This document shows positions 1 through 64,000 of a stretch of 64,000 nucleotides of DNA, one piece after another. Under the pieces are notes generated by a model, which ran no database searches, was not told the DNA's origin, and was given only the letters and a program-made list of their open reading frames with translations. The stretch spans positions 1 through 64,000 of the IMG/VR virus record IMGVR_UViG_3300011113_000123; one strand, given 5' to 3'. The position numbers and the translations under genes were made by a program. Each line of letters opens with the position of its first letter. Position 1 is the first letter of the stretch. Source of the stretch: a virus.

Positions 1-7
1 TGCAGGA

Positions 8-727
8 ATGTCTGTAACAGAAAGTATCACTGCTACAGAATCGTTGATTGGAACGTTTAACGCCAATACGTCTATCAGTGAAACTGCAACTTCAACTGAA
101 ACTGCAAGCGCAACATTTAACGCCAGCGGAATTACCACTGAAGCTGCTACTTCAACAGAATCTGTTAACGCTACATTTAATGCCAATACGTCTATCATTG
201 AAGCCGCTACTTCAACGGAAATCGTTACAGGAACGTTCAACGCTAATACGGCTATCAGCGAAACCGTTACCACAGCAGCTGCTGAAAACGCAACATATGA
301 TGCCAATACAGCTATAACAGAATCTATTACGTCAACTGAAGTTCAACAGGGCCAACGTTTCGTTCTTATGTCTGGTGTGTTTGCTTCGGTTCAGTACGCA
401 AACAACGTTATTCAGACTTATGCAACCTCTCAGATCGCTCCTTATGCAGGAATCACTGTTGGATCGTTCGACGGAACTCCTCGACTGGTTACATCTGGAT
501 CGGCTGGAGCAAGATTCGCGAACGGTACGCTCAGAGCCAACACAGGAACAATCAACGTTGGTGGTCGCGGCACGAACGTTTACATCATCACAAATCCAGG
601 AACGCCAGACGCAACATCGACGATGTACAGCGTCAACGCGATCTTCTCGAACACAGCGTTCACGATTCGCACCAACTTCTTACCTACAAGCGCAAACACA
701 AGAATTTGGTACAGCACTGGTCCATAA
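8..727 (+). CDS. Thr-rich repeat virion structural/fibre protein (may begin upstream of window)
   Basis: About five tandem 20-aa repeats (FNANTxIxExxTSTExxxxT); lies just upstream of baseplate genes. Confidence 0.55.
   Translation: MSVTESITATESLIGTFNANTSISETATSTETASATFNASGITTEAATSTESVNATFNANTSIIEAATSTEIVTGTFNANTAISETVTTAAAENATYDANTAITESITSTEVQQGQRFVLMSGVFASVQYANNVIQTYATSQIAPYAGITVGSFDGTPRLVTSGSAGARFANGTLRANTGTINVGGRGTNVYIITNPGTPDATSTMYSVNAIFSNTAFTIRTNFLPTSANTRIWYSTGP
52..340 (+). repeat. Degenerate 60-bp tandem repeat inside first CDS
   Basis: Similar aacRttYaaYgcYaatac motifs recur every 60 nt and line up in consecutive sequence rows. Confidence 0.75.
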
Positions 728-731
728 ACAG

Positions 732-739
732 TATAAATA
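732..739 (+). promoter_or_regulatory. T4-type late promoter TATAAATA
   Basis: Exact consensus, intergenic, upstream of SD (AGGA) and ATG at 755. Confidence 0.8.
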
Positions 740-754
740 CGCATAGGAATCAAT

Positions 755-1327
755 ATGTCAGAAATCATCACACCTACAGAAGCCATCGACGCTTCAGTTA
801 CTAGAGGAGCTAAGGAAGTGGAATCAGTTAACGTAACAGGTAAGTATGTTGCTCAATGCTTCGATGCGAATGGAAATCTGAAGTGGGAAGAAGAATACGA
901 TAATCTTGTAACCACTCAGGGTAAGAATCATCTACTCGATACATATCTTAGCGGATCAGCATACACAGCTAAAGTATTCCTTGGGCTTATTAGCTCGACA
1001 GGATACTCAGCGGTTGCTGCTGGCGACACTGCAAACTCGCATACTGGATGGACCGAGTTCAGTGGTTACTCACAGACCACTCGTAGACCACCCTCATTTG
1101 CTTCTGCTTCATCGGGCTCAAAGGCTACTGCTTCTTCTGTTACGTTCTCGATCACTTCAGCGAACACAGTTAAGGGTACGTTCCTAATCGCTAACAATGG
1201 AGTCGGTAGCGCTGCTACGAAGGGTGGATTCTCTGGTAGACTTTACTCAGCTGGTCTGTTCACTGGTGGTGATAAGACTGTTGGTAACGGCGACGTTGTT
1301 AGCATCACATATACTGCATCTGCATAA
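755..1327 (+). CDS. Virion structural protein (tail/baseplate associated)
   Basis: NLVTTQGKNHLLD...GLIS...TEFSGY...LYSAGLF pattern resembles small phage tail proteins; late promoter upstream. Confidence 0.55.
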   Translation: MSEIITPTEAIDASVTRGAKEVESVNVTGKYVAQCFDANGNLKWEEEYDNLVTTQGKNHLLDTYLSGSAYTAKVFLGLISSTGYSAVAAGDTANSHTGWTEFSGYSQTTRRPPSFASASSGSKATASSVTFSITSANTVKGTFLIANNGVGSAATKGGFSGRLYSAGLFTGGDKTVGNGDVVSITYTASA

Positions 1328-3150
1328 TGCCATCACTGATCCCTCGTCGATTTAGAGTACTGAACGCTCAGCAGTTCCTTGAGGGACTGGATGAAGCTGC
1401 GCCTACTCGCTATTACTTTTTTATTGGTCGTCCGCAGCCATATGCGAACGCCATTCCTATTACGGGAACAGTGAAAACTACGGCGAGCTCTAATACGATC
1501 GTCGGACAAGGTACATACTTTACGAGTGAGCTTGCTGTTGGTGATAGGCTAGGTATTACTGGTCAAGAAACCGTAGTTCGTGTGCATTCTATTCCTACTG
1601 CACAAACGATTATTGTTACTCCTCGCCCATCTGGTGCTAATACGACTGGAGCGAACGCCTACATTCGTAAGACGTTTTCTAATATAGATCCTCCAGCCGT
1701 TACACCAAGTTATTTCAATATCAACTATGATATAGTCGATGATATCATGTCTATGAAGAAGATTCAGTCTTCTGATGCGACTCATGCTATCCCTAGAATA
1801 AACTGGGCTAACAACACTCTGTATAATGAATGGGACGATAAGTTTCCTGTTCCGCTAACAGCCGCTCCAGGCTCGCTGCGCTATTTTATGTTGACCGATG
1901 ATTTTAACGTATATAAGTGCATCGACAATAATCGTGGTGCGAACTCGACGGTAAAGCCTACTACGACTGGTACATCAATTGAGTCGACATCAGATGGTTA
2001 TCGCTGGAAGTATATGTACACGATTTCTGCAGGCGAACGACTGAAGTTTTTGACTACAGATTTCATGCCAGTTAAAACGTTGTCGGCTAACGACGGCTCT
2101 GCTCAGTGGACTGTGCAACAAACTGCTCGTGCTTCTGGTAACGGTTCTATTCATCACGTAAAAGTTATTGCTAACGGCGCTGGTTATCTTCATACGACTA
2201 ACACGTTCCAGACTGTTACTAATACTTCTTGGATGAAACTCAAATCGTCAGCTTCTGGTATTGACGGAACATATGTTGGATCTGGTTTGTTTATCAGCGA
2301 AGGTGCTGCTGCTGGTCAAATCCGTAAGATCGTAAAGTATTGGGGATCAAACAATACTCTTATCGTCAATAGTGCGTTCAGTGTTACACCTAACACATCA
2401 AGCCGTTATGTGATTTCGCCGCTCGTAACTATACGCGGAGACTCAGGCGGAACGACTACTTCGCGCGCGACTGCGTACGTGTCGAATACTTTCAGTGGTC
2501 AAGTTCGCAAGATCACTGTTATTAGTCAGGGTCGTTCGTACTCACACGCTAACGTAGCGATTTCTGCGAACTCGTCTCATGGATTTGGTGCTACGGCTCG
2601 CCCAATCATTTCGCCACTCAATGGGCATGGGTCCGACCCAGTCGACGAACTAGGTGGAACAACGATTTTCCTAAACATTCGTACGAGTGGCGCGGAATCT
2701 AATACGTTCCCAACTAATAACGATTTCCGTCTAATCGGTATTCTTCGCGATCCTATTTTGGCTAACGGTTCTTATGCTAACGCATCTGTAATCGATCAGA
2801 CAACAAGAATTGGTGTTGAACTCGTAACAGGTGATTTCATCGAAGACGAGATCGTAACAGGATCTACAAGCGGAGCTAAGGCTCGCCTCGTTTACTTTGC
2901 GAATACTAACGCTGCAAGAACAGAAGGTGTAGCTAAGGTCATTCGAGTTACTACGAACGGAATTGGTGGATCGTTTACGCCAGGTGAAACACTAGTAGGT
3001 ACAAGTTCATCAGTGACTGCTAACGTAGTTTCACTGACTCGTCCAGCGACTAAGCCACACACTGGCTACATAATCTACACTGAACAAAGAGAAGCTGTTC
3101 TTCGCGATCCTGCTCAGACAGAAGACTATAAGATAGCAATTAAATACTAA
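1327..3150 (+). CDS. gp8: Baseplate wedge subunit, gp8-like
   Basis: YFFIGRPQP, IPRINW, YFMLTDDFNVYKCIDNN, DGYRWKYMYTI, GHGSDPVDELG, NDFRLIGILRDP, EDYKIAIKY motifs of T4-like gp8. Confidence 0.85.
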   Translation: MPSLIPRRFRVLNAQQFLEGLDEAAPTRYYFFIGRPQPYANAIPITGTVKTTASSNTIVGQGTYFTSELAVGDRLGITGQETVVRVHSIPTAQTIIVTPRPSGANTTGANAYIRKTFSNIDPPAVTPSYFNINYDIVDDIMSMKKIQSSDATHAIPRINWANNTLYNEWDDKFPVPLTAAPGSLRYFMLTDDFNVYKCIDNNRGANSTVKPTTTGTSIESTSDGYRWKYMYTISAGERLKFLTTDFMPVKTLSANDGSAQWTVQQTARASGNGSIHHVKVIANGAGYLHTTNTFQTVTNTSWMKLKSSASGIDGTYVGSGLFISEGAAAGQIRKIVKYWGSNNTLIVNSAFSVTPNTSSRYVISPLVTIRGDSGGTTTSRATAYVSNTFSGQVRKITVISQGRSYSHANVAISANSSHGFGATARPIISPLNGHGSDPVDELGGTTIFLNIRTSGAESNTFPTNNDFRLIGILRDPILANGSYANASVIDQTTRIGVELVTGDFIEDEIVTGSTSGAKARLVYFANTNAARTEGVAKVIRVTTNGIGGSFTPGETLVGTSSSVTANVVSLTRPATKPHTGYIIYTEQREAVLRDPAQTEDYKIAIKY

Positions 3151-3162
3151 TTGGAAGGTATC

Positions 3163-6100
3163 ATGGCTGCAGAAGCTAATAACGTCACGCTCTCAACGAA
3201 CTTCAACGTAGCACCTTACTACGACGATTTCAATGAGTCTAAAAACTTCCATCGTATTCTGTTCCGCCCAGGATTGGCTGTTCAGGCTCGCGAACTCACG
3301 CAGATGCAAACGATCCTTCAGAATCAGATCGACCGTTTCGCTGAACATATCTTCAAAGAAGGTTCTACGGTTCGCGGAATGGAAGCGAACTATGATACCC
3401 GATACAGCTATATTAAATTGCGCAATAACACTTCTACAGGAGCAGATGTTACTGTAACGAACTTTGATAGCAAAATCGTTAAGGGTGTTACTTCTGGTGT
3501 ACTAGCTAAGGTCATCAAGGTCAACGATGGTTCAGAAGCCAACACGCCAAACTTTAAGACTTTGTTCGTTAAGTATCTTGCAGCCAATAATACGACAGGG
3601 TTTAAGTTCTTCGCGAACAACGAAATCGTAAATACGGTTGGTGGTGGAACGATCTACTCAGCAAACACAATCACGTCTGCTCAGGGTGGAGCAACTGGTT
3701 ATGGTTCAGCTGTAACTTTCAATGCTGGTGTGGTTTACGCTAAAGATCATTTCATTCGCGTTCCTGAGCAGACTGTAGTTGTAAGCAAGTATGATACTAC
3801 AACAGCTTCTGGGCGCATTGGTTTTGATGTTACAGAAACGATTGTAACAGAAACAGCCGACGAAACTCTTCTTGATCCAGCTCAGGGTGCGTATAACTAT
3901 GCAGCTCCTGGTGCAGCTCGTTTAAAACTTACGGCTGATCTCCGTAGAGTAGGTCTAAACGATACTGTGTCTAACACATTCGTTGAACTATTTCAAGTTA
4001 AGGACGGTGTTGTACAATCTATTTCAACGCGTCCACAGTATGCTAGAATCAGAGATTATATCGCTCAGCGCACGTTCGACGAGTCTGGTGACTATGTTGT
4101 AAACGGATTTGAGATTAACGTAAAAGAACATCTTAAGGTTGGAAACAATCAAGGAGTTCTGACTGCTGGCAATGGTGGTAACTCACAGCTTCTTGTTGTG
4201 TATGCTGAACCAGGTAAGGCTTATGTTAAGGGCTATGATATTGAGCGCGTTGCTTCTACGAACAGAGTTGTTCAGAAAGCTATAGACACAGAATCTATCG
4301 AATCTGCTAAAGCTCTTGCTGACTATGGTAACTATCTCATCGTTGATAACGTAGTAGGTAACTGGGATCTAAATCGTCAGAGCATTGTTTCATTGCGTTC
4401 GCAGCAAGCGAATGCTGTTAGCACGCTGAACTATTCTTCGACTAATTTCCCAGCGAGCCAAATCGGTACTGCGCGTGTGCGCGGTGTCGAGTATTACACT
4501 GGAACGCCAGGGCTACCTAGCGCTCAGTACAAATTATACATCACAGACGTTAAGATGGCAGCTGGTCAGTCATTCACTGGTGTTCAGTCAATTGGTTTTA
4601 ATGGCGGCGTAGGTACTGTTAAAGGTAAAGCAGACGTACTAGGTTCAAACGGGCTCAATGCTAACACAGTCGATCCATTGTTTGATCGTGCTGTGTTTAG
4701 ACTACCAGCACAAGCTATTAAACGCCTAAGAAATACCTCAGGTGCAGTAAACAACGACTACTCTTTCTATAAGTCGTTCGATATTACGTTTAACTCTGCG
4801 GGTCAAGCTCAAATCACAACAGGCGATACTTCTGAAACATTTGATGGTTCAGGAACGCTCAGTGATGCGGCTACTCGTACAGACTTTTATGTCGTAAGCC
4901 GTTCAAACGGTAATACGACAACGTTCAGCGAAACGCTTACGACAACAAGCGGTTCAAATACAGTAACGGCAAGCGCCACGATTGATGGAAAAGTCAATCC
5001 AGGTGATATTATCAATATCCATACAGGCGGCGGCAACTTCCTTGTCAGCGCAGTAAATGGTACAACAATCAATCTATTTGGTAATGCTTCAGCTTCTGGT
5101 GCTGGTAAAGCGTTCCATAAGAGATTCTTTGCAGGACAAGTTCTAGATCTTGCTGGTAATGGTAGAGATGGTGCTCGCTCGATCGCTGTTTCAGGAACTC
5201 CTACAACCACAGCAGATCTTGATATCAATGAAACGCTAAACTCGACTTCTCTGGATGCTACAGCTATCGTTAAGCTGAACAAGATCGATGGTCAAGAGCA
5301 GGCTAAGACTGTTCAGCGTAATCGACTGGTTCAGATTCGCGTTGGTGCTGGTGGTGGTACTTCTTACACAGCTAACACAACTGGTCCATGGCCTCTTGGT
5401 CTATCGGACGGGTTTAAGCTCGTTGAAGTTCGTAAGAAAAATGGTTCTAACTTCGCATCAACGACAGAAGGAACTGATGTAACTTCTCACTTCACTATTG
5501 ATAGTGGCATGTTTGACAGTTTCTATAGTCATGCAAGCCTGAAGAAAAAGTCATCAAGCTCTCTTTCTATCGTTTCTGGCGACAGATTGCTTGTGAAGCT
5601 AGATTACTTTACTCACGGCACGTCTAATCGTGGTTTCTTCTCAGTCGACTCTTATCCAGTCGACGATGCAACTGCTGCATCAGATTCTACGAAGATCTTC
5701 ACTTACGAAATCCCTGTGTTCGTTTCACCAACGAACGGTATCTCTTACGATCTGCGCGACTGCGTTGATTTCCGTCCGCGTATGACGGATACTGCGAACA
5801 ACGTCACGAGTGTTACGAATATCTCTATCAACCCAAAAACATCGAACACGTTCGTTCTTCCATCAGGCGGTTTGCACTTCTCACCTCCTAATGAAGATTT
5901 CACTACGGATCTAGATTACTATCTGCGCCGTATTGATATCGTAGGATTGAATACGGACGGAGAGCTGATCATAACTAGAGGCGTTCCAGCCTTGCGCCCA
6001 GCGACACCTCCTGCTCCGAATGATGTTATGGCGATGGCGTCTATCGATCTTGCACCGTATCCTTCTCTGCCGCCAGTCATCGCGCGTAGAGTAGGGCGTC

Positions 6101-9100
6101 CAGATATGGCTAACAAGTTCCGTAAGTTTAACAATCGTCGCTACACCATGCGCGACATTGGTAAAATTGCTGAGCGCATTGATCGTCTTGAATATTACAC
6201 TTCACTGACTCTTCTCGAAAAGTCAGCGCAGGATATGTTGGTTCAAGATGCTAATGGTCTAGATCGTTTCAAGAACGGTATCCTAGTCGACTCGTTCACT
6301 ACACATGCTGTAGGTAACGTGTTTGATCCAGACTATAAGATCGCGATTGATCCAGAGAGGGGCGAGATTCGTCCACGCTTCTCTATCGATGAAACTCCTC
6401 TGGTTATGACTGCGAACTCAACACACGTTGTTCGCACGAACGTGACTCCTTCTGGCGTTTCAAAAGATCAGGTTATTACTCTAACGACTGCACCCACTTC
6501 AGCGACGTTCCTTGCTGGAGCTACGGTAACATCTGGTTCTTATACAGCTACAATCAGACATAAGGTCGGAACTAAACTGTATGTTGAAAACGCAACAGGA
6601 AACTTTGCGGCTGCTGCGACTATAACAAGCAGTGATAGTGGATCAAGAACTATTTCTTCTGTAACTGCATCTATTCCTGGTAAGTTGGTTACTCTACCGT
6701 ATACACACGAAGTTCTTATCAGGCAGCCATACGCAACGACAACAAGAAACTGCGTAGGAACATTCTACAAGTATGTTGGTTTGTTGCAACTTGATCCTGA
6801 TAACGATTACTGGTGTGATACTGTTCAGGGGCCCGACACAAACATCTCGATTGATCTAAACACCGACGCATGGGAATATCTTGCGTCTACATGGCCTGCT
6901 ACATGGAACTCGCCAATCACGAGTTTCACAGGCGGTCCCGTTCTTACAGGATCTTCAACTAATGATGTTGGCGGAACATACTCAGTTCCTCAGGCTGATG
7001 GATCAACTATTATCTATCAGAATACGCAGACCGTTTCTACCTTTGCTACACCTACTGTAACAACACAAACAGGAAATCAGACTGGTGTTGGATTTGTAAC
7101 GACTACTCAGTCTTATGGAAATATCGTAAAAGATACTTCGATTATTCCGTTTATGCGTTCTCGACAGATTTTGTTTAAGATGTCAGGAATGTTGCCTTCT
7201 GTTCGCGTATATGGTTTCTTTGATGGCGTTAATGTTAACGCATACATCACACCTATTACAGAAGCAGAATATAACTCGAAGTTAAAATCGGCTACGGGTG
7301 CTCCTGTAAATCCTGCTGCTTCTGCTGGAAGCGCGCTGGTTGTAGGCACAGACGGTGTGGCATATGGTGTGTTCCGCATTCCTAACGACGCGTCGTTGAA
7401 GTTTAGAACAGGATCAAAGCGTTTGCGTTTCGTAGATAGTCCTACGAATTCGATAACATTTGGACAGTTTACGACTTCATGCGAAGCAGCATATACAGCT
7501 GAAGGATTGTTGCAGAACGTTTCTGCTTTAACAATCACAACCAAGTCTGTAGAAATCACTCAGACTTCGTTGAACTCAACGACATATGGTTCACAGACTT
7601 CGTCAACAACGGCAAGTGGTACTAGAATCGTAGGCGTAATTCCTCCTGATCCAGGCGATGATGGTACGGTTGATCCACCTCGCGACGATGGTGACGATAG
7701 TGATCCGATTGCTCAATCTATGTTCATTTCTAGCCGTCTTGTTGCTAAAACAGGATCGAGCGGTATGTACATGACTAAGATCGATCTGTTCTTTGCAACT
7801 AAGGACCCAACGCTACCTATCACAGTTCAGCTTCAAGAAATTGAACCGCTGACAGGTCACATCACACCTAGAGTTGTTCCATTCTCTAGAGTGGTTGTTC
7901 CTTCAGCTGACGTTAATATAAGCACCGACGGATCTGCACCAACACCAGTTGTATTCCCATCTCCAGTATATCTGAGCAATGAAACAGAATACGCAGTTGT
8001 TCTGATTCCAGCGGCTGTGAATCCAAACTATAATGCGTTCACAGCAGTTCTTGGTGAAAAGGATCTTGTAGCTGGTTCTGTTGTTTCTGAGCAGCCAGCA
8101 TCTGGATTCATGTTCACCTCTGCAAACCAGCGCACATGGGTTCCTGTTGAAAATGAAGATCTTAAGTTTACTGCTTACTATGCGGAGTTCGATAAGAACA
8201 CCACAGGTAATCTGATTGTTAAGAATCCTTCGCGCGAGCATCTGACGATTGCTAACACAACTGGTGCTCTATCGCGCATCGGTGAAGTTGTTCATGGTCA
8301 GACAAGAATCGTGGGTACGTTCAGCATTGCTGCTGGTAACACATCTGCAATCAATACCCACATCGCTAACAACTCAGCATACGCTCAGGGTATCACTTCA
8401 GGCGCAACTGGTAAGCTAGTAAAGCTGACACCAACAGCTCTTATCATCCGCGACGTTTCTACAACCGCCACATTTAGAGGCGGTGAAAAGATTCGTATTC
8501 GTGTGGCGAACACGGTCACACGAAATGCAACTACAGGCGAAATCAAGGGAACAGGAACAGCAACATCTGCTACGTTCCCAGCTGGTCGTGTTACATACTA
8601 TGATCCAATCAACTATGCAAACACTCGATTGATTTTGGCTAACACTTCTTATATTAACAGCGGTGCAGCATTCGCTAACGCTCGTTTGTTCACTACGAAC
8701 ACTTACATCAAAGGTCAGACGAACGGATACAGTGCTCGTATTGTAACAATCAATAACGTTACGATTGATAATCTAAACTTGATCACTAATATGATTGTTC
8801 CTTCAAATAATGAAGTTCGTGCGTTCGCTAAGATGGCTACATCTACTTCTGCGCGCGACGCTTCGTTCTTTAGAGTCAACATCAACGGTGATTTAGAACT
8901 GAAGTCTCCTCGTTATGTGTTGAGTCGCAGCATTGAAGCTAACACGTCTGCTTCTTCTGCAACTATGGTCAACGATAGATCTGTAGAAATCAAGTATGAA
9001 CTTGATGGAAGAAATATCGTAGCTTCGCCAGCTATCGATCTTGATCGTATTTCGTTGTATCATACACACAATCTAATCAGCACCGACGGTGAAATTTCTA

Positions 9101-9831
9101 ATACTGAAAATTATGTGGTTGCTGGTGGTAACTCTGAATCACGCTATATCACTCGCATTGTAACTCTAGCTGATGGTCAGGACGCTGAGGATCTTCGTGT
9201 TTATCTAACAGCGTATAAGCCAAGCGGATCAAACATTTACGTGTACTATAAAGTTCTTGCGGCTGAAGATAACAATACGATGAATGATGTTCGTTGGGTG
9301 CCAATGGAACTCAATGAGGGTCAAGGGTTTAGTTTGGCTACTCGTTATTCTTCTAGTGAAAACAAGAACGACTTCATCGAGCTGGTTTATGATGTGCCTG
9401 CATTCCCAACAAATCTTTCTGGTACTGTTTACGAACCTGTAGGCATACCTTTATCTGGAGTCGTATCTGCTGCAGGCGGTTCAAATACTGTTACAGGTAG
9501 TTCAACAGCTTTCAGCTCACAACTTGTAGCAGGAAATGTAATTCGTATTGATACTCTGAGCGGAACGTTTAGGGTTCATTCTATAGCAAACAATACAAGC
9601 ATGACTCTTACAAGTCAGCCGGCAAGCGTATCTAACAAGAGCGCGTCCCGTGTTAATCCTGTAAATCAATCTGGTGCAAACAATACAACTGGTATTATCG
9701 AGTATCGAAATACAACTCGTGCTCGTTATGTCGGATATAAGTATTTCCAGGTTAAGATCGTGTTGGTAAACAGCTCAAGCTCTAATCCTCCACGAGTTAA
9801 AGATCTAAGAGCTATCGCGTTGCAGATGTAA
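3163..9831 (+). CDS. Large baseplate/virion structural protein (DUF4815/VrlC-like)
   Basis: FNVAPYYDDF...RILFRPGLAVQARELTQMQTILQNQI, YTMRDIGKIAERIDRLEYYTSL, DPIAQS, PPRVKDLRAIAL; ATG at 3163 follows GGAAGG. Confidence 0.85.
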   Translation: MAAEANNVTLSTNFNVAPYYDDFNESKNFHRILFRPGLAVQARELTQMQTILQNQIDRFAEHIFKEGSTVRGMEANYDTRYSYIKLRNNTSTGADVTVTNFDSKIVKGVTSGVLAKVIKVNDGSEANTPNFKTLFVKYLAANNTTGFKFFANNEIVNTVGGGTIYSANTITSAQGGATGYGSAVTFNAGVVYAKDHFIRVPEQTVVVSKYDTTTASGRIGFDVTETIVTETADETLLDPAQGAYNYAAPGAARLKLTADLRRVGLNDTVSNTFVELFQVKDGVVQSISTRPQYARIRDYIAQRTFDESGDYVVNGFEINVKEHLKVGNNQGVLTAGNGGNSQLLVVYAEPGKAYVKGYDIERVASTNRVVQKAIDTESIESAKALADYGNYLIVDNVVGNWDLNRQSIVSLRSQQANAVSTLNYSSTNFPASQIGTARVRGVEYYTGTPGLPSAQYKLYITDVKMAAGQSFTGVQSIGFNGGVGTVKGKADVLGSNGLNANTVDPLFDRAVFRLPAQAIKRLRNTSGAVNNDYSFYKSFDITFNSAGQAQITTGDTSETFDGSGTLSDAATRTDFYVVSRSNGNTTTFSETLTTTSGSNTVTASATIDGKVNPGDIINIHTGGGNFLVSAVNGTTINLFGNASASGAGKAFHKRFFAGQVLDLAGNGRDGARSIAVSGTPTTTADLDINETLNSTSLDATAIVKLNKIDGQEQAKTVQRNRLVQIRVGAGGGTSYTANTTGPWPLGLSDGFKLVEVRKKNGSNFASTTEGTDVTSHFTIDSGMFDSFYSHASLKKKSSSSLSIVSGDRLLVKLDYFTHGTSNRGFFSVDSYPVDDATAASDSTKIFTYEIPVFVSPTNGISYDLRDCVDFRPRMTDTANNVTSVTNISINPKTSNTFVLPSGGLHFSPPNEDFTTDLDYYLRRIDIVGLNTDGELIITRGVPALRPATPPAPNDVMAMASIDLAPYPSLPPVIARRVGRPDMANKFRKFNNRRYTMRDIGKIAERIDRLEYYTSLTLLEKSAQDMLVQDANGLDRFKNGILVDSFTTHAVGNVFDPDYKIAIDPERGEIRPRFSIDETPLVMTANSTHVVRTNVTPSGVSKDQVITLTTAPTSATFLAGATVTSGSYTATIRHKVGTKLYVENATGNFAAAATITSSDSGSRTISSVTASIPGKLVTLPYTHEVLIRQPYATTTRNCVGTFYKYVGLLQLDPDNDYWCDTVQGPDTNISIDLNTDAWEYLASTWPATWNSPITSFTGGPVLTGSSTNDVGGTYSVPQADGSTIIYQNTQTVSTFATPTVTTQTGNQTGVGFVTTTQSYGNIVKDTSIIPFMRSRQILFKMSGMLPSVRVYGFFDGVNVNAYITPITEAEYNSKLKSATGAPVNPAASAGSALVVGTDGVAYGVFRIPNDASLKFRTGSKRLRFVDSPTNSITFGQFTTSCEAAYTAEGLLQNVSALTITTKSVEITQTSLNSTTYGSQTSSTTASGTRIVGVIPPDPGDDGTVDPPRDDGDDSDPIAQSMFISSRLVAKTGSSGMYMTKIDLFFATKDPTLPITVQLQEIEPLTGHITPRVVPFSRVVVPSADVNISTDGSAPTPVVFPSPVYLSNETEYAVVLIPAAVNPNYNAFTAVLGEKDLVAGSVVSEQPASGFMFTSANQRTWVPVENEDLKFTAYYAEFDKNTTGNLIVKNPSREHLTIANTTGALSRIGEVVHGQTRIVGTFSIAAGNTSAINTHIANNSAYAQGITSGATGKLVKLTPTALIIRDVSTTATFRGGEKIRIRVANTVTRNATTGEIKGTGTATSATFPAGRVTYYDPINYANTRLILANTSYINSGAAFANARLFTTNTYIKGQTNGYSARIVTINNVTIDNLNLITNMIVPSNNEVRAFAKMATSTSARDASFFRVNINGDLELKSPRYVLSRSIEANTSASSATMVNDRSVEIKYELDGRNIVASPAIDLDRISLYHTHNLISTDGEISNTENYVVAGGNSESRYITRIVTLADGQDAEDLRVYLTAYKPSGSNIYVYYKVLAAEDNNTMNDVRWVPMELNEGQGFSLATRYSSSENKNDFIELVYDVPAFPTNLSGTVYEPVGIPLSGVVSAAGGSNTVTGSSTAFSSQLVAGNVIRIDTLSGTFRVHSIANNTSMTLTSQPASVSNKSASRVNPVNQSGANNTTGIIEYRNTTRARYVGYKYFQVKIVLVNSSSSNPPRVKDLRAIALQM

Positions 9832-9832
9832 G

Positions 9833-10048
9833 ATGAAGTACGCTAAGGTCAAAGATAACCCAGAGCTAATACGTGATATGCAATCCAAGGCGGTTTTGAA
9901 TACAAACTTATCCGCCTTGGAATCATACAAGAAAAAGCGTGAAAAACAGCAAGAACTGAGTTCAGCCATTGCTGATATAAATAATATGAAGCAAGACATC
10001 AATGATCTCAAGACGCTCATGCAGCGCATTCTAGACAAGATAGGATAA
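9833..10048 (+). CDS. Small coiled-coil protein typically following the DUF4815 gene
   Basis: VKDNPELIRD..SKAVLNTN followed by heptad coil; tight gene packing. Confidence 0.7.
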   Translation: MKYAKVKDNPELIRDMQSKAVLNTNLSALESYKKKREKQQELSSAIADINNMKQDINDLKTLMQRILDKIG

Positions 10049-10051
10049 TCA

Positions 10052-10762
10052 ATGGCAAAGATTGCTAACGTTGCTCTTACCAACACATTCGATACGTGGA
10101 GAGTACGATCAAATGAAGCGTTTGATCGTCTAAGTCAGTTTGCTATTGACAACTCTAAGCTGTATGCTAACACGATTACAGCTAACGTTCGTTTCGTTTC
10201 TTCAGGAGCAACTAAGCTCGGAAGCAGTGGATCTACAAGAACTATCGTCAACGGGCTGCTGAGCGGCAACGGAAACATCAACGTTTCTGGTAATACAGTT
10301 CTTGGTGGTGCTAGTAAAACGCTAACTGTTGGTGGTGCTGGTGCGACTGCAAACGTTACTGGTTGGTTTGGTGTCAACGGCCGTGCGTCAGTTTCAACGA
10401 ATCTGGTCGTTGGGGGTAATACTACGCTCAATGGCACGACAATTGACAAGTCTAACGCGCTCAATCAAACTCTGACCGATGCAGCAACTATCAACTGGGA
10501 CACATCGCTTGGTCGTGTAGCCACAGTAACGCTTGGTGCATCTCGTACAATCGCCGCTCCTACTAATCAAAAGGTTGGTACATACATCCTTCGTGTTATT
10601 CAGGGTGGAACTGGCAGTTACACTTTGACTTGGAACGGTAACTATAAGTGGACTGCTCAATCTGCACCTGTTCTTTCTACAGCTGTCGGAGCAATGGATA
10701 TCTTTACGTTCTTCTCTGACGGTACAAAGATGTATGGATCTTATCTCCCAGACGTAAGGTAA
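10052..10762 (+). CDS. Short fibre protein; C-terminal domain paralogous to that of 37689..39506
   Basis: TNTFDTWRVRSN N-terminus; C-terminal LTDAATINWD...YGSYLPDVR domain. Confidence 0.7.
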   Translation: MAKIANVALTNTFDTWRVRSNEAFDRLSQFAIDNSKLYANTITANVRFVSSGATKLGSSGSTRTIVNGLLSGNGNINVSGNTVLGGASKTLTVGGAGATANVTGWFGVNGRASVSTNLVVGGNTTLNGTTIDKSNALNQTLTDAATINWDTSLGRVATVTLGASRTIAAPTNQKVGTYILRVIQGGTGSYTLTWNGNYKWTAQSAPVLSTAVGAMDIFTFFSDGTKMYGSYLPDVR

Positions 10763-10765
10763 GAA

Positions 10766-12292
10766 ATGTTTCTAGGATTCCTAGCAAGACCAACAAAAGT
10801 CGTTAATATCAGCAATGCTGCTAGTAACGTAAATCTCTACACTCAAGCGGGAAGTCCACCTTATCCGCTCAACTTGCTATGTTTTATCAACGCAGCCGTA
10901 TCATCTAACTCGCCCTCTACACCCGCGTTCGACGTAGGAACAGGATGGAGGGGTGGAACTTTCGTTTACGTTGATAACAACAATACGATCACTGGTCGAA
11001 TCGGAAATACAGGAAATCCAGGTAACACAGGTAATCCAGGAACTAATGCTCTACCTGGTGCACCAGGCAATCCAGGCAACACAGGAACTCCAGGCAACCC
11101 AGGATCAGCAGGGAATCCAGGAACAGCAGGCAATCCAGGCAATCCAGGAACAGCAGGTAATCCAGGTAACACAGGAACTCCAGGAAACAGCGGCGCTGGT
11201 GGAGCCGGTGCTGCTGGAAACACGACAGCCAACGGAAGTGCTGGCTCACCAGGAAACGCTGGTGGCCCAGGTGGAACTGGAAATAATGGCGGAACTGGTG
11301 GACCAGGGAATAACGGGGGAACAGGCAACTCTGGAATTCCAGGAAATCAAGGCGGTCCAGGTGGAACTGGTAATCCAGCTGGTGCAACTACTCCAGCGAA
11401 TCCAGGCGGACCAGGTAATGCTGGCGGCACAGGAGGAACAGGTGGAGCTGCGTTCGCTGTTCCTTCAGTGACTGGATTGATAACAGTTGTAGATAATGGC
11501 GGCGGTACATTCACTGGAGGAACTGGCGGTCCAGGCGGTCCAGGCGGTCCAGGAGGACCTGGTGGCGCTTTTGCTTTTGGTGCACCAGGCGGACCTGGGG
11601 GCCCAGGCGGTCCAGGAGGTCCTGGTGGCGCAGGCGGACCAGGTGGAGCCGGCGGACCAGGAGGCCCAGGTGGTGCGCGCGGACCTGGCGGACCTGGAGG
11701 TCCTGGTGGTTCTGGCGGCGGTGGCGGCGGTGGCTCAGCAGGAACGTATAGTGACGGTAAAGGCAGTAGCGATTCTGTTCGTCCTGGTGGCGGCGGTGGC
11801 GCAGGCGTACCAGGCGGCCCTGGAGGAGCTGGAGCCGGTGTTGGTGGAAACCCTGGCGCTGCAGGAACAGCTAATGCTGGTGGAGCTGGTGGCGTTCGAT
11901 CATTAGGTAATCCTGCTGAGCAGCGTTTTGGTGGCAATGGTGGAAACTTGGGTGCAGCGGGTAATCCTGGGCAAAACGCTGGTAATGGTGGTAGTGGGAG
12001 AACGCTTGGTGGTGGTGGTGGTGCTGCGGGCGCAACTGGACCAGCAGGAGCTCCAGGTAATGCGGGTGCTACTGGACCAGCAGGAACTCCAGGTAATGCG
12101 GGAACGCCTGGTTCTACAGGTCTTACAGGCGTTACAGGACCAACTGGACCTGGTGGTTTGTTTGCTCCAGCAGGATCGACAGGCCCAGCTGGCGCAACTG
12201 GTCCAACAGGATCACAAGGTAATGCTGTAACTGGCAACGCAAATATAACTAGATACATAGCAACAGGAACTAGAAACGGACCAATAGCATGA
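10766..12292 (+). CDS. gp38-like glycine-rich adhesin with expanded Gly-X-Y tracts
   Basis: [15 protein letters not shown]...VDNGGG, poly-Gly and terminal [11 protein letters not shown]...GTRNGPIA frame resembles T-even gp38; long GNP/GGP/GAT triplet runs. Confidence 0.65.
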
Positions 12293-12708
12293 ACCTATAT
12301 TACAAGATTGTTGAAGTTTGGCCTCAGGATCATCTTGTCGTTATCAGATACTGGACTGATGCGCTTTCAGAAGAGTTTCTAGCAAGCAATGATATTCGTA
12401 AGGAAGATGGAACACCAGAAAGATGTCGTTCTGACGTTTCTGTCACGCTTCCTATTCCAGCTCCAGAAGGCGAAGAGCTCGAAAAGCTATTAGTTTCCTA
12501 TGCTCCTCTTGGTTGGCTGAAGACTTTAGAAAGTGTGCATAATCCTGAAGTCGATACTAGTCTTACGCAAGTGCAATCATTGCTTGGTGTGGCTAAAGCA
12601 AAGCCATTGACGGAAGTTGAAGAAATAGTAAATCCTGGTGCATCAAGCCGTCAGCTGACTGATGAAGAAATTACAGCATTGATTAACAACGTCAAAACGA
12701 GCGAATGA
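12289..12708 (+). CDS. Hypothetical protein (possible fibre assembly chaperone)
   Basis: ATGA overlap with adhesin stop; acidic 139 aa. Confidence 0.55.
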
Positions 12709-13724
12709 ACATATTTTACTATGACGACAGCTTCAACATTTACAGAAACCAGCTTGACGCCATAGCTTCCAAAAAGCATTGTTGGTTATATTTTCATGAC
12801 AAGGAGATGGCTCTAGTTGATTGGAAAACAGAGCCATCTCAAACATTAGAACAACTCTATAAAGCTCGTGCAGAGTATATCAGAGACAATAACAAGTACA
12901 TTATACTATGCTATTCAGGTGGGCACGATTCAACCAACATTCTAGAAACTTTTTACTATAACAACATTCATATCGATGAAATCCTTGTTGTGGGTGCATT
13001 GTCGCAAGACTCTCACGAAGGAAGCGACGAAAATCATAATGGAGAGTTGTATAAAAACGTTTTCCCTACACTGAACAAGCTCAATTTACCTAACACTAAG
13101 ATAACGATCGCTGACTATACAAAATGGTTCAACGATCCTAATAACTTTTCGACGATTCGCTTATATGGTAACGAGTGGACTAAACATGTGGGTGGATTCA
13201 AGAGCGTGCATACTTTGTTTTGGCGTGATCTTAAGAAATTCGTTGGTCACGAAAACTCAAAGCAAACAGCATACATCATGGGTACTGATAAAGTCTATCT
13301 TAAATATCAAGTCAACGAACCATCTTATGTTAGATTCACAGATCTTTCGTTCTTTGATTACGGGTCAAACTACGAAGATGAAAACTTCAAGCGCATAAAT
13401 TTCTATACGGATGCTCATTCGACAGCGACTGATATTACTCGAAAGCAAGCACATGTTGTTAATAGATATTACAAATCGGGGCTAAACTTAGCTTTGTCTC
13501 ATACCAACTTGATAAACAAACTTTTATACAGTCTGCGAAATCCGTTGGTCTATATGTCGCCTAAATCAATATACACTTCGATCAGCGCACGAGATATGTT
13601 CATGCTCAACGCAAAAAACTCTGAGATGTACAGTATGTTTGCTGAAGGTGTTAAGACTATATCTAAATATGCGTCAGTTAAAGAAAAGCATAGCTTTTGG
13701 ACTAAACCCTATTATATCGAATGA
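12705..13724 (+). CDS. PP-loop (adenine nucleotide alpha-hydrolase) ATP pyrophosphatase #1
   Basis: IILCYSGGHDST = SGGxDS PP-loop. Confidence 0.7.
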   Translation: MNIFYYDDSFNIYRNQLDAIASKKHCWLYFHDKEMALVDWKTEPSQTLEQLYKARAEYIRDNNKYIILCYSGGHDSTNILETFYYNNIHIDEILVVGALSQDSHEGSDENHNGELYKNVFPTLNKLNLPNTKITIADYTKWFNDPNNFSTIRLYGNEWTKHVGGFKSVHTLFWRDLKKFVGHENSKQTAYIMGTDKVYLKYQVNEPSYVRFTDLSFFDYGSNYEDENFKRINFYTDAHSTATDITRKQAHVVNRYYKSGLNLALSHTNLINKLLYSLRNPLVYMSPKSIYTSISARDMFMLNAKNSEMYSMFAEGVKTISKYASVKEKHSFWTKPYYIE

Positions 13725-14167
13725 GCTACATCCTAGTTTTCCTATTATGGACATTCGTCATATACTGGATGCACAGGCTCGCGCACGTGCTCCCGTACAT
13801 GCGCGCGTATCACAACGATCATCATAAGCAGGTTACTCAGCAAACTATAACTGGTCTTAACTGGAAGAACGCTTTCCTATGGTTCGATACATGGGAAAGT
13901 ACAGTAGATCAGTGGCTCACAGAAGTCATTCCTACATTCATCCTTTCTGCTGTCACTGGTCACTGGTGGTTGTTTGTTGCATACTATGTGTGGGCTGCGT
14001 TTATTCAGGAAGCTATTGAGCACAATCCAAGAATCAATCTGTATCCATTCATCACTAGCGGTAAGTGGCATCTAGTTCATCACAAAGATCCTACTAAAAA
14101 CTACGGCGTGTTCATCCCAATCTGGGATGTGTTATTCGGAACGAAGTCTGATGGCTACAAAAGATAA
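13721..14167 (+). CDS. Sterol desaturase / fatty-acid hydroxylase family membrane di-iron enzyme
   Basis: His boxes YWMHRLAH, YHNDHH, EH, WHLVHH followed by NYG..WDVLFGT. Confidence 0.85.
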   Translation: MSYILVFLLWTFVIYWMHRLAHVLPYMRAYHNDHHKQVTQQTITGLNWKNAFLWFDTWESTVDQWLTEVIPTFILSAVTGHWWLFVAYYVWAAFIQEAIEHNPRINLYPFITSGKWHLVHHKDPTKNYGVFIPIWDVLFGTKSDGYKR

Positions 14168-14909
14168 CTGGCTTGTGACTAACATAAAGACGAGGCTTAC
14201 TGATCCAACTATAGATTTTAAAGTAGGTCATAGGGTCGAGAGACTTGAGCGATTGTCTTGGGAACAAGCCCTGCTCAATACGATTACAGATTTTGAGCAG
14301 ATATCTAAGAAGCTGTATATTCCACTAAGCGGTGGGATGGATTCAGAGTTTGTGTTTAATTGTCTTAGACATCTTAATCCAACTCCTATCATAGTAGACA
14401 CCCCAGCTAATAAACTAGAATCTGCTTATGCATTTCACTATTGTAGGAAACATAATCTAACGCCTGTTGTTCTAGAACGATCTGAGTATGATTTGCTTCG
14501 CGTCTATATTGAAGATATCTTTACGAAGATAAATGGTGTAGGAGCTAGCTCAGTCGCATCATTATTGGCAGCCAAGTACGCTGAACAAAATGAAGGCGTT
14601 GTTGTAATAGGTGAGCACGCATACGACGGTGTCAGTGAATGGGATTTCTATAATGATGCGCTGATTCATGAACTCAACAGCGCATACTTCTTTATGTGGA
14701 CTCCTGAATTGGTTGATGCTATGCAACGAGAATATCGTGGCGAAGATCATCAAGAGTTTAAGCATAGATTGTATGAGATTCCCTACAGACCTAAGATGAT
14801 CTATCAATACAGCGATGCGTTTGAAAATGTGCTGCGGAATTTGAACGAAGCTAGAAAATCAAGACCAAACACGAAAAGCGAAATCACATTTAATGTAGGA
14901 AACGATTAA
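14151..14909 (+). CDS. PP-loop ATP pyrophosphatase #2 (asparagine-synthase-like)
   Basis: LYIPLSGGMDSE motif; VVVIGE. Confidence 0.7.
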   Translation: MATKDNWLVTNIKTRLTDPTIDFKVGHRVERLERLSWEQALLNTITDFEQISKKLYIPLSGGMDSEFVFNCLRHLNPTPIIVDTPANKLESAYAFHYCRKHNLTPVVLERSEYDLLRVYIEDIFTKINGVGASSVASLLAAKYAEQNEGVVVIGEHAYDGVSEWDFYNDALIHELNSAYFFMWTPELVDAMQREYRGEDHQEFKHRLYEIPYRPKMIYQYSDAFENVLRNLNEARKSRPNTKSEITFNVGND

Positions 14910-15826
14910 TGAAGTTTATACTTTTATCATTGTTGCTGATGATAGTCAATCCTGCGTTGGCTAAAGAAACAGTAACCGTATATTCTAAGTTCAATCTTAC
15001 AGATGTTGGATCACGACAGATCGATGCGTTCGTAGATATGTTGAATCAGAATAGCAATAAGTACGAGTTCAGAATAAGATCATTGCCTGGCGCATTTGGC
15101 GAAGCATCAGTTCGTCGATCTATAGTGGATGCTAGATCAGGCGTCAAGGTTCTATTGTTCAATACGGTTGATATCGTAACGGTGCTCAAAGAGTTAGAAA
15201 ATAAGGACCCCGATTTTGTTTATGATAAAAGCGTTGATCTAATACCATTACAGGGCATTTCGTCGACGTTTCATGGATTGTTTGCGCGCCCTGAAATTGG
15301 TGACATAGATTCACTGATCGTTCAGCTCAGAAAAGAGCCGCAGTTTTTCTATGGATATACGTCAAACGCAGTAGTACCAAAGTTGTCTGCGGATTCATTT
15401 ATCAAGCATCACAAGTTGACTAACGGTAAGCTCGTTCTATACAAAAGTCAATCTGATCTTGAGCTAGCTGTTCTGAACGGAGAAATTAGGTTTGCTGTTG
15501 GGAGCGTGACACAAGCTATCAGCGATAACAATCTTAAGCTGTTGTTGAGTACAAGTAAATCTAGGAGCCAGTTCTATCCAGAAACTCCAACGGGTATCGA
15601 AAAGGGTGTACTGAACTTTAAATATAACGCGCAAACAGTTTTGTTTATTCCTAAAGAGCTTGCTGCATTTGGGCAAGAAATGTCTGCAACCCTGAAATCC
15701 GTATGCGACAGTCGTGAATATGGTAAGATACTGACTTCGCTCAGAAGAACCCAAAGCTGTTTGACTAGCGATCAGCTGAAAGAATTTATCGAAGAAGAGT
15801 ATGGTTGGTATCTAGCTAATAAATAG
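14909..15826 (+). CDS. Bug/TctC-like periplasmic solute-binding protein (divergent)
   Basis: Signal peptide (..NPALA); LPGAFG, DLIPL, LYKSQSDLELAVLNGEI, RSQFYPETPT match the TctC pattern. Confidence 0.65.
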   Translation: MKFILLSLLLMIVNPALAKETVTVYSKFNLTDVGSRQIDAFVDMLNQNSNKYEFRIRSLPGAFGEASVRRSIVDARSGVKVLLFNTVDIVTVLKELENKDPDFVYDKSVDLIPLQGISSTFHGLFARPEIGDIDSLIVQLRKEPQFFYGYTSNAVVPKLSADSFIKHHKLTNGKLVLYKSQSDLELAVLNGEIRFAVGSVTQAISDNNLKLLLSTSKSRSQFYPETPTGIEKGVLNFKYNAQTVLFIPKELAAFGQEMSATLKSVCDSREYGKILTSLRRTQSCLTSDQLKEFIEEEYGWYLANK

Positions 15827-15856
15827 CAAACGTTACACCGACAACGAGGAAGTAGT

Positions 15857-17020
15857 ATGCCACTAGGATCAAAAGCCATTATGTACAATGTTACTTTCCG
15901 TAACATTATGACTAGATCTAGATGTCAAGGATATAAAAATGTTCTTGATCTTCTTATGGAAGTATGCAGAACTAGAGCCGATGGTGGCGTTATCGCTGAT
16001 CGAACTGGCACGTTTCAGGGTATGATTAAGACTGAAACGGAAACGATTCCTTCAATTCCAAACAATTTCACTAAGACCTTTGAGGATATATGTAACGAAC
16101 GAGCAGCTGAGCTCATCGCGACAAACAAAGAACTGATTGTCACGTGGTCTGGTGGCATCGACTCTACAGGCGTTTTGGTTTCACTGATCAAAGCTGCTGG
16201 TGCTAATACTGACCAGATCAAAGTTAAGTTTGAGCGTCGTTCTATTGACGAGAATCCAGACTTCTATAACAATCACATCAAAGACAAGCTGAACCATGAA
16301 ATCTTTACAGAATACTTTCCTACAAGATGTCTTCCGAGTTCTAATCAGCTTGTGATTGGTGGTGATAATACTGCACAGATCTTTGGTATGTCAAAGACAT
16401 CTTTCATGGATAATCGTTTCGATCCGTGGCAGCCATATGTTCGAAGCAAACTTTCCGATTTTGAATATAACATCTTTATGGAACAGGCGCCACTGCAATA
16501 TGCAAACGCGCCATTCCCAATTGAAACGATTTTTGATTTGCATTGGTGGACTGCGTTCAGTATGAGATGGAGCAATCCACAGATTCGTATGTGGAGAGTA
16601 TCTAACGACTACAACGAAGAGATGTTCAGAAACACGATACCATTCTATGGATCTCAAGATTTTCAGATCTGGAGTCTACTGAATCATGATAAGAAGGTTG
16701 GTAATGACCCAACATCATACAAGTCTGTTATTAAGGACATCATCTACGATTATGACGGCAACGATAATTATTATGATAATAAAGTTTCAGTAACTTCTGG
16801 AGCTGCGACTTCATCGGAAGATGCAGCATTCAATAACGCTGAAACGTATTCTGCAAGAATCATGAATAACGAGTTGCCAATTCTCGTAGACAATAACTTC
16901 AATCGCTACTATCGTAGCGATGTTGTTTCTAATCTGAATATGTTCGATCCTATTCTAGGCATCTTTAATGAGAGCGGAACGTTTAGCCCCGACTCTGAAT
17001 GGTATAAAGAACCAGAATAA
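15857..17020 (+). CDS. PP-loop ATP pyrophosphatase #3
   Basis: LIVTWSGGIDST; VIGGDNTAQIFG; PFYGSQDFQIW; K..IKDIIYDY. Confidence 0.7.
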   Translation: MPLGSKAIMYNVTFRNIMTRSRCQGYKNVLDLLMEVCRTRADGGVIADRTGTFQGMIKTETETIPSIPNNFTKTFEDICNERAAELIATNKELIVTWSGGIDSTGVLVSLIKAAGANTDQIKVKFERRSIDENPDFYNNHIKDKLNHEIFTEYFPTRCLPSSNQLVIGGDNTAQIFGMSKTSFMDNRFDPWQPYVRSKLSDFEYNIFMEQAPLQYANAPFPIETIFDLHWWTAFSMRWSNPQIRMWRVSNDYNEEMFRNTIPFYGSQDFQIWSLLNHDKKVGNDPTSYKSVIKDIIYDYDGNDNYYDNKVSVTSGAATSSEDAAFNNAETYSARIMNNELPILVDNNFNRYYRSDVVSNLNMFDPILGIFNESGTFSPDSEWYKEPE

Positions 17021-17025
17021 TATGA

Positions 17026-17637
17026 TTAGATGAACTTGGGTCCAAGGCACCATACAACCAATGACTTACGATTACCTTTAGTTACTGGCGTCACACGATG
17101 AATCATAAAGGACGGGAAAAGAACAGCCCGTCCTTTATGCATTGGGACTATCAGCGGTGTTTCTTCCTTACCGTTATTGATTTGAAACTCACCACCCTCA
17201 AAATCATCGTTGAGCGCGAGCGAAAGTGACAGCTTACGCGGCTCTGCATCGTTACCAAACTTTTCACCAAACGTCATATCTGTGTGCCAGTCGTATCGAC
17301 CATTCGAGTCGTAGGTTGTATACTGGAACGAATCATAACCATTCAGGTGAAAGTTATAGAACTGTTCGTTTGCAGCCTGAATGATAAAGTTCAGCTTATC
17401 AAAAATCCACGCCGTATTTTCGTTTCTTTCATGAAACTTGACGTTCGACACGCGATGCTTCTCGATGTCTTCTTTTGATTGAGCACCAAACGTAACACCT
17501 TGCTCTGTACCAGATGAATCGCAATAATCAACAATAGCCTTGAGTTCTTCATCAGTAAACGCGCCGTCCCAAGTCACATAAGGGAACGTGATCTGCGAAC
17601 GCTGCCAGGGATTATTGTATATTGTCGTGTATGTCAA
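17026..17637 (-). CDS. 2OG-Fe(II) oxygenase (prolyl-4-hydroxylase/PKHD-like)
   Basis: YDWHTD (HxD), RKLSLSLALN..FEGGEF, FPSFMIHRVTPVTKGNRKSLVVW. Confidence 0.9.
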   Translation of the reverse strand: MTYTTIYNNPWQRSQITFPYVTWDGAFTDEELKAIVDYCDSSGTEQGVTFGAQSKEDIEKHRVSNVKFHERNENTAWIFDKLNFIIQAANEQFYNFHLNGYDSFQYTTYDSNGRYDWHTDMTFGEKFGNDAEPRKLSLSLALNDDFEGGEFQINNGKEETPLIVPMHKGRAVLFPSFMIHRVTPVTKGNRKSLVVWCLGPKFI

Positions 17638-18317
17638 AACTGTCTCCAGTTGCTTACAGGTTGAATACCAAGCGGGCTTGCTGTTTTATTTTTGTATGTG
17701 AGAACGACGTCTGCCGCAAGACATATACGATTTTCGTTTAGTTCTGCGAATGTAGGATTGCCTTTATCCTCACCATTCGTTTGACCAATCGTATCGTGTG
17801 GGAGCGTAGAAGGAAACACTAGCAGCTGCCCCTCGACTGGCTCAAACTGCCATGTGTATGCGTTGAACCAATCCCACGTATCGTTTTTATTATTCCATCT
17901 GATTGAGCCTGGATATGGCTCATGACGACGTTCATAGTTGAAGAAACGGATTGGGCGAACGAACGTCGTCGGAACATTTACGTAGTAAGTGAACGACACG
18001 TGTGCGTCCCCATGCGCGTGATACGGCGTTGAGTCGTCCTTCTTGATATTCATCCACGTCTTCACGAGATTGAACTCAAACTTATCCGTGTCGATGTGTA
18101 GTCGCCTTACGTATTGCTTCACGCAGTCGATAGCGAACGTGAAGAACGGATTGAACGACTCTTCATGATGGATATTGACGTGACCAGTGAACTCGTTAGA
18201 GTAACCTTCTGGCGTCATGTAGTTGAAGATCTTCTGATAAAATAGATCTTTGAACTGATCTTTCTTATCGTAATGGAACTCGCATACTAGGGTAGGGAAT
18301 AGAGCATGTTCAATCAT
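17634..18317 (-). CDS. Putative 2OG-Fe(II) oxygenase (TIGR02466-like)
   Basis: LFPTLV N-terminus, WMN, HAH...SFTYYV, EGQLLVFPSTLPH, RICLA. Confidence 0.8.
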   Translation of the reverse strand: MIEHALFPTLVCEFHYDKKDQFKDLFYQKIFNYMTPEGYSNEFTGHVNIHHEESFNPFFTFAIDCVKQYVRRLHIDTDKFEFNLVKTWMNIKKDDSTPYHAHGDAHVSFTYYVNVPTTFVRPIRFFNYERRHEPYPGSIRWNNKNDTWDWFNAYTWQFEPVEGQLLVFPSTLPHDTIGQTNGEDKGNPTFAELNENRICLAADVVLTYKNKTASPLGIQPVSNWRQF

Positions 18318-19288
18318 TTTTCACTCTGTAGCGATCTGAGTTTATTTAATACTGATGCTGATGCGTTCGCAGAAGTAGCTATGATTTGCTCGGCTTGTTC
18401 GCCTGTGATGAGCTGAACTTCCATCCTTGATTTAGTCGCTTCTGCTATGTATGCTGGATCATTTACCGCTTTATTGAATGCTTCGCGTAACTCGCGAACT
18501 CTGGCTGCTGGAACGCCTGGAGGAGCGATGAATGGTCTCAGTAGAATGAACTGCGTTTCGAAGATATCGAGGATAGCAAGATCTTCTTCGTTCGTAATTA
18601 GCTCAGCGAATGTAGGTACATCCTTGAAGTCTGGATGGCGAATCTTAGCGTTACCAAATTGCATCAGCGCGCGGATGCCGCTGTTAGATTCTGTCCACTG
18701 TGTCTGTGTTCTGATTCCTAATAGATTGAAGATAACTGCATCAACTTCTTTGCGTTCCAGAGCTAGTCGAGCTGCACCTGGGTTAGCGTATCCCGCAATC
18801 TGTCTGAAGTTGAGCCCTAACGAGTTTCGAATGAACTTCGTCGAGTCAGCCGATACGATACTCTCAGTGCCGACGATCAGTTCTTTTGTCTTAAACTCGC
18901 TCAGAGATTCTGTCCTGTGGGTCCATACAATGACTGCATCTTTACGCCCATCAACGGTAGACCCTAGCCAGTTGAACTTGGTAGGGTCAAACATAATCGT
19001 AGGACCACCCAAGATACCTACGAGCGGAATGTTCTTATACACTGTAGCAATCGTTCCGCCGTCGCGTGGGGCTACGTTATACATGTAATTTGTAGCGACC
19101 AAGCTAGACGCTCCAGGCATAACTTGAATGACTGGAGAAGGTTTTTCGGGAAGATATTTGGCTATGTGTGGGGCTATGATTCTAGCATTGATGTTATAGC
19201 TATCTGCAGGCGAAGGGGTAATAATACGCAGTTCTTGCGCCATCGCACTCGCAGATAGCGCCAAAAACAAAACTAATGATCTAATCAT
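18314..19288 (-). CDS. Bug/TctC-family tripartite tricarboxylate transporter substrate-binding protein
   Basis: Signal peptide MIRSLVLFLALSASAMA; MPGASSLVATNYMYNVAPRDG, ALERKEVD, RHPDFKDVPT, APPGVPAARVRELREAF. Confidence 0.85.
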   Translation of the reverse strand: MIRSLVLFLALSASAMAQELRIITPSPADSYNINARIIAPHIAKYLPEKPSPVIQVMPGASSLVATNYMYNVAPRDGGTIATVYKNIPLVGILGGPTIMFDPTKFNWLGSTVDGRKDAVIVWTHRTESLSEFKTKELIVGTESIVSADSTKFIRNSLGLNFRQIAGYANPGAARLALERKEVDAVIFNLLGIRTQTQWTESNSGIRALMQFGNAKIRHPDFKDVPTFAELITNEEDLAILDIFETQFILLRPFIAPPGVPAARVRELREAFNKAVNDPAYIAEATKSRMEVQLITGEQAEQIIATSANASASVLNKLRSLQSEK

Positions 19289-19307
19289 ATTATTATATAG
19301 CATCCTT

Positions 19308-19315
19308 ACTAAATA
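19308..19315 (+). promoter_or_regulatory. Variant late promoter (ACTAAATA) upstream of the curli/cyclase operon
   Basis: Same ACTAAATA variant sits upstream of tail tube gene at 32086-32093. Confidence 0.5.
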
Positions 19316-19339
19316 GAATCGTAACCGAAAGGATCGACG

Positions 19340-19618
19340 ATGGACTTTTTCAAGCTCGTTGCCGAGGTTGGTTTTCCTATAGCATCTGCAATAGCAGGCG
19401 GATATTTTGTTTTCCTCACGCTTAAGTTTATTCTAGCTGGTGTTATGTCGAGTGTCAAGGGCCTTTCAGGAATTATCATGGCCCTGGATAATCGCGTAAA
19501 GACCATGAATCACGACGTCATTCGTATTGACACATTGGTTTCCAATGCGCTTGGTTTGAAGCCAGACACGGATCGTATAGCCCGTGCTGATGGTAAGAAC
19601 GACGCAAGGAGAGACTAA
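19340..19618 (+). CDS. Small membrane protein (GFPI motif, TM + coiled coil)
   Basis: LVAEVGFPIASAIAGGYFVF; paralogous to next gene. Confidence 0.65.
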   Translation: MDFFKLVAEVGFPIASAIAGGYFVFLTLKFILAGVMSSVKGLSGIIMALDNRVKTMNHDVIRIDTLVSNALGLKPDTDRIARADGKNDARRD

Positions 19619-19917
19619 TGACTGGCGAAATCGTTAACCTGATTAATAAGTATGGCTTCCCTATCGTGGCTGCTGGCGGAATGGGTTATTTGATTTTCTA
19701 TGTGTGGAAATGGGCCACGCAAGAAATCAAACCAGTTCTGTCAGAAGCAAATACAGTTCTGATCGCATTGATTGATCGTATTCGTATGTTGGATAACGAT
19801 CTTATTCGCCTTAATCAAAAGGTTAATGTCGTATTAACATTACGACAGAAACAAATCGAGGAGATGAAAGATGCTCAGACTAACGACGATAGCGGTGCTG
19901 ATAAGCCTAAGCAATAG
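19618..19917 (+). CDS. Small membrane protein (GFPI motif, TM + coiled coil), paralogue
   Basis: LINKYGFPIVAAGGMGYLIFYVW; ALIDRIRMLDNDLIRL aligns with ALDNRVKTMNHDVIRI of previous gene. Confidence 0.65.
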   Translation: MTGEIVNLINKYGFPIVAAGGMGYLIFYVWKWATQEIKPVLSEANTVLIALIDRIRMLDNDLIRLNQKVNVVLTLRQKQIEEMKDAQTNDDSGADKPKQ

Positions 19918-20314
19918 TTCGTTCGCTTCTGAATTGCAATTTGGCTTTAAGAGTCCTGCGTTTAACGGCGTAGGATACTCTGCTCACGTTCTAACCATTG
20001 AGAATCTCGAACACACGCGTCGTCAGAAGATCTTTGACGATGCGAAAGCTGCTGCGGCTAAAGAAGCAGCAGATGCTAAGAATACGAACTTAGCTAAGTT
20101 TCTAAACAACTTGGAAAGTCGTATCTATGCTACGTTATCACAGAAGATAGCAGAAGAGCTTTTCAAGGATGGTGGGAACACGACAGGCACGTTTGATGTG
20201 GCGGGTAATAACATCTATTGGTCCAGCACTGGGTCAACGATTACGCTACGCATCACAGATCCTGCGGGTAAGGTAACGGAAATAGAAGTTCCATACGGGA
20301 GCTTGGCATGGTAA
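19871..20314 (+). CDS. csgF: Curli assembly protein CsgF
   Basis: Signal peptide then ELQFGFKSPAFNG (cf. CsgF TFQFRNPNFGG); C-terminal ITLRITDPAGKVTEIEVP; directly upstream of csgG. Confidence 0.8.
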   Translation: MLRLTTIAVLISLSNSSFASELQFGFKSPAFNGVGYSAHVLTIENLEHTRRQKIFDDAKAAAAKEAADAKNTNLAKFLNNLESRIYATLSQKIAEELFKDGGNTTGTFDVAGNNIYWSSTGSTITLRITDPAGKVTEIEVPYGSLAW

Positions 20315-21114
20315 AAGCACTAAGTGTAATTGTAGCAAGTTTGTTGTTAGCTTCTTGCGCGACTCAAGAAAATACGAAAGATCGCATCGAAGCGATGTCC
20401 GAACCTGCGGAAATCATTACACGCAAACGTTCCAACGAGCTGATGAACTTACCGCCGCTCGATGGTCCAAAGATTCCGATTGCTGTGTATCGTTTTCCAG
20501 ACATGACAGGACAACGTAAGCCAGCTACGAACTTTGCAAGTTTAAGTTCTGCTGTCACGCAGGGAGCGGAAGTGTTTCTGTTCAAGGCGCTTCATGATGC
20601 AGGAAGAGGGCAGTGGTTCCAAGTCGTAGAACGTTCTGCTCTAGAAAACTTAGTTAAGGAACGACAACTGATTCGCTCGCAGCGTGAGCTGTATGAAAAG
20701 GATCAAGCCAAGCCACTGACGCCACTTATCGTGGCAGGTATCATGCTAGATGGTGGAGTCGTTGGATATGATTCTAATATAGGAACTGGAGGTATTGGCG
20801 CTCGACTACTGGGCGTTGGTGCTACACAAGAATACCGTAAGGATGAAGTCACTGTTGTATTGCGCTTGATTTCCGTAAACACAGGCGAAGTTCTGCTATC
20901 AACTGGCGCATCCAAAACGGTTTTGAGTACGGGAGCAGGGGCTAACGTATTTAAATTCATTGATGTCGGAACTAAATCCGTAGAATTTGAAGCTGGATCG
21001 ACAATCAATGAGCCAACAACTTACGCTGTACGAATCGCAATCGAGGCAGCGGTGGCCGATATGGTAAAAGAGGGAGCTAAGAAAAAGCTCTGGAGCTACA
21101 AGAAAACGAGGTAA
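20308..21114 (+). CDS. csgG: Curli secretion outer-membrane pore CsgG (lipoprotein)
   Basis: Lipobox LLASC; IAVYRFPDMTGQRKP, SSAVTQGA, WFQVVER..LENLVKERQLIR, GGVVGYDSN, GGIGARLLG, NEP. Confidence 0.92.
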   Translation: MVKALSVIVASLLLASCATQENTKDRIEAMSEPAEIITRKRSNELMNLPPLDGPKIPIAVYRFPDMTGQRKPATNFASLSSAVTQGAEVFLFKALHDAGRGQWFQVVERSALENLVKERQLIRSQRELYEKDQAKPLTPLIVAGIMLDGGVVGYDSNIGTGGIGARLLGVGATQEYRKDEVTVVLRLISVNTGEVLLSTGASKTVLSTGAGANVFKFIDVGTKSVEFEAGSTINEPTTYAVRIAIEAAVADMVKEGAKKKLWSYKKTR

Positions 21115-21120
21115 CAACCA

Positions 21121-21798
21121 ATGAGAATTCCGAGTCTGACATTCTTGTCATTCTTGGTCATGGTTGGAAATGCAAACGCTCAACCCAATACTGTGTATGT
21201 GGAGCAAATAGGTTCAGGATCAACGATTAACTTTACACAAACGGGAACAGGTAACGCGATTGGAAATTCAACAGCGAAAGCTGTTGTGAATGGCAACAAC
21301 AATACGATCACTGTAGAACAGATAGGAAATACCAACGTCGCTGCTCTCAATGCAGTCGGCGCTGGTATGAACATATCTTCTATCACTAACGGAAACGGAA
21401 ACTCTGTTTCTATCGACTGTGGATCATCTGGCGATTGTACTGGATCAACGATCTCGAACACAATCACTGGTAACGGTAACTCATTAACCACAAACTCCGA
21501 CAACTTGATTGATTCTACTGTGACTATCAACTCTGATAATAACACGGTAACGATCGACAACACGTCAACAGCGGTGAGCGGTGCTAAGTCTAAGATTGAC
21601 ATTAGCGGTGGTAACGGTAACACAGTCGCGCTCACGCAAGCGGGAGCAGCTGGAACTAACGGACACGACGCTGAGGTTAATATCTCAGGTGCTACCAACA
21701 ATGTTCTAGTAAAGCAAGGTGGAAACAATGATTCCATGGTCAACGCTACAATCATTGGTTCTGGTAACACTCTGTCTATTAAGTCCAACTTACAGTAA
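21121..21798 (+). CDS. Curlin-like (CsgA-type) repeat protein
   Basis: Signal peptide; repeated (E/T)QxGxxN and I-x-G-N-x-N units; N/G/T/S-rich; adjacent to csgG. Confidence 0.75.
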   Translation: MRIPSLTFLSFLVMVGNANAQPNTVYVEQIGSGSTINFTQTGTGNAIGNSTAKAVVNGNNNTITVEQIGNTNVAALNAVGAGMNISSITNGNGNSVSIDCGSSGDCTGSTISNTITGNGNSLTTNSDNLIDSTVTINSDNNTVTIDNTSTAVSGAKSKIDISGGNGNTVALTQAGAAGTNGHDAEVNISGATNNVLVKQGGNNDSMVNATIIGSGNTLSIKSNLQ

Positions 21799-22828
21799 TG
21801 CTTCTGTAGGTACGGTAACAGAACAGACAGGACCGACCGAAATAAAACGTCAGACGAATGTGATTCTCAGCGCCAGGGATACTGGCGTTGAGATGCAAGA
21901 TGTTATTACGACTGCGAACGCGAAAGCGAACATCACATTCAAAGACGACACCAAGGTACAAATCACAGAACATTCTAGGCTTGTTATCGACAACTTCGTC
22001 TACGACGATAGTAAGAAAACTGGTAGGCTCGGAATGAAAATGGCGTTGGGTACTATCAAGTATGCCAGTGGTCAGATAGCGAAAGCTAATCCTCAACAAG
22101 TAACAATCGAAACTCCTACTGCGACCATCGGCGTTCGTGGTACGGACTTTTCTGGGACCGTAGATGAGATTGGGCGTTCGACTATCATTCTCCTTCCTTC
22201 ATGCCCAGTCGGATGGAGAAACATTCAGCGTGATTGTGTGGTAGGATCTATTACGGTTACAACGGATATGGGAACCGTGGTACTCACTCGTGCGTTTGAA
22301 GCGGTGAACGTACAAACGCGAATGGCCCAACCCAAATCGTCGATACTGAATCTTTCGCTGGATCAAATTAATAATCTAATCATCGTAAGTCCGCCAGCCT
22401 CTGTGCGAACAGAAACGGCTGCTGTTCGCACAAGAAACTTACTCGACGATGACCTTTTAGGTAAAGATTTTCTAAAGTACGATGAGCTCGACAAGAATCA
22501 GCTCGACGAGTATCGAAAACTAGATGAAAACTTTTTGGATAAAGACTATCTCTATAACTTTCTAGACGTAGCTGGTACGCAACTATTGACTAACGAGCTC
22601 GCTGAGTTCAATGCAATGTTACCTAAATATGACGCAAGGAGTGGGCTAAAGTATTTCGTAGAAAACGATGCAGTCACATTGTATCGTGAAACTGTGAATG
22701 CGTTCGCCAGCGTTACTGTGCCAATGTATGATAGCATGACTTTGCGATTGAGTCAAGAAGGCTTGGAAATCAAACAAATCGTTAACTCAGCCGGAACAAC
22801 AACGATCACTATTAGACAGAGTAACTAA
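21728..22828 (+). CDS. Secreted FecR-domain protein
   Basis: Signal peptide; DVITT...ITFKDDTKVQITEHSRLVIDNFVYD...IETPTATIGVRGTDF (FecR domain with GT motif). Confidence 0.85.
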   Translation: MIPWSTLQSLVLVTLCLLSPTYSNASVGTVTEQTGPTEIKRQTNVILSARDTGVEMQDVITTANAKANITFKDDTKVQITEHSRLVIDNFVYDDSKKTGRLGMKMALGTIKYASGQIAKANPQQVTIETPTATIGVRGTDFSGTVDEIGRSTIILLPSCPVGWRNIQRDCVVGSITVTTDMGTVVLTRAFEAVNVQTRMAQPKSSILNLSLDQINNLIIVSPPASVRTETAAVRTRNLLDDDLLGKDFLKYDELDKNQLDEYRKLDENFLDKDYLYNFLDVAGTQLLTNELAEFNAMLPKYDARSGLKYFVENDAVTLYRETVNAFASVTVPMYDSMTLRLSQEGLEIKQIVNSAGTTTITIRQSN

Positions 22829-22830
22829 TC

Positions 22831-23094
22831 ATGAAATCATTACTAGCTCTGCTTTTCTTAACGATTTCTGCTAATGCGCAGCAGATCAATAACGCAACAG
22901 TGAATGTAATCGGAAACAATCAGAATGTTATTATTAATCAATCTGGCGTTGGTCACAACGCTAATCTTAATCTTTATGGCAATGACATACCTGTTAGTGT
23001 TACTCAGTCAGGCTCTACTCCGCAGTCTTTTAATCTTAGCATTACCTGCTATAGCAATTGTTCTAACGCTCCAACTGTGGTTAATCAATACTGA
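22831..23094 (+). CDS. Small curlin-like (CsgB-type) protein
   Basis: Signal peptide; VIGNNQ, INQSGVGHN, VTQSG repeats. Confidence 0.65.
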   Translation: MKSLLALLFLTISANAQQINNATVNVIGNNQNVIINQSGVGHNANLNLYGNDIPVSVTQSGSTPQSFNLSITCYSNCSNAPTVVNQY

Positions 23095-23096
23095 CA

Positions 23097-25160
23097 ATGG
23101 AAAAAATTGGTCAATACCTAACAAGCACATGGTCAGCTGTTATCTCAGCGATAATCCTGCTGGGCGTATATGTGTGGAATCCCAGCGCCGTTGAGATACT
23201 AAGGCTGAAGACGTTCGACTATCTCATATCGACGTTACAGCCTAAAGAGTCAGAAGAAATCATCATCGTCGAGTTTGGTGAAAAGTCCGTAGAGCGATTT
23301 GGTCAGTGGCCATTCGATAGACGCGATATCGCTAAAACTGTTCAAGCCCTTCGTGAGAACGATGCTGGCGTTATTGTTGTTCCCATCCTTATGTCCGAGA
23401 AGGACAGAGCTGGTGGTGACGCAAAGTTAATTGAAACGATCAAAGATAATGGAGTAGTCCTTGCTCAAACCCCTACTAATCAAAACACTAAGCCTGATGC
23501 AGTACGCCGCGGAGTCGCTGCTATCGGTCCTACTGATCCTCGCAGCTATACTTTTCGCTGGAACGGTGGATTACGCCCTCTGGATGAGTTGGCAGGGTCT
23601 GCTCAAGGGGTCGGGGTTCTCGCTTCTGTCCCCGAAGTCGATGGTGTTGTTCGTCGTCTCCCTCTACTTGTTACTATTGCAGGCAATCTGTATCCATCTC
23701 TACCTATTGAAGCGATTAGAGTTTGGTCCGATGATAAAAGCTATCAAGTCAAAACTAGCGAAGCGGGAATAGAGTTCGTACGCATTCCAGCAGTTCCACC
23801 TATCGCTACAGACGAGCGCGGTAGAGTATGGCTATCATGGAATAACAAGTTTACTAGAATCGACGCAACAGAAATAGATCAGAGAGTTCAAGGAAAGCTA
23901 GTCATCCTTGGCGTCTCGATTGAAGGTGTCGGCGGGATTATCGGCACCCCAGCGGGCGAAAAGTGGAGTCATGAAGTTCAAGCATCTGCGTTGCAAACTT
24001 TGATAGATGGATCGTCGATAACACGAGTGTCTTTTGCGACGATAGTCGAGCTGCTCGTTCTATCTGGTATGCTAGGATTATTGCTTGTTCTTGTGCCAAG
24101 AACGTCTGTTTTATGGACTGCGCCATTATATCTAGCATTTATTGGGATCTCCGCATATGGTTCGTACTACATGTTCAAAGAACATATGCAGCTCTGGGAT
24201 GCCAGTTATTTATTGTTAGCAGGCACAGCGAGCTTTGGTCACTTAGTATATAACAACTTCGCTCGCGAGAACAGACTGAAACTACAAATCAAAAAGCAGT
24301 TCGGAACGTATCTGTCACCAGCGATGGTCGAAAAGCTGCAACAGAATCCTGACCTACTCAAGTTAGGTGGAGAGACTCGCGAGCTTTCAATTATGTTCAC
24401 TGACGTTCGCGGCTTCACTGCTATCAGCGAGCATTACGGAAGCGACGTTCAGGGATTGACGCGCATCATGAATCGTTATATGACAGCGATGACTCAAAAG
24501 ATCCTTGAGAATAACGGAACGTTGGATAAGTACATTGGCGATGCGCAGATGGCATTTTGGAACGCACCCCTAGACGATCGCGATCACGCTAAGAACGCAG
24601 TCAAAACTGCATTGGAGATGTTAGATGACTTGGATAGATTCAATAATGAGATCTCTGTGGAAGGAGTTCCCCCGTTTGGTATGGGTCTCGGTATTAACTC
24701 TGGTTCTGTGGTCGTTGGTAACATGGGCAGCTCTCAGCGTTTTGATTATACATGCCTTGGTGACTCTGTAAATCTAGCTTCACGTCTCGAAGGTCAGTCT
24801 AAGCCCTATCACGTCAAGATGATCATTGGCGAACGTACCGCTGAGCTTCTGAACGGCGACTATCCGCTCGCAGAGCTAGATTGCATCGCGGTCAAAGGTA
24901 AAACTAAAGGCGTCAAGATATACACGATCGTTCCAGGAACAGGCATACAGCGCGAGCATCTCAAGAATCACAACAAGTTCATAAAGGCTTATCGATATCA
25001 GGACTGGGAGAACGCTCTATTCTATTTGAAGATTCTTAGAGGCGCGTTCAACAAAGAACTCGACGAGTACTATGCTATGATGGAGGAGCGTATCGCAGAA
25101 CTACGCGTCGCTGATTTGCCTAAAGATTGGGATGGCGTATACAGGGCTACATCGAAATGA
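23097..25160 (+). CDS. CHASE2-domain membrane class III adenylate cyclase
   Basis: CHASE2 (GQWPFDR, DGVVRRLPL), TM helices, cyclase motifs MFTDVRGFT, DKYIGDA, GINSG.VVVGNMGS, DYTCLGDSVNLASRLEG. Confidence 0.93.
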   Translation: MEKIGQYLTSTWSAVISAIILLGVYVWNPSAVEILRLKTFDYLISTLQPKESEEIIIVEFGEKSVERFGQWPFDRRDIAKTVQALRENDAGVIVVPILMSEKDRAGGDAKLIETIKDNGVVLAQTPTNQNTKPDAVRRGVAAIGPTDPRSYTFRWNGGLRPLDELAGSAQGVGVLASVPEVDGVVRRLPLLVTIAGNLYPSLPIEAIRVWSDDKSYQVKTSEAGIEFVRIPAVPPIATDERGRVWLSWNNKFTRIDATEIDQRVQGKLVILGVSIEGVGGIIGTPAGEKWSHEVQASALQTLIDGSSITRVSFATIVELLVLSGMLGLLLVLVPRTSVLWTAPLYLAFIGISAYGSYYMFKEHMQLWDASYLLLAGTASFGHLVYNNFARENRLKLQIKKQFGTYLSPAMVEKLQQNPDLLKLGGETRELSIMFTDVRGFTAISEHYGSDVQGLTRIMNRYMTAMTQKILENNGTLDKYIGDAQMAFWNAPLDDRDHAKNAVKTALEMLDDLDRFNNEISVEGVPPFGMGLGINSGSVVVGNMGSSQRFDYTCLGDSVNLASRLEGQSKPYHVKMIIGERTAELLNGDYPLAELDCIAVKGKTKGVKIYTIVPGTGIQREHLKNHNKFIKAYRYQDWENALFYLKILRGAFNKELDEYYAMMEERIAELRVADLPKDWDGVYRATSK

Positions 25161-25168
25161 TATAAATA
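25161..25168 (+). promoter_or_regulatory. Late promoter TATAAATA upstream of gp13
   Basis: Exact consensus immediately after cyclase stop. Confidence 0.85.
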
Positions 25169-25194
25169 GGGGAGCACAACTATGGAGCTCCCTG

Positions 25195-25938
25195 ATGGCA
25201 ACAATATCATCAAGACAAGCATTTAAGGACTATGTTCTGCGCCGTCTTGGCTATCCAGTAATCGACATTAACGTAGACGACGAGCAGGTAGAAGATCGTA
25301 TCGACGATGCCCTGCTCAAGTTCCGCGACTATCACTACGACGGATCAGAGCACGTTTACCTGCCGTATCAGGTTACAGCTCAAGATAGAGTTAACAAGTA
25401 CATCACGCTACCTGAAGAAATCATTGGCGTGACTCGTATTTTTGATATCAACGATTCATACAATGCGATGAATCTGTTCAATATCCGTTATCAGCTTCAC
25501 CTTAACGAACTGTTTAACATTTCCAGCGTATCGGTTACACCATACGTTGTTGCGATGCGTCACATCGAGTTTCTCGAGGAAGTGTTCGTAGGTAAGAAAC
25601 CTATCCGTTTCAATCGTCACATCGACAGGCTCTATATCGACATGAAATGGGACGAAGACGTACAGGTTGGTCAGTTCATTATCATCGACTGTTATCGCGG
25701 CGTTGATCCAGAAGTTTACACTGACGTCTGGAATGATAGGTGGCTGAAGCAATATGCGACTGCGCTTGTTAAACGTCAGTGGGGTGAGAACCTTAAGAAG
25801 TTCGAGGGTATGAATCTTCCAGGCGGCATCACGTTCAATGGTCAAAAGATCTGGGAAGAAGCGACTGCAGAAATCGAAAAGATGGATTCAGAAGTTATCA
25901 ACAACTACTCGCTACCAGTCACTGATATGATCGGATAA
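25195..25938 (+). CDS. gp13: Neck protein gp13
   Basis: LRRLGYPVIDINVDDEQVEDRIDDAL..F.DYHYDG; WLKQYATALVKRQWGENL.KF; synteny. Confidence 0.93.
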   Translation: MATISSRQAFKDYVLRRLGYPVIDINVDDEQVEDRIDDALLKFRDYHYDGSEHVYLPYQVTAQDRVNKYITLPEEIIGVTRIFDINDSYNAMNLFNIRYQLHLNELFNISSVSVTPYVVAMRHIEFLEEVFVGKKPIRFNRHIDRLYIDMKWDEDVQVGQFIIIDCYRGVDPEVYTDVWNDRWLKQYATALVKRQWGENLKKFEGMNLPGGITFNGQKIWEEATAEIEKMDSEVINNYSLPVTDMIG

Positions 25939-25940
25939 CG

Positions 25941-26777
25941 ATGACAACGAACAAATACTTCCGTCCCTTCACGTATGCGCGCGAGCAAGACGTAGCTGAA
26001 GACTTGATCATCGAGTCAATTAAGATTCATGGCATTGACGTGAAGTATTTGCCAAGAACGCTGGGTGACGTAGATGCGCTTCTAGGCGAAGCTCCTAACT
26101 CGTCGTTCAGCAATGCTGTCGATATTGAAATGTATATTAAGAACACACAGCAGTTCGAAGGTGAAGGTGATTTCCTTTCCAAGTTCAATCTGGAAATCCG
26201 CGATCAAATCACTTTCGTTATGGCTCGTAAACGCTGGGAACAAGTATCCAACGAAAAGGTTCTGACTGAAGTTGGTTACAACATTCAGATGGAAGACGCT
26301 GATACAGGGCGTTGGGCTAACTCAGTCGCGCTCCGTCTAGAAGCTGGATCAGCTAACGGCTATGTTCTTACATCACCGCGCCCGTTCGAAGGCGACTTTA
26401 TCTATTTTCCGCTGAACAAGAAGCTGTATGAAATTAAGTTTGTCGAGCACGAAAACATCTTCTATCAGCACGGCAAGCTCTACACATATGAGCTGACCTG
26501 CGAACTCGTAGATCGTATTGGCGACCTGCAGCTCAATACAGGCAACACAGAAATCGATGCTATCGAAGATCGTTACAGCATGGATATTCTGAACTATCAG
26601 ATCACTCTCGAAAGCGCAGACGGATCTGTTCTAAACGAAGATGGTGAGTCGATTCTGTGGGAATACAGAGTCGAGACACAATCAGTTACAGCCAACAACG
26701 AATACTTCACGCAGCAGTCGTTCGATTATATCGACTTCAGCGAACGTAACCCATTCTCTGAAGTGGATCGCTACTAA
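25941..26777 (+). CDS. gp14: Neck/head-closure protein gp14
   Basis: ESIKIHGIDVKYLPR, SKFNLEIRD, P.EGDFIYFP...EIKFVEHE, DFSERNPF. Confidence 0.92.
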   Translation: MTTNKYFRPFTYAREQDVAEDLIIESIKIHGIDVKYLPRTLGDVDALLGEAPNSSFSNAVDIEMYIKNTQQFEGEGDFLSKFNLEIRDQITFVMARKRWEQVSNEKVLTEVGYNIQMEDADTGRWANSVALRLEAGSANGYVLTSPRPFEGDFIYFPLNKKLYEIKFVEHENIFYQHGKLYTYELTCELVDRIGDLQLNTGNTEIDAIEDRYSMDILNYQITLESADGSVLNEDGESILWEYRVETQSVTANNEYFTQQSFDYIDFSERNPFSEVDRY

Positions 26778-27652
26778 TGTTTGGATCACAGTTTTATCAC
26801 AACACACTTCGAAGATACGTTATCATGTTTGGCAACATGTTCAACGATATCGTCGTTCGTCGCTATGACTCTACTGGTAAGAATACGAAAGCGATTGCTG
26901 TTCCTTTGTCATACAGCCCAAAGGAAAAGTTCCTCGTTCGTATTACACAGGATCCTAACCTAGATCAACAGGTAGCTATTCAGCTTCCTAGACTAGGGTT
27001 TGAGATTACCGCTATCAACTACGACTCGACGCGCAGACTGAATGCACACAATCGCAACGTTAAAATCGTCAGCGATAAGAACAAGTTAGACTATAACTAC
27101 GCGCCAGTTCCGTATGATATCAACTTCAATCTGTATTCGTATGTTCGTAACGCCGATGACTCAGCGCAGATCATGGAACAGATTGTGCCATATTTTGGCC
27201 CTGAGTGGACAAACAGCGTTCGTATCATTCCGCAAACTGACGTGACGCTAGACATTCCAACAGTGCTAAACAACGTCACGATTGAGGACACATACGAAGG
27301 TGATTTCAATACTCGTCGTGCATTGATCTATACGTTTGACTTCACAGTCAAAGGTTACTTCTACGGACCAGTGCGTCGCCAGGGAGTTATCAAACGCTCT
27401 CAAATCGACTTTGGTATCGTATCTGGAAACGCTGGCAACAAGATCACGCTGGAAGACGTATCCAACACTGGACGCAGTTCTCGTATTGTTGTTCGTCCTG
27501 GTCTACTGGCTAATGGCAGCCCAACAACTAACAGCGCAGCATCGATTCCTTATACACAGATTGACGCAGACGACGATTACGGTTTCTGCTCAAACACATT
27601 TTTCTATTTGGACGGATTGAAGTATAATCCATCAACGGGGCAAGATCAATGA
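26777..27652 (+). CDS. gp15: Tail sheath stabilizer gp15
   Basis: FYHNTLRRYVIMFGNMFNDI, VPLSYSPKEKF, QIMEQIVPYF; synteny. Confidence 0.92.
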   Translation: MFGSQFYHNTLRRYVIMFGNMFNDIVVRRYDSTGKNTKAIAVPLSYSPKEKFLVRITQDPNLDQQVAIQLPRLGFEITAINYDSTRRLNAHNRNVKIVSDKNKLDYNYAPVPYDINFNLYSYVRNADDSAQIMEQIVPYFGPEWTNSVRIIPQTDVTLDIPTVLNNVTIEDTYEGDFNTRRALIYTFDFTVKGYFYGPVRRQGVIKRSQIDFGIVSGNAGNKITLEDVSNTGRSSRIVVRPGLLANGSPTTNSAASIPYTQIDADDDYGFCSNTFFYLDGLKYNPSTGQDQ

Positions 27653-28062
27653 GCGAAAAAACGAACTTTGAAATGAGCGTTGAGCAAGCTCTAGGATTAC
27701 CCGACTCTCCACCGATGGCTCAAGCTGTTGCACCTATCGAGGTGAACCAAAATGCTGACATCGATGACGACTTTGCTACGGCGCGCAATAACTTGCATCA
27801 AATCATTCATAAGGGTAATGATGCACTGGAAGAAGCGCTCATCGTCGCAAAAACATCAGAGCATCCTAGAGCATTCGAAGTCGTGGGACAGCTTATCAAG
27901 ACGCTCGTTGACGCTAATAAGGATCTACTTGACATCCAGAAAAAGCTGAAGGATCTTAAGAAGACTGAGGATGAGAAAGCTCCTCAGTCGGTACAAGCAC
28001 AGAATGCAATCTTTGTAGGTAGCGCCGCTGAGCTTCAGCAGCTGATTAATGGTAGGAAATGA
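27649..28062 (+). CDS. gp16: Terminase small subunit gp16
   Basis: DDDFATARNNL, SEHPRAFEV, IFVGSAAELQ. Confidence 0.92.
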   Translation: MSEKTNFEMSVEQALGLPDSPPMAQAVAPIEVNQNADIDDDFATARNNLHQIIHKGNDALEEALIVAKTSEHPRAFEVVGQLIKTLVDANKDLLDIQKKLKDLKKTEDEKAPQSVQAQNAIFVGSAAELQQLINGRK

Positions 28063-29672
28063 TGGGCGTTAAAACGTATCTTGGTAACCCTAATCTAAAA
28101 GCTGCTGGAGTTGTACACCAATACACGAAGGAAGAAGTGGAAGAGTACATCAAGTGCTCTAAGGACATAGAATACTTCGCGCGCAAGTACATCAAGATCG
28201 TCAACGTTGACCGCGGTCTCATTCCATTTGAGATGTGGGATTTCCAGGCGGAAATGTTGCATACGTTTGCCAACAATCGCTTTTCTATATGCAAGCTCCC
28301 TCGTCAGGTTGGTAAGTCAACTACTTCTATCGCATACATCCTGCATCTAGTTTTGTTCACTGACATGCAGAACGTTGCTATCCTCGCGAACAAGGGCGCG
28401 CTCGCGCGAGATTTGTTAGCCAAGTTGCAGCTCGCGTACGAGTATCTTCCCAAGTTCCTTCAACAGGGTGTTGTTACGTGGAACAAGGGTAACATTGAAC
28501 TTGAGAACGGCTCTAAGATCGTAGCGGCCGCGACTTCTTCTAGCGCCATCCGCGGTGGATCGTACAATCTGATTTTCCTTGACGAGTTCGCGTTCGTTCA
28601 ACGTAACCTAGCTGACCAGTTCTTTGCTTCTACGTATCCTACGATTTCTTCTGGTAAGACGACCAAGATCATTATCGTATCTACGCCGAACGGCATGAAT
28701 CACTTCTTCAAGATGTGGGTTGATGCCACTGAGGGTCGTAGTGAGTATAAGCCAATCGAGATCCACTGGTCAGACGTTCCTGGTCGCGACGAGGAGTGGA
28801 AGAAGCAAACCATCGCGAACACCAGCGAAGAGCAGTTCCGCCAAGAGTTCGAGTGTGAGTTCATTGGTTCGTCCCATACGCTGATCCATCCGATGAAACT
28901 ACGTGAGCTGACTTGGAATCAGCCGTCTAAGGATAGATTTGGTTTGGACATATATGAAGCACCAGATCCTCGAAAGTTATACATAGCCGTATTTGACGTT
29001 TCGGAAGGTGTAGGCGGAGACTACTCTGCTCTATCCATATTCGATGTGACGCAGTATCCGTATAAACAAGTGGCTAAGTATCGAAGCAAAGAAATATCAC
29101 CACTCATGTTCCCAGACGTGATCTGTCGTTTTGGTAAAATGTATAACAATGCATGGGTCTTAGGCGAAACTAACAACATCGGTCAACAGGTCGTGCAATC
29201 GTTGTTTATGGACCTTGAGTACGAAAACGTGGTAGCGACGTTCACTAAGAACAAGAACATCAAAGTAGGTGGCGGTTTTAGTACTCGTTCTGCGTTCGGT
29301 GTTCGTACCACGAAAGCGGTCAAGAAGATTGGTTGTTCGAATCTGAAAACTATCGTAGAGAGCAACAAACTTCTCATAACCGATTTTGACACGATTGAAG
29401 AGTTGACGACTTTCGTAGAAACTAAAGATACGTATAAAGCTGAAGAAGGGTGTCACGACGATCTAGCTATGACTCTGGTGTTGTTTGGTTGGCTTATTAC
29501 ACAGCCGTATTTCAAAGATTTGACCAACAGCGATATCCGCAGAAGTCTAGCTCAAGAAACTATGAAAGAAGTTCACGACGACCTACTCCCAGTAGGTTTC
29601 ATTGATGATGGAGGTGTTTCACAATCTATGGAAGACCCATTTGGTGGCGATAACGACTTCAGACTATCATAA
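28059..29672 (+). CDS. gp17: Terminase large subunit gp17
   Basis: YLGNPNLK, PRQVGKST, LIFLDEFAF, STPNG, DVSEGVGGDYS, HDDLAM. Confidence 0.96.
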   Translation: MMGVKTYLGNPNLKAAGVVHQYTKEEVEEYIKCSKDIEYFARKYIKIVNVDRGLIPFEMWDFQAEMLHTFANNRFSICKLPRQVGKSTTSIAYILHLVLFTDMQNVAILANKGALARDLLAKLQLAYEYLPKFLQQGVVTWNKGNIELENGSKIVAAATSSSAIRGGSYNLIFLDEFAFVQRNLADQFFASTYPTISSGKTTKIIIVSTPNGMNHFFKMWVDATEGRSEYKPIEIHWSDVPGRDEEWKKQTIANTSEEQFRQEFECEFIGSSHTLIHPMKLRELTWNQPSKDRFGLDIYEAPDPRKLYIAVFDVSEGVGGDYSALSIFDVTQYPYKQVAKYRSKEISPLMFPDVICRFGKMYNNAWVLGETNNIGQQVVQSLFMDLEYENVVATFTKNKNIKVGGGFSTRSAFGVRTTKAVKKIGCSNLKTIVESNKLLITDFDTIEELTTFVETKDTYKAEEGCHDDLAMTLVLFGWLITQPYFKDLTNSDIRRSLAQETMKEVHDDLLPVGFIDDGGVSQSMEDPFGGDNDFRLS

Positions 29673-29683
29673 AGCCTTCTTTT

Positions 29684-29691
29684 TATAAATA
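29684..29691 (+). promoter_or_regulatory. Late promoter TATAAATA upstream of gp18
   Basis: Exact consensus, intergenic. Confidence 0.85.
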
Positions 29692-29753
29692 AAACGAGTA
29701 GGATTTAGGCGCGAAGAATCTATACCTTCGTTTTTACAAAGGAGATAAGTCCG

Positions 29754-32078
29754 ATGGGTTTCCAAATTTCTCCAGGCGTTAATGTAAGTGAGATCGATCT
29801 CACAACAATTATCCCTGCCGTTTCAACCACGACTGGAGCGTTCGCAGGACATTTCAAGTGGGGTCCTGTTGGACAGCGCGTTTTGCTGGATTCAGAAGAT
29901 TCTCTAGTAAGAAACTTTAACATCCCAAACAGCAACGTTGCTTCAGACTTTTTTACAGCTGCAAACTTTCTTGCATATGGTAACTCTCTATATGTCGTTC
30001 GTGTTATTAACGAAAGCGGTGTAGCATCTTCGAACACTTCGCGTGGTAGAAACGCTACAACTGCTATCGGTAATACTAAAAACACGATCATTAAGAATGA
30101 AGACGATTATGAAAATAACTATTCGTCAGGTATTAGCAGTGTTGGTAGCTGGGTAGCGAAGTATCCTGGTCAACTAGGTAACAATCTTCGTATTTCAGTT
30201 TGCTTGACTGCAAACGCATACGAAAGTACCCTAAGCGGAACAGCTACTCGTGGTTATGCTCTTGGTGGAACATTCCTTTCTGCTGCTAACAGTGCACCAC
30301 TTGCAATTTCTGTATTCACAGTAACAACCAACTCAACAGGATTCCTTACAAGCCTTACAGCTAACACTAAGACTGTAGCGGTTTCTGCTAATCTTGTGAG
30401 CCAAATTAACACTGGTGATTATCTAATCTTTAGTACTCGCGGTGGAACAACACAAAGACAGGTTACAGCTCGTTCTTATTCAGGCGCTAACTCTACTACA
30501 CAGGCTGTATCTCTTACGCTTGCAGCAGGAGCTTCAAGAGCTGGATTTACAAACGGTACGATTGCTGTTACAGCAGTTAAGTATGGTTGGTATTCTCCTG
30601 GTGCTTATGGAACAGGAACGATCACGTTCTCGAACAATAGCACGACTGTAACATCAACAGCCAATATCGCAAGTAAACTTACAGTTGGCGATATTATTGT
30701 TGCTGGTCCAGATAGAACAATCGTAAAGGTTGGTTCTATTGCAGCTAACGGTCGTACTATTACTCTTCAGTCAAAGTATGTTGGTAATACAGCAACTCAG
30801 TCATTAACGAGCACAACTCGTCGCTGGGAATTCTTTGATTATGTTCCATCTGCTCCAGGAACTTCTGCAGAAGCCGCACGTTATGGCGGTTCTGGCGATG
30901 AAATGCATATCATCGTCGCAGACGAAGATGGTGGAATCACAGGAGTTGCTAATACAATTCTTGAAGTGTTCCCTAATCTTTCTAAGGCTTCGGGTGCTAG
31001 AGGTGAAGATGGCACAAATATTCACTACTACAGATATGTAAACAAAAACTCTCGTTGGGTATGGTGGGCTGCTCATATCTCTGGTATCGATGGTTCAAAG
31101 AACATCAATTCTGGATTCAACTGGGGTTCAGGTGCACAGTCTCGACCAGTTAACGCGAGCTTTGTACACGGTCGTGACGGCGCAGCACCCAGAGCAGCAG
31201 ATTATATCAACGGATACAACATGTTTAGATCAGCTGAATCTGTTGATGTGTCGTTGATTCTAGGTGGTGCTTCTGATACTACACGTGCTGTTCATATCAT
31301 CAATAACATCACCGAGTATCGTAAAGATTGTATTGCAGTCTTTTCACCACGTCAGGCAGACGTTGTAAATAACAGTGGATATGCTGGATCAGAAGTAGAA
31401 GATATCGTAGCGTTCCGTAATACGCTTCCTTCATCTTCATATGCTGTGTTGGATACAGGTTGGAAGTATCAGTACGATAAGTACAACGATATCTTCCGTT
31501 ATGTGCCTGCAAACGGCGATACGGCTGGTACAATGGTTCGTACAGATATCGAGCGCGATCCATGGTTCTCACCTGCTGGATATAATCGTGGTCAGATCAA
31601 GAACGTGATCAAGCTGGCCTTCAATCCAAACAAGAGCGAGCGTGATCAGCTTTACAAGAACGGCATCAATCCAATCACCACATTCCCAGGTGAAGGAACG
31701 ATTCTGTTCGGTGACAAGACGCTGCTGACTAAGCCATCAGCTTTCGACCGCATCAACGTTCGCCGTCTGTTTATCGTTCTTGAGAAGGCGATTGCAACTG
31801 CTGCTAAGTATACGCTGTTTGAGTTCAACGATGCGTTTACTCGTGCTCAGTTCAAGGCTCTCGTAGAACCATTCCTACGTGACGTTCAGGGTCGTCGTGG
31901 TATCACGGACTTCCGTGTAGTTTGCGACGAAACAAATAACACAGCAGAAGTCATTGACCGTAACGAGTTCATTGGTGACATTTACATCAAGCCAGCTCGC
32001 TCGATCAACTTCATCCAGCTGAACTTCGTAGCAGTTCGCACAGGTGTCGACTTCACTGAAATCGTAGGAAAGTTCTAA
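29754..32078 (+). CDS. gp18: Tail sheath protein gp18 (with insertion domains)
   Basis: SPGVNVSEIDLT, F.WGPV, PWFSPAGYNRG, FDRINVRRLF, IKPARSINFIQLNF. Confidence 0.96.
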   Translation: MGFQISPGVNVSEIDLTTIIPAVSTTTGAFAGHFKWGPVGQRVLLDSEDSLVRNFNIPNSNVASDFFTAANFLAYGNSLYVVRVINESGVASSNTSRGRNATTAIGNTKNTIIKNEDDYENNYSSGISSVGSWVAKYPGQLGNNLRISVCLTANAYESTLSGTATRGYALGGTFLSAANSAPLAISVFTVTTNSTGFLTSLTANTKTVAVSANLVSQINTGDYLIFSTRGGTTQRQVTARSYSGANSTTQAVSLTLAAGASRAGFTNGTIAVTAVKYGWYSPGAYGTGTITFSNNSTTVTSTANIASKLTVGDIIVAGPDRTIVKVGSIAANGRTITLQSKYVGNTATQSLTSTTRRWEFFDYVPSAPGTSAEAARYGGSGDEMHIIVADEDGGITGVANTILEVFPNLSKASGARGEDGTNIHYYRYVNKNSRWVWWAAHISGIDGSKNINSGFNWGSGAQSRPVNASFVHGRDGAAPRAADYINGYNMFRSAESVDVSLILGGASDTTRAVHIINNITEYRKDCIAVFSPRQADVVNNSGYAGSEVEDIVAFRNTLPSSSYAVLDTGWKYQYDKYNDIFRYVPANGDTAGTMVRTDIERDPWFSPAGYNRGQIKNVIKLAFNPNKSERDQLYKNGINPITTFPGEGTILFGDKTLLTKPSAFDRINVRRLFIVLEKAIATAAKYTLFEFNDAFTRAQFKALVEPFLRDVQGRRGITDFRVVCDETNNTAEVIDRNEFIGDIYIKPARSINFIQLNFVAVRTGVDFTEIVGKF

Positions 32079-32117
32079 TAGGCGAACTAAATACTAGAAA
32101 GGATAGGGAGAAAACAT

Positions 32118-32726
32118 ATGCCCTTTAATGTGTCAACATTCGCCGCAAGAGGACTACCATACGGAGGCGCAAGACCATCTCTTTTCGAGGTGTTCTTGAC
32201 GCTTCCGCCAGGAATTGCTGAACCTGCAGCTGAAGCGCAATTTACCTTCGTTTGTAAGGCTACATCACTTCCAACATCTACTGTAGGCGAAATTCAAGTA
32301 CCTTACTTTGGTCGTAAGGTAAAGATGGCTGGTAACCGCACGTTTGAAAACTGGCAGGTTACAGTAATGAACGACGAAGACTTCCTGGTTCGAAACGCTT
32401 TCGAACTGTGGAGCTCTTACATTAACTCTCACGAAAACAACCTTCGTGATCCATCAGTAATTACAGAGCAGGGTCTAGCATCTTATCGCACAACTGCTAC
32501 AGTACGTCACTATGCTAAGACGGGCGTCTTTGCTGGTGGCACTTCATCAGGCGATGCTGCTATTCCAACTCGTCAGTATACATTCGTGAACATTTTCCCA
32601 CTCAACGTTGGTAACATCGAACTGAACTGGGAAACAACTGATGCTATCGAAGAATTCACTGTAGAGTTTGCCTACGATTACTGGACTGTTGACGCCGACG
32701 TTAACGGTAGGGTGATCGATACCTAA
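32118..32726 (+). CDS. gp19: Tail tube protein gp19
   Basis: GGARPSLFEV, VPYFGRKVKMAGNRTFENW.VTVMNDEDF, IEEFTVEFAYDYW. Confidence 0.95.
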   Translation: MPFNVSTFAARGLPYGGARPSLFEVFLTLPPGIAEPAAEAQFTFVCKATSLPTSTVGEIQVPYFGRKVKMAGNRTFENWQVTVMNDEDFLVRNAFELWSSYINSHENNLRDPSVITEQGLASYRTTATVRHYAKTGVFAGGTSSGDAAIPTRQYTFVNIFPLNVGNIELNWETTDAIEEFTVEFAYDYWTVDADVNGRVIDT

Positions 32727-32767
32727 TTGGTCGCCGATTCGTTATAAATTAAATTGAAGGAACATAA

Positions 32768-34567
32768 ATGGCGATCGAATTATTTGGCTTCCGCATTGGA
32801 GGGAACGATGACGCTGCTGAAAAGCAAGCGATTCAAGTCCCTTCATTTGCTCCACCTCCTAATACAGACGGCGCGATGGAAGTCGCGCCTGGTGGCGCAT
32901 ACGGCACATACGTTGATCTAGAAGGCACAGCTAAGAACGAAGCAGAACTCGTAACTCGATACAGAGAAATGTCAATGTATCCTGAGTGCGAGTCTGCGAT
33001 CGATGACGTCGTGAACGAAGCTATCATTTCGAACGAACATGATGATCCAGTTTCACTCAATCTTGATAAGTTAGAACAACCTGAGAGCGTAAAGAAACGC
33101 ATTCAGGAAGAGTTCAAAGAAGTGCTAACGCTTCTTGATTTCAATAACATGGCTTATGAAATCTTCCGTCGTTGGTATATCGACGGGCGTTTGTTCTATC
33201 ATATCATGATCGACACGAAGCAGCCACGCAAGGGCATTCAGGAGCTTCGTTACATCGATCCTCGCCGTATCCGTAAGATTCGTCAGCCGCTTAAGAGAAC
33301 ACCAGTTGTTGGTCAAAACTCTAAGTTGATTGCTCCTGCATACGAAGAGTATTTCCTATTCAATCCAGCAGGTCTTTCATCTGGTACGCTTACACAGGGC
33401 GTAAAGATTTCGAAGGACGCTATCTGTTATACTCACAGCGGTTTGCTCGACGCTCGTAACCGCATGGTTCTGTCGCATCTTCACAAAGCGATCAAGCCAC
33501 TTAACCAGTTGCGTATGCTCGAAGACGCGGTAGTTATCTATCGTCTCGCGCGCGCACCCGAGCGTCGTATCTTCTACATTGACGTTGGTAATCTTCCCAA
33601 AGCAAAAGCTGAACAGTATGTTCGAGACATGATGGTTCGTCATAAGAATCGTCTGGTCTACGATGCGAACAACGGCGAAATCAAAGACGCTCGTAAGTTC
33701 ATGACTATGCTTGAGGATTATTGGCTCCCACGCCGCGAGGGTGGACGTGGTACGGAAATTACCACGCTGCCTGGCGGTGAGAATCTTGGGCAGATGGATG
33801 ACGTAGATTACTTCCGTAAGAAGCTCTACAAGTCTCTGTCCGTTCCTATATCGCGCCTTGAACCAGATGGTCAGTTTTCGCTTGGTCGTCAAGGTGAAAT
33901 CACGCGCGACGAAGTAAAGTATGCTAAGTTCATCGAGCGCCTGCGCGATCGTTTTACACATCTGTTCGACAATCTACTTGAGATTCAGCTTCTACTCAAG
34001 GGTGTAATGACCCGTGAAGAGTGGAAGCAAATGAAGAATGATATCAAGTATGATTTCCAGCGTGATAACTACTATGCTGAAATCAAAGAACAGGACATGT
34101 TGAACAATCGACTTGCTGTTCTTGGTATTGTTGACGCATACGTTGGTAAATATTACTCAGTCGAGTGGATCCGCAAGAACGTTCTTCGTCAGACAGAAGA
34201 CGAGATGAAAGAGATGGATCAGCAGATGGCTGCGGAAGGTGAGGTACAAGCCGCAGCCGATGAAGAGCAAGCACAAACTCAAATGCAGCAACAACAGATG
34301 CAGCAAGACGCTGAAATGAATTCTGCTAACAATCAGGCTAAGCAAGCTCAAAAAGAAAAGTCTACTCCGCAGAAACTTGAAATCAAAGTCAAGCACGAAG
34401 TTCCTGGCGCAAAGAAAGTAGCAACGAAGGAAGAAACTGTTCCATTCGTACCAAAGGCGCTTACGGAAGATGACAAGAAACTCATTGAAAGCATCACTCG
34501 TGCTATCGAGAAAGTTTCTAAAGAAGACATTAACGATGCTGAAGAAGAGATCAAGGATGCTATCTAA
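32768..34567 (+). CDS. gp20: Portal protein gp20
   Basis: [56 protein letters not shown]; Q-rich C-terminal extension. Confidence 0.96.
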
Positions 34568-34569
34568 CA

Positions 34570-35415
34570 ATGAAGGAACTAGAAAAGGCGCAGATTCTAT
34601 CCATAGCCGCTAAGTTCGCTAAGGCGGAAGCGGATGAACTGCGTCGTTCGTTCCTTGAGAATAGTTTCTCTGAAGTAGATAAAGCTAAACTCCTTTCTAT
34701 CGCGTCAAAGTTCGCCAAGCAAGAAGCGAACGAAATCAAGCGCGAAATCCTAGAACAGATCAAAACTCTCTCAGAGTCTAACGGTGTGTTAGAGCTGAAA
34801 GAAGTTCGTTTGCGTGGACCAGCAGGAAAGCAAGGTCTACGTGGCGAAATTGGTCCTCAGGGTCTCACAGGTCTTAAAGGTGACAAGGGTGATCTTGGTG
34901 AACAAGGTCCAGCTGGTCTTATGGGTCTGCGTGGTCCAAAGGGTGAAAAAGGAGATAAGGGTCAACCAGGTGAACGTGGGCCGATGGGCCCTGCTGGTCC
35001 AGCAGCAGATATCAGCCCGCTAGAAAAGAAACTAGATCAGTTCATCGAAGCAGCAGAAAAGCGTATCTCACGTATCGCGTTCTCAGCAGCTATGGGTATG
35101 GGTCGCAGCCCAGGATCTGGTGAAGTCAATCTTAAGAAACTCGATGACGTTGATTACAGCAGCTTGAGATCAGCGGCTAATGGTCAGGTGCTGATCTATA
35201 ACTCGTCAACAGGTAAGTGGCAAGCTGGAAATGCCAGCGGAACTTCGTCTAATACAATCGCCACAGTTTCTACTGCGCAGTTTGGTAGTCTCGACGAAAA
35301 CGATACAGTCGTTATTGGTGTAACTGGTGGAGTCATTACATCTAACACTGTAGGAACGTTGCTTACGCTTATCAGTGATCTCCAAGCTCGCGTAGCCGCG
35401 CTGGAAAATCCATGA
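34570..35415 (+). CDS. Collagen-like fibre protein
   Basis: 21 uninterrupted Gly-X-Y triplets; duplicated N-terminal helix ([13 protein letters not shown] / [13 protein letters not shown]); [14 protein letters not shown] fibre motif. Confidence 0.8.
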
Positions 35416-36329
35416 CGATAACGGTTACAGTTTCCAACACAACATTCACACAGCTAAGAAGCAAAGTCAATGAAGTCATTGGCGTTGTGAATACGCTTGG
35501 GACTGGAAACGTTTCCAACACATATTTGCAAGCAACATTTGCGACTAAGGCTTATGCAGCTTCTAATACAGCTGTAAGATTGTTAATCAGTGATCGTGTG
35601 CAGGTATCTAACGCGGCAGCAACATATCAAACAAAAGCCGTCGAACGCGCAGCGTTAGCTAACACAAACTCTTTTATCGCAACTCGTGCGACATGGAGTG
35701 CTGTTACTGGTACTAATACAGCTCTTCGTATACTTATCAGCGATAGAATTCAAGTAGCCAACGTCGCAGCTAGATACGCTACGAAAGCATATGCAGCTTC
35801 TAACGCATACGTCAAATTAGTATTAGCTAACACTAACGCATATATTGCTGCTGTAGCCGCGTCATCTGGTGGAGGCAATGGGGTAATACTGACTAGTCTT
35901 TCATCTAGTCTTATTCCATCATCTAATGTTAACTTTGACCTTGGTAGCCCTACTAAGAGATGGCGTTCGCTTTATCTGTCTAACAACACGATCTATCTTG
36001 GTACAGCAAGAATCACGGTTGGTACTAACAACAACATCGTATTCATTGCAAACAATCAACCCGCTAGAATTGAAGCTGCTCAGCTCGTTGTTACAGCAAA
36101 TACGCCTAGCTCGTTTGAAAGCCTTACGATCACGAATCTCGTATTGAACAACGTTCTCGGAACTCAGTACGGTGGCACGGGTAAGTCTTCATTGACACAG
36201 AACGGTGTGATGTACGCTTCTAACAGTACAGCATTCGCTTTTGCAACAGGATCTAATGGTAAGATTATGCAGATTGGTTCTAATGGCGTTCCTAAGTTTG
36301 ACGATGTGGATGGAGGTTCATTTCCGTAA
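35412..36329 (+). CDS. Fibre protein with shared LISDRxQV repeats
   Basis: [18 protein letters not shown] repeats; [14 protein letters not shown]; YGGTG; ends DGGSF. Confidence 0.7.
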
Positions 36330-36601
36330 TGTCAGACGGTTATGTTTATGATAAATCTGTAGAAATGGTTGCGCTGAATCAGTATATGGAACAGCAGCAA
36401 GAACAAATCAACGTGTTACAGCAAGAGCTACTATTACTGAAGACCAAGAACGCCATGCTAGAAAAAGAGCTAGCCGAAGTCAAAAGTATAAATAGCGATT
36501 ATAAAGACCAAATAAGAAACCTGACCGCTGTAAAACAAAGGAAAACTTTAAGCAGCAATTTGTCAGCCAACAGAGGTATAAGAAATGCCATCGGTAATTA
36601 A
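36329..36601 (+). CDS. Small coiled-coil protein
   Basis: Heptad-rich QQQEQINVLQQELLLLKTKNAMLEKEL; translationally coupled. Confidence 0.6.
   Translation: MSDGYVYDKSVEMVALNQYMEQQQEQINVLQQELLLLKTKNAMLEKELAEVKSINSDYKDQIRNLTAVKQRKTLSSNLSANRGIRNAIGN
36487..36494 (+). promoter_or_regulatory. Late promoter TATAAATA (intragenic) upstream of 36585 fibre gene
   Basis: Exact consensus about 90 nt before next start. Confidence 0.55.
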
Positions 36602-37628
36602 AATCAAAAGAAGCACGACGCCTGGATCTGCGCCGTCATCTCTGGCCGCTGGTGAAATCGCCGTCAACATTCCCGATCGTTTGCTGTTCGTAGGCGATGG
36701 TTCTTCGATCTATCGTATTGGCGCTCAGTATCTTTCAGTTGCTAACGCAGCTTCTATCTATCAAACCAAAACGGTTGAGCGTGCTGCTCTCGCTAATACC
36801 AATGCCTTCATTGCAACGAAACTTAATACGACTACGTTCAATTCTGCATTGGCGAATACGAACTCATACATTGCTACTCAAGCAAGTCGTATTACGCTTG
36901 TTAACACCAATCTTACAGGAACAAACACTGCGCTTCGTACGCTTATCAGCGATCGTCTGCAAGTTGCCAACGCAGCCACTCTGTATGCTACGAAAGTAAG
37001 CCCAACGACTTCAGGTGTTCTTGCTCATACAGGTCGTGCTACAATCAGCACCAATCTAACTGTATCTGGTAATACAACAGTTGTAGGTCTTAGAGCTAAC
37101 AACTCTCTTGGTACAGCAGGTCAAGTTCTTAAAACTAACGGAACCTCTGCATATTGGGATGCTATTGGTTCGCAAACTCAGTATCTGCAAGTTTCTAACG
37201 CTAACGCAACATTCGCTACAAAATCTAATCCATCGACTTCAGGTTTCTTCAACCACACCGGCCGTTTATCTATTGGCACAAACCTTGCTGTTTCTGGTAA
37301 CACTCGAATCAGCGGTTCAACAATCATCGATGGCGATCTAACAGTTGAAGGTGGTGTAACATACATTTCATCTTCGACACTGAACGTAGATGACTCGCTG
37401 ATCAAACTTTCTTCTAACAACGCAGCTGACATTGTAGATACAGGTTTCTATAGTAAGTATGTCGCTTCAGCTACAACTAAGTATGCTGGTGTATTTCGTG
37501 ATGCTACAGATGGTATCTTTAAGGTGTTCTCTGAATCACAAGCTGAACCAACAACGACCGTTAACGTAGCAGCCACAGGATATGCTCTAGCGCAACTTGA
37601 TGCTATTATTGACGGCGGAACTTACTAA
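36585..37628 (+). CDS. Fibre protein with IKIKRS..GE.AVN N-terminal domain
   Basis: MPSVIKIKRSTTPGSAPSSLAAGEIAVN; shared repeats; ends IDGGTY. Confidence 0.75.
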   Translation: MPSVIKIKRSTTPGSAPSSLAAGEIAVNIPDRLLFVGDGSSIYRIGAQYLSVANAASIYQTKTVERAALANTNAFIATKLNTTTFNSALANTNSYIATQASRITLVNTNLTGTNTALRTLISDRLQVANAATLYATKVSPTTSGVLAHTGRATISTNLTVSGNTTVVGLRANNSLGTAGQVLKTNGTSAYWDAIGSQTQYLQVSNANATFATKSNPSTSGFFNHTGRLSIGTNLAVSGNTRISGSTIIDGDLTVEGGVTYISSSTLNVDDSLIKLSSNNAADIVDTGFYSKYVASATTKYAGVFRDATDGIFKVFSESQAEPTTTVNVAATGYALAQLDAIIDGGTY

Positions 37629-37641
37629 CTAATTATTGCAC

Positions 37642-37676
37642 AGATGAGCGACAAGGTTTCGCTCATCTTTCCTTTC
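37642..37676 (+). terminator. Putative intrinsic terminator
   Basis: AGATGAGCGA-caaggtt-TCGCTCATCT 10-bp stem followed by TTCCTTTC. Confidence 0.6.
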
Positions 37677-37688
37677 TAGGAGTTTATT

Positions 37689-39506
37689 GTGCCATCTACT
37701 ATTCGAATCAAGCGCAGCTCTGTCGCTGGTAAGAAACCAACGACATCTGACATTTCTACTGGCGAGCTTGCTCTAAACACAAAAGACTTCAAGCTCTTTT
37801 CTTCCAACGGTACTGCAATATTTGAGCTTGCTAATGCTAGTGCGTTAGCGAATACGAACAGTCGCATTGGTTTGCTCAATACGAATCTAACGGGCACAAA
37901 CACTGCTCTTCGTACGCTCATCAATGCTCGTTTGCAAGTATCTAACGCAACAACATTGCTTGCTGCGAAAGCATCATGGGCTGGATTAACTTCTACCAAT
38001 ACTGCGCTTCGTACGCTCATCAGCGATCGACTTCAAGTCGCAAACGCTGCAGCGACCTATCAAACAAGAGCCATTGAACGTGCAGCTCTAGCTAATACCA
38101 ACTCTTCGATTGCTACTCAAGCAACTCGCGTAACTTTGGTCAACACCAATCTTACTGGTACGAACACTGCGCTGCGTACTCTAATTAATGCTCGTCTGCA
38201 AGTATCTAACGCTACCACGTTACTTGCATCAAAAGCATCATGGGCTGGATTAACAGCTACTAATACAGCACTAAGAACTCTTATCAGTGATCGTTTGCAA
38301 GTTGCGAATGCTTCTGCCATATATGCACCAAAAGCGAGCCCGACGTTTACTGGTACAGTAAGCGCGCCTGTTATTTCAGTAACACAATCATCTGGTGATG
38401 AAGGTGGACAAATCGATTTGGCTATTGCTGCTACTAACACCACATTAACAGGTGGGGTTGCGATCGACATATATCAAAATAGACTTAGGATTTTTGAGAA
38501 AGGTGGCACTAATCGTGGTGCATACATTGATCTCACTGCTGCAACCGCAGGTGTAGGATCTAATCTTTTGTCTGGCGGTGGTGGTGGTGGTACAATCACA
38601 CTAACGAAAACTGCAATCAAAGATCTAACTCAAAACGATCAAGTTGTTACTAACGTTAGTTCAGGCGTTTATGCAAACACTGTAGTTGATAATTCGTTAT
38701 TGAATTTAAGAGCAACGTGGGCTGGATTAACAGCTACTAATACAGCACTAAGAACTCTTATCAGTGATCGTTTGCAAGTTTCTAACGCAGCAACATTGTA
38801 TGCTACGAAATCAAATCCTGCCACATCTGGAGTATTAGCGCATACAGGTCGTGCTACAATCAGCACCAATCTAACTGTGTCTGGCAACACTACTTCGGGT
38901 CGTTATATTTTACCAAGTACAGGGGTTTCGGCTCGTAACAACGGAGCTGACGGATGGATGTTTGAAGGCACTGGATATGTCTATCACAACCAATCTGGAC
39001 CAACATATTCTCAAACAAGAATCATCGCGCGTGCTGGTATCAGCGATGATACTAACCAAACTCTAACTTTATTTGGCGGAGTCAACGGTTCTACGACAAT
39101 CAACGGTCTTCTTGCAGCCGCAGGTAGAGCTACGATTGGTACGAATCTAACTGTATCAGGAAATACAACGCTTAATGGTACGACCACAGATAACTCCAAT
39201 GCGCTATCTCAAACGCTGACAGATGCAGCAACCATCGCTTGGAACACGGCTTCAGGACGCGTCGCTAGCGTAACTCTGACTGCTTCTCGTACCATGGGTG
39301 CTCCTACTAATTTAAAGATAGGAACTTACATTCTGAACGTAATTCAAGGTGGCACAGGGAGTTATGGTATCACATGGAACTCTGTGTTCAAGTGGCCTGC
39401 TGGTGTAGCTCCCTCACTCAGCACAGCAGTAGGTGCTAGAGATTTGTTCACATTTTATTCTGACGGAACGAACCTTTACGGATCTTATCTGCCAGACGTT
39501 AAGTGA
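37689..39506 (+). CDS. Long fibre protein with IRIKRS..GELALN N-terminus and C-terminal domain shared with 10052..10762
   Basis: Multiple NTALRTLI(S/N)xRLQV repeats; C-terminus LTDAATIAWN...YGSYLPDVK. Confidence 0.78.
   Translation: MPSTIRIKRSSVAGKKPTTSDISTGELALNTKDFKLFSSNGTAIFELANASALANTNSRIGLLNTNLTGTNTALRTLINARLQVSNATTLLAAKASWAGLTSTNTALRTLISDRLQVANAAATYQTRAIERAALANTNSSIATQATRVTLVNTNLTGTNTALRTLINARLQVSNATTLLASKASWAGLTATNTALRTLISDRLQVANASAIYAPKASPTFTGTVSAPVISVTQSSGDEGGQIDLAIAATNTTLTGGVAIDIYQNRLRIFEKGGTNRGAYIDLTAATAGVGSNLLSGGGGGGTITLTKTAIKDLTQNDQVVTNVSSGVYANTVVDNSLLNLRATWAGLTATNTALRTLISDRLQVSNAATLYATKSNPATSGVLAHTGRATISTNLTVSGNTTSGRYILPSTGVSARNNGADGWMFEGTGYVYHNQSGPTYSQTRIIARAGISDDTNQTLTLFGGVNGSTTINGLLAAAGRATIGTNLTVSGNTTLNGTTTDNSNALSQTLTDAATIAWNTASGRVASVTLTASRTMGAPTNLKIGTYILNVIQGGTGSYGITWNSVFKWPAGVAPSLSTAVGARDLFTFYSDGTNLYGSYLPDVK
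38241..38780 (+). repeat. Exact 63-bp direct repeat (38241-38303 and 38718-38780)
   Basis: tgggctggattaacagctactaatacagcactaagaactcttatcagtgatcgtttgcaagtt occurs twice. Confidence 0.9.
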
Positions 39507-39509
39507 TTT

Positions 39510-39517
39510 TATAAATA
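39510..39517 (+). promoter_or_regulatory. Late promoter TATAAATA upstream of prohead core genes
   Basis: Exact consensus, intergenic. Confidence 0.85.
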
Positions 39518-39542
39518 GATTCACAAGATTAAGGACTTCACT

Positions 39543-39740
39543 ATGGAACAGATTTACACAGCAATTCACTCAGCAGCCGAACAAGACGCGAACAGATTCC
39601 GCGACGCTATTGGTGCTGCTCTGAGTGCTAAGATTGCAGATGCCCTTGAGCTAAAGAAAATAGAAATCGCAGCTAGTATGTTAGCTCCACAAGAAGAGCA
39701 CTCAGCAGATCAGGAGATCGATACAGATGAAGACGTTTAA
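39543..39740 (+). CDS. Prohead core protein (gp67-like)
   Basis: Small acidic helical protein (KIADALELKKIEIAASM); position before gp21. Confidence 0.6.
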   Translation: MEQIYTAIHSAAEQDANRFRDAIGAALSAKIADALELKKIEIAASMLAPQEEHSADQEIDTDEDV

Positions 39741-40305
39741 ACAACTGCGAGAAGCCTTCAAGAAGGAAGAAAACCCAGAAGCTAAGGCTCTTCGTCCACG
39801 TGCACAAGGCGAAAAAGATTTCTATGACTCGCACACGCGTGAGGTAACAGACTATCCAGTAAAGAGCGCTGGTAGGGAAATGAAGCAAGGCGACCATCAT
39901 CCAGAAAATGGTGATCGTTCTCCCATTCAGCAGGGTACATCAAAGCTAGCCGATAAGTCAGGATTCAAGGGAAGCAAGACGCCACTCACTCGCGCTGACA
40001 AAACTCAGGGTGATTTCAAGCCACTCAAGATTTCTCCTTCTGCTGTTAAAGTTCCTGGATTCGCAGAATCAGTTTTCGTTAGTCGCCCTATCATCAACGA
40101 ATCAGATGAAGACGTTATGGAGTTCGAACTTCTTAACGGCGACGTAATTGAAATCAACGCTGACATCTATAACGCAGTGCACGAAGTGTATCATAATCTG
40201 AGCACAGGTAATCAAGTCGTATTCAGATCTGCTGTTAACGAGAGCGCCGATTCATTTGAGCGCATCCTCGATTTCGTTGCTGAAGTAATGAGCGAGGATC
40301 AATAA
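39727..40305 (+). CDS. Prohead core / internal head protein (gp68-like position)
   Basis: MKTFKQLRE N-terminus resembles T4-like internal head protein leaders; synteny. Confidence 0.5.
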   Translation: MKTFKQLREAFKKEENPEAKALRPRAQGEKDFYDSHTREVTDYPVKSAGREMKQGDHHPENGDRSPIQQGTSKLADKSGFKGSKTPLTRADKTQGDFKPLKISPSAVKVPGFAESVFVSRPIINESDEDVMEFELLNGDVIEINADIYNAVHEVYHNLSTGNQVVFRSAVNESADSFERILDFVAEVMSEDQ

Positions 40306-40691
40306 TGGCTGACGGCGTAGTAAACAAACACGTTAAGGGCGGATGGGTCATTGTTAAGTTTAGTAACGGTGGCGGCTTCGTAAACCTTAATCACGTAAAT
40401 CCGCTCATCGGTGCTAACTCCGCTGGCGAAACTGTAACTCGTATGAATATCATTTCAGCAGAGTGGTCAATTGGTAACAACGCATACTGGGTTGTTAAGC
40501 GCGGCGCAAACACTGTTCTCAATCTTACAGATGGTCAGCACGTATTTGATTTCTCAGATTCACGCCTTGTAGATAACTACGGCGGTGAACCACAGGCTAA
40601 CGTTGTTGTGACTAAAGTTGGTTCTGGTCCAGGAACTATCACTCTAAAGCTACATAAGGTAGCTACAATCGCAGGAGGCTCGCAATACTAA
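40305..40691 (+). CDS. Hypothetical head-associated protein
   Basis: Coupled ORF directly before gp21; beta-rich. Confidence 0.5.
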   Translation: MADGVVNKHVKGGWVIVKFSNGGGFVNLNHVNPLIGANSAGETVTRMNIISAEWSIGNNAYWVVKRGANTVLNLTDGQHVFDFSDSRLVDNYGGEPQANVVVTKVGSGPGTITLKLHKVATIAGGSQY

Positions 40692-41347
40692 TGAAACTCA
40701 TCTGCGAAGTTAACGAAAATCTACAGATCATCACAGAGGCCAATGAAGCAGGTGAGAAGCAGTATTTCCTCGAAGGCATTCTTATGCAGGGAAACATTGG
40801 AAACAAAAACGGCCGTGTGTATCCAACAGGAACTCTAGCTAACGAAGTCGCTCGCTACAATCGTGAGTTCGTTCAGCAAAATCGCGCATATGGTGAGCTT
40901 GGACACCCACAGGGTCCAACCATCAATCTCGAGCGCGTATCTCATATGATTAAAGATCTACGACAGGAAGGCGATAACTTCGTCGGCCGCGTTAAGATCA
41001 TGGACACTCCTTACGGTAACATCGTAAAGAATCTCATGAAGGAAGGCGCAAAGCTAGGCTTTTCTTCACGTGGTATGGGTTCGCTGGTTAAGCGTAAAGA
41101 TGGTCTTATGGAAGTTCAGAAAGACTTCTATCTTGCAACAGCAGCTGATATCGTAGCAGATCCTTCAGCCCCACACGCGCTCGCGAACGGGATCATGGAA
41201 GGCAAGGAATGGGTCTGGGACAACGGCATCCTTGTAGAAAAGGAAGTTGCAGCAATTAAGCATGGAATCAATGAGGGATACGGAAGCAAGCAAGATCGCG
41301 AAGCAGTTCTGCTCAATGCTTTCAATAAGTTCCTCAAAAAGTTTTAA
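40691..41347 (+). CDS. gp21: Prohead protease gp21
   Basis: EGILMQ..NKNGRVYP, GELGHP, INLERVSH, SSRGMGS, DIVADPSAP. Confidence 0.95.
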   Translation: MKLICEVNENLQIITEANEAGEKQYFLEGILMQGNIGNKNGRVYPTGTLANEVARYNREFVQQNRAYGELGHPQGPTINLERVSHMIKDLRQEGDNFVGRVKIMDTPYGNIVKNLMKEGAKLGFSSRGMGSLVKRKDGLMEVQKDFYLATAADIVADPSAPHALANGIMEGKEWVWDNGILVEKEVAAIKHGINEGYGSKQDREAVLLNAFNKFLKKF

Positions 41348-41360
41348 ATGGCATCGTTTT

Positions 41361-41368
41361 TATAAATA
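41361..41368 (+). promoter_or_regulatory. Late promoter TATAAATA upstream of gp22
   Basis: Exact consensus, intergenic. Confidence 0.85.
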
Positions 41369-41408
41369 AACTATAATAGATTTCTATAACCCTGAGGAGA
41401 ATATCAAT

Positions 41409-42506
41409 ATGTCAGGTCAGGAAAATAACGTCGGGAAGCTCGACGTGCAAGAAGCAAAAAAGGCGAGCTACGGCGTTGAAGCTGAGGTCGCTGATCCTAC
41501 TGGAGTTCAGGCCGCAGTTCCTGGTGGTGTAGCCCAGCAGGGTGAGAAGTCTGGTCCTATGACACAGGGCTCGGGCATCAAACCTTATACCAAAGTAGGT
41601 ATGATTAATTCTATGGTGCAAGCCCTAGGCGGTATGAAGAAAGCAGAGGTATCTGCCATGTACGACAAGTTCAAGGGTGACAAAACAAACCCACAGCAGG
41701 GTAACTCTGTTAATCCAAAGGAACGTTCAATCGGCGAAGAAAAGATTGCTCGTTTGACCGCAGAAGATATTGATGTTTCAGAAGACATCATGGCCATCTT
41801 TGCTGGTATGGAAGTTTCTGAAGAGTTCATTTCAAAGGCTTCAGAAGTTTACACAGCCGCTGTTCTTTCAAAGGTAAACGAGCAGCTCGAAGTTGTTGAA
41901 TCTCAGTTTGACGATTCTCTGACAGAAGAAGTTTCAACTGTTAGCGAAGAACTTGTTGAGCGCGTAGATTCATATCTCGACTATGTTGTTGAGCAGTGGA
42001 TGGAACAGAACTCAGTAGCCATTGAGCGCGGTCTCAAGGCTGAAATCGTTGAGTCCTTCATGAATGGTCTCAAGGGTCTGTTCGAAGAGCACTATATTGA
42101 TATTCCAGATGATGCAGTTGACGTTGCAGAAGAGCTTGCTACTCGCGTAGAAGTTCTTGAGTCAGCAATCAACGAAGAAATCGAAAAGAATGTTGAACTC
42201 ACAGCACAAATTCACGAATTCGAACGCGCTCTAGCGTTCGCAGAAGTTTCAGAAGGCCTGACAGACACGCAAGTTGCTAAACTGCAGTCACTTTCTGAAG
42301 CAGTCGACTTCGAAGACGTTGATACGTACTCAAAGAAGATTGCTACCCTTCGTGAGAGCTACTTCCCATCAAAGGCGTCTGCAGCACCTTTGTCCGAATC
42401 AGTAACTCTCGATGAGGAACCAGTGGGCGACGACGTCGCTGAAAAGCAGGTTCCAGTTGAAATGGCTGCTTATATGAACGCGATCACTCGCGGCATCAAA
42501 AAGTAA
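41409..42506 (+). CDS. gp22: Prohead scaffold protein gp22
   Basis: Acidic coiled coil; VDSYLDYVVEQWM, LKGLFEEHYIDIP, LRESYF. Confidence 0.92.
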   Translation: MSGQENNVGKLDVQEAKKASYGVEAEVADPTGVQAAVPGGVAQQGEKSGPMTQGSGIKPYTKVGMINSMVQALGGMKKAEVSAMYDKFKGDKTNPQQGNSVNPKERSIGEEKIARLTAEDIDVSEDIMAIFAGMEVSEEFISKASEVYTAAVLSKVNEQLEVVESQFDDSLTEEVSTVSEELVERVDSYLDYVVEQWMEQNSVAIERGLKAEIVESFMNGLKGLFEEHYIDIPDDAVDVAEELATRVEVLESAINEEIEKNVELTAQIHEFERALAFAEVSEGLTDTQVAKLQSLSEAVDFEDVDTYSKKIATLRESYFPSKASAAPLSESVTLDEEPVGDDVAEKQVPVEMAAYMNAITRGIKK

Positions 42507-42529
42507 AAGAAAATTAGGAGAATAAGAAA

Positions 42530-43930
42530 ATGCAATCTCTGAACGAATCAATTCAGAAGAAGTGGCAGCCAGTCCTGGAACATCCTGATCTGGCTCCCAT
42601 TAAGGACGTTCACCGTCGTACCGTAGTAGCTCAGCTTCTTGAGAACCAGGAAAGAGCTGCTCGTGAAGATGGCTTCGGTTCTGGCGGTTATCGCGCTCCA
42701 GGTCTCCTGGGCGAAGCTGCTCCAACCAACGCTATGGGCAATTCATCTTCAACAGCTGGCGACGGCTCGATCGACACATTCGATCCAGTGCTCATCTCAC
42801 TGGTACGTCGTTCTATGCCAAACCTGATCGCATACGATATCTGCGGCGTTCAGCCAATGACAGGTCCAACAGGCCTGATCTTCGCAATGCGTTCACGTTT
42901 CACTAACCAGTCAACGACTCCAGAAGCTCTCTTCAACGAAGCTAACACAACGTTCTCTGGTTCAGCCGCTGGCAACACTGCTTCACGCAAGGTTGTTGGT
43001 AACACATCAACAGGCCGCTTCCAGCAGTCAAACGATCCAACGGATCGTGCATCAGCCGCTACAACTGGTTCATACACTGTTTCAACAGGTATGTCACGTT
43101 CAGCAGCTGAAGCTCTTGGCGACGGTTCTGCTAATGCGTTCCAGGAAATGGCATTCAGCATTGAGAAGGTAGCGGTTACAGCAGTATCACGCGCTCTCAA
43201 GGCAGAATACACAATGGAACTTGCTCAGGATCTTAAGGCCATTCACGGTCTTGATGCTGAGACAGAACTCTCGAACATCCTTGCTGCTGAAATCCTTTCG
43301 GAAATCAACCGCGAAGTTGTTCGTACAATCAACTACACCGCTTCTATCGGTGCTCAGGAAAACGTAACCACAGCCGGTACGTTCAACCTGGACGTTGACT
43401 CAAACGGACGTTGGATGGTTGAAAAGTTCAAGGGTCTTCTCTTCCAGATCGAGCGTGAGTCTAACCAGATCGCTAAGGCAACTCGTAGAGGCAAGGGTAA
43501 CGTTATGATCTGCGGATCTGACGTAGCTTCTGCTCTTCAGATGGCTGGCGTTCTTGATTACACCCCAGCTCTTGCTAACAACCTGAACGTAGACGACACA
43601 GGCAACACGTTTGCTGGTGTTCTGAACGGACGTATCAAGGTCTATATCGACCCATACTTCGCTTCAACTTCAGGCAAGCAGTATTTCACACTCGGGTACA
43701 AGGGCTCCTCAGCTTTCGACGCCGGTCTGTTCTACTGCCCATACGTTCCTCTCCAGATGGTTCGCGCCGTTGGTCAGGACACATTCCAGCCAAAGATTGG
43801 CTTCAAGACACGTTACGGAATGGTTGCAAACCCATTCGCAACGTCTTCAGCCGACGGCGTTATTGGTGCACCAAACACCAAGGGCTACAACGTCTACTAT
43901 CGCTTCGTGCAGGTTACAAACCTCATGTAA
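42530..43930 (+). CDS. gp23: Major capsid protein gp23
   Basis: KWQPVL, LIAYDICGVQPMTGPTGLIFAMR, LKAEYTMELAQDLKAIHGLDAE, YCPYVPL, FQPKIGFKTRYG. Confidence 0.98.
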   Translation: MQSLNESIQKKWQPVLEHPDLAPIKDVHRRTVVAQLLENQERAAREDGFGSGGYRAPGLLGEAAPTNAMGNSSSTAGDGSIDTFDPVLISLVRRSMPNLIAYDICGVQPMTGPTGLIFAMRSRFTNQSTTPEALFNEANTTFSGSAAGNTASRKVVGNTSTGRFQQSNDPTDRASAATTGSYTVSTGMSRSAAEALGDGSANAFQEMAFSIEKVAVTAVSRALKAEYTMELAQDLKAIHGLDAETELSNILAAEILSEINREVVRTINYTASIGAQENVTTAGTFNLDVDSNGRWMVEKFKGLLFQIERESNQIAKATRRGKGNVMICGSDVASALQMAGVLDYTPALANNLNVDDTGNTFAGVLNGRIKVYIDPYFASTSGKQYFTLGYKGSSAFDAGLFYCPYVPLQMVRAVGQDTFQPKIGFKTRYGMVANPFATSSADGVIGAPNTKGYNVYYRFVQVTNLM

Positions 43931-43981
43931 GAATAACCCTCCATGTAGGAGGGATAATAAGACGGGTTCAAACCGCAAACT

Positions 43982-44006
43982 GGGGAGCAGAAATGCTCCC
44001 CTTTTT
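43982..44006 (+). terminator. Intrinsic terminator after gp23
   Basis: GGGGAGCA-gaaa-TGCTCCCC followed by TTTTT. Confidence 0.88.
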
Positions 44007-44024
44007 CATTGAATAAATAGTGAT

Positions 44025-44573
44025 ATGAGCGCACTCGAAAACCAACCATCGAACATCAACTTCCTCGGGCAAAACGGATTTCGATTTGCTATCAAGAGGC
44101 TTCCTGGTGTAAACTATTTCTGTCAGGCTGCTACGATTCCCGCAGTTTCTATGACGCCTGTGCAAAGCCCTACTCCATTCGCGTCTGTTCCGCGCCCTGG
44201 CGATCGTATCACGTACGAGCCACTGACGGTTATCTTTAAAGTAGACGAGGATCTAAAGAACTACTTCGAGATCCAGAAGTGGCTTGAGGGGCTAGGGCAT
44301 CCTGATAGCTTGGATCAAACTCGCCAACTATCTAAGAACATCAATAACAATCTGATCGCTGGTACTCGTCCAGTTGGCTATTACACAACGTTCATGTCTG
44401 ATGCTGTTCTTTCTATCCTTACCAGTGCCAAGAACTTGAACAAGAATATCATGTTCTTTGATCTGTTCCCACTCAGTCTTTCGGAACTGAGCTTTGAAAC
44501 GACCAACAGAACGATTGACTATCTTGAGGCAACAGCTACGTTCAGCTATCGTAAGTATGAGTTAGAAGAGTAA
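44025..44573 (+). CDS. gp3: Tail completion/tube terminator gp3
   Basis: NFL..NGFRF.I, YFCQAATIP, PGDRITYEPL.V.F.VDEDLKNY.EI..W; AATAAATA late-like element at 44012. Confidence 0.88.
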   Translation: MSALENQPSNINFLGQNGFRFAIKRLPGVNYFCQAATIPAVSMTPVQSPTPFASVPRPGDRITYEPLTVIFKVDEDLKNYFEIQKWLEGLGHPDSLDQTRQLSKNINNNLIAGTRPVGYYTTFMSDAVLSILTSAKNLNKNIMFFDLFPLSLSELSFETTNRTIDYLEATATFSYRKYELEE

Positions 44574-44596
44574 TCTAACCCTGTGTAACACAGATC

Positions 44597-44625
44597 ATTA
44601 TAATGGCATAAGTTCCAGTTGTCAA
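44597..44625 (-). promoter_or_regulatory. Perfect sigma70 promoter on minus strand, antisense to gp3/gp23
   Basis: Minus strand TTGACA (44625-44620), 17-nt spacer, TATAAT (44602-44597). Confidence 0.75.
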
Positions 44626-44639
44626 GAACTACTTTACTC

Positions 44640-44668
44640 TTGACAACTAATGATACAAGTGGTAAACT
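44640..44668 (+). promoter_or_regulatory. sigma70-type early promoter for uvsY
   Basis: TTGACA-N17-TAAACT, 6 nt before ATG (probably leaderless mRNA). Confidence 0.7.
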
Positions 44669-44674
44669 TATCAT

Positions 44675-45112
44675 ATGAAGCTAGAAAATATTTACGCCAT
44701 GTGGGAAGCCGATAGCAAGTATGATGATCTCAACTTGGATAAGGACTCTCTCAACATCTCATCCCTCCACGCCAAGTACAATCGGCTACTGAGTGAAACT
44801 CGTAGCCAATTGCGTTCAGCTGTCATCAAGAAGAAAGCTCATTATAGCACGCTCCGCGATTACTATTTGGGTCATTTGAATAATCCACAGGACCTAGAAC
44901 GTATTGGTCGCGAGCCCTTCCTTAACAAGGTTCTAAAGAACGAAGTTCAGGGCTACATAGATTCTGATGGTGATCTTATTCGTATCGACGAGCGTATTGC
45001 TCTTCTCGAAGAAAAGGTCGAAGTCATTGTTGAAATCATGAAGTGTATCCACAAGCGCGGATACGATATCAAGTCCGCGATTGAGTGGAGAAAGTTTACT
45101 AATGGATTCTGA
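44675..45112 (+). CDS. uvsY: Recombination mediator UvsY
   Basis: W..DS..D...LD..SL.I..LHAKY; RGYDIKSAIEWRKF. Confidence 0.9.
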   Translation: MKLENIYAMWEADSKYDDLNLDKDSLNISSLHAKYNRLLSETRSQLRSAVIKKKAHYSTLRDYYLGHLNNPQDLERIGREPFLNKVLKNEVQGYIDSDGDLIRIDERIALLEEKVEVIVEIMKCIHKRGYDIKSAIEWRKFTNGF

Positions 45113-46595
45113 CGTAACTCTGACTAAGGTAAATGAAGCATTCATGCGCGTGGACGGGAACGCGGGTATCGTGCGTGAAGTTGCTGACTATCTTACGTTT
45201 GAAGTTCCTGGTGCTAAGTTTTCGCCGAAGTATAAATCAAGAGTCTGGGACGGTAAGATTCGCTTGCTTAACTCACGCAACATGCAATGTTACGCTGGTC
45301 TTGCTCACAACGTAAAGTCATTCTGTGAAGAGAATGGGTTCAGCGTTTCTATTGATCATGAACTCATTATGACTGAGGAGTTTTCACTTGAAGAAGCTAA
45401 AGATTTCGCTGCCACCTTGGGATTACCTTTTCAGCCTAATCCTCATCAGCTTCGCGCTTTTGCACTTGCTGTTCGCAATAGTCGTGGGATCCTTGTTAGT
45501 CCTACCGCTTCTGGTAAATCCCTAATAGTATATCTCATCACGAGGTATTACAATGCTCGTACTCTTATTATTGTTCCAAATATTTCTTTGGTTAATCAGC
45601 TTGCCTCTGACTTTGCTGACTATGGTTTTCTTTCCGATACTCATGTCCATCGAATCTACTCAGGGCAAGATAAACAAACGGATAGACAGGTTACCATCTC
45701 AACCTGGCAATCGATTTACGAACTTCCTAAAGCGTATTTCGAACAGTTTGAGGTGGTCATAGGCGACGAGGTACATCTGTTCAAAGCGCAGTCGCTGACT
45801 AAGATCATGACAAACTGCACGGATGTTAAGTATCGCTTTGGTGTCACCGGAACGCTCGACGACTCGCAAGTCAACGAGCTGATACTGAACGGTCTCTTTG
45901 GTCCTACACATAAGATCATCACCACGAAAGAACTGATTGATAGTGGTACGCTCGCTGAAATCAAAATCAAAGTTCTTGTTCTCAGTCATCCTCTCGAAGA
46001 ACGTAAAAAGTTAATCGACAAGACGTATCAAGATGAAATAGAACACATCATCAGCTATAGCCCGCGCAACAAGTTCATTCGCAATCTTGCTCTGTCGCTC
46101 AAGGGTAATACGTTGATTCTCTATTCATACGTTGAGAAGCATGGTGACGTTCTGCAACAGATGATCAAGGAGAAAGCGAACGGACGCAAAGTGTTCTACG
46201 TTCATGGTGGAGTTGATGGTCAAGAACGTGAAGAGATTCGACACATCGTAGAAAAGGAAACGGATGCTATCATCGTAGCTTCTTATGGAACGTTCTCTAC
46301 TGGAATCAACATCAAGAATCTACACAACGTCATCTTCAGTAGCCCCACTAAGAGTCGAATCAGAACGATGCAGTCTGTTGGTCGTGGATTGCGCGTTTCT
46401 GACACAAAAACTTCTATGACCCTATTTGACATTGCAGACGACTTGACGCATAATAAGAAGAAGAACTATACGTTGAACCATCTTATCGAACGTGTCAAGA
46501 TGTATAGCAGTGAAGAGTTCCCCTACGAACTCCACAATATCAAACTCAGGAGCGATAATGCAACAGGGCGAAGTTTATTTTCTGAAGCTGAATAA
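45102..46595 (+). CDS. uvsW: DNA helicase UvsW
   Basis: WDGKIRL, SPTASGKS, GDEVH, STGINIKNLHNVIF.SP.KS, QSVGRGLR. Confidence 0.95.
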   Translation: MDSDVTLTKVNEAFMRVDGNAGIVREVADYLTFEVPGAKFSPKYKSRVWDGKIRLLNSRNMQCYAGLAHNVKSFCEENGFSVSIDHELIMTEEFSLEEAKDFAATLGLPFQPNPHQLRAFALAVRNSRGILVSPTASGKSLIVYLITRYYNARTLIIVPNISLVNQLASDFADYGFLSDTHVHRIYSGQDKQTDRQVTISTWQSIYELPKAYFEQFEVVIGDEVHLFKAQSLTKIMTNCTDVKYRFGVTGTLDDSQVNELILNGLFGPTHKIITTKELIDSGTLAEIKIKVLVLSHPLEERKKLIDKTYQDEIEHIISYSPRNKFIRNLALSLKGNTLILYSYVEKHGDVLQQMIKEKANGRKVFYVHGGVDGQEREEIRHIVEKETDAIIVASYGTFSTGINIKNLHNVIFSSPTKSRIRTMQSVGRGLRVSDTKTSMTLFDIADDLTHNKKKNYTLNHLIERVKMYSSEEFPYELHNIKLRSDNATGRSLFSEAE

Positions 46596-46935
46596 CGGAG
46601 AAGATATTCTCTGCCAGCTCATCGGAGACGACGAAGACTATCTGTTCATCACTCAGCCATATCGCGTTGAACTCATGCAGTCTCCAACCACGATGACTGT
46701 AGCCACTACAATCATGCGTTGGCTACCATTTGACAGTTTAATGGATGAGCACGTATGTCTAGATAAGAAAAACGTCTTGACATATATGATAGTTGATGAT
46801 ACAGTAGCTACTAAGTACATGAATACTATCAGTGACGAATCACGTAAAGAACGCGAACAAGTCATGGATCGACTGAGACAAGCTACACATGCAGTTCAAC
46901 GTTCTATGGCTAACACACATGGATCACTACATTGA
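46558..46935 (+). CDS. Sm-like-fold conserved protein between uvsW and gp55
   Basis: FLKLNNGEDILC...WLPF pattern; synteny. Confidence 0.6.
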   Translation: MQQGEVYFLKLNNGEDILCQLIGDDEDYLFITQPYRVELMQSPTTMTVATTIMRWLPFDSLMDEHVCLDKKNVLTYMIVDDTVATKYMNTISDESRKEREQVMDRLRQATHAVQRSMANTHGSLH

Positions 46936-47474
46936 TTAACAAACCTAAAGCCAAGAAGCACTACGTAAACAACAAGGATCTGTATGATGCTATGGTTGCG
47001 TATAAGGCTCAAGTGAACGAGAACAAAGAAGCTGGAAAGCAAGCACCACGTATTCCTCACTACATCGGTGAGTCGATTATGAAGATTGCAACACATCTTG
47101 CCTATCGTCCAAACTTTGCAAACTATACGTTTCGCGAAGAGATGATCTCTGACGGTATCGAGAACTGTTTGCTATACATCAATAACTTTGATCCAGCTAA
47201 GTCGCAGAATCCTTTCGCATACTTTACGCAGATCATCTACTTCGCTTTCATTCGACGTATTCAGAAAGAAAAGAAGCATCTCTATACGAAGTATGCAGCC
47301 ATCGAGTACGCTAACATCATGGGAGAAACGTCCGAGTCTCAGGGAGGTGATAGCGGATCATACGATACTGATATCAAGTATGGTGAATGGTCCAAGGAAC
47401 AGATGGAGAAGTTCATGGCTGACTTTGAGACTAGTAAGGGTATCAAGCGCGGAAGTAAGAAAGCTGCATCATGA
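46932..47474 (+). CDS. gp55: Late-transcription sigma factor gp55
   Basis: HYVNNKDL, IATHLAYRPNF.NY..REEMISDGIENC, NPFAYFTQI...AF.RRI.KEK. Confidence 0.95.
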   Translation: MINKPKAKKHYVNNKDLYDAMVAYKAQVNENKEAGKQAPRIPHYIGESIMKIATHLAYRPNFANYTFREEMISDGIENCLLYINNFDPAKSQNPFAYFTQIIYFAFIRRIQKEKKHLYTKYAAIEYANIMGETSESQGGDSGSYDTDIKYGEWSKEQMEKFMADFETSKGIKRGSKKAAS

Positions 47475-48532
47475 AGATTGCTTTGATTACTGATACGCAC
47501 TGGGGAGTGCGCAACGACCAGCTCGCATTCCTTGACAACAACAAGAGGTTTCTTGATGACGTTTTCTTCCCGTATCTTGATCTTCATGGCATTAGCACCG
47601 TTATCCACCTCGGTGATTTGGTTGATCGCCGTAAATACCTCAACATCAACACGGCTAAACGAATGCGCGATGATTTTATATCACCTCTACGCGCAAGAAA
47701 CATTACGACCCATCTCATCATCGGCAACCACGACACATATTTCAAGAATACGAATTCAGTCAACTCCATTCGAGAGTTTTACAGCGATGACTTCAACATC
47801 TACGAGCGAGCCACAGAAGTAGAGTTTGATGACGTTCCTATCCTATTCATCCCGTGGATCTGTGATGACAACCGTGATGAAACTATCGAGCTCATAGGAA
47901 AGACCAATGCACAGATCGCTCTGGGACACTTGGAAATCGCGGGCTTCGAGATGTATAGAGGAAGCCCCGTCAGTCATGGTGACGACCGCAGTCTTTTTAG
48001 TAGGTTCGATCTTGTATGCAGCGGTCACTATCATCATAAGTCTACTCATGGGAACATTAATTATCTTGGGTCTCATGCTGAGTTTACTTGGAGTGATTAC
48101 GACGACCCTAAGGGATTTCATATCCTCGACACTGAGACGCGTGAGCTCACTTTTGTAGTCAATCCTTACAAGATGTTCCGCAAGATCTGGTATAACGATA
48201 AGGACAAGACTTCAGAAGAAGTTATGGAGCGCGACTTCAGTCTGTATGCTGGAGCCTATGTCAAGCTGATCGTATCCAACAAAGACAATCCATTTCTGTT
48301 CGATCTGTTTACCACGAAACTGTATGAAGCTGCGCCGCTAGAAGTTACCATCGTTGAAGACCATCGCAACATGGATACCATCAGCGAAGATGATCTACTA
48401 GACGAGGCTGAAGATACGCTTACTATCTTGTCTAAGTATATTGGCACGATTGAATCTAACGTTGATAACAAAGATCTTGACAATCTGATGCGTTCACTAT
48501 ATCATGAAGCTCTTCAGATGGAGACTACGTAA
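47471..48532 (+). CDS. gp47: Recombination endonuclease subunit gp47 (Mre11/SbcD-like)
   Basis: ITDTHWG, HLGDLVDRRK, IGNHD, SGHYH. Confidence 0.94.
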   Translation: MKIALITDTHWGVRNDQLAFLDNNKRFLDDVFFPYLDLHGISTVIHLGDLVDRRKYLNINTAKRMRDDFISPLRARNITTHLIIGNHDTYFKNTNSVNSIREFYSDDFNIYERATEVEFDDVPILFIPWICDDNRDETIELIGKTNAQIALGHLEIAGFEMYRGSPVSHGDDRSLFSRFDLVCSGHYHHKSTHGNINYLGSHAEFTWSDYDDPKGFHILDTETRELTFVVNPYKMFRKIWYNDKDKTSEEVMERDFSLYAGAYVKLIVSNKDNPFLFDLFTTKLYEAAPLEVTIVEDHRNMDTISEDDLLDEAEDTLTILSKYIGTIESNVDNKDLDNLMRSLYHEALQMETT

Positions 48533-48717
48533 TGGAATTTGTAGCCAACGAAATCTACGTTGATCGCGAAGGCAATGAGTATAGATACCTTGAGCGTCGT
48601 AGTGGCGTCCAGGTATTTGAGTCTGTTGAAACTGGTACTCGTCTTGTATTGAATCCTGTTGGGCGTTATAGATGGGATGACCAGGATCATCCTCGTGACA
48701 TTATCGGAAAGAAATGA
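48532..48717 (+). CDS. Hypothetical protein
   Basis: 61 aa coupled to both gp47 and gp46. Confidence 0.6.
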   Translation: MEFVANEIYVDREGNEYRYLERRSGVQVFESVETGTRLVLNPVGRYRWDDQDHPRDIIGKK

Positions 48718-50420
48718 TTCACTTCACAAAGGTACGCTGGAAGAACTTCATTTCGACCGGCAACGCCTTCACAGAAATCCATCTCGATAAGAACGACTCT
48801 ACTCTCATCGTTGGCGAAAACGGCGCGGGCAAGTCTACAATGCTTGACGCGCTGTGCTTTGGTCTTTACGGTAAGCCGTTCCGTAAGATCAAGAAGGATC
48901 AGCTGATCAACTCTGTGAACGGTCGTGATACTGTTGTCGAAGTTGAGTTCACATCAAAAGAACATCAGTACGTCGTAAGACGCGGAATCAAGCCAAGTCT
49001 ATTTGAGATTATAGAAGACGGCGTGCTGATTGACCAGGATGCAGCTGCGCGTGACTATCAAGACATGCTTGAGAAGCATATTCTTAAGTTGAGCATGAAG
49101 TCATTCACGCAGATTGTTATTCTTGGTTCGTCGTCGTTCGTTCCGTTCATGCAACTGACTACGAGCGTTCGGCGTGAAGTCATCGAGGATCTGTTAGATA
49201 TCCGCGTCTTTTCCTCGATGGCTCTCCTTCTTAAAGATCGTGTCGCGACTAATCGTGAAGAGTATAAGCTCAACGATCGTGACATTACATACACGAACGA
49301 TAGCATCAGAGCTCAGGAAAAGATCCGCGTAGAGCTAGATGAAAAGCGTCTGGAAAAGATTGAAGAGTATAAGAAGCGTATCGAGCAAGCTCAGAGTAAC
49401 ATCGCGCGCGAGCACGCGAGCGCGTCAGAAATAAATGCTGAGATTGAAGAGCTGATGGAAAAGTGTTCTAACCATCAAACTCTCAGCTCGCGCGTTCAGA
49501 AGATTTTGAGCTTGGAAAAGAGCTTGGAAACAAAGAAAACTAACGCTCGTAAGACTATCAAGTTCTATGCTGACAACGACGAGTGTCCTACATGCACGCA
49601 AACTATCGACATACACGTTCGAGCGGAGAAGATTGGTGAGAAGGAAAAAGTCATCCATGAAATCGAGGACGGTCTCAAGAAGCTCGCGACCGAGTTGGCT
49701 ACGACAGAAGAAAGCCTCGCCAGAGTTCAAGAAATCCAGCGCGACGTATCAGTACGCCAGCGTGATTATGCTGCTTGCCAGACTGCAATTGCAGCCTATC
49801 AGAAAGAAATCTCTGTTTACAACAAAGAAATCGGGAATCTTAACAAAACCGAAGACGCCACGTCGGCGACCGGTGCACTGATTGGGCTTCGTGATGATCT
49901 AGCGAAGTTCCTTGAAGTGAAGGAACGTATCCTACGTGAGAAGGAGATGTATGAACTTGCTACTGTTATCCTGCGTGATAGTGGAATCAAGTCGCGTATC
50001 ATTAAGCAGTACATACCAGTCATCAACAAACTGGTGAATAAATACCTCGCCGCCATGGACTTCTTTGTGAAGTTCGAACTGAACGAGTCGTTTGAAGAAA
50101 AGATCCTATCGCGCCATCGCGATGACTTTACATATGACTCGTTCAGTGAAGGTGAGAAGATGCGTATTGATCTTGCGCTTCTGTTCACATGGCGTTCTAT
50201 CGCACGTATGAAAAACAGTGCCAGCACCAACCTGTTGATCCTCGACGAAGTGTTCGACGCATCACTAGACTCTAATGGCTGCGACGAGTTCCTAAAGATC
50301 ATCCACGACATGGAAGGATCTAACATATTCGTCATATCGCATAAGGGCGATGTGCTGCATGATAAGTTCGCTAACACAATACGCTTTACAAAACACAAAA
50401 ACTTTAGTAGGATAGTATGA
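48714..50420 (+). CDS. gp46: Recombination ATPase gp46 (Rad50/SbcC-like)
   Basis: GENGAGKST, CPTC zinc hook, FSEGEKMRIDL, LILDEVFD, ISH. Confidence 0.95.
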   Translation: MIHFTKVRWKNFISTGNAFTEIHLDKNDSTLIVGENGAGKSTMLDALCFGLYGKPFRKIKKDQLINSVNGRDTVVEVEFTSKEHQYVVRRGIKPSLFEIIEDGVLIDQDAAARDYQDMLEKHILKLSMKSFTQIVILGSSSFVPFMQLTTSVRREVIEDLLDIRVFSSMALLLKDRVATNREEYKLNDRDITYTNDSIRAQEKIRVELDEKRLEKIEEYKKRIEQAQSNIAREHASASEINAEIEELMEKCSNHQTLSSRVQKILSLEKSLETKKTNARKTIKFYADNDECPTCTQTIDIHVRAEKIGEKEKVIHEIEDGLKKLATELATTEESLARVQEIQRDVSVRQRDYAACQTAIAAYQKEISVYNKEIGNLNKTEDATSATGALIGLRDDLAKFLEVKERILREKEMYELATVILRDSGIKSRIIKQYIPVINKLVNKYLAAMDFFVKFELNESFEEKILSRHRDDFTYDSFSEGEKMRIDLALLFTWRSIARMKNSASTNLLILDEVFDASLDSNGCDEFLKIIHDMEGSNIFVISHKGDVLHDKFANTIRFTKHKNFSRIV

Positions 50421-50953
50421 TGTATGATTTGCTAAAAGGTAACGATCCGCTCCTGAAGAGCGTGTGCCCAGAGTTCGATTTTGAACGTGGATATTTCGAT
50501 GAACAAAGTCTTGCCTTTAACGGAGAAGAGTTATACAATTATCTTCGTGATAAGATGATCGAGCATAAGGGCGTAGGTCTTTCTGCCCCTCAGCTTGGTA
50601 TCATGACTCGCGCGTTCGTGATTGGTAATCCGTCAGACCCAGACAACATCATTGGTATCTTTAATCCTATGATCGTTGACTATAGCGAAGAAACTGTAGT
50701 GTACGAAGAAGGATGTGTCAGCTATCCTGGTATGTTCATCAAGATCAAGCGCCCGCGTTCGATTCGCGTTCGCTATCGTAACTTCAACGGAGAAACTGTA
50801 ACTATTAAGTTCGATGGTTACACAGCGCGAGTGTTTCAGCACGAGTACGATCACCTAAATGGTATTACGTTCCAGCAACGAGCCAATCGTTATCATCTAG
50901 AGCAGGCTCAACGATTCAAAGACAGAGCAGACAGGAAGCTGAAAAGCGCATGA
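50417..50953 (+). CDS. def: Peptide deformylase
   Basis: GVGLSAPQLG, EGCVSYPG, QHEYDHLNG. Confidence 0.93.
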   Translation: MMYDLLKGNDPLLKSVCPEFDFERGYFDEQSLAFNGEELYNYLRDKMIEHKGVGLSAPQLGIMTRAFVIGNPSDPDNIIGIFNPMIVDYSEETVVYEEGCVSYPGMFIKIKRPRSIRVRYRNFNGETVTIKFDGYTARVFQHEYDHLNGITFQQRANRYHLEQAQRFKDRADRKLKSA

Positions 50954-52089
50954 GTAACTATCAGCCGTATACCGTAGAAGACGTGCGACGTTCATCGTCT
51001 CGCGAACTGTTCACTGTAATTTCAACGTTCGCTGGAGGCGGAGGATCTTCGACTGGGTATCGGCTTGCAGGCGGGAAAGTTGTCGCGATCAACGAGTTCG
51101 TTGAGGAAGCAGTAGCTACCTATTCGCGCAACTTTCCCGATACGAAAGTGATTCTTGGGGATATTAAGAACATCACCGGAACAGATCTACTCGCTGCAGG
51201 AAATTTGCATCCAGGCGATCTTGATATCCTTGACGGCTCTCCTCCTTGTTCCGCGTTTTCTTCGTCTGGTAAAGGTAAGAAGGGATGGAACAAGGAGAAG
51301 AAATACTCTGACGGAAAGGTCGTAAAGAACATTGAAGATCTATTCCTTGAATATATAAGGATAGCTGAAGATATCAGCCCTAAGGTAATCGTAGCAGAAA
51401 ACGTCGAGGGTATCACCGCTCGCGCTGCGATTGAAAAACTCAGAGAATTCGTAACAGGCTTCGAGCACGTTTCGCCCGGCTACCAAGTAGTCTATCAGGT
51501 GATGGATGCGTCGAAGTTTGGGGTGCCCCAGAGTCGTATGAGAACCTTCTTCGTGGGAGTTAGGAACGATGTGTTCGCGACTCTGGGGCTGGAGGAGTAT
51601 GAGCTCGCTAGACGAGTTTTTCCAGTACCCACTACGAGTGATGGCGTGTCGATTGGTAGCGCGATCGAAGGGATCGAGAACGATCCAGCAGAAGTTCAAA
51701 TGCTCCTGGACTTCTGCGAAACAAGTTTCCAAAAGAAGTTCGTGGAAACTATGCCATTCAATCCTCATAAGGTGTTGAAGCCAGGTCCTGTTAACGGCAA
51801 GACTTCTTGCTTTAACATGAAACGCCCCGCACCCAATCTTCCTTCTCCTACTCTCACACAGATGGGTCAGCAGCGTAGTGCCAGTGGCGTTATGCACTAT
51901 GCTGCGAATAGGAAGTTGACAATCAAAGAAATGAAGCGTATTATGAGTCTTCCTGATGACTACGAGCTGACTGGCACGTTCGATCAGCAGGCTGAACGTA
52001 TTGGTCGAATGGTTGCGCCGAAGATGATGTGCGCTCTAGCCACATCAATCTATGAAAACATCTTGAAACCATATGAGGAATTGCAATGA
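50950..52089 (+). CDS. C5-cytosine DNA methyltransferase-fold enzyme; candidate carboxymethyltransferase
   Basis: Motif I FAGGGG, IV GSPPC, VI ENV, VIII QSRMR; motif X reads IGRMVAP instead of IGN(S/A)V. Confidence 0.88.
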   Translation: MSNYQPYTVEDVRRSSSRELFTVISTFAGGGGSSTGYRLAGGKVVAINEFVEEAVATYSRNFPDTKVILGDIKNITGTDLLAAGNLHPGDLDILDGSPPCSAFSSSGKGKKGWNKEKKYSDGKVVKNIEDLFLEYIRIAEDISPKVIVAENVEGITARAAIEKLREFVTGFEHVSPGYQVVYQVMDASKFGVPQSRMRTFFVGVRNDVFATLGLEEYELARRVFPVPTTSDGVSIGSAIEGIENDPAEVQMLLDFCETSFQKKFVETMPFNPHKVLKPGPVNGKTSCFNMKRPAPNLPSPTLTQMGQQRSASGVMHYAANRKLTIKEMKRIMSLPDDYELTGTFDQQAERIGRMVAPKMMCALATSIYENILKPYEELQ

Positions 52090-52769
52090 CAGGTAAGTTC
52101 ACGTTCGCTACGCGCGAGGAAGGCTTCGACGAGCATATCGACACCTCGATTCGTGGATATGGTGATCTGTGGCGAGACGTAGTTGATATCTCGCAGTATT
52201 TCGTCGAAGATCAGACCATGGTCGTTGACATCGGTTGCTCGACTGGTAAGATGCTAAAGCATATGATCGCGCAGAACAAGTTCGCTCCCCTGGCTATGTA
52301 CGAAGGCGTTGAGATCGAACCTGAGTTCTGGAAGGATTACGACGAAGACGAACGCAACTGGAGTCAGCTCCAGTATCATAAGGGTAGCGTCCTTGACTAC
52401 GACTTCTACAACTGCTCGTACGTGACTAGCATTTTCACGTTGCAGTTCATGTCGTTCAAGGATAGGAAGCAAGTGTTCGAGCAGGTCCATAGAGGACTGT
52501 TGCCAGGCGGAGCGTTTGTGTTCGCAGAAAAAACTATGCCTGAGAGCGTTCGTATCCACGAGATTCGTACGTTCACCTACTACGACTTTAAGCGCAAAAC
52601 GTTTGCGTCTGACGATATCATGGATAAGGAACGTCAGCTTAGGCATATGACCAAGCCCAGCACTCGGCAGGAAATCGTCGATATGTGTCGGAACGCGGGC
52701 TTCACCGTAGTCGACTCGTTCTGGCAGAACCACGCTTTTACCGGCTTTATCGCTCTTAAGAATCCATAA
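52086..52769 (+). CDS. cmoA: CmoA-like carboxy-S-adenosylmethionine synthase
   Basis: FDEHIDTSIRGY, DIGCSTG, FTLQF, GLLPGGAFVFAEK, NAGF...FWQ..FTGFIALK resemble CmoA throughout. Confidence 0.78.
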   Translation: MTGKFTFATREEGFDEHIDTSIRGYGDLWRDVVDISQYFVEDQTMVVDIGCSTGKMLKHMIAQNKFAPLAMYEGVEIEPEFWKDYDEDERNWSQLQYHKGSVLDYDFYNCSYVTSIFTLQFMSFKDRKQVFEQVHRGLLPGGAFVFAEKTMPESVRIHEIRTFTYYDFKRKTFASDDIMDKERQLRHMTKPSTRQEIVDMCRNAGFTVVDSFWQNHAFTGFIALKNP

Positions 52770-52774
52770 AAGCC

Positions 52775-52803
52775 TTGACAATCGACCCCTAAGCGCGTAC
52801 AAT
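52775..52803 (+). promoter_or_regulatory. sigma70-type early promoter
   Basis: TTGACA-N17-TACAAT. Confidence 0.82.
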
Positions 52804-52829
52804 GAAAATTGTCAATGATGGAGTCGAAA

Positions 52830-53042
52830 ATGTTTAACGCTATAAAAATCGCTAAGTATAACTTCGTAGAAAACGCGCTTTTCTACTTTCATAATAAAGT
52901 AATCGACTATACGCTTACTACTAATAACGTAACTATACTTAAAATCCTTCTTAAGCTTCAGCGTTATATACTTGCTAAGGGGGTTTGTTACGAAAACTTT
53001 TACGAAACTTTCTACGATCATTACGAAGCTATCGAATACTGA
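52830..53042 (+). CDS. Hypothetical AT-rich early ORF
   Basis: GGAG SD before ATG; flanked by promoter and terminator; atypical composition. Confidence 0.45.
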   Translation: MFNAIKIAKYNFVENALFYFHNKVIDYTLTTNNVTILKILLKLQRYILAKGVCYENFYETFYDHYEAIEY

Positions 53043-53082
53043 TACAAAAAAGTTTCGCTAACGAAATCAGTGACTTAGCACT

Positions 53083-53113
53083 AACCCTCTGTTTTTACAG
53101 GGGGTTTATTTTT
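53083..53113 (+). terminator. Intrinsic terminator
   Basis: AACCCTCTGT-tttt-ACAGGGGGTT then TATTTTT. Confidence 0.75.
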
Positions 53114-53176
53114 GGAAGGTGCCATTGACAATCAGCCAGAAACCCCGTAGAATCAATATAGTGAATGGAGGCTGAT

Positions 53177-53239
53177 ATGGATAACTCGACCCAAGCTGAT
53201 TCGGCTGACTACGAAATCCCCTACGTCTCCCGCCGCTAA
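53177..53239 (+). CDS. 20-aa micro-ORF MDNSTQADSADYEIPYVSRR
   Basis: First ORF after strong promoter; GGAGG SD; not in ORF track. Confidence 0.4.
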   Translation: MDNSTQADSADYEIPYVSRR

Positions 53240-53253
53240 TCTGGAGCTTGACT

Positions 53254-53382
53254 ATGCACACTGAGGCTTTGCTTTACGCTTTCGCTCCCCTTATCGCCTA
53301 TGCTCTAGGCTCAGTTCTGACCCTCATCTGCTACAGCTACGCTATAAGAAAAAAGACCAAAAACGCCAAAAAGGGCCATTGA
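53254..53382 (+). CDS. 42-aa single-TM membrane peptide with basic tail
   Basis: GGAG SD; MHTEALLYAFAPLIAYALGSVLTLICYSYAIRKKTKNAKKGH. Confidence 0.5.
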   Translation: MHTEALLYAFAPLIAYALGSVLTLICYSYAIRKKTKNAKKGH

Positions 53383-53429
53383 CAATCAACCAGGAACCCC
53401 GTAGAATCAATATAGTGAATGGAGCCAAC

Positions 53430-53636
53430 ATGAAACTGATTCTTTCTTATGGGGAAATCCCTGATGTGGAAATCGAAGGAAACTTCGACTTCGACTCTGC
53501 GCTTGCATACATCGAAATGCTTGAGAATCAGGAAAATCCTGAAATCGAAGGAGCTGAAGTGCTTCTCAGAGATGGAGTCGACGAATGGTTCCTTGACTCT
53601 GACGAAAACTCGCTCTACTGGTCTAAGATTGTCTAA
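53430..53636 (+). CDS. Small acidic early protein
   Basis: GGAG SD in promoter cassette copy 2; very D/E-rich. Confidence 0.65.
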   Translation: MKLILSYGEIPDVEIEGNFDFDSALAYIEMLENQENPEIEGAEVLLRDGVDEWFLDSDENSLYWSKIV

Positions 53637-53649
53637 CAGGAGCTGACCG

Positions 53650-53859
53650 ATGGTAAACGTGGAAAAGGTGTCCAAGTTCTTAAAAGAATGGTTCGACGAT
53701 GCCGACAAGGTTGAGTATCACAATGTTGCTGGCGGCTATTGGGACGTGATATACTATGATGGCGACGACGTTCGCGTCGAGGCGTACAAGTTCGTGGATG
53801 GGAAGTTGAAAAACTTTTCTTCCATGGTGTACGGGGAAGACATGTACGAAGAAGAATGA
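53650..53859 (+). CDS. Small acidic early protein
   Basis: AGGAG SD; D/E/Y-rich. Confidence 0.65.
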   Translation: MVNVEKVSKFLKEWFDDADKVEYHNVAGGYWDVIYYDGDDVRVEAYKFVDGKLKNFSSMVYGEDMYEEE

Positions 53860-53874
53860 GACTGGAGATGTGCT

Positions 53875-54084
53875 ATGGTTGAACAGATTACCCACGTTGT
53901 CGAATTCAGCTATTGGTATCGCTGCAACTACGGAATGGAGCTAGGTTCCAACGAAAGGAATTTCGTCAGTGAGTCTGCGGCCGATGAGTACGCGGATTAT
54001 CTGATGAAGAACCACGAAGTGGTATCAGTTCGTGTCGTCAAGCTCGATAAGCCGTTCATGGCTGGCTCTCAGTTCGAGGAGTAA
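53875..54084 (+). CDS. Small early hypothetical protein
   Basis: GGAG SD; in early operon. Confidence 0.6.
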   Translation: MVEQITHVVEFSYWYRCNYGMELGSNERNFVSESAADEYADYLMKNHEVVSVRVVKLDKPFMAGSQFEE

Positions 54085-54088
54085 TGCG

Positions 54089-54262
54089 ATGATTAAGCTC
54101 AACGATCGCGTTCAATATATCAAAAGCATCGAGTGGGGCCCAGCGACTGGCGATACTGGCGTTGTGATACACGTCTTCAGCGACGGAACGTTTCTGGTTC
54201 GTGTTGACGGTGCGCCTGGCGCCTACTGCACTCATCGTCGTGAAGTTGCTGTTATTAAGTGA
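54089..54262 (+). CDS. Small SH3/KOW-like early protein
   Basis: GAGGAG SD; IKLNDRV...GDTGVV...FLVRVD pattern. Confidence 0.55.
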   Translation: MIKLNDRVQYIKSIEWGPATGDTGVVIHVFSDGTFLVRVDGAPGAYCTHRREVAVIK

Positions 54263-54360
54263 AGGACAGTAGCGATGACTGAATTCTTTCAAGACGCATA
54301 AGTTCATGACTGGTCCTATGTTCGGTTGTGTTAAGTTTCAATCTAGGGGATGAAGTGACA

Positions 54361-54597
54361 ATGTTCGTATTCGTGTTTGAGGATGTACTGATCGACTACT
54401 CTGCTGGTATGGCAGTGATTGTTGCTAATGATCTTCAGCGCGCTCAGAAAATGGCTTATGAAAAGTTTGGTGTTCGTGAGTCGTATGAACAGTTCATGGC
54501 TTCCGAAGATGGGGCGGGTTTTGCAAAGCCTACTGCTGAGTTCCGCACTGATGACTTCGAAGAAGAGCAGATTAAGTATGTGTATGGTGGAGGTTGA
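54361..54597 (+). CDS. Early hypothetical protein
   Basis: In early operon; ends YVYGGG. Confidence 0.55.
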   Translation: MFVFVFEDVLIDYSAGMAVIVANDLQRAQKMAYEKFGVRESYEQFMASEDGAGFAKPTAEFRTDDFEEEQIKYVYGGG

Positions 54598-54598
54598 T

Positions 54599-54796
54599 AT
54601 GACTGTGAAGTATCGTATTCAACTTGTAGAATCCGAGCGTGGATGGGGTCAGGAATACTGGTCTGAAGAGTATGACACGTTCGAAGAAGCGAAGGAACGT
54701 ATCAAAGACGTCAATTCTAAGAACATCGGCGCAACCGTTCCTGGTTGGTATATGCAAGCCGAAGAAACGATTGAAGCCGTCGAGGCTGAAAGATAA
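54599..54796 (+). CDS. Early hypothetical protein
   Basis: GGAGG SD; ESERGWGQ motif. Confidence 0.6.
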   Translation: MTVKYRIQLVESERGWGQEYWSEEYDTFEEAKERIKDVNSKNIGATVPGWYMQAEETIEAVEAER

Positions 54797-54799
54797 CCC

Positions 54800-54828
54800 T
54801 TGACAACTATCCGCCAGCGTAGTACAAT
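54800..54828 (+). promoter_or_regulatory. sigma70-type early promoter
   Basis: TTGACA-N17-TACAAT. Confidence 0.82.
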
Positions 54829-54852
54829 TATTAAATGATGAAGGAGAGAACT

Positions 54853-57156
54853 ATGGCTGAACAGAAAACTGTAACTCCTGGCGGATCGCTCGATAAGCTC
54901 GCGAAGCTCCTCGCGGCTGAGAACATTATGGTTGAGCATAAGCCCATCAAGACGGCTTACTTCGACGTGAAGAATCGCGTTCTAGCCCTTCCTATGTGGA
55001 AGGAGATGACTGAGTCGCTCTATCACATGCTCGTCCTCCACGAGGTCGGTCATGCGCTGGATACGCCCGCTGACGGCTGGAAGGGTGCAATCGACAAGGT
55101 CAAGGAAGAAGAGAAATCTTCGTTCGTGGCTCAGACGTTTCAGGGCTACCTCAACGTCGTCGAAGACGCGCGCATTGAGCGTAAAATCAAAGCCAAGTTT
55201 CCTGGCTCGCGTAAGGATTTCGTCGACGGCTACAACTGGCTGCACGACCAAGACTTCTTCTCGATCAAGAACGAGAACATCGACAATCTGTCGCTGATTG
55301 ATCGTATCAATCTCTATTTCAAGCTCGGTACGCGCCTTCGTCTCAAGTTCACTGACGAAGAGCGAGTGTTCGTTCGTCGCGCTGAGCAGACTATCACGTT
55401 CGACGACGTGATCAAGTTGGCTGAGGATATCTTGGCTTACGCTAAGAAGAAGCGCGAAGAAGAGAACGAGCAGGAAGAGAATAGCTTCACTATCGCTATG
55501 GAAGGCGAAGACGGCGAAGAGTCTGACGACTTCGACGATTTTGACGAAGACGAGGCTGACGACTCTGACGACGAGAGCGGCAACCAGCGTTCGTCGAAGG
55601 GTGAAGGTGATATCCAGGACGACTCTGGCGGTGGTCGTAAGGGTGGGAGTTCTTCGAAGCCTGTTGATGAGGCTAAGACTGACTCTGCGATGAACGATCG
55701 TATGGAAGAGCTGCTCGACGAGAAAGTGTCGGGGCGTTCTTTCACCTACATCATGTACCCTAAGGATATCACGCACGAGGAGTTCGTCGTTCCTTACAAG
55801 ACCGTTCTTCAGCTCGTCGAGGGTGATTTCAATAAATGCTCCGACAAGGCTAAGGTTGTCGAGTATCGTAACTGGCTGGCCAATCGTTTCCGTGCGGAAA
55901 ACAACACGGCTATCAACTATATGGTCAAAGAGTTCGAGATGAAGAAGGCTGCTGTCGCATACTCGCGCAGCAAGCAGGCTAAGACTGGCGTCATCGATAC
56001 GAACAAGCTGCACGGCTATAAGTTCAATGATGATATCTTTAAGCGCCTGACGATTGAGCCGACTGGCAAGAACCATGGCGTCGTTGTTATCCTCGACATG
56101 TCTGGTTCTATGACTACCAACTACAAGGGCGCGATGGATCAGTTGATTTGTCTGGCTATGTTCTGTCGTCGTGTTGGTATTCCTCATCGTATCTATGGGT
56201 TTACCCAGGTTACGGATGACTTCAATAAGTTCGACAAGACGAGACGTCTTAAGAAGACGGAGATGTTTGCGCGTATCTCGCGTCGTGTTGGTGATAAGAG
56301 CTTCATATTCCCTGACATGGACTTTGATCTCGTAGAGTTCTTCCACGAGTCGATGTCGCTCAAGGAATTCAACACCATGGTTGGTACCTTGCTGCTTTCA
56401 GCCAAGATGCAGCATAGGCACCTTAGTGATGATTTCCTTGGAAAAACGCCACTCTCTGAGTTCCTTTCTCGCAACGTGAAAGATTATCATTACGGCTTCC
56501 TGCATTTCCTTCAGCTGGGTGGTACTCCGCTGAACGATGCGATCCTTGTATCTCGTGATCTGTTGGCTAAGTTCCGCAAGGAAAAGAACATTCAGATCAT
56601 GAACTTCGTGTGCATCACTGACGGCGAAAGTAATGGCTCGTCCTACTACAGACCGAGCCGGCATCCTGATTCTCTCCATAAGGAAGAGAATCTTGCATGT
56701 CGCTCTAACAAGTATGACAAGAATACGAATATCTTCATTGACGAAGAGAGCCGTATTCAAACCATGATCCAGTTCCAAGAGAACTACCAGATCACGGCTA
56801 TGTTTGCTCGTACCGTGAGCAAGTCGCAGAACACGACGTTCGTTGGCTTCTATATCGTCAATGGTACCTATGATGTTCGTGGTGTCGCCTATCGATATGC
56901 TCTTAATAACATGATTGAAGAGTTCATGGCTAAGTGGAAGAAGAGCAAGGGCGAGATCGCTGTCGATGGCATGCTCAACTTCGATGTGTTCTACATCATC
57001 TTGGGCGGAAGGAATCTCGAAGCCCAGCAGACTACGTTCGAAGAAGCCAAAGACTTGAAGAAGGGTCAGTTAGCCAGAGCTTTCATCACAGCTCAGACCA
57101 AACGCGGCGCTTCCCGCACTGTTCTTGGCAAATTCATCGAGAAGATCGCGGCTTGA
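54853..57156 (+). CDS. Metallopeptidase-like + VWA domain protein (CobT-like partner of MoxR AAA)
   Basis: LHEVGHAL (HExxH), NVVEDARIE, acidic linker, MIDAS DMSGS, GGTPL, ITDGE. Confidence 0.85.
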   Translation: MAEQKTVTPGGSLDKLAKLLAAENIMVEHKPIKTAYFDVKNRVLALPMWKEMTESLYHMLVLHEVGHALDTPADGWKGAIDKVKEEEKSSFVAQTFQGYLNVVEDARIERKIKAKFPGSRKDFVDGYNWLHDQDFFSIKNENIDNLSLIDRINLYFKLGTRLRLKFTDEERVFVRRAEQTITFDDVIKLAEDILAYAKKKREEENEQEENSFTIAMEGEDGEESDDFDDFDEDEADDSDDESGNQRSSKGEGDIQDDSGGGRKGGSSSKPVDEAKTDSAMNDRMEELLDEKVSGRSFTYIMYPKDITHEEFVVPYKTVLQLVEGDFNKCSDKAKVVEYRNWLANRFRAENNTAINYMVKEFEMKKAAVAYSRSKQAKTGVIDTNKLHGYKFNDDIFKRLTIEPTGKNHGVVVILDMSGSMTTNYKGAMDQLICLAMFCRRVGIPHRIYGFTQVTDDFNKFDKTRRLKKTEMFARISRRVGDKSFIFPDMDFDLVEFFHESMSLKEFNTMVGTLLLSAKMQHRHLSDDFLGKTPLSEFLSRNVKDYHYGFLHFLQLGGTPLNDAILVSRDLLAKFRKEKNIQIMNFVCITDGESNGSSYYRPSRHPDSLHKEENLACRSNKYDKNTNIFIDEESRIQTMIQFQENYQITAMFARTVSKSQNTTFVGFYIVNGTYDVRGVAYRYALNNMIEEFMAKWKKSKGEIAVDGMLNFDVFYIILGGRNLEAQQTTFEEAKDLKKGQLARAFITAQTKRGASRTVLGKFIEKIAA

Positions 57157-57181
57157 CAACGAGCCGCGACCCCTATATACT
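57153..57181 (+). promoter_or_regulatory. sigma70-type early promoter
   Basis: TTGACA-N17-TATACT. Confidence 0.75.
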
Positions 57182-57209
57182 AAGTCTAATGGTTAGAGGA
57201 GATGGGCTA

Positions 57210-57389
57210 ATGCGTCGCATGCGTTTCAAGGTATCATATACCCTCAAGAACGAAAACAAGCTGCTGGAAGACTATTCCCTCGGGTTTAACGAATTGCGTC
57301 TTGCCATTGTCTTCATGAAGCAGCTCGCGAATGTTGATGGCTTTCTTGGCGGAAAGCTGGTTGGCAAACCGACCATCGAAAGAATGTGA
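57210..57389 (+). CDS. Small hypothetical protein
   Basis: GAGGAG SD downstream of promoter; MRRMRFKVSYTLK.. Confidence 0.5.
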   Translation: MRRMRFKVSYTLKNENKLLEDYSLGFNELRLAIVFMKQLANVDGFLGGKLVGKPTIERM

Positions 57390-57390
57390 C

Positions 57391-57419
57391 TTGACAACCA
57401 CGCGCCAACGTGATACAAT
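57391..57419 (+). promoter_or_regulatory. sigma70-type early promoter
   Basis: TTGACA-N17-TACAAT with extended -10 TG. Confidence 0.82.
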
Positions 57420-57439
57420 ATGTTATATGATGAAGAAAG

Positions 57440-58636
57440 GTGAATGTGATGCTCAAGGCTAATCAACTCAAGTTCCTCGAACTCGCTACTGAAAAGTTTG
57501 GCGTAGAAGCTGTTGTTCCTGTCTCAGAGCTCGTTGCTCTGGCAGAATCTAACGGTATGGCAAACGCTGATCATCATTGGCTTTATAAGTCAACGTATCG
57601 CGCTGGGCGTGCTCAGTATCGTTTGCCGCGCCATGAAGCTGATACTACTTCGCTGGCGGCTATGGCTGCTGACATTGTTCCTATTCGTCGTGAGTCGCCT
57701 GTGGCTAAGAAGTTCGATCCGAACGTTGTTTCCGAGCACGAGTATGCGCAGATTCCTGCTAAGGATAAGCACTACGTTGCGTTTGGCGAATTCAAGATGA
57801 TCGAGAAGATCATCAGCTCTGCCAAGTTTTTCCCTGTGTTCATTTCTGGTCATTCCGGCAACGGTAAGACCTTCATGGTCGAGCAGGTTTGCGCCAAGGT
57901 CAAGCGCCCGATGATTCGCGTACAGATGTCGCGCGAGACTGACGAAGACGATCTCATTGGCGGCTTCCGTCTCATCGAAGGTGAGACTAAGTTCATGAAG
58001 GGCCCAGTGCTTCGTGCTATGGAGCTTGGTGCGATTCTGCTCATCGACGAGGCTGACCGTGCTGATCCTGGTAAGGCTATGTGCTTGCAGGGTATCCTCG
58101 AAGGTAAGCCGTACTACATGAAGAAGACTGGCGAGATCGTTACCGCGGCTCCTGGCTTCAACGTGATTGTTACTGCGAACACCAAGGGTCGTGGCTCTGA
58201 CGATGGTCGCTATGTTGCGGCTACCATGCTCGACGATGCGTGGCTTGAGCGTTTCCCGATCACCATTGAGCAGGAGTATCCTGCGCCTTCGATTGAGAAA
58301 AAGATCTTGACAAACTATCTGTCCGATGATACAATGACTGATGATGATAAGTCATTCGTTGAACATCTTGTTGTCTGGTCCGAGATTATCCGCAAGACTT
58401 TCACTGAAGGTGCGATTGACGAGCTCATTTCTACTCGTCGCCTTGTTCACATCGCACAGACTTATCGTATGCTTGGCGATCGCATGAAGGCTATTCGCCT
58501 GTGCATTAACCGTTTCGACGAAGAGACGAAGACTGCGTTCCTCGATCTCTATTCTAAGGTTGATCCTACCATCAACCCCGTCCCCGAGACTCCTGCTGTA
58601 GTTGCAGCGGAGAACAGTCAGGAAATTGCTTTCTGA
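57440..58636 (+). CDS. cobS: MoxR/CobS-like AAA+ ATPase
   Basis: GHSGNGKT, TDEDDLIGG, LLIDEAD, TANTKGRG, LERF, ISTRRLVHI. Confidence 0.88.
   Translation: MNVMLKANQLKFLELATEKFGVEAVVPVSELVALAESNGMANADHHWLYKSTYRAGRAQYRLPRHEADTTSLAAMAADIVPIRRESPVAKKFDPNVVSEHEYAQIPAKDKHYVAFGEFKMIEKIISSAKFFPVFISGHSGNGKTFMVEQVCAKVKRPMIRVQMSRETDEDDLIGGFRLIEGETKFMKGPVLRAMELGAILLIDEADRADPGKAMCLQGILEGKPYYMKKTGEIVTAAPGFNVIVTANTKGRGSDDGRYVAATMLDDAWLERFPITIEQEYPAPSIEKKILTNYLSDDTMTDDDKSFVEHLVVWSEIIRKTFTEGAIDELISTRRLVHIAQTYRMLGDRMKAIRLCINRFDEETKTAFLDLYSKVDPTINPVPETPAVVAAENSQEIAF
58307..58335 (+). promoter_or_regulatory. Intragenic sigma70-type promoter inside the AAA gene
   Basis: TTGACA-N17-TACAAT with extended -10 TG. 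Confidence 0.6.
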
Positions 58637-58668
58637 CTGTAATCTAAACCAAACTGGAGTATGACTAT

Positions 58669-58935
58669 ATGACTAAGACTGATTCTGTTCTCACTGCCCT
58701 CAAGAACGGTGAAGAGCTGACAGCCGCACAGATCAAGGCTCGCTTCTCTGTCGGCAATCCGCATGAGGTGATTCGTACGCTGCGCGAGCGTGGCTATGCA
58801 GTCTATCTCAACGAGCGCACCAACTCGAAGGGTGAGGTCACTCATAAGTACCGCCTCGGTACGCCTTCTCGTCAGATGGTTGCTCTGGCGTATGCTGTTA
58901 TGGGTAACGAAGTCTTCGTTCGCGAAGCTGCGTGA
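58669..58935 (+). CDS. Small winged-HTH DNA-binding protein
   Basis: VLTALKNGEELTAAQIKARFSVGNP..VIRTLRERGY.VY.N...KYRLG. Confidence 0.7.
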   Translation: MTKTDSVLTALKNGEELTAAQIKARFSVGNPHEVIRTLRERGYAVYLNERTNSKGEVTHKYRLGTPSRQMVALAYAVMGNEVFVREAA

Positions 58936-58944
58936 TGCTATATA

Positions 58945-58977
58945 AGGGAGGGGGAGCAATTCCCCTCCCTACATTTC
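58945..58977 (+). terminator. Putative terminator hairpin
   Basis: AGGGAGGGGGA-gcaa-TTCCCCTCCCT followed by acattt. Confidence 0.6.
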
Positions 58978-58991
58978 TATGGAGCATTTAA

Positions 58992-59231
58992 TTGGCAACT
59001 GATACCCGTGAACCTTGGGAACACCTCAAGGGAGTTTCTGTCACTGTTCGCAATAACGATGTGAACGGTGCTCTTCGTGTTTTGAAGAAGAAGATTCAGC
59101 GCGAGAACCTACTGCGTGATCTTGCTGAACATGAACACTATACACAGCCCTCAGTTAAGCGTCGCATGAAGAAGCAAGCTGCTGTTGTTCGTTGGAGGAA
59201 AAAGCAAGCAGAAATTGCTGAATCTCTCTAA
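58992..59231 (+). CDS. rpsU: Ribosomal protein bS21 homologue
   Basis: VTVRNNDVNGALRVLKKKIQRENLLRDL...HYTQPSVKRR.KK..AV.R.RK. Confidence 0.88.
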   Translation: MATDTREPWEHLKGVSVTVRNNDVNGALRVLKKKIQRENLLRDLAEHEHYTQPSVKRRMKKQAAVVRWRKKQAEIAESL

Positions 59232-59267
59232 TCCGAGCATACATAATAACATTACATTGGAGTAATC

Positions 59268-60131
59268 ATGGCAGCTATTGAAATTTCAGTATCCATCGAA
59301 GAACTACGCAAGAAGAAGATCTTCGTCGCGACACCTATGTACGGTGGTATGTGCGGCGGGCAGTATACCAAGTCCACAGCCGACCTTGCGTCGATGGCCG
59401 CACAGTATGGCATGGACGTTCGCTTTTTCTATCTGTTCAACGAGTCGCTGATTCCGCGAGCACGAAACTACCTTGTGGACGAGTTCCTTCGTTCCGACTG
59501 CACCCATCTTATGTTCATTGACGCTGACATTGGCTTTGATCCCAATGACGTCATCGCTCTTGCTGTCATTGCAGAAGAGGGAACCGATAAGTATATCGTA
59601 TGCGCGCCGTATCCTAAGAAGTGTATCGCTTGGGAAAAGATCAAGCGCGCAGTCGATAAGGGTGTAGCCGACCGCGATCCTAACATCCTCGAGAACTACG
59701 TAGGCGACTACGTGTTCAATCCTAAGTCTGGCGCTTCTTCGATTCCGCTCGATGAGCCAGTCGAGGTGCTGGAAAGCGGCACGGGCTTTATGATGATCCA
59801 GCGATCTGCGTTGGAAAAGTTCCGCGAAGCGTATCCTCAGTACATGTATCTCCCCGATCATGTTCGCACAGAACACTTCGATGGTACGCGCGAAATCCTT
59901 ATGGCTTTCCAAGCTGAGATTGATCCTGCTTCTAAGCGATATCTGTCGGAAGACTATTGGTTCTGTCAGAAGTCCGCAGATGCTGGCATTAAGACTTGGC
60001 TGTGCCCGTGGATGAAGCTCCAGCACATGGGCTCCTATGTGTTCGCTGGTTCGTTGATTGATTTGGCTACGATTGGCGCGTCGGCTACAGCCGATGAAAG
60101 CTCCATGACCAAGCCGAAGAAAAAGAAGTGA
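59268..60131 (+). CDS. GT-A-fold glycosyltransferase-like protein
   Basis: IFVATPMYGG, NESLIPRARN, LMFIDADIGF (DxD), GTGFMMI, LSEDYWFC. Confidence 0.75.
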   Translation: MAAIEISVSIEELRKKKIFVATPMYGGMCGGQYTKSTADLASMAAQYGMDVRFFYLFNESLIPRARNYLVDEFLRSDCTHLMFIDADIGFDPNDVIALAVIAEEGTDKYIVCAPYPKKCIAWEKIKRAVDKGVADRDPNILENYVGDYVFNPKSGASSIPLDEPVEVLESGTGFMMIQRSALEKFREAYPQYMYLPDHVRTEHFDGTREILMAFQAEIDPASKRYLSEDYWFCQKSADAGIKTWLCPWMKLQHMGSYVFAGSLIDLATIGASATADESSMTKPKKKK

Positions 60132-60137
60132 AAAGTC

Positions 60138-60166
60138 TTGACAACCCCACACAATGATGATACAAT
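60138..60166 (+). promoter_or_regulatory. sigma70-type promoter for gp45
   Basis: TTGACA-N17-TACAAT with extended -10 TG. Confidence 0.82.
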
Positions 60167-60184
60167 CAACAGATAGGAGTTTAC

Positions 60185-60850
60185 ATGATGAAGCTATCTA
60201 AAGAAACCACAGAAATCCTCAAGAACTTCGCGGCTATCAATCCTTCTCTCATCTTCGTTCCTGGAACTGTACAGAAGACGATGAGTCCACAGAAGACTGT
60301 GATGGCTAAGGCTAACGTCGCTGAGTCATTCAGTAAGGAGTTTGCTATCTACGATCTTACCCAGTTCATCTCGACTGTTTCTTCGTTCGAAGATCCAGAT
60401 CTCAAGTTGGGTGATGATCGAGTGACGATCACTAATGGTAAGGGGTCGGCTGACATTCGCTATGCTAAGTCTGACCTCATCAAGTCGCCCACGAAGGAAG
60501 TGAATCTTTCTTCTGTCGATATCAGCTATACGATTGAAGCTTCTGCGTTGCAGAGCGCTCTCCGCATGGCTGGCGTGCTTTCTCTTCCTGAGATTGCGCT
60601 CATTGGTCGTGATGGTGTAGCGTATCTCGCTGCTATCGATTCTCGTAACGAAGGATCTAATACCTTCATGTACGAAGTTGGTACGGCTGAAGCCAACTAT
60701 CGTATGATCTTCAAGTCTGAGAATCTCAAGCTCTTGAATCGTGATTACGAAGTTCGTGTTTCTGCTAAGGGTATCTCGCATTTCAAGTCGAAGACTGGAG
60801 ATGTTGAATACTGGATTGTTGCTGAGCAGGGTAGCAAGTACGGCGAGTGA
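60185..60850 (+). CDS. gp45: Sliding clamp gp45
   Basis: MKLSKETTEILKNFAAINPS, FAIYDL..F, ENLKLL..DY.V, YWIVAE. Confidence 0.93.
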   Translation: MMKLSKETTEILKNFAAINPSLIFVPGTVQKTMSPQKTVMAKANVAESFSKEFAIYDLTQFISTVSSFEDPDLKLGDDRVTITNGKGSADIRYAKSDLIKSPTKEVNLSSVDISYTIEASALQSALRMAGVLSLPEIALIGRDGVAYLAAIDSRNEGSNTFMYEVGTAEANYRMIFKSENLKLLNRDYEVRVSAKGISHFKSKTGDVEYWIVAEQGSKYGE

Positions 60851-60854
60851 TATT

Positions 60855-60880
60855 GGGGAGCTACGGCTCCCCTTCCTTTG
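60855..60880 (+). terminator. Putative intrinsic terminator after gp45
   Basis: GGGGAGC-tacg-GCTCCCC then TTCCTTTG. Confidence 0.7.
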
Positions 60881-60898
60881 TTATGTCGGAGATGTGAT

Positions 60899-61438
60899 AT
60901 GTACATCAGTGATGAGAAACGACTTTTGATATCCGAGATTTTAAAGATTGGTGTCACTAAACCCTTCCATCGAGTTACGCTTCGTATAGTCGTAGATCGA
61001 GAATTTCGATTTGGCCTGAGTATGACCTTTAGGGAAGGAGGTGTTCCTACTTATTCTACGGGTCTGTACGCTATCTATGCGGAGGGTCCTGAATTTGATG
61101 AATGTCTATATGTTGGTGAATCTAGACATTGTGTGAGTCAAAGGATTAGAAAGTTTTTCAAAGAACTAGCAGACTGCAGTCATGAAGATGAAGATCATGC
61201 GGGAGCTAGGAGAGCGAGTGATAATGGCGGATATACTATCGACTCGCACGAGTACAAAGTGAAGTGGGTTTCATGGGAAGAAATTTTTCGCATAGCGAGA
61301 GAAAAGAACATCAACACAGACTTTAGATATCTAGATGAGTTCGTTGCTCATCATCTGAAATCAAAGTACAATTCATCAACGTTTCTACAGTATGGATACA
61401 ATGGTCGTACTCTTGAAGAGTTTCTGGAGATTGCATAA
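60899..61438 (+). CDS. GIY-YIG-like nuclease
   Basis: GLYAIY...LYVGES...SQRI..F; interrupts usual gp45-gp44 adjacency. Confidence 0.6.
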   Translation: MYISDEKRLLISEILKIGVTKPFHRVTLRIVVDREFRFGLSMTFREGGVPTYSTGLYAIYAEGPEFDECLYVGESRHCVSQRIRKFFKELADCSHEDEDHAGARRASDNGGYTIDSHEYKVKWVSWEEIFRIAREKNINTDFRYLDEFVAHHLKSKYNSSTFLQYGYNGRTLEEFLEIA

Positions 61439-62376
61439 TGCGTGAAGAATTTCTGTGGGTTGAAAAGTATCGTCCTCGTAAGATTGCAGATTGTATCCTG
61501 CCTGAAGATCTTAAGGCTACGTTCCAGCAGTTTGTGAACAACGGTAACATCCCTAATCTTCTTTTGAGCGGTACGGCTGGCGTTGGCAAGACTACAGTTG
61601 CTCGTGCCATGCTGGAAGAAATCAACGCGGACTACATCGTTATCAACGGATCGATGAATGGTAACATTGACACACTCAGAACGGATATACGTAACTTCGC
61701 TGCGACGGTATCTTTTACTGGAGGTCGTAAGTACGTTATCCTTGACGAGGCAGATTACCTTAACGCAAACTCAACTCAACCAGCTCTACGAAACTTTATG
61801 GAGGAATTCTCATCTAATTGTGGGTTCATCCTCACCTGTAACTTTGTCAATAGGATCATCGACCCACTTCATTCGCGTTGTTCCGTTGTAGAGTTCAAGA
61901 TTGGCGTCAAGGAGAAGGCTGAGCTAGCCAAGCAGTTCCTCGTGCGCGCGTGCGGGATCCTGGATCAGGAGAGCGTTGGCTATGACAAGAAAGTCCTAGC
62001 CGAAGTGATTATGAAGCACTTCCCAGATTGGCGTCGTGTGCTGAATGAGTTGCAGCGATATTCAGTCCGCGGTACTATTGACTCGGGTATCCTTGCGTCG
62101 GTTGACAACGTAGAGATCAAGGAGCTTGTAAAGTATCTGAAGGCTAAAGAGTTTGAGGCTATGCGAAAGTGGGTCAGCCAAAACTCTAGCATGGACGTTA
62201 ATGTGCTGTTCCGTAAGTTGTACGATGCAGCCAGCACGATCATGAAGCCAGAGTCTATTCCGCCGCTCGTTCTTACCCTAGCCGACTATCAGTACAAGGC
62301 TGCGTTCGTGACTGACCAGGAGATCAATTTGGCTGCTTGCATGACCAACATTATGATCGACTGTGAGTTCAAATGA
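61438..62376 (+). CDS. gp44: Clamp loader large subunit gp44
   Basis: LWVEKYRP, GTAGVGKTT, ILDEADYL, LHSRC. Confidence 0.95.
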   Translation: MREEFLWVEKYRPRKIADCILPEDLKATFQQFVNNGNIPNLLLSGTAGVGKTTVARAMLEEINADYIVINGSMNGNIDTLRTDIRNFAATVSFTGGRKYVILDEADYLNANSTQPALRNFMEEFSSNCGFILTCNFVNRIIDPLHSRCSVVEFKIGVKEKAELAKQFLVRACGILDQESVGYDKKVLAEVIMKHFPDWRRVLNELQRYSVRGTIDSGILASVDNVEIKELVKYLKAKEFEAMRKWVSQNSSMDVNVLFRKLYDAASTIMKPESIPPLVLTLADYQYKAAFVTDQEINLAACMTNIMIDCEFK

Positions 62377-62765
62377 GCAACCCCTTTGTCTATGTTGATA
62401 GTGTATGTTCCACCAAAAAGAACCTCATGCGAGGGACTGCGAACGACGAGCTCGCTGAAAAGGAGTACAAGGCGTATCTAACGAATCGTTCGCTGTCATA
62501 CCACCAGGACGCTATATTCTACGCCAACGAAATGAATAGGCGTCCTCAGCTCGACAATAAGCTGCAATACGAGTTTTTACTAAATAGCCTGCGGAAGCGG
62601 AAAAGATACGCTAAGTGGCAAAAGCAAAAAGCTGATGCTTCCGTTGATATGATCATGGAGTATTTCGGCTACGGTCGCGCAAAGGCAGAACAAGCATTGC
62701 AAGTTTTGACTGATGACCAGTTGACCATGATCGAGAAGGCTCTCGATAAAGGTGGAAAGGTATGA
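62373..62765 (+). CDS. gp62: Clamp loader small subunit gp62
   Basis: YLTNRSLSY..D....ANEMN, QYEFLLNSLRKRKRYAKW, YFGY...KA. Confidence 0.92.
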   Translation: MSNPFVYVDSVCSTKKNLMRGTANDELAEKEYKAYLTNRSLSYHQDAIFYANEMNRRPQLDNKLQYEFLLNSLRKRKRYAKWQKQKADASVDMIMEYFGYGRAKAEQALQVLTDDQLTMIEKALDKGGKV

Positions 62766-63169
62766 ACACATCAGTCGAAAATATGATCGAGGTAAAGCTC
62801 CGATCAGCTGAAGACTTTCTAAAGATCCGTGAAACGCTCACTCGTATTGGCGTAGCATCGCGTCGTGATAAGGTATTGTTCCAGTCATGTCACATCCTGC
62901 ATAAGCAGGGTCGATACTACATCGTTCACTTCAAAGAACTCTTTGCCCTCGATGGCAAGCCCACGAACTTCTCTGACGAAGATAAGGGTCGTCGCAATAC
63001 GATCGCTAATCTGCTCGCCGAATGGGAGCTGATCGATATTGTTGACGCCGAACGCACTAAGGATCCTGTGGCTCCGCTGAATCAAATCAAGATTCTAGCG
63101 CACAAGGAGAAGCACGAATGGAAACTCGAAGCCAAGTACAATATCGGCAAAAAGAAGTCAGGCGACTAA
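62762..63169 (+). CDS. regA: Translational repressor RegA
   Basis: DFLKIRETLTRIGVAS, QSCHILHKQGRYYIVHFKELFALDG, KYNIG. Confidence 0.96.
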   Translation: MNTSVENMIEVKLRSAEDFLKIRETLTRIGVASRRDKVLFQSCHILHKQGRYYIVHFKELFALDGKPTNFSDEDKGRRNTIANLLAEWELIDIVDAERTKDPVAPLNQIKILAHKEKHEWKLEAKYNIGKKKSGD

Positions 63170-63293
63170 GACGTAAGTTCTTCGTCGAATATTCCTGCAA
63201 CTTCCTGAACGCTGTCGCGTTCTTGTCGGTATTGTGCGTTTGGTGCTTCGGTTTGTACCATCAATCATTATAGAGATTTATACGGCACCACCG

Positions 63294-63301
63294 TATAAAT
63301 A
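63294..63301 (+). promoter_or_regulatory. Late promoter TATAAATA upstream of hsp20
   Basis: Exact consensus; forms the right arm of an inverted repeat. Confidence 0.75.
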
Positions 63302-63305
63302 ACCC

Positions 63306-63357
63306 GTGACGCCTTCGGGGTCACATTACTAACCTTGCTTAACAGGAGGTCTAAATG
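63306..63357 (+). promoter_or_regulatory. ROSE-like RNA thermometer in hsp20 5' UTR
   Basis: 5' hairpin GUGACGCC-UUCG-GGGUCAC; 3' hairpin ACCUU(G)CU-UAAC-AGGAGGU with UUGCU pairing to the SD and a bulged G. Confidence 0.72.
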
Positions 63358-63819
63358 ACTAAGAATGATTATACCCAAAACACCAATCCTTGGGGTCAGT
63401 TCGATCCATTTTCTGTAGGATTCGACAAGACTTTCAAGCTGCTATCTGCTCATCTCGATGGGATTGGAAAGTCGCTTCCAGGCTACCCGCCATACAATAT
63501 TAAGAAAGTCGACGATAACAAGTATGTCATCGAACTAGCTGTCGCTGGTTTCGCAAAGACTGACCTTGAAGTCGTTCTTGACGGCGGTAAGCTGACAGTC
63601 GCTGGTAAGACTAAAGAAGCCAACGACCTGGATAACGCAAACGCCTATTATTTCTACAAGGGTATCGCAGAGCGCGCATTCACTCGCACGTTCACTCTCG
63701 CCGACTCTGTAGAAATCAAGAACGCCGAAATGATTAACGGTATTCTTAAGATCTGGCTCGAGAACTTGATTCCTGAGCACAAGAAGCCTAAGAAGATCGA
63801 CATCAAGGACGCGGAGTAA
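63355..63819 (+). CDS. Small heat-shock protein Hsp20 (IbpA-like)
   Basis: YPPYNI, IELAVAGF, KGIAERAFTRTFTLA, NGIL.I.LE..IPE.KKPKKIDI. Confidence 0.95.
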   Translation: MTKNDYTQNTNPWGQFDPFSVGFDKTFKLLSAHLDGIGKSLPGYPPYNIKKVDDNKYVIELAVAGFAKTDLEVVLDGGKLTVAGKTKEANDLDNANAYYFYKGIAERAFTRTFTLADSVEIKNAEMINGILKIWLENLIPEHKKPKKIDIKDAE

Positions 63820-63845
63820 GTCCCCCGTGAGTTCTTGACTATGAC

Positions 63846-63881
63846 GCTGGGTAGCAACCGCTGCCCAGCATTTATCTTTTT
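63846..63881 (+). terminator. Putative terminator after hsp20
   Basis: GCTGGGTAGC-aacc-GCTGCCCAGC then ATTTATCTTTTT. Confidence 0.65.
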
Positions 63882-63891
63882 AGGAGCAACC

Positions 63892-64000
63892 ATGTTAGAA
63901 CGAGTGTCACAAGCATATCAATACTACAAAACAATCTTCGAACTCGCTCGCTTATCCGACCAGGATCTGGAGCAGTTAGGTTTGTCGAGATCTGAAATCG
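63892..64000 (+). CDS. DUF1127 (YjiS-like) small protein, truncated by window end
   Basis: AGGAG SD; MLERVSQAYQYYKTIFELARLSDQDLEQLGLSRSEI matches EL..LSD..L.DIGL.R..I. Confidence 0.75.
   Translation, partial: MLERVSQAYQYYKTIFELARLSDQDLEQLGLSRSEI

Follow-up and report, generated by a model that had tools for sequence, protein, structure and literature searches.

An eight-gene cassette was found on the + strand of an uncultured, T4-like, aquatic phage, at 19340-25160 of the window (the whole 64,000-nucleotide stretch of DNA analysed, positions 1 to 64,000 of record IMGVR_UViG_3300011113_000123), and it probably couples the export of fibres to a sensor in the envelope. The best explanation for the whole, to which a probability of about 0.45 is given, is a late-expressed envelope set in which a FecR-fold protein reports the state of a pore or fibre to a CHASE2 adenylate cyclase. 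The cassette is an intact copy of the already published "viral curli" block, and the observation itself is not new.

All eight ORFs were located in the window, overlapping or abutting, and their Pfam and PHROG matches agree with the gene content, domains and coordinates proposed in a previous sequence-only reading of this DNA. A late-promoter-like motif, ACTAAATA (19308..19315, + strand), lies 24 nt 5' of the first start codon, inside the 36-nt gap separating the cassette from a divergent TctC-like gene. It differs from the T4 late consensus by one letter; in close relatives this site reads (A/G)ATAAATA. In the cassette survey, TAAATA was found 5' of about 50 of the 62 small-gene units and 50 of the 52 CsgF-first units, against a background of 5-10% of random 100-nt windows, both movable units of the cassette being preceded by late-type promoter motifs across the viral contigs. 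The downstream edge is marked by an exact TATAAATA (25161..25168, + strand), directly after the cyclase stop codon and about 27 nt 5' of the likely start (25195) of a gp13-like neck gene, whose product matches phrog_211 and whose late promoter it represents; exact matches to TATAAATA number 8 in the window, with 2 expected. Both the late-like promoter at 19308 and the gp13 promoter had been anticipated by the earlier reading and are borne out. Sigma-70-like promoters and terminator-like sites within the block are at chance level, which fits a single transcription unit, and late expression of the cassette is plausible from these motifs.

The linkage of these genes was surveyed in 89 viral contigs having a FecR gene, a set biased to close relatives of the phage's FecR and CsgG. 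Wherever a contig extended far enough upstream, CsgF and CsgG were present (77/77), and wherever it extended far enough downstream, so was the CHASE2 cyclase (41/41); two small membrane genes occurred in 35 of the 37 evaluated, in agreement with the co-conservation of csgG, FecR and CHASE2 cyclase on which the earlier reading depended. The linkage persists despite rearrangement in many contigs, in which either the pair of small genes or the cyclase gene has been flipped or relocated, and the linked contigs include podophage-sized and jumbo-sized ones; the survey supports the eight genes as one selected unit. The OM43 phage Melnitz and the phage HTVC008M have the identical eight-gene order, with 36-63% protein identity. 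Curli genes accompanied by FecR, "HK" and adenylate cyclase genes have been reported in pelagiphages and found to be expressed in metatranscriptomes (Wittmers et al. 2022, PMC9599517); in that description the second curlin and the cyclase are frequent, and one or two small "HK" genes come first. The window contains the same set, namely csgF, csgG, a curlin, FecR, a second curlin and the cyclase, with the small "HK" genes upstream. The cyclase is frequently missing from podophage versions (Wittmers et al. 2022, PMC9599517), and so FecR may act with the pore independently of it.

The pore components include CsgF with a signal peptide (19871..20314, + strand; PF10614, 2.7e-16) and the outer-membrane lipoprotein channel CsgG (20308..21114, + strand; PF03783, 7.5e-54; lipobox LASC), which has 39% identity to E. 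coli CsgG. Aligned with E. coli CsgF, the phage protein has the N-terminal motif F-x-F-K-x-P-x-F, with F26, P29 and F31 invariant, which is the predicted counterpart of the CsgG-binding end of the E. coli protein. Residues Y51, N55 and F56, which form the constriction in E. coli CsgG, align with A, S and L in the phage protein and with S, S, L or similar in its relatives, the phage residues being smaller than the E. coli ones. No match to CsgE (PF10627) was found in the whole 157.6-kb phage record at E up to 1, and neither CsgC nor CsgD is among the window's genes. Because the constriction differs from that of E. coli and CsgE is absent, export of amyloid subunits would not be assured.

Two secreted repeat proteins, both with a signal peptide, rich in N/G/S/T and with a period of about 22 residues, are encoded on either side of the FecR gene. 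The first (21121..21798, + strand; 225 aa, with 37 N and 29 G) matches Curlin_rpt at 1.4e-3 and 19 bits, below the Pfam cut-off of 20.7, and its length of 225 aa is kept in close relatives. The second (22831..23094, + strand; 87 aa, with Q-x-G/N motifs) matches the same family at 0.064 and 13.7 bits, also below the cut-off, and the gene at its position in the other surveyed phages encodes 64-806 aa. The homologues of both proteins in Melnitz and HTVC008M carry a curlin-repeat annotation. The curlin assignment rests on sub-threshold matches, and the two proteins are regarded as curlin-like candidates.

The FecR-fold protein (21719..22828, + strand; 369 aa; PF04773, 5.2e-12) likely starts at the ATG at 21728, giving an overlap of about 70 nt with the curlin gene. 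It has a signal peptide, a FecR/PupR-like domain (residues ~30-210), a flexible acidic linker (~215-300) and a small six-stranded C-terminal domain (300-369), and its relatives of 361-362 aa align over 98% of its length. The G-T pair in VRGTDF is invariant and corresponds to the position at which FecR/PupR-type regulators cleave themselves. The AF2 model (mean pLDDT 87) matches the PupR CCSSD (6ovk_R; Z 15.4, rmsd 2.6 over 135 residues) and BDI_1681 (4m0n; Z 14.3), and no clear structural match was found for the C-terminal domain. Residues 27-122 of the model also match 5ix9 (Z 10.3, rmsd 2.3, 73/76 residues), which is the N-terminal domain of MpIBP and a template for the LapA retention module (10.1101/198937). 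The protein has no anti-sigma domain, and a TonB-dependent transducer and a partner sigma factor are absent nearby. Across the phage record, the search for sigma factors gave a single weak match, at 47115-47276, which we take to be gp55-like; together with the CsgE result, this is in line with the absence of csgC/D/E and of an ECF sigma factor noted earlier. The FecR name reflects the fold and not iron sensing, and the protein is predicted to be exported to the periplasm.

The last gene of the cassette (23097..25160, + strand; CHASE2, 1.2e-35; Guanylate_cyc, 2e-22) encodes a CHASE2 sensor adenylate cyclase with a first transmembrane segment, a periplasmic CHASE2 domain (PF05226, residues 24-323), three further transmembrane segments (~313-389), a class IIIb cyclase domain (428-611) and a conserved 65-aa C-terminal tail; of its hydrophobic segments, 8-32 and 308-340 were computed and the other two, up to ~389, were placed by eye. 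Alignments with the closest solved relatives, CyaB (3r5g), CyaC (1wc0) and Cya2 (2w01), give D436 and D482 for metal binding, K478 and T552 for adenine, N559 and R563 for the transition state, and K600. The metal-binding Asp pair, the adenine-specifying Lys and the N/R pair recognised in the sequence-only reading are thus all present, with T552 and K600 in addition, and D436, D482, K478, R563 and K600 are invariant in 48 homologues. From these features the protein is predicted to sit in the inner membrane, with its CHASE2 domain in the periplasm and an intact adenylate cyclase domain in the cytoplasm.

The same reading had suggested that the relay could adjust host cAMP/CRP regulons. No cNMP-binding domain was found in the phage record; among the 61 Pelagibacterales (SAR11) genomes searched, only 3 have one and a class III cyclase was found in none. 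For these reasons a host cAMP/CRP output is doubtful for the SAR11-infecting members of this family.

Upstream of csgF, the cassette begins with two paralogous genes for small membrane proteins of 92 aa (19340..19618, + strand; phrog_18771, 1.4e-34) and 99 aa (19618..19917, + strand; phrog_18771, 1.2e-33), both having a GFPI motif and both linked to the cassette throughout the viral contig survey. In the first, the GFPI hydrophobic segment is N-terminal and is followed by a charged helical tail at the C-terminus; it has no Pfam family up to E 10, and its nearest named Atlas cluster is YvrJ (0.89), a lead only. The second has nothing other than chance-level Pfam rows up to E 10, and its residues 4-22 weakly match a holin PHROG (2.7e-4). 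The "histidine kinase" or "HK" label used for these genes was rejected, as the proteins have only 92-99 aa and lack HisKA and HATPase_c domains.

The FecR/CHASE2 pair has relatives in bacteria. In 20 alphaproteobacterial genomes, about 8 of the 24 CHASE2 genes have a FecR-domain ORF within ~5 kb, with ~0.6% expected by chance, and these neighbour genes adjoin outer-membrane secretion pores. One such locus contains an ABC transporter, HlyD, a CHASE2 cyclase, a TolC-like OEP and an RTX protein of 2017 aa whose N-terminal domain is FecR; a bacterial RTX/cadherin adhesin of 3417 aa likewise has the FecR domain at its N-terminus, and a SAR11 genome has a locus with CHASE2-PP2C, FecR and ShlB. Models built from the phage proteins match these bacterial cyclases at 1e-73 to 1e-83, the C-terminal tail being matched in bacterial CHASE2 cyclases too, and bacterial FecR proteins at 1e-16 to 1e-31. 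FecR/CHASE2 clusters have been described in Campylobacterota (cyclase-PDE-FecR-TPR; PMC9239204) and in Burkholderia, where a CHASE2 kinase occurs with LysM-FecR (PMC5192318). A comparable CHASE2/FecR/outer-membrane module had also been attributed to rhizobia, a claim that proves loose: in Sinorhizobium meliloti, CyaD1/D2/K do have an outer-membrane partner, NsrA (PMC7529298), but the cAMP regulator Clr has the FecR-domain protein SMc02177 among its targets, and signal perception does not require this protein (PMC5498481).

From these observations, the phage would add a set of late-expressed envelope proteins to an infected Gram-negative cell. A type VIII channel through the outer membrane is expected from the CsgG lipoprotein together with CsgF, and its likely cargo is the two curlin-like proteins with signal peptides; the FecR protein and CHASE2 cyclase would be a sensor pair that originated in bacteria. 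Bacterial versions of the pair sit within adhesin secretion loci, either type I with a TolC-like pore or ShlB-type two-partner secretion, and the FecR domain at the N-terminus of a giant RTX adhesin can occupy the place of a periplasmic retention module. The phage FecR protein may, by analogy, inform the cyclase of the condition of the CsgG/CsgF pore or of the exported fibre, and the cyclase would then alter cAMP synthesis; the two small membrane proteins would be further parts, possibly inner-membrane effectors. The trans-envelope signalling device suggested by the sequence-only reading is retained in its linked unit, its secreted protein of PupR fold and its bacterial counterparts beside secretion pores, but not as a new observation, and its cAMP/CRP relay is doubtful; an amyloid antenna, superinfection sensing and control of lysis timing were not supported by the analysis.

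A more specific version, which we consider unlikely, makes the FecR protein a retention-module-like reporter: its flexible linker and small C-terminal domain would contact either the CsgG/CsgF pore or the exported fibre, and its folded domain would remain periplasmic, touching the CHASE2 domain. The phage could thereby sense cell contact or superinfection, with an output via the two small holin-like proteins and not via host CRP. If true, CHASE2 receptors would in general monitor outer-membrane secretion pores, whether type I, two-partner or type VIII, and the fibres tethered to them, for occupancy or tension.

Other explanations place the point of the system elsewhere. Doubtful, though deserving serious weight, is that the cassette makes curli-like fibres on infected cells for "sibling capture" aggregation or shielding from superinfection, FecR and cyclase merely regulating the fibres. 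This role has been proposed in print (Zaragoza-Solas 2020, PMC7029224; Wittmers 2022, PMC9599517), and it suits the constant presence of CsgF and CsgG together with one or two secreted curlin-like proteins, as well as the large N/G/S/T/Q-rich repeat proteins of 617-1098 aa in 14 further cassettes. However, clumping was not observed during infection with Melnitz (PMC9004378), the Curlin_rpt matches are sub-threshold, and the second fibre protein ranges in size between 64 and 806 aa, with only 87 aa here; moreover, a late operon leaves little time for cAMP transcriptional control, and a cNMP-binding protein is missing from most of the SAR11 genomes searched. Fibre production and sensing overlap as readings and differ in the component that is seen as central. 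Control of lysis timing, published for Melnitz (Buchholz et al. 2022, PMC9004378), would have a gated CsgG/CsgF pore, perhaps with the small holin-like proteins, trigger or delay lysis on a timing signal from the cyclase. Agreeing with this are the late operon and the small proteins, with their N-terminal membrane segment and helical tail, the weak holin PHROG match of one (2.7e-4) and YvrJ as nearest cluster of the other (0.89), but these two signals are weak leads; CsgG lies in the outer membrane and therefore cannot depolarise the inner one, and the curlins and FecR are left without a role, making this explanation distinctly improbable.

Very low probability is given to an ungated CsgG that admits nutrients, cofactors or iron chelates to the periplasm, with FecR as an iron-related regulator, as suggested by Zaragoza-Solas (PMC7029224) and Wittmers (PMC9599517). 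The absence of CsgE and the smaller constriction residues would suit such a pore; nevertheless, FecR lacks an anti-sigma domain, a partner sigma and a nearby TonB-dependent transducer, and CsgF, the curlins, the cyclase and the small proteins go unexplained. Strongly disfavoured, too, is an absence of coupling, in which separate auxiliary genes share a variable genome region; in other phages unrelated envelope genes do occupy this region, among them DUF4337, a nuclease, a D-Ala-D-Ala carboxypeptidase and an LpxH-like phosphoesterase accompanied by a GT4 glycosyltransferase, but the parts of the cassette stay linked through inversions and transpositions in ~90 contigs, some of podophage size and some of jumbo size, and in the window their genes overlap or abut.

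The tentatively preferred combination of fibre export with a FecR/CHASE2 sensor has parts in common with several known systems. With the E. coli CsgBAC-CsgDEFG system, the phage shares the CsgG channel, the CsgF N-terminal motif and N/Q/G-rich secreted repeat proteins; it differs in lacking CsgE, CsgC and CsgD, in its sub-threshold curlin repeats and in its constriction residues, and beyond the E. coli set it has FecR, the cyclase and the small membrane proteins. The periplasmic domain fold is shared with FecR/PupR regulators, whereas the phage protein has a signal peptide in place of their cytoplasmic anti-sigma domain and membrane anchor, differs in its small C-terminal beta domain, and comes from a phage without an ECF sigma factor or a TonB-dependent transducer. 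Residues 27-122 share the plug fold of the MpIBP N-terminus (5ix9); as in LapA/MpIBP adhesins, bacterial homologues of the phage FecR domain lie at the N-terminus of giant RTX adhesins adjoining type I secretion genes, and its flexible linker recalls the pore-threaded segment of LapA. Unlike LapA, which uses a TolC-like pore, the phage FecR is a 369-aa Sec substrate without RTX repeats, paired with CsgG in a phage without LapG or LapD genes; its threading through CsgG would be pure inference. Bacterial CHASE2 clusters also have a CHASE2 sensor beside a secreted FecR-domain protein, in some with an outer-membrane partner; in the phage the partner pore is CsgG/CsgF, and, unlike those clusters, neither the cassette nor the rest of the phage has a phosphodiesterase, a TPR protein or a cAMP-responsive regulator. 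The viral type VIII region of pelagiphages and Melnitz (Zaragoza-Solas 2020, PMC7029224; Buchholz 2022, PMC9004378; PMC9599517) shares both gene content and order, the phage proteins matching all of its PHROG families. Compared with Melnitz and HTVC008M, the phage lineage is divergent, with no DNA match and ~45% G+C; its second curlin has 87 aa instead of 338-441 aa, and its cassette lies between the TctC-like gene and gp13, whereas the published ones lie between the gene 32 protein and baseplate genes.

The eight ORFs of the cassette (19340-25160, + strand) overlap or are separated by no more than 6 nt. They are flanked by a divergent TctC-like gene and a gp13-like neck gene in an uncultured T4-like phage with a 157.6-kb record, of which the cassette takes up about 6 kb. 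Four of the proteins have Pfam matches well above threshold (CsgF, CsgG, FecR, and CHASE2 together with Guanylate_cyc), and the ORF positions and Pfam/PHROG matches confirm the eight-gene block described in the sequence-only reading. The TctC-like gene (18314-19303, - strand; PF03401, 5.3e-10) encodes a periplasmic solute-binding protein with a signal peptide; it occupies the same place in relatives, some of which have two copies, and no close donor was found at E 1e-30 in 250 gammaproteobacterial genomes. Just upstream are two overlapping 2OG-Fe(II) oxygenase genes on the - strand, 17026-17637 (PF13640, 3.4e-16) and 17634-18317 (PF13759, 9.5e-10); in the Pelagibacter phage HTVC008M a phytanoyl-CoA-dioxygenase-domain gene immediately precedes the small cassette genes. 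The G+C content is 0.53 at 10001-12000 vs about 0.45 in the rest of the window. Neither CsgE nor an ECF sigma factor was found in the phage record. A weak Sigma70_r2 match, below the cut-off (47115-47276, + strand, 1.1e-4), lies inside a 186-aa open frame, which is probably a gp55-type late sigma factor.

The late-like promoter motif noted ahead of the cassette, ACTAAATA at 19308, has a single mismatch to the T4 late promoter, and close relatives have (A/G)ATAAATA at the equivalent position. Among the relatives, TAAATA is present within 100 nt upstream of the small-gene units in about 50 of 62 cases and of the CsgF-first units in 50 of 52, vs a background of 5-10% of random windows. An exact TATAAATA at 25161 opens the gp13 unit. 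Within the cassette, sequences resembling sigma-70 promoters or terminators are no commoner than expected by chance. With late motifs in the window and its relatives, and no excess of internal promoters or terminators, a late operon is the best reading of the sequence.

The CsgG protein carries a lipobox and is 39% identical to its E. coli counterpart, but A, S and L take the place of the constriction residues Y51, N55 and F56; CsgF retains the N-terminal F-x-F-x-x-P-x-F motif. The curlin-like proteins of 225 and 87 aa both have signal peptides, an N/G/S/T-rich composition and a period of about 22 residues, with matches to Curlin_rpt below threshold only. The small membrane proteins, of 92 and 99 aa, form a paralogous pair within phrog_18771, and no Pfam family was found for them even at E 10. 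Their published label of "histidine kinase" is rejected here, the proteins being far too short and having no kinase domain; the sole hints on their function are a weak match to a holin PHROG and a YvrJ-like Atlas neighbour.

For the survey of csgG, FecR and CHASE2-cyclase co-conservation, 108 loci were gathered through CsgG and FecR searches and scored with models built from the phage proteins, the viral sample being biased towards relatives of the window's phage. Of 89 viral contigs that encode FecR, all 77 with sufficient upstream DNA have CsgF and CsgG, all 41 with at least 9 kb downstream have the CHASE2 cyclase, and 35 of 37 have two small membrane genes, bearing out the proposed association. 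The order CsgF-CsgG-curlin-FecR is constant across the surveyed loci. The small-gene pair takes one of three places: upstream, downstream of the cyclase in inverted orientation, or between FecR and a cyclase gene that is inverted. The second fibre gene encodes anything from 64 to 806 aa, and in 14 further loci N/G/S/T/Q-rich proteins of 617-1098 aa stand in its place. This linkage, kept through rearrangement, argues for the cassette genes being one functional unit. The FecR protein is encoded in more than 500 viral contigs. In other phages, envelope-related cargo is found between FecR and the cyclase (L052, L056, L077, L088, L090, L102 and other loci), including an LpxH-like metallophosphoesterase with a GT4 glycosyltransferase (8 loci) and DUF4337 (8 loci), as well as D-Ala-D-Ala carboxypeptidase, fatty-acid desaturase, NAD-dependent epimerase/dehydratase, non-specific nuclease and HNH endonuclease.

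The FecR protein was modelled with AlphaFold2 from 81 sequences (mean pLDDT 87). After a signal peptide comes a domain (residues ~30-210) folded like the cell-surface-signalling domain of PupR (Z 15.4) and like the anti-sigma factor BDI_1681 (Z 14.3). Over its first half, residues 27-122, this domain aligns with 5ix9 (Z 10.3), which is the N-terminal domain of MpIBP, a giant ice-binding adhesin, and has served as template for the LapA retention module (10.1101/198937). An acidic linker (~215-300) follows, modelled with low confidence and highly variable in length across the family, and then a conserved six-stranded C-terminal domain, which taken alone has a pLDDT of 68 and resembles no known fold clearly (best Z 3.4; no Foldseek hits at E up to 0.001). 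Neither an anti-sigma domain nor a membrane anchor was found in the protein. The C-terminal motif (...ITQDG...VNxGGxNxITIxQ) had been considered as a curlin repeat, a claim that was dropped; as a profile it scored weakly against the aligned curlins (P 0.0025, probability 12%; reversed control 0.067), and no curlin ORF was matched by the C-domain model. About 70-80 nt at the start of the FecR gene (21719-21798) lie within the end of the curlin gene, and this overlap encodes the FecR signal peptide. The collection entry for this FecR (P0002, 100% identical) is 322 aa long, at 87% coverage, against 361-362 aa in relatives, and therefore lacks the N-terminal part. Prediction of a complex between CHASE2 (25-330) and mature FecR (28-369), with a separate alignment per protein, scored 0.00 against a mark of 0.32, a result that counts neither for nor against their pairing.

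The cyclase is similar to CyaB of P. aeruginosa, CyaC of Spirulina and other enzymes of class IIIb. Judged from the alignment, it keeps the catalytic residues D436, D482, K478, T552, N559, R563 and K600, in agreement with the two metal-binding Asp (D436/D482), the adenine-specifying Lys (K478) and the N/R pair (N559/R563) assigned to this putative cyclase earlier. In 16 of the 48 phage cyclases aligned, T552/N559 are replaced by D/S and the other catalytic residues are invariant; the replacement may mark a subfamily or come from a local shift in the alignment. The cyclase domain is followed by a conserved 65-aa tail (residues 620-687, 24954-25160) ending in WDGVYRATSK; this tail has no Pfam family, and its model is also matched by bacterial CHASE2 cyclases (E 1e-11 to 1e-16).

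Regarding the output of the cyclase, the proposed action on host cAMP/CRP regulons meets difficulty. In 61 Pelagibacterales genomes at least 85% complete, a cNMP-binding domain was found in three and a class III cyclase in none, and therefore a host CRP regulon is an unlikely target for the SAR11 phages that carry the cassette. A CHASE2 protein is present in 22 of these 61 genomes, with a phosphatase output in the sole one inspected (G004). No cNMP-binding domain that could be a cAMP receptor was found in the phage. The small membrane proteins, as obligatory parts of the cassette, are candidate effectors in its stead. A cAMP phosphodiesterase in the cassette was also considered and rejected: the recurrent Metallophos gene of eight other cassettes is the LpxH-like one paired with the GT4 glycosyltransferase, more likely an LPS-related enzyme, and its homologue in the window's phage lies far from the cassette, at 93849-94580 of the record.

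Close relatives of the FecR protein come almost entirely from viruses. A scan of 185,579 species genomes with the FecR alignment returned five contigs, each of them from a metagenome bin; of those with the FecR gene, the two longest (L029, L030) carry the phage cassette and look like phage DNA, and they were rejected as evidence for a bacterial curli-FecR locus. More broadly, CHASE2 is present in 132 of 301 sampled Alphaproteobacteria, and in 20 of the CHASE2-bearing genomes a FecR-domain ORF was found within ~5 kb of about 8 of 24 CHASE2 genes. One such locus has an ABC transporter, HlyD, a CHASE2 cyclase, a TolC-like OEP and a 2017-aa RTX protein with an N-terminal FecR domain; another encodes a 3417-aa RTX/cadherin/FG-GAP adhesin, also with an N-terminal FecR domain; and two have a CHASE2 cyclase, a TPR protein and FecR. 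In the type I secretion loci L141 (G279:C1:511000-530000), L146 and L147 the cyclase lies between the HlyD and TolC-like genes, beside giant FecR-RTX adhesins. In a SAR11 locus (L140, G004:C1:316000-335000), CHASE2-SpoIIE (PP2C phosphatase) is accompanied by a 435-aa protein, FecR and a ShlB/POTRA transporter; of the FecR proteins in the eight bacterial loci compared, this one fits the phage FecR model best (2.3e-31). Bacterial cyclases, tail included, and bacterial FecR domains are matched strongly by the phage-derived models. The same pairing has been published in Campylobacterota (PMC9239204) and Burkholderia (PMC5192318); in the literature searched, no paper was found combining FecR with "retention module" or "RTX adhesin".

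From these loci we infer that FecR/CHASE2 is a bacterial envelope-sensing pair recurring beside outer-membrane secretion pores; in the phage version, CsgG/CsgF would be the pore partnered with it. This recurrence independently favours a trans-envelope device in general terms, such as the proposed one in which a pore/amyloid antenna would signal through periplasmic FecR to the inner-membrane cyclase. The support reaches no further than the general idea, the direction of signalling, the stimulus and the amyloid being proposals, and a host CRP output is doubtful for SAR11 phages. The observation is confirmed and its interpretation partly supported, for a system of moderate interest. The cassette is widespread in aquatic phages and is predicted to equip the infected cell with a secretion system absent from the host. 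If FecR/CHASE2 reads the state of the pore or fibre, this would provide a ligand logic for the CHASE2 domain, and the phage would be constructing its own outside-in sensor.

In phages, megablast of the cassette DNA against phage records gave no match, and protein searches found the cassette, with an identical gene order, in HTVC008M and in Melnitz, a phage of Methylophilales. The csgF and csgG genes had been reported in pelagimyophages (Zaragoza-Solas et al. 2020, PMC7029224), and a role in lysis timing was proposed for Melnitz (Buchholz et al. 2022, PMC9004378). The entire region, including FecR, the "histidine kinase" and the adenylate cyclase, was described by Wittmers et al. 2022 (PMC9599517), who found it in podophages as well as myophages, detected it at every one of the 65 ocean stations studied and saw it in metatranscriptomes, with the cyclase often absent from the podophage versions. 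Without introducing a new principle, the window copy adds one example, a divergent and intact member, to this already published type of cassette.

Follow-up and report, generated by a model that had tools for sequence, protein, structure and literature searches.

Does an overlapping pair of genes in an uncultured, T4-like aquatic phage, one with the fold of a C5-methyltransferase (C5-MTase) and the other resembling CmoA, make carboxy-SAM (Cx-SAM) and use it to modify the cytosines of the phage's DNA? A sequence-only reading of the locus had proposed that the phage makes its own Cx-SAM and writes 5-carboxymethylcytosine (5cxmC) with it, and had pointed to a similar pathway reported for a cyanophage. 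That report, by Yang et al. (Nat Commun, December 2025; PMC12783734), describes CmoA-CmoX-CmoY of Synechococcus phage S-B43, and the idea is therefore not novel. For the S-B43 orthologues, phage-made Cx-SAM and an Arg-bearing C5-MTase (SpCmoX; PDB 8YF3) writing 5cxmC have been established by experiment (PMC12783734). We analyzed a window comprising positions 1-64,000 of the phage sequence, along with the whole phage record of 157.6 kb, and estimate a probability of about 85% that a CmoX-CmoA module of the S-B43 kind, together with CmoY, modifies the cytosines of this phage as in S-B43. As applied here, the model draws on sequence homology, on the conservation of key residues, on the linkage of the genes and on how these features partition between related clades; every chemical step, as well as the specificity for GC and the use of glycine, is carried over from the S-B43 experiments.

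Genomic context of the cmoX-cmoA pair

The gene cmoX (379 aa; positions 50950-52089, plus strand; PF00145, e-value 7.6e-52) and the gene cmoA (227 aa; 52086-52769, plus strand) share an ATGA at 52086-52089, in which the stop of the former overlaps the start of the latter, as the sequence-only reading had stated. Upstream, the peptide deformylase gene def (50417-50953, plus strand; PF01327, e-value 1.9e-37) likewise ends in an ATGA overlap with the start of cmoX, to which it is translationally coupled, and is itself preceded by genes for gp47-like and gp46-like recombination nucleases (47471-50420, plus strand; Metallophos and SMC_N/AAA_23 domains). All of these form a single string in which neighboring genes share 1 to 4 nt at their ends. 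In 28 of 80 related loci, a peptide deformylase homologue precedes the module, marking def as a conserved upstream neighbor; the order def-cmoX-cmoA differs from that in S-B43, which is cmoA-cmoY-cmoX. The body of cmoX also contains a sigma-70-like TTGACA-N17-TATTAT (51916-51944, plus strand; a consensus match only), located 142 nt 5′ of the cmoA start. No tRNA genes were detected within the 64-kb window.

CmoX bears an arginine in place of the motif X asparagine

Sequence searches with CmoX recovered SpCmoX (PDB 8YF3; e-value 9.3e-104, covering residues 6-373), and the two proteins are 49% identical. The motifs picked out in the sequence-only reading are all present, namely FAGGGG (aa 27-32), the motif IV GSPPC (aa 96-100; 51235-51249, plus strand), ENV (aa 150-152) and QSRMR (aa 194-198), the latter two representing retained ENV and QxRxR motifs. 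GSPPC aligns with S95-P96-P97-C98 of SpCmoX, is invariant in the 100 methyltransferase ORFs of the relatives, and includes the predicted nucleophile Cys100 (codon 51247-51249). The Cx-SAM contacts F25, E47, F48 and D69 of SpCmoX are retained in invariant alignment columns as Phe27, Glu49, Phe50 and Asp71.

Motif X reads ERIGRMVAP, and its Arg codon CGA (52006-52008, plus strand), already singled out in the sequence-only reading, encodes Arg353. This residue does lie at the position of the motif X Asn: its alignment column holds Arg350 of SpCmoX and the GNAV Asn of M.HaeIII, and of the 100 methyltransferase ORFs collected from the 80 viral relatives nearest to this phage, 99 have Arg there, which argues that Arg353 is not a chance substitution. 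In SpCmoX, R350 occupies the position of HhaI Asn304 and touches the carboxymethyl group, Cx-SAM is the sole cofactor accepted, and the target is GpC (PMC12783734). Arg353 is predicted to be the equivalent binder of the Cx-SAM carboxylate, and the protein combines the two features, SPPC and R350, by which these authors searched for CmoX (PMC12783734). A basic residue in place of the motif X Asn of a C5-MTase also permits Cx-SAM use in the engineered M.MpeI N374K, which transfers carboxymethyl from this cofactor (as cited in PMC12783734); unlike that Lys, which was engineered into a CpG methylase with a SAM-using parent, the Arg here is natural and belongs to a separate phage lineage, whose characterized member is Cx-SAM-only and GpC-targeting.

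The target-recognition region of CmoX is just 40% identical to that of SpCmoX, which counts against assuming GC specificity. Among restriction sites, GCGC, AGCT and TGCA are not depleted in the genome; GGCC and CCGG are depleted, consistent with a general GG/CC deficit, and the site statistics are therefore uninformative on the target. At the DNA level, a search of isolate phages returned merely patches of 100-130 nt at ~75% identity in cyanophage methyltransferase genes, and hence the phage has no close isolate relative.

A divergent phage subfamily of CmoA

The product of cmoA is 47% identical to SpCmoA (e-value 2e-77), an enzyme with a kcat of 2.33 s-1 (PMC12783734). It matches the E. coli CmoA structures over its full length (4IWN, e-value 8.7e-18; 4GEK, e-value 2e-17; HMMER), as well as the H. 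influenzae CmoA structure. Its best NCBIfam match, TIGR00740 (CmoA), scores 81.7 bits, under the equivalog cut-off of 193.3 bits; this counts against the model, and by its sequence the protein falls outside the bacterial equivalog, in a divergent subfamily of phage CmoAs. In E. coli CmoA, the SAM moiety is bound by Tyr39, Asp62, Gly64, Ser66, Asp117, Asn132, Phe137 and Glu164, of which six are kept here as Tyr25, Asp48, Gly50, Ser52, Phe121 (equivalent to Phe137) and Glu148 (equivalent to Glu164), along with FTLQF and Lys149 (E. coli Lys165). Asn132 is replaced by Ile116, a change seen clade-wide in the phage CmoAs. The adenine-contacting Asp117 is replaced by Ser101, which is unique among 60 phage CmoAs and likewise counts against the model; the column holds Asp in 53 of the 60 and Asn in SpCmoA.

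Arg199, which salt-bridges the cofactor carboxylate in bacterial CmoA (PMC3663124) and is the defining residue of that enzyme, falls in the segment KERQLR (aa 181-186, i.e., K181-E182-R183-Q184-L185-R186; 52626-52643, plus strand; alignments to 4IWN, 4GEK and 1IM8). The sequence-only reading had regarded the Arg as shifted within this segment. Its premise holds, in that the Arg199 column of the HMMER alignment contains not Arg but Glu182, and Glu is found there in 58 of 58 phage CmoAs (two of the 60 sequences being gapped), an observation that counts against the model. Arg183, considered as the displaced Arg199, was rejected, since its column varies between R, K, V and Q across the phage clade. 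The invariant Arg of the phage CmoAs is instead Arg186, which corresponds to the E. coli Glu203 column and lies four residues past Glu182, i.e., one helical turn; SpCmoA shares this K-E-x-x-L-R arrangement. On this alignment evidence, Arg186 is a candidate for the carboxylate-binding Arg, moved by one helical turn in the phage CmoAs.

The absence of cmoB from the window, stated in the sequence-only reading, extends to the whole 157.6-kb record, where a profile search for CmoB (PF08003) found none. Unlike in the E. coli CmoA/CmoB pathway for tRNA cmo5U (PMC3663124), Cx-SAM made by the phage would go to DNA and not to tRNA. The phage genome also encodes neither a second C5-MTase nor a dCMP hydroxymethylase of the thymidylate synthase family. 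Taken with the lack of CmoB, this leaves cytosine open to C5 modification and Cx-SAM without a phage-encoded tRNA-directed user. ParB_N (PF02195), whose gene is often beside CmoX (PMC12783734), is absent from the genome.

A CmoY-like ligase in a separate cassette

Outside the window, the phage record encodes a CmoY homologue of 269 aa (G000:C1:68321-69130; PF00733, e-value 4.9e-15), which is 51-53% identical to SpCmoY over the full length (e-value 4e-91) and has an SGGVDS PP-loop and an Asn-synthetase-like domain without a glutaminase domain. Its presence suggests that 5cxmC is probably an intermediate and that the final mark is its glycine amide, 5-glycylcarboxymethylcytosine (5gcxmC). The proposal of the sequence-only reading is supported as to phage-made Cx-SAM and carboxymethylation, with 49% and 47% identity to the S-B43 enzymes and the defining residues kept, and is probably to be amended as to the final mark. 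The gene is not adjacent to the module, being 15.5 kb downstream of cmoA, after the DNA polymerase gene gp43. It sits in a 1-kb cassette that is missing from a relative with a 92%-identical CmoX, which counts against the model. The 70-aa basic ORF accompanying it has no homologue among 170 related loci. Since the ligase step behaves as a gain/loss cassette, close relatives should differ in carrying 5cxmC or 5gcxmC.

Motif X and partner genes in two sister clades

A closely related system outside the CmoX clade is the phage GpC-specific C5-MTase paired with a TET (5mYOX) enzyme in DNA hypermodification (Burke et al., 2021; PMC8256090), exemplified by Methylophilales phage Melnitz. These Melnitz-type enzymes constitute a sister clade (43% identity by tblastn, 46% in the alignment) with the same GSPPC, ENV and RIGxMVAP context, and, like CmoX, they act after replication in T4-like aquatic phages to install a chemical handle, which is a hydroxyl (5hmC) in the Melnitz type and a carboxyl for CmoX. 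We compared the fetched flanks of the 80 nearest viral CmoX loci with those of 80 Melnitz-type loci. The co-occurrence of motif X Arg with cmoA across phages, raised in the sequence-only reading, was borne out: CmoA is encoded in the fetched flank of 57 of the 80 CmoX loci (within 60 nt of CmoX in 49) and in 0 of the 80 Melnitz-type loci, which have Leu in motif X in every case (80/80) and no CmoY partner either. CmoY is near the module in 45 of the 80 CmoX loci. Conversely, a TET gene lies directly downstream of the methyltransferase in 61 of the 64 Melnitz-type loci with enough sequence for the count. Among 24 longer CmoX contigs, a TET gene occurs anywhere in only 1, and one complete 204-kb CmoX/A/Y genome has none. 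The motif X residue, Arg or Leu, predicts the partner chemistry, Cx-SAM or TET, between these sister clades.

Proposed pathway and alternatives

By analogy with S-B43, CmoA would convert SAM and host prephenate to Cx-SAM; CmoX would then flip the target cytosine, Cys100 would attack C6, and the carboxymethyl group would be transferred to C5, with Arg353 holding the cofactor carboxylate where ordinary C5-MTases have Asn. The resulting post-replicative 5cxmC of the phage DNA, probably placed at GpC, would account for up to 27% of genome cytosines if the specificity is that of SpCmoX. CmoY, a PP-loop amide ligase, would most likely adenylate the new carboxyl and ligate glycine, giving 5gcxmC, and the mark would shield the phage DNA from host restriction. 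The same three enzymes are found in S-B43 (47% identity for CmoA, 49% for CmoX, 51% for CmoY), also a T4-like phage without CmoB, and SPPC, the Arg at R350, the Cx-SAM contacts, the CmoA K-E-x-x-L-R and the CmoY PP-loop are all kept; in addition to the differences in gene order, cmoY linkage, target-recognition region and CmoA adenine contact, the genome here lacks psbA.

The pathway might instead end at 5cxmC, with the Asn-synthetase-like gene using another substrate or amine and the mark being bare 5cxmC or another amide. The distance of cmoY from the pair, its residence in a cassette missing from a close relative and the 35 of 80 related loci with no CmoY in the fetched flanks are in line with this, as is the existence of ligase clusters with other predicted amines (PMC12783734). 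However, the 51-53% identity to SpCmoY is well over the ~30% level of the largest ligase cluster, which includes the glycine ligase, only 5gcxmC and no 5cxmC was found in S-B43 virions (PMC12783734), and 5cxmC is the sole DNA base with a carboxylate predicted for this genome; we therefore consider such an early end unlikely. A second alternative arises from the fact that CmoX is the sole C5-MTase of a genome that, unlike S-B43, also has an operon of TET/JBP dioxygenase, NTP-transferase/kinase and TAGT genes: CmoX could be an ordinary SAM-dependent 5mC writer feeding that operon, and the CmoA-like protein either unrelated to DNA or a depleter of host SAM. The methyltransferases partnered with phage TETs are likewise GpC-directed (PMC8256090), but they have the motif X Leu and never CmoA nearby, TET is rare on CmoX contigs, and wild-type SpCmoX takes only Cx-SAM (PMC12783734). 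Moreover, this TET, which has no PDB sequence match at e-values up to 1, finds its closest homologues among isolates in complete genomes without any C5-MTase, a context that fits the thymine-dioxygenase class (PMC13229309). We regard this alternative as extremely improbable.

Taken alongside the preferred S-B43-like pathway, the operon raises the prospect of a virion marked by two separate post-replicative systems that act independently, with 5gcxmC at GpC cytosines and glycosylated 5hmU at thymines, for which we put the chances at slightly short of even. To our knowledge, such a dual virion has not been reported. The co-presence of the operon with no 5mC-writing methyltransferase also allows for cross-talk, in which the dioxygenase would hydroxylate the methylene of 5cxmC or of the glycine amide and TAGT would then add a sugar, so that the cytosine would be elaborated twice; ALKBH8, which acts on mcm5U in tRNA, offers an analogy for hydroxylation of the CmoX product. 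We hold this cross-talk to be very improbable.

Implications

The locus is a further example of a published cytosine carboxymethylation system and not a discovery: its two overlapping genes are almost certain to supply carboxy-SAM and to carboxymethylate cytosines of the phage DNA with it, and the basic picture of Yang et al. is unchanged by it. It goes past that work in the partitioning of motif X Arg and Leu, in the Arg186 column of the phage CmoAs and in the cmoY gain/loss cassette. The Glu at the Arg199 column of the phage CmoAs, with the putative shift of the Arg by one turn, bears on rules that annotate CmoA by Arg199. Given a genome without psbA, this is not obviously a cyanophage, and the published carboxymethylcytosine pathway thus reaches T4-like phages beyond those that obviously are.

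A CmoX-CmoA pair of the S-B43 type

In Synechococcus phage S-B43, CmoA (SpCmoA) converts SAM and prephenate to carboxy-SAM (Cx-SAM); CmoX (SpCmoX), a C5-methyltransferase homologue whose wild-type form uses Cx-SAM as its only cofactor, puts 5-carboxymethylcytosine (5cxmC) on GC sites and holds the carboxymethyl group with Arg350, at the HhaI Asn304 position (crystal structure 8YF3); and CmoY, an Asn-synthetase-like ligase, adds glycine, 5cxmC being present in virions as its glycine amide 5gcxmC and not in free form (Yang et al., Nat Commun 2025, PMC12783734). By the criteria SPPC and R350, the same authors mined IMG/VR v4, UniProtKB and MGnify-derived phage sequences, recovering 5,615 CmoX, 4,257 CmoA and 2,251 ligase sequences (PMC12783734). 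The cmoX-cmoA system is already described in that work, which is the cyanophage report mentioned in the sequence-only reading, and proteins of the present type would fall inside its IMG/VR survey.

The present pair closes a plus-strand gene string with end overlaps of 1 to 4 nt, which runs from a gp47-like nuclease subunit (47471-48532) through a 61-aa ORF, a gp46-like ATPase (48714-50420) and a peptide deformylase (50417-50953) to a 379-aa C5-cytosine methyltransferase-fold protein (CmoX; 50950-52089) and a 227-aa class-I methyltransferase-fold, CmoA-like protein (52086-52769). The motifs on which the pair had been recognized were each found in place, as were the ATGA overlap (52086-52089) and Arg353 (CGA, 52006-52008) within ERIGRMVAP. 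CmoX matches 8YF3 over residues 6-373 (E 9.3e-104), with 49% identity to S-B43 CmoX. Arg353 lies opposite SpCmoX Arg350, counted along the printed 8YF3 alignment, and, in a weaker alignment, opposite the Asn of HaeIII GNAV, in agreement with its proposed place at the motif-X Asn. Phe27, Glu49, Phe50 and Asp71 correspond to the SpCmoX Cx-SAM contacts F25, E47, F48 and D69, and GSPPC, ENV and QxRxR are kept in an alignment including SpCmoX. GC specificity is only likely, as the target-recognition region (aa 209-318) is just 40% identical to SpCmoX (N-terminal core, 57%).

The CmoA-like protein is 47% identical to its S-B43 counterpart (E 2e-77) and aligns along its full length with the CmoA structures of E. 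coli and H. influenzae (E 1e-17 to 1e-13); its best NCBIfam model is CmoA, at 81.7 bits (equivalog cut-off 193.3). Arg199 of E. coli CmoA forms a salt bridge with the cofactor carboxylate (PMC3663124), and Arg183 had been suspected to be its shifted equivalent. All three HMMER alignments, however, pair Lys181, Glu182, Arg183 and Arg186 with E. coli Lys198, Arg199, Ser200 and Glu203, respectively. In an alignment of 60 CmoX-linked phage CmoAs, Lys181, Glu182, Leu185 and Arg186 are identical in all 58 with a residue there (two are gapped). Because Glu182 and Arg186 are thus constant and position 183 varies among R, K, V and Q, the Arg/Glu pair is swapped to positions i and i+4 in the phage clade, and carboxylate binding may have been taken over by Arg186. 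The swap is no argument against function, since SpCmoA, ten times faster than E. coli CmoA (PMC12783734), has the same arrangement. Separately, Ser101 (codon 52386-52388) is unique to the present protein; its column, that of E. coli Asp117, which contacts adenine N6, holds Asp in 53/60 phage CmoAs and Asn in SpCmoA.

A ligase cassette and the wider record

Searching the whole record with PF00733 retrieved a 269-aa ORF directly 3' of the gp43 polymerase gene (G000:C1:68321-69130; L002:1498-2307), which starts at the PP-loop (SGGVDS), has no glutaminase domain and shares 51% identity with SpCmoY (E 4e-91). Homology to S-B43 CmoX and CmoA supports the mechanism first proposed, in which phage-made Cx-SAM would let a C5-methyltransferase write 5cxmC; its end product is revised, since the CmoY homologue makes 5gcxmC, not 5cxmC, the likely one. 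In a 77-kb relative contig (L009, G001) with 92% identical CmoX and 81% identical CmoA, the polymerase gene overlaps, at its stop, the conserved gene that follows, with no insert between them. At exactly this junction the present genome has ~1.0 kb extra (G000:C1:68119-69130; L002:1296-2307), comprising cmoY and a basic, Lys/Arg-rich 70-aa ORF for which the other fetched loci yielded no homologue; hence, the ligase step is a cassette gained or missing between close relatives.

An IMG/VR record of 157,580 bp (estimated completeness 90%) contains the window as its first 64 kb; in the whole of it we found no CmoB, second C5-methyltransferase, thymidylate-synthase-family dCMP hydroxymethylase, ParB_N or psbA. 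The most depleted palindromic tetramers of the record are GGCC (observed/expected 0.50) and CCGG (0.36), GG/CC dinucleotides being low in general (0.72); GCGC, AGCT and TGCA are not depleted, and 27% of all cytosines sit in GpC sites. Five plus-strand promoter-like sites combine a perfect TTGACA, a 17-nt spacer and a near-consensus -10 (11/12 matches): 48477-48505, 51916-51944 (inside cmoX, 5' of cmoA; a consensus match only), 52775-52803 (directly 3' of cmoA), 53125-53153 and 53379-53407. Promoter-like sites number 20 overall versus 10.6 +/- 3.4 in shuffles, and a terminator-like hairpin lies at 53083-53106.

The motif-X residue partitions two chemistries

In the 80 viral contigs whose methyltransferases are most closely related to the present one, 99 of 100 methyltransferase ORFs have the motif-X Arg (the remaining one is truncated at that column), and GSPPC and ENV occur in all full-length ones. 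The anticipated co-occurrence with cmoA was recovered: CmoA lies in the fetched flank of 57/80 loci, in 49 within 60 nt of CmoX; CmoY is in 45 of the 80, both in 41 and an upstream deformylase gene in 28. The 24 contigs of ~20 kb or more have CmoA in 20, CmoY in 15 and a TET/JBP dioxygenase gene in one. Sixteen loci (L010-L018, L021, L037, L040, L041, L045, L053, L077) display a second Arg-type CmoX, mostly in tandem, ahead of one cmoA, which suggests two sequence specificities supplied by a single Cx-SAM source. Others (L035, L038, L039, L046, L048, L052, L056) lack a cmoA in the several kb around CmoX; in the contig behind L035 (G013) it lies ~16 kb from CmoX, and the rest may use a distant copy or host CmoA, as SpCmoX did in E. 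coli.

Among relatives without the Arg, the closest is the methylase of Methylophilales phage Melnitz (locus L006:4010-6194; identity 43% by tblastn, 46% in the alignment that includes SpCmoX), which belongs to a sister clade of CmoX; its motif X reads ARIGLMVAP, with Leu rather than Arg, and its direct downstream neighbor is a TET/JBP gene rather than cmoA. Leu was seen in all 80 Melnitz-type viral loci (L097-L176), which are closely akin and not 80 independent events; CmoA and CmoY were found in none. Of the 64 that extend 1 kb or more past the methylase gene, 61 have TET immediately after it. The two groups separate cleanly: Arg accompanies Cx-SAM supply, and Leu the 5mC-to-5hmC route of phage TET systems (Burke et al., PMC8256090). 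The motif-X residue predicts the handle chemistry that the enzyme serves.

A separate TET/JBP operon

An operon some 52 kb past the window (G000:C1:116545-120695; L004:4546-8696) codes for a Tet_JBP protein (469 aa), an NTP-transferase/kinase fusion (520 aa) and a TAGT glycosyltransferase (276 aa). As CmoX is the only C5-methyltransferase of the genome, we considered it as the supplier of 5mC to this TET. We reject this: motif X of TET-partnered enzymes carries Leu where CmoX has Arg; TET is absent from S-B43, S-CRM01 and a complete 204-kb CmoX/A/Y genome; and among isolates the nearest homologues of this TET, in Stenotrophomonas phage DLP6 (37% identity) and Caulobacter phage Cr30 (33%), sit in complete genomes that lack a C5-methyltransferase. 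ParB-independent thymine dioxygenases have been described, and just 6% of phage TET-type (5mYOX) pathways co-occur with a C5-methyltransferase (PMC13229309). Given the setting of the DLP6 and Cr30 homologues, the operon is probably a thymine dioxygenase pathway. Cross-talk between the CmoX and TET systems is unlikely, and the phage may hypermodify both pyrimidines, C and T, via separate routes.
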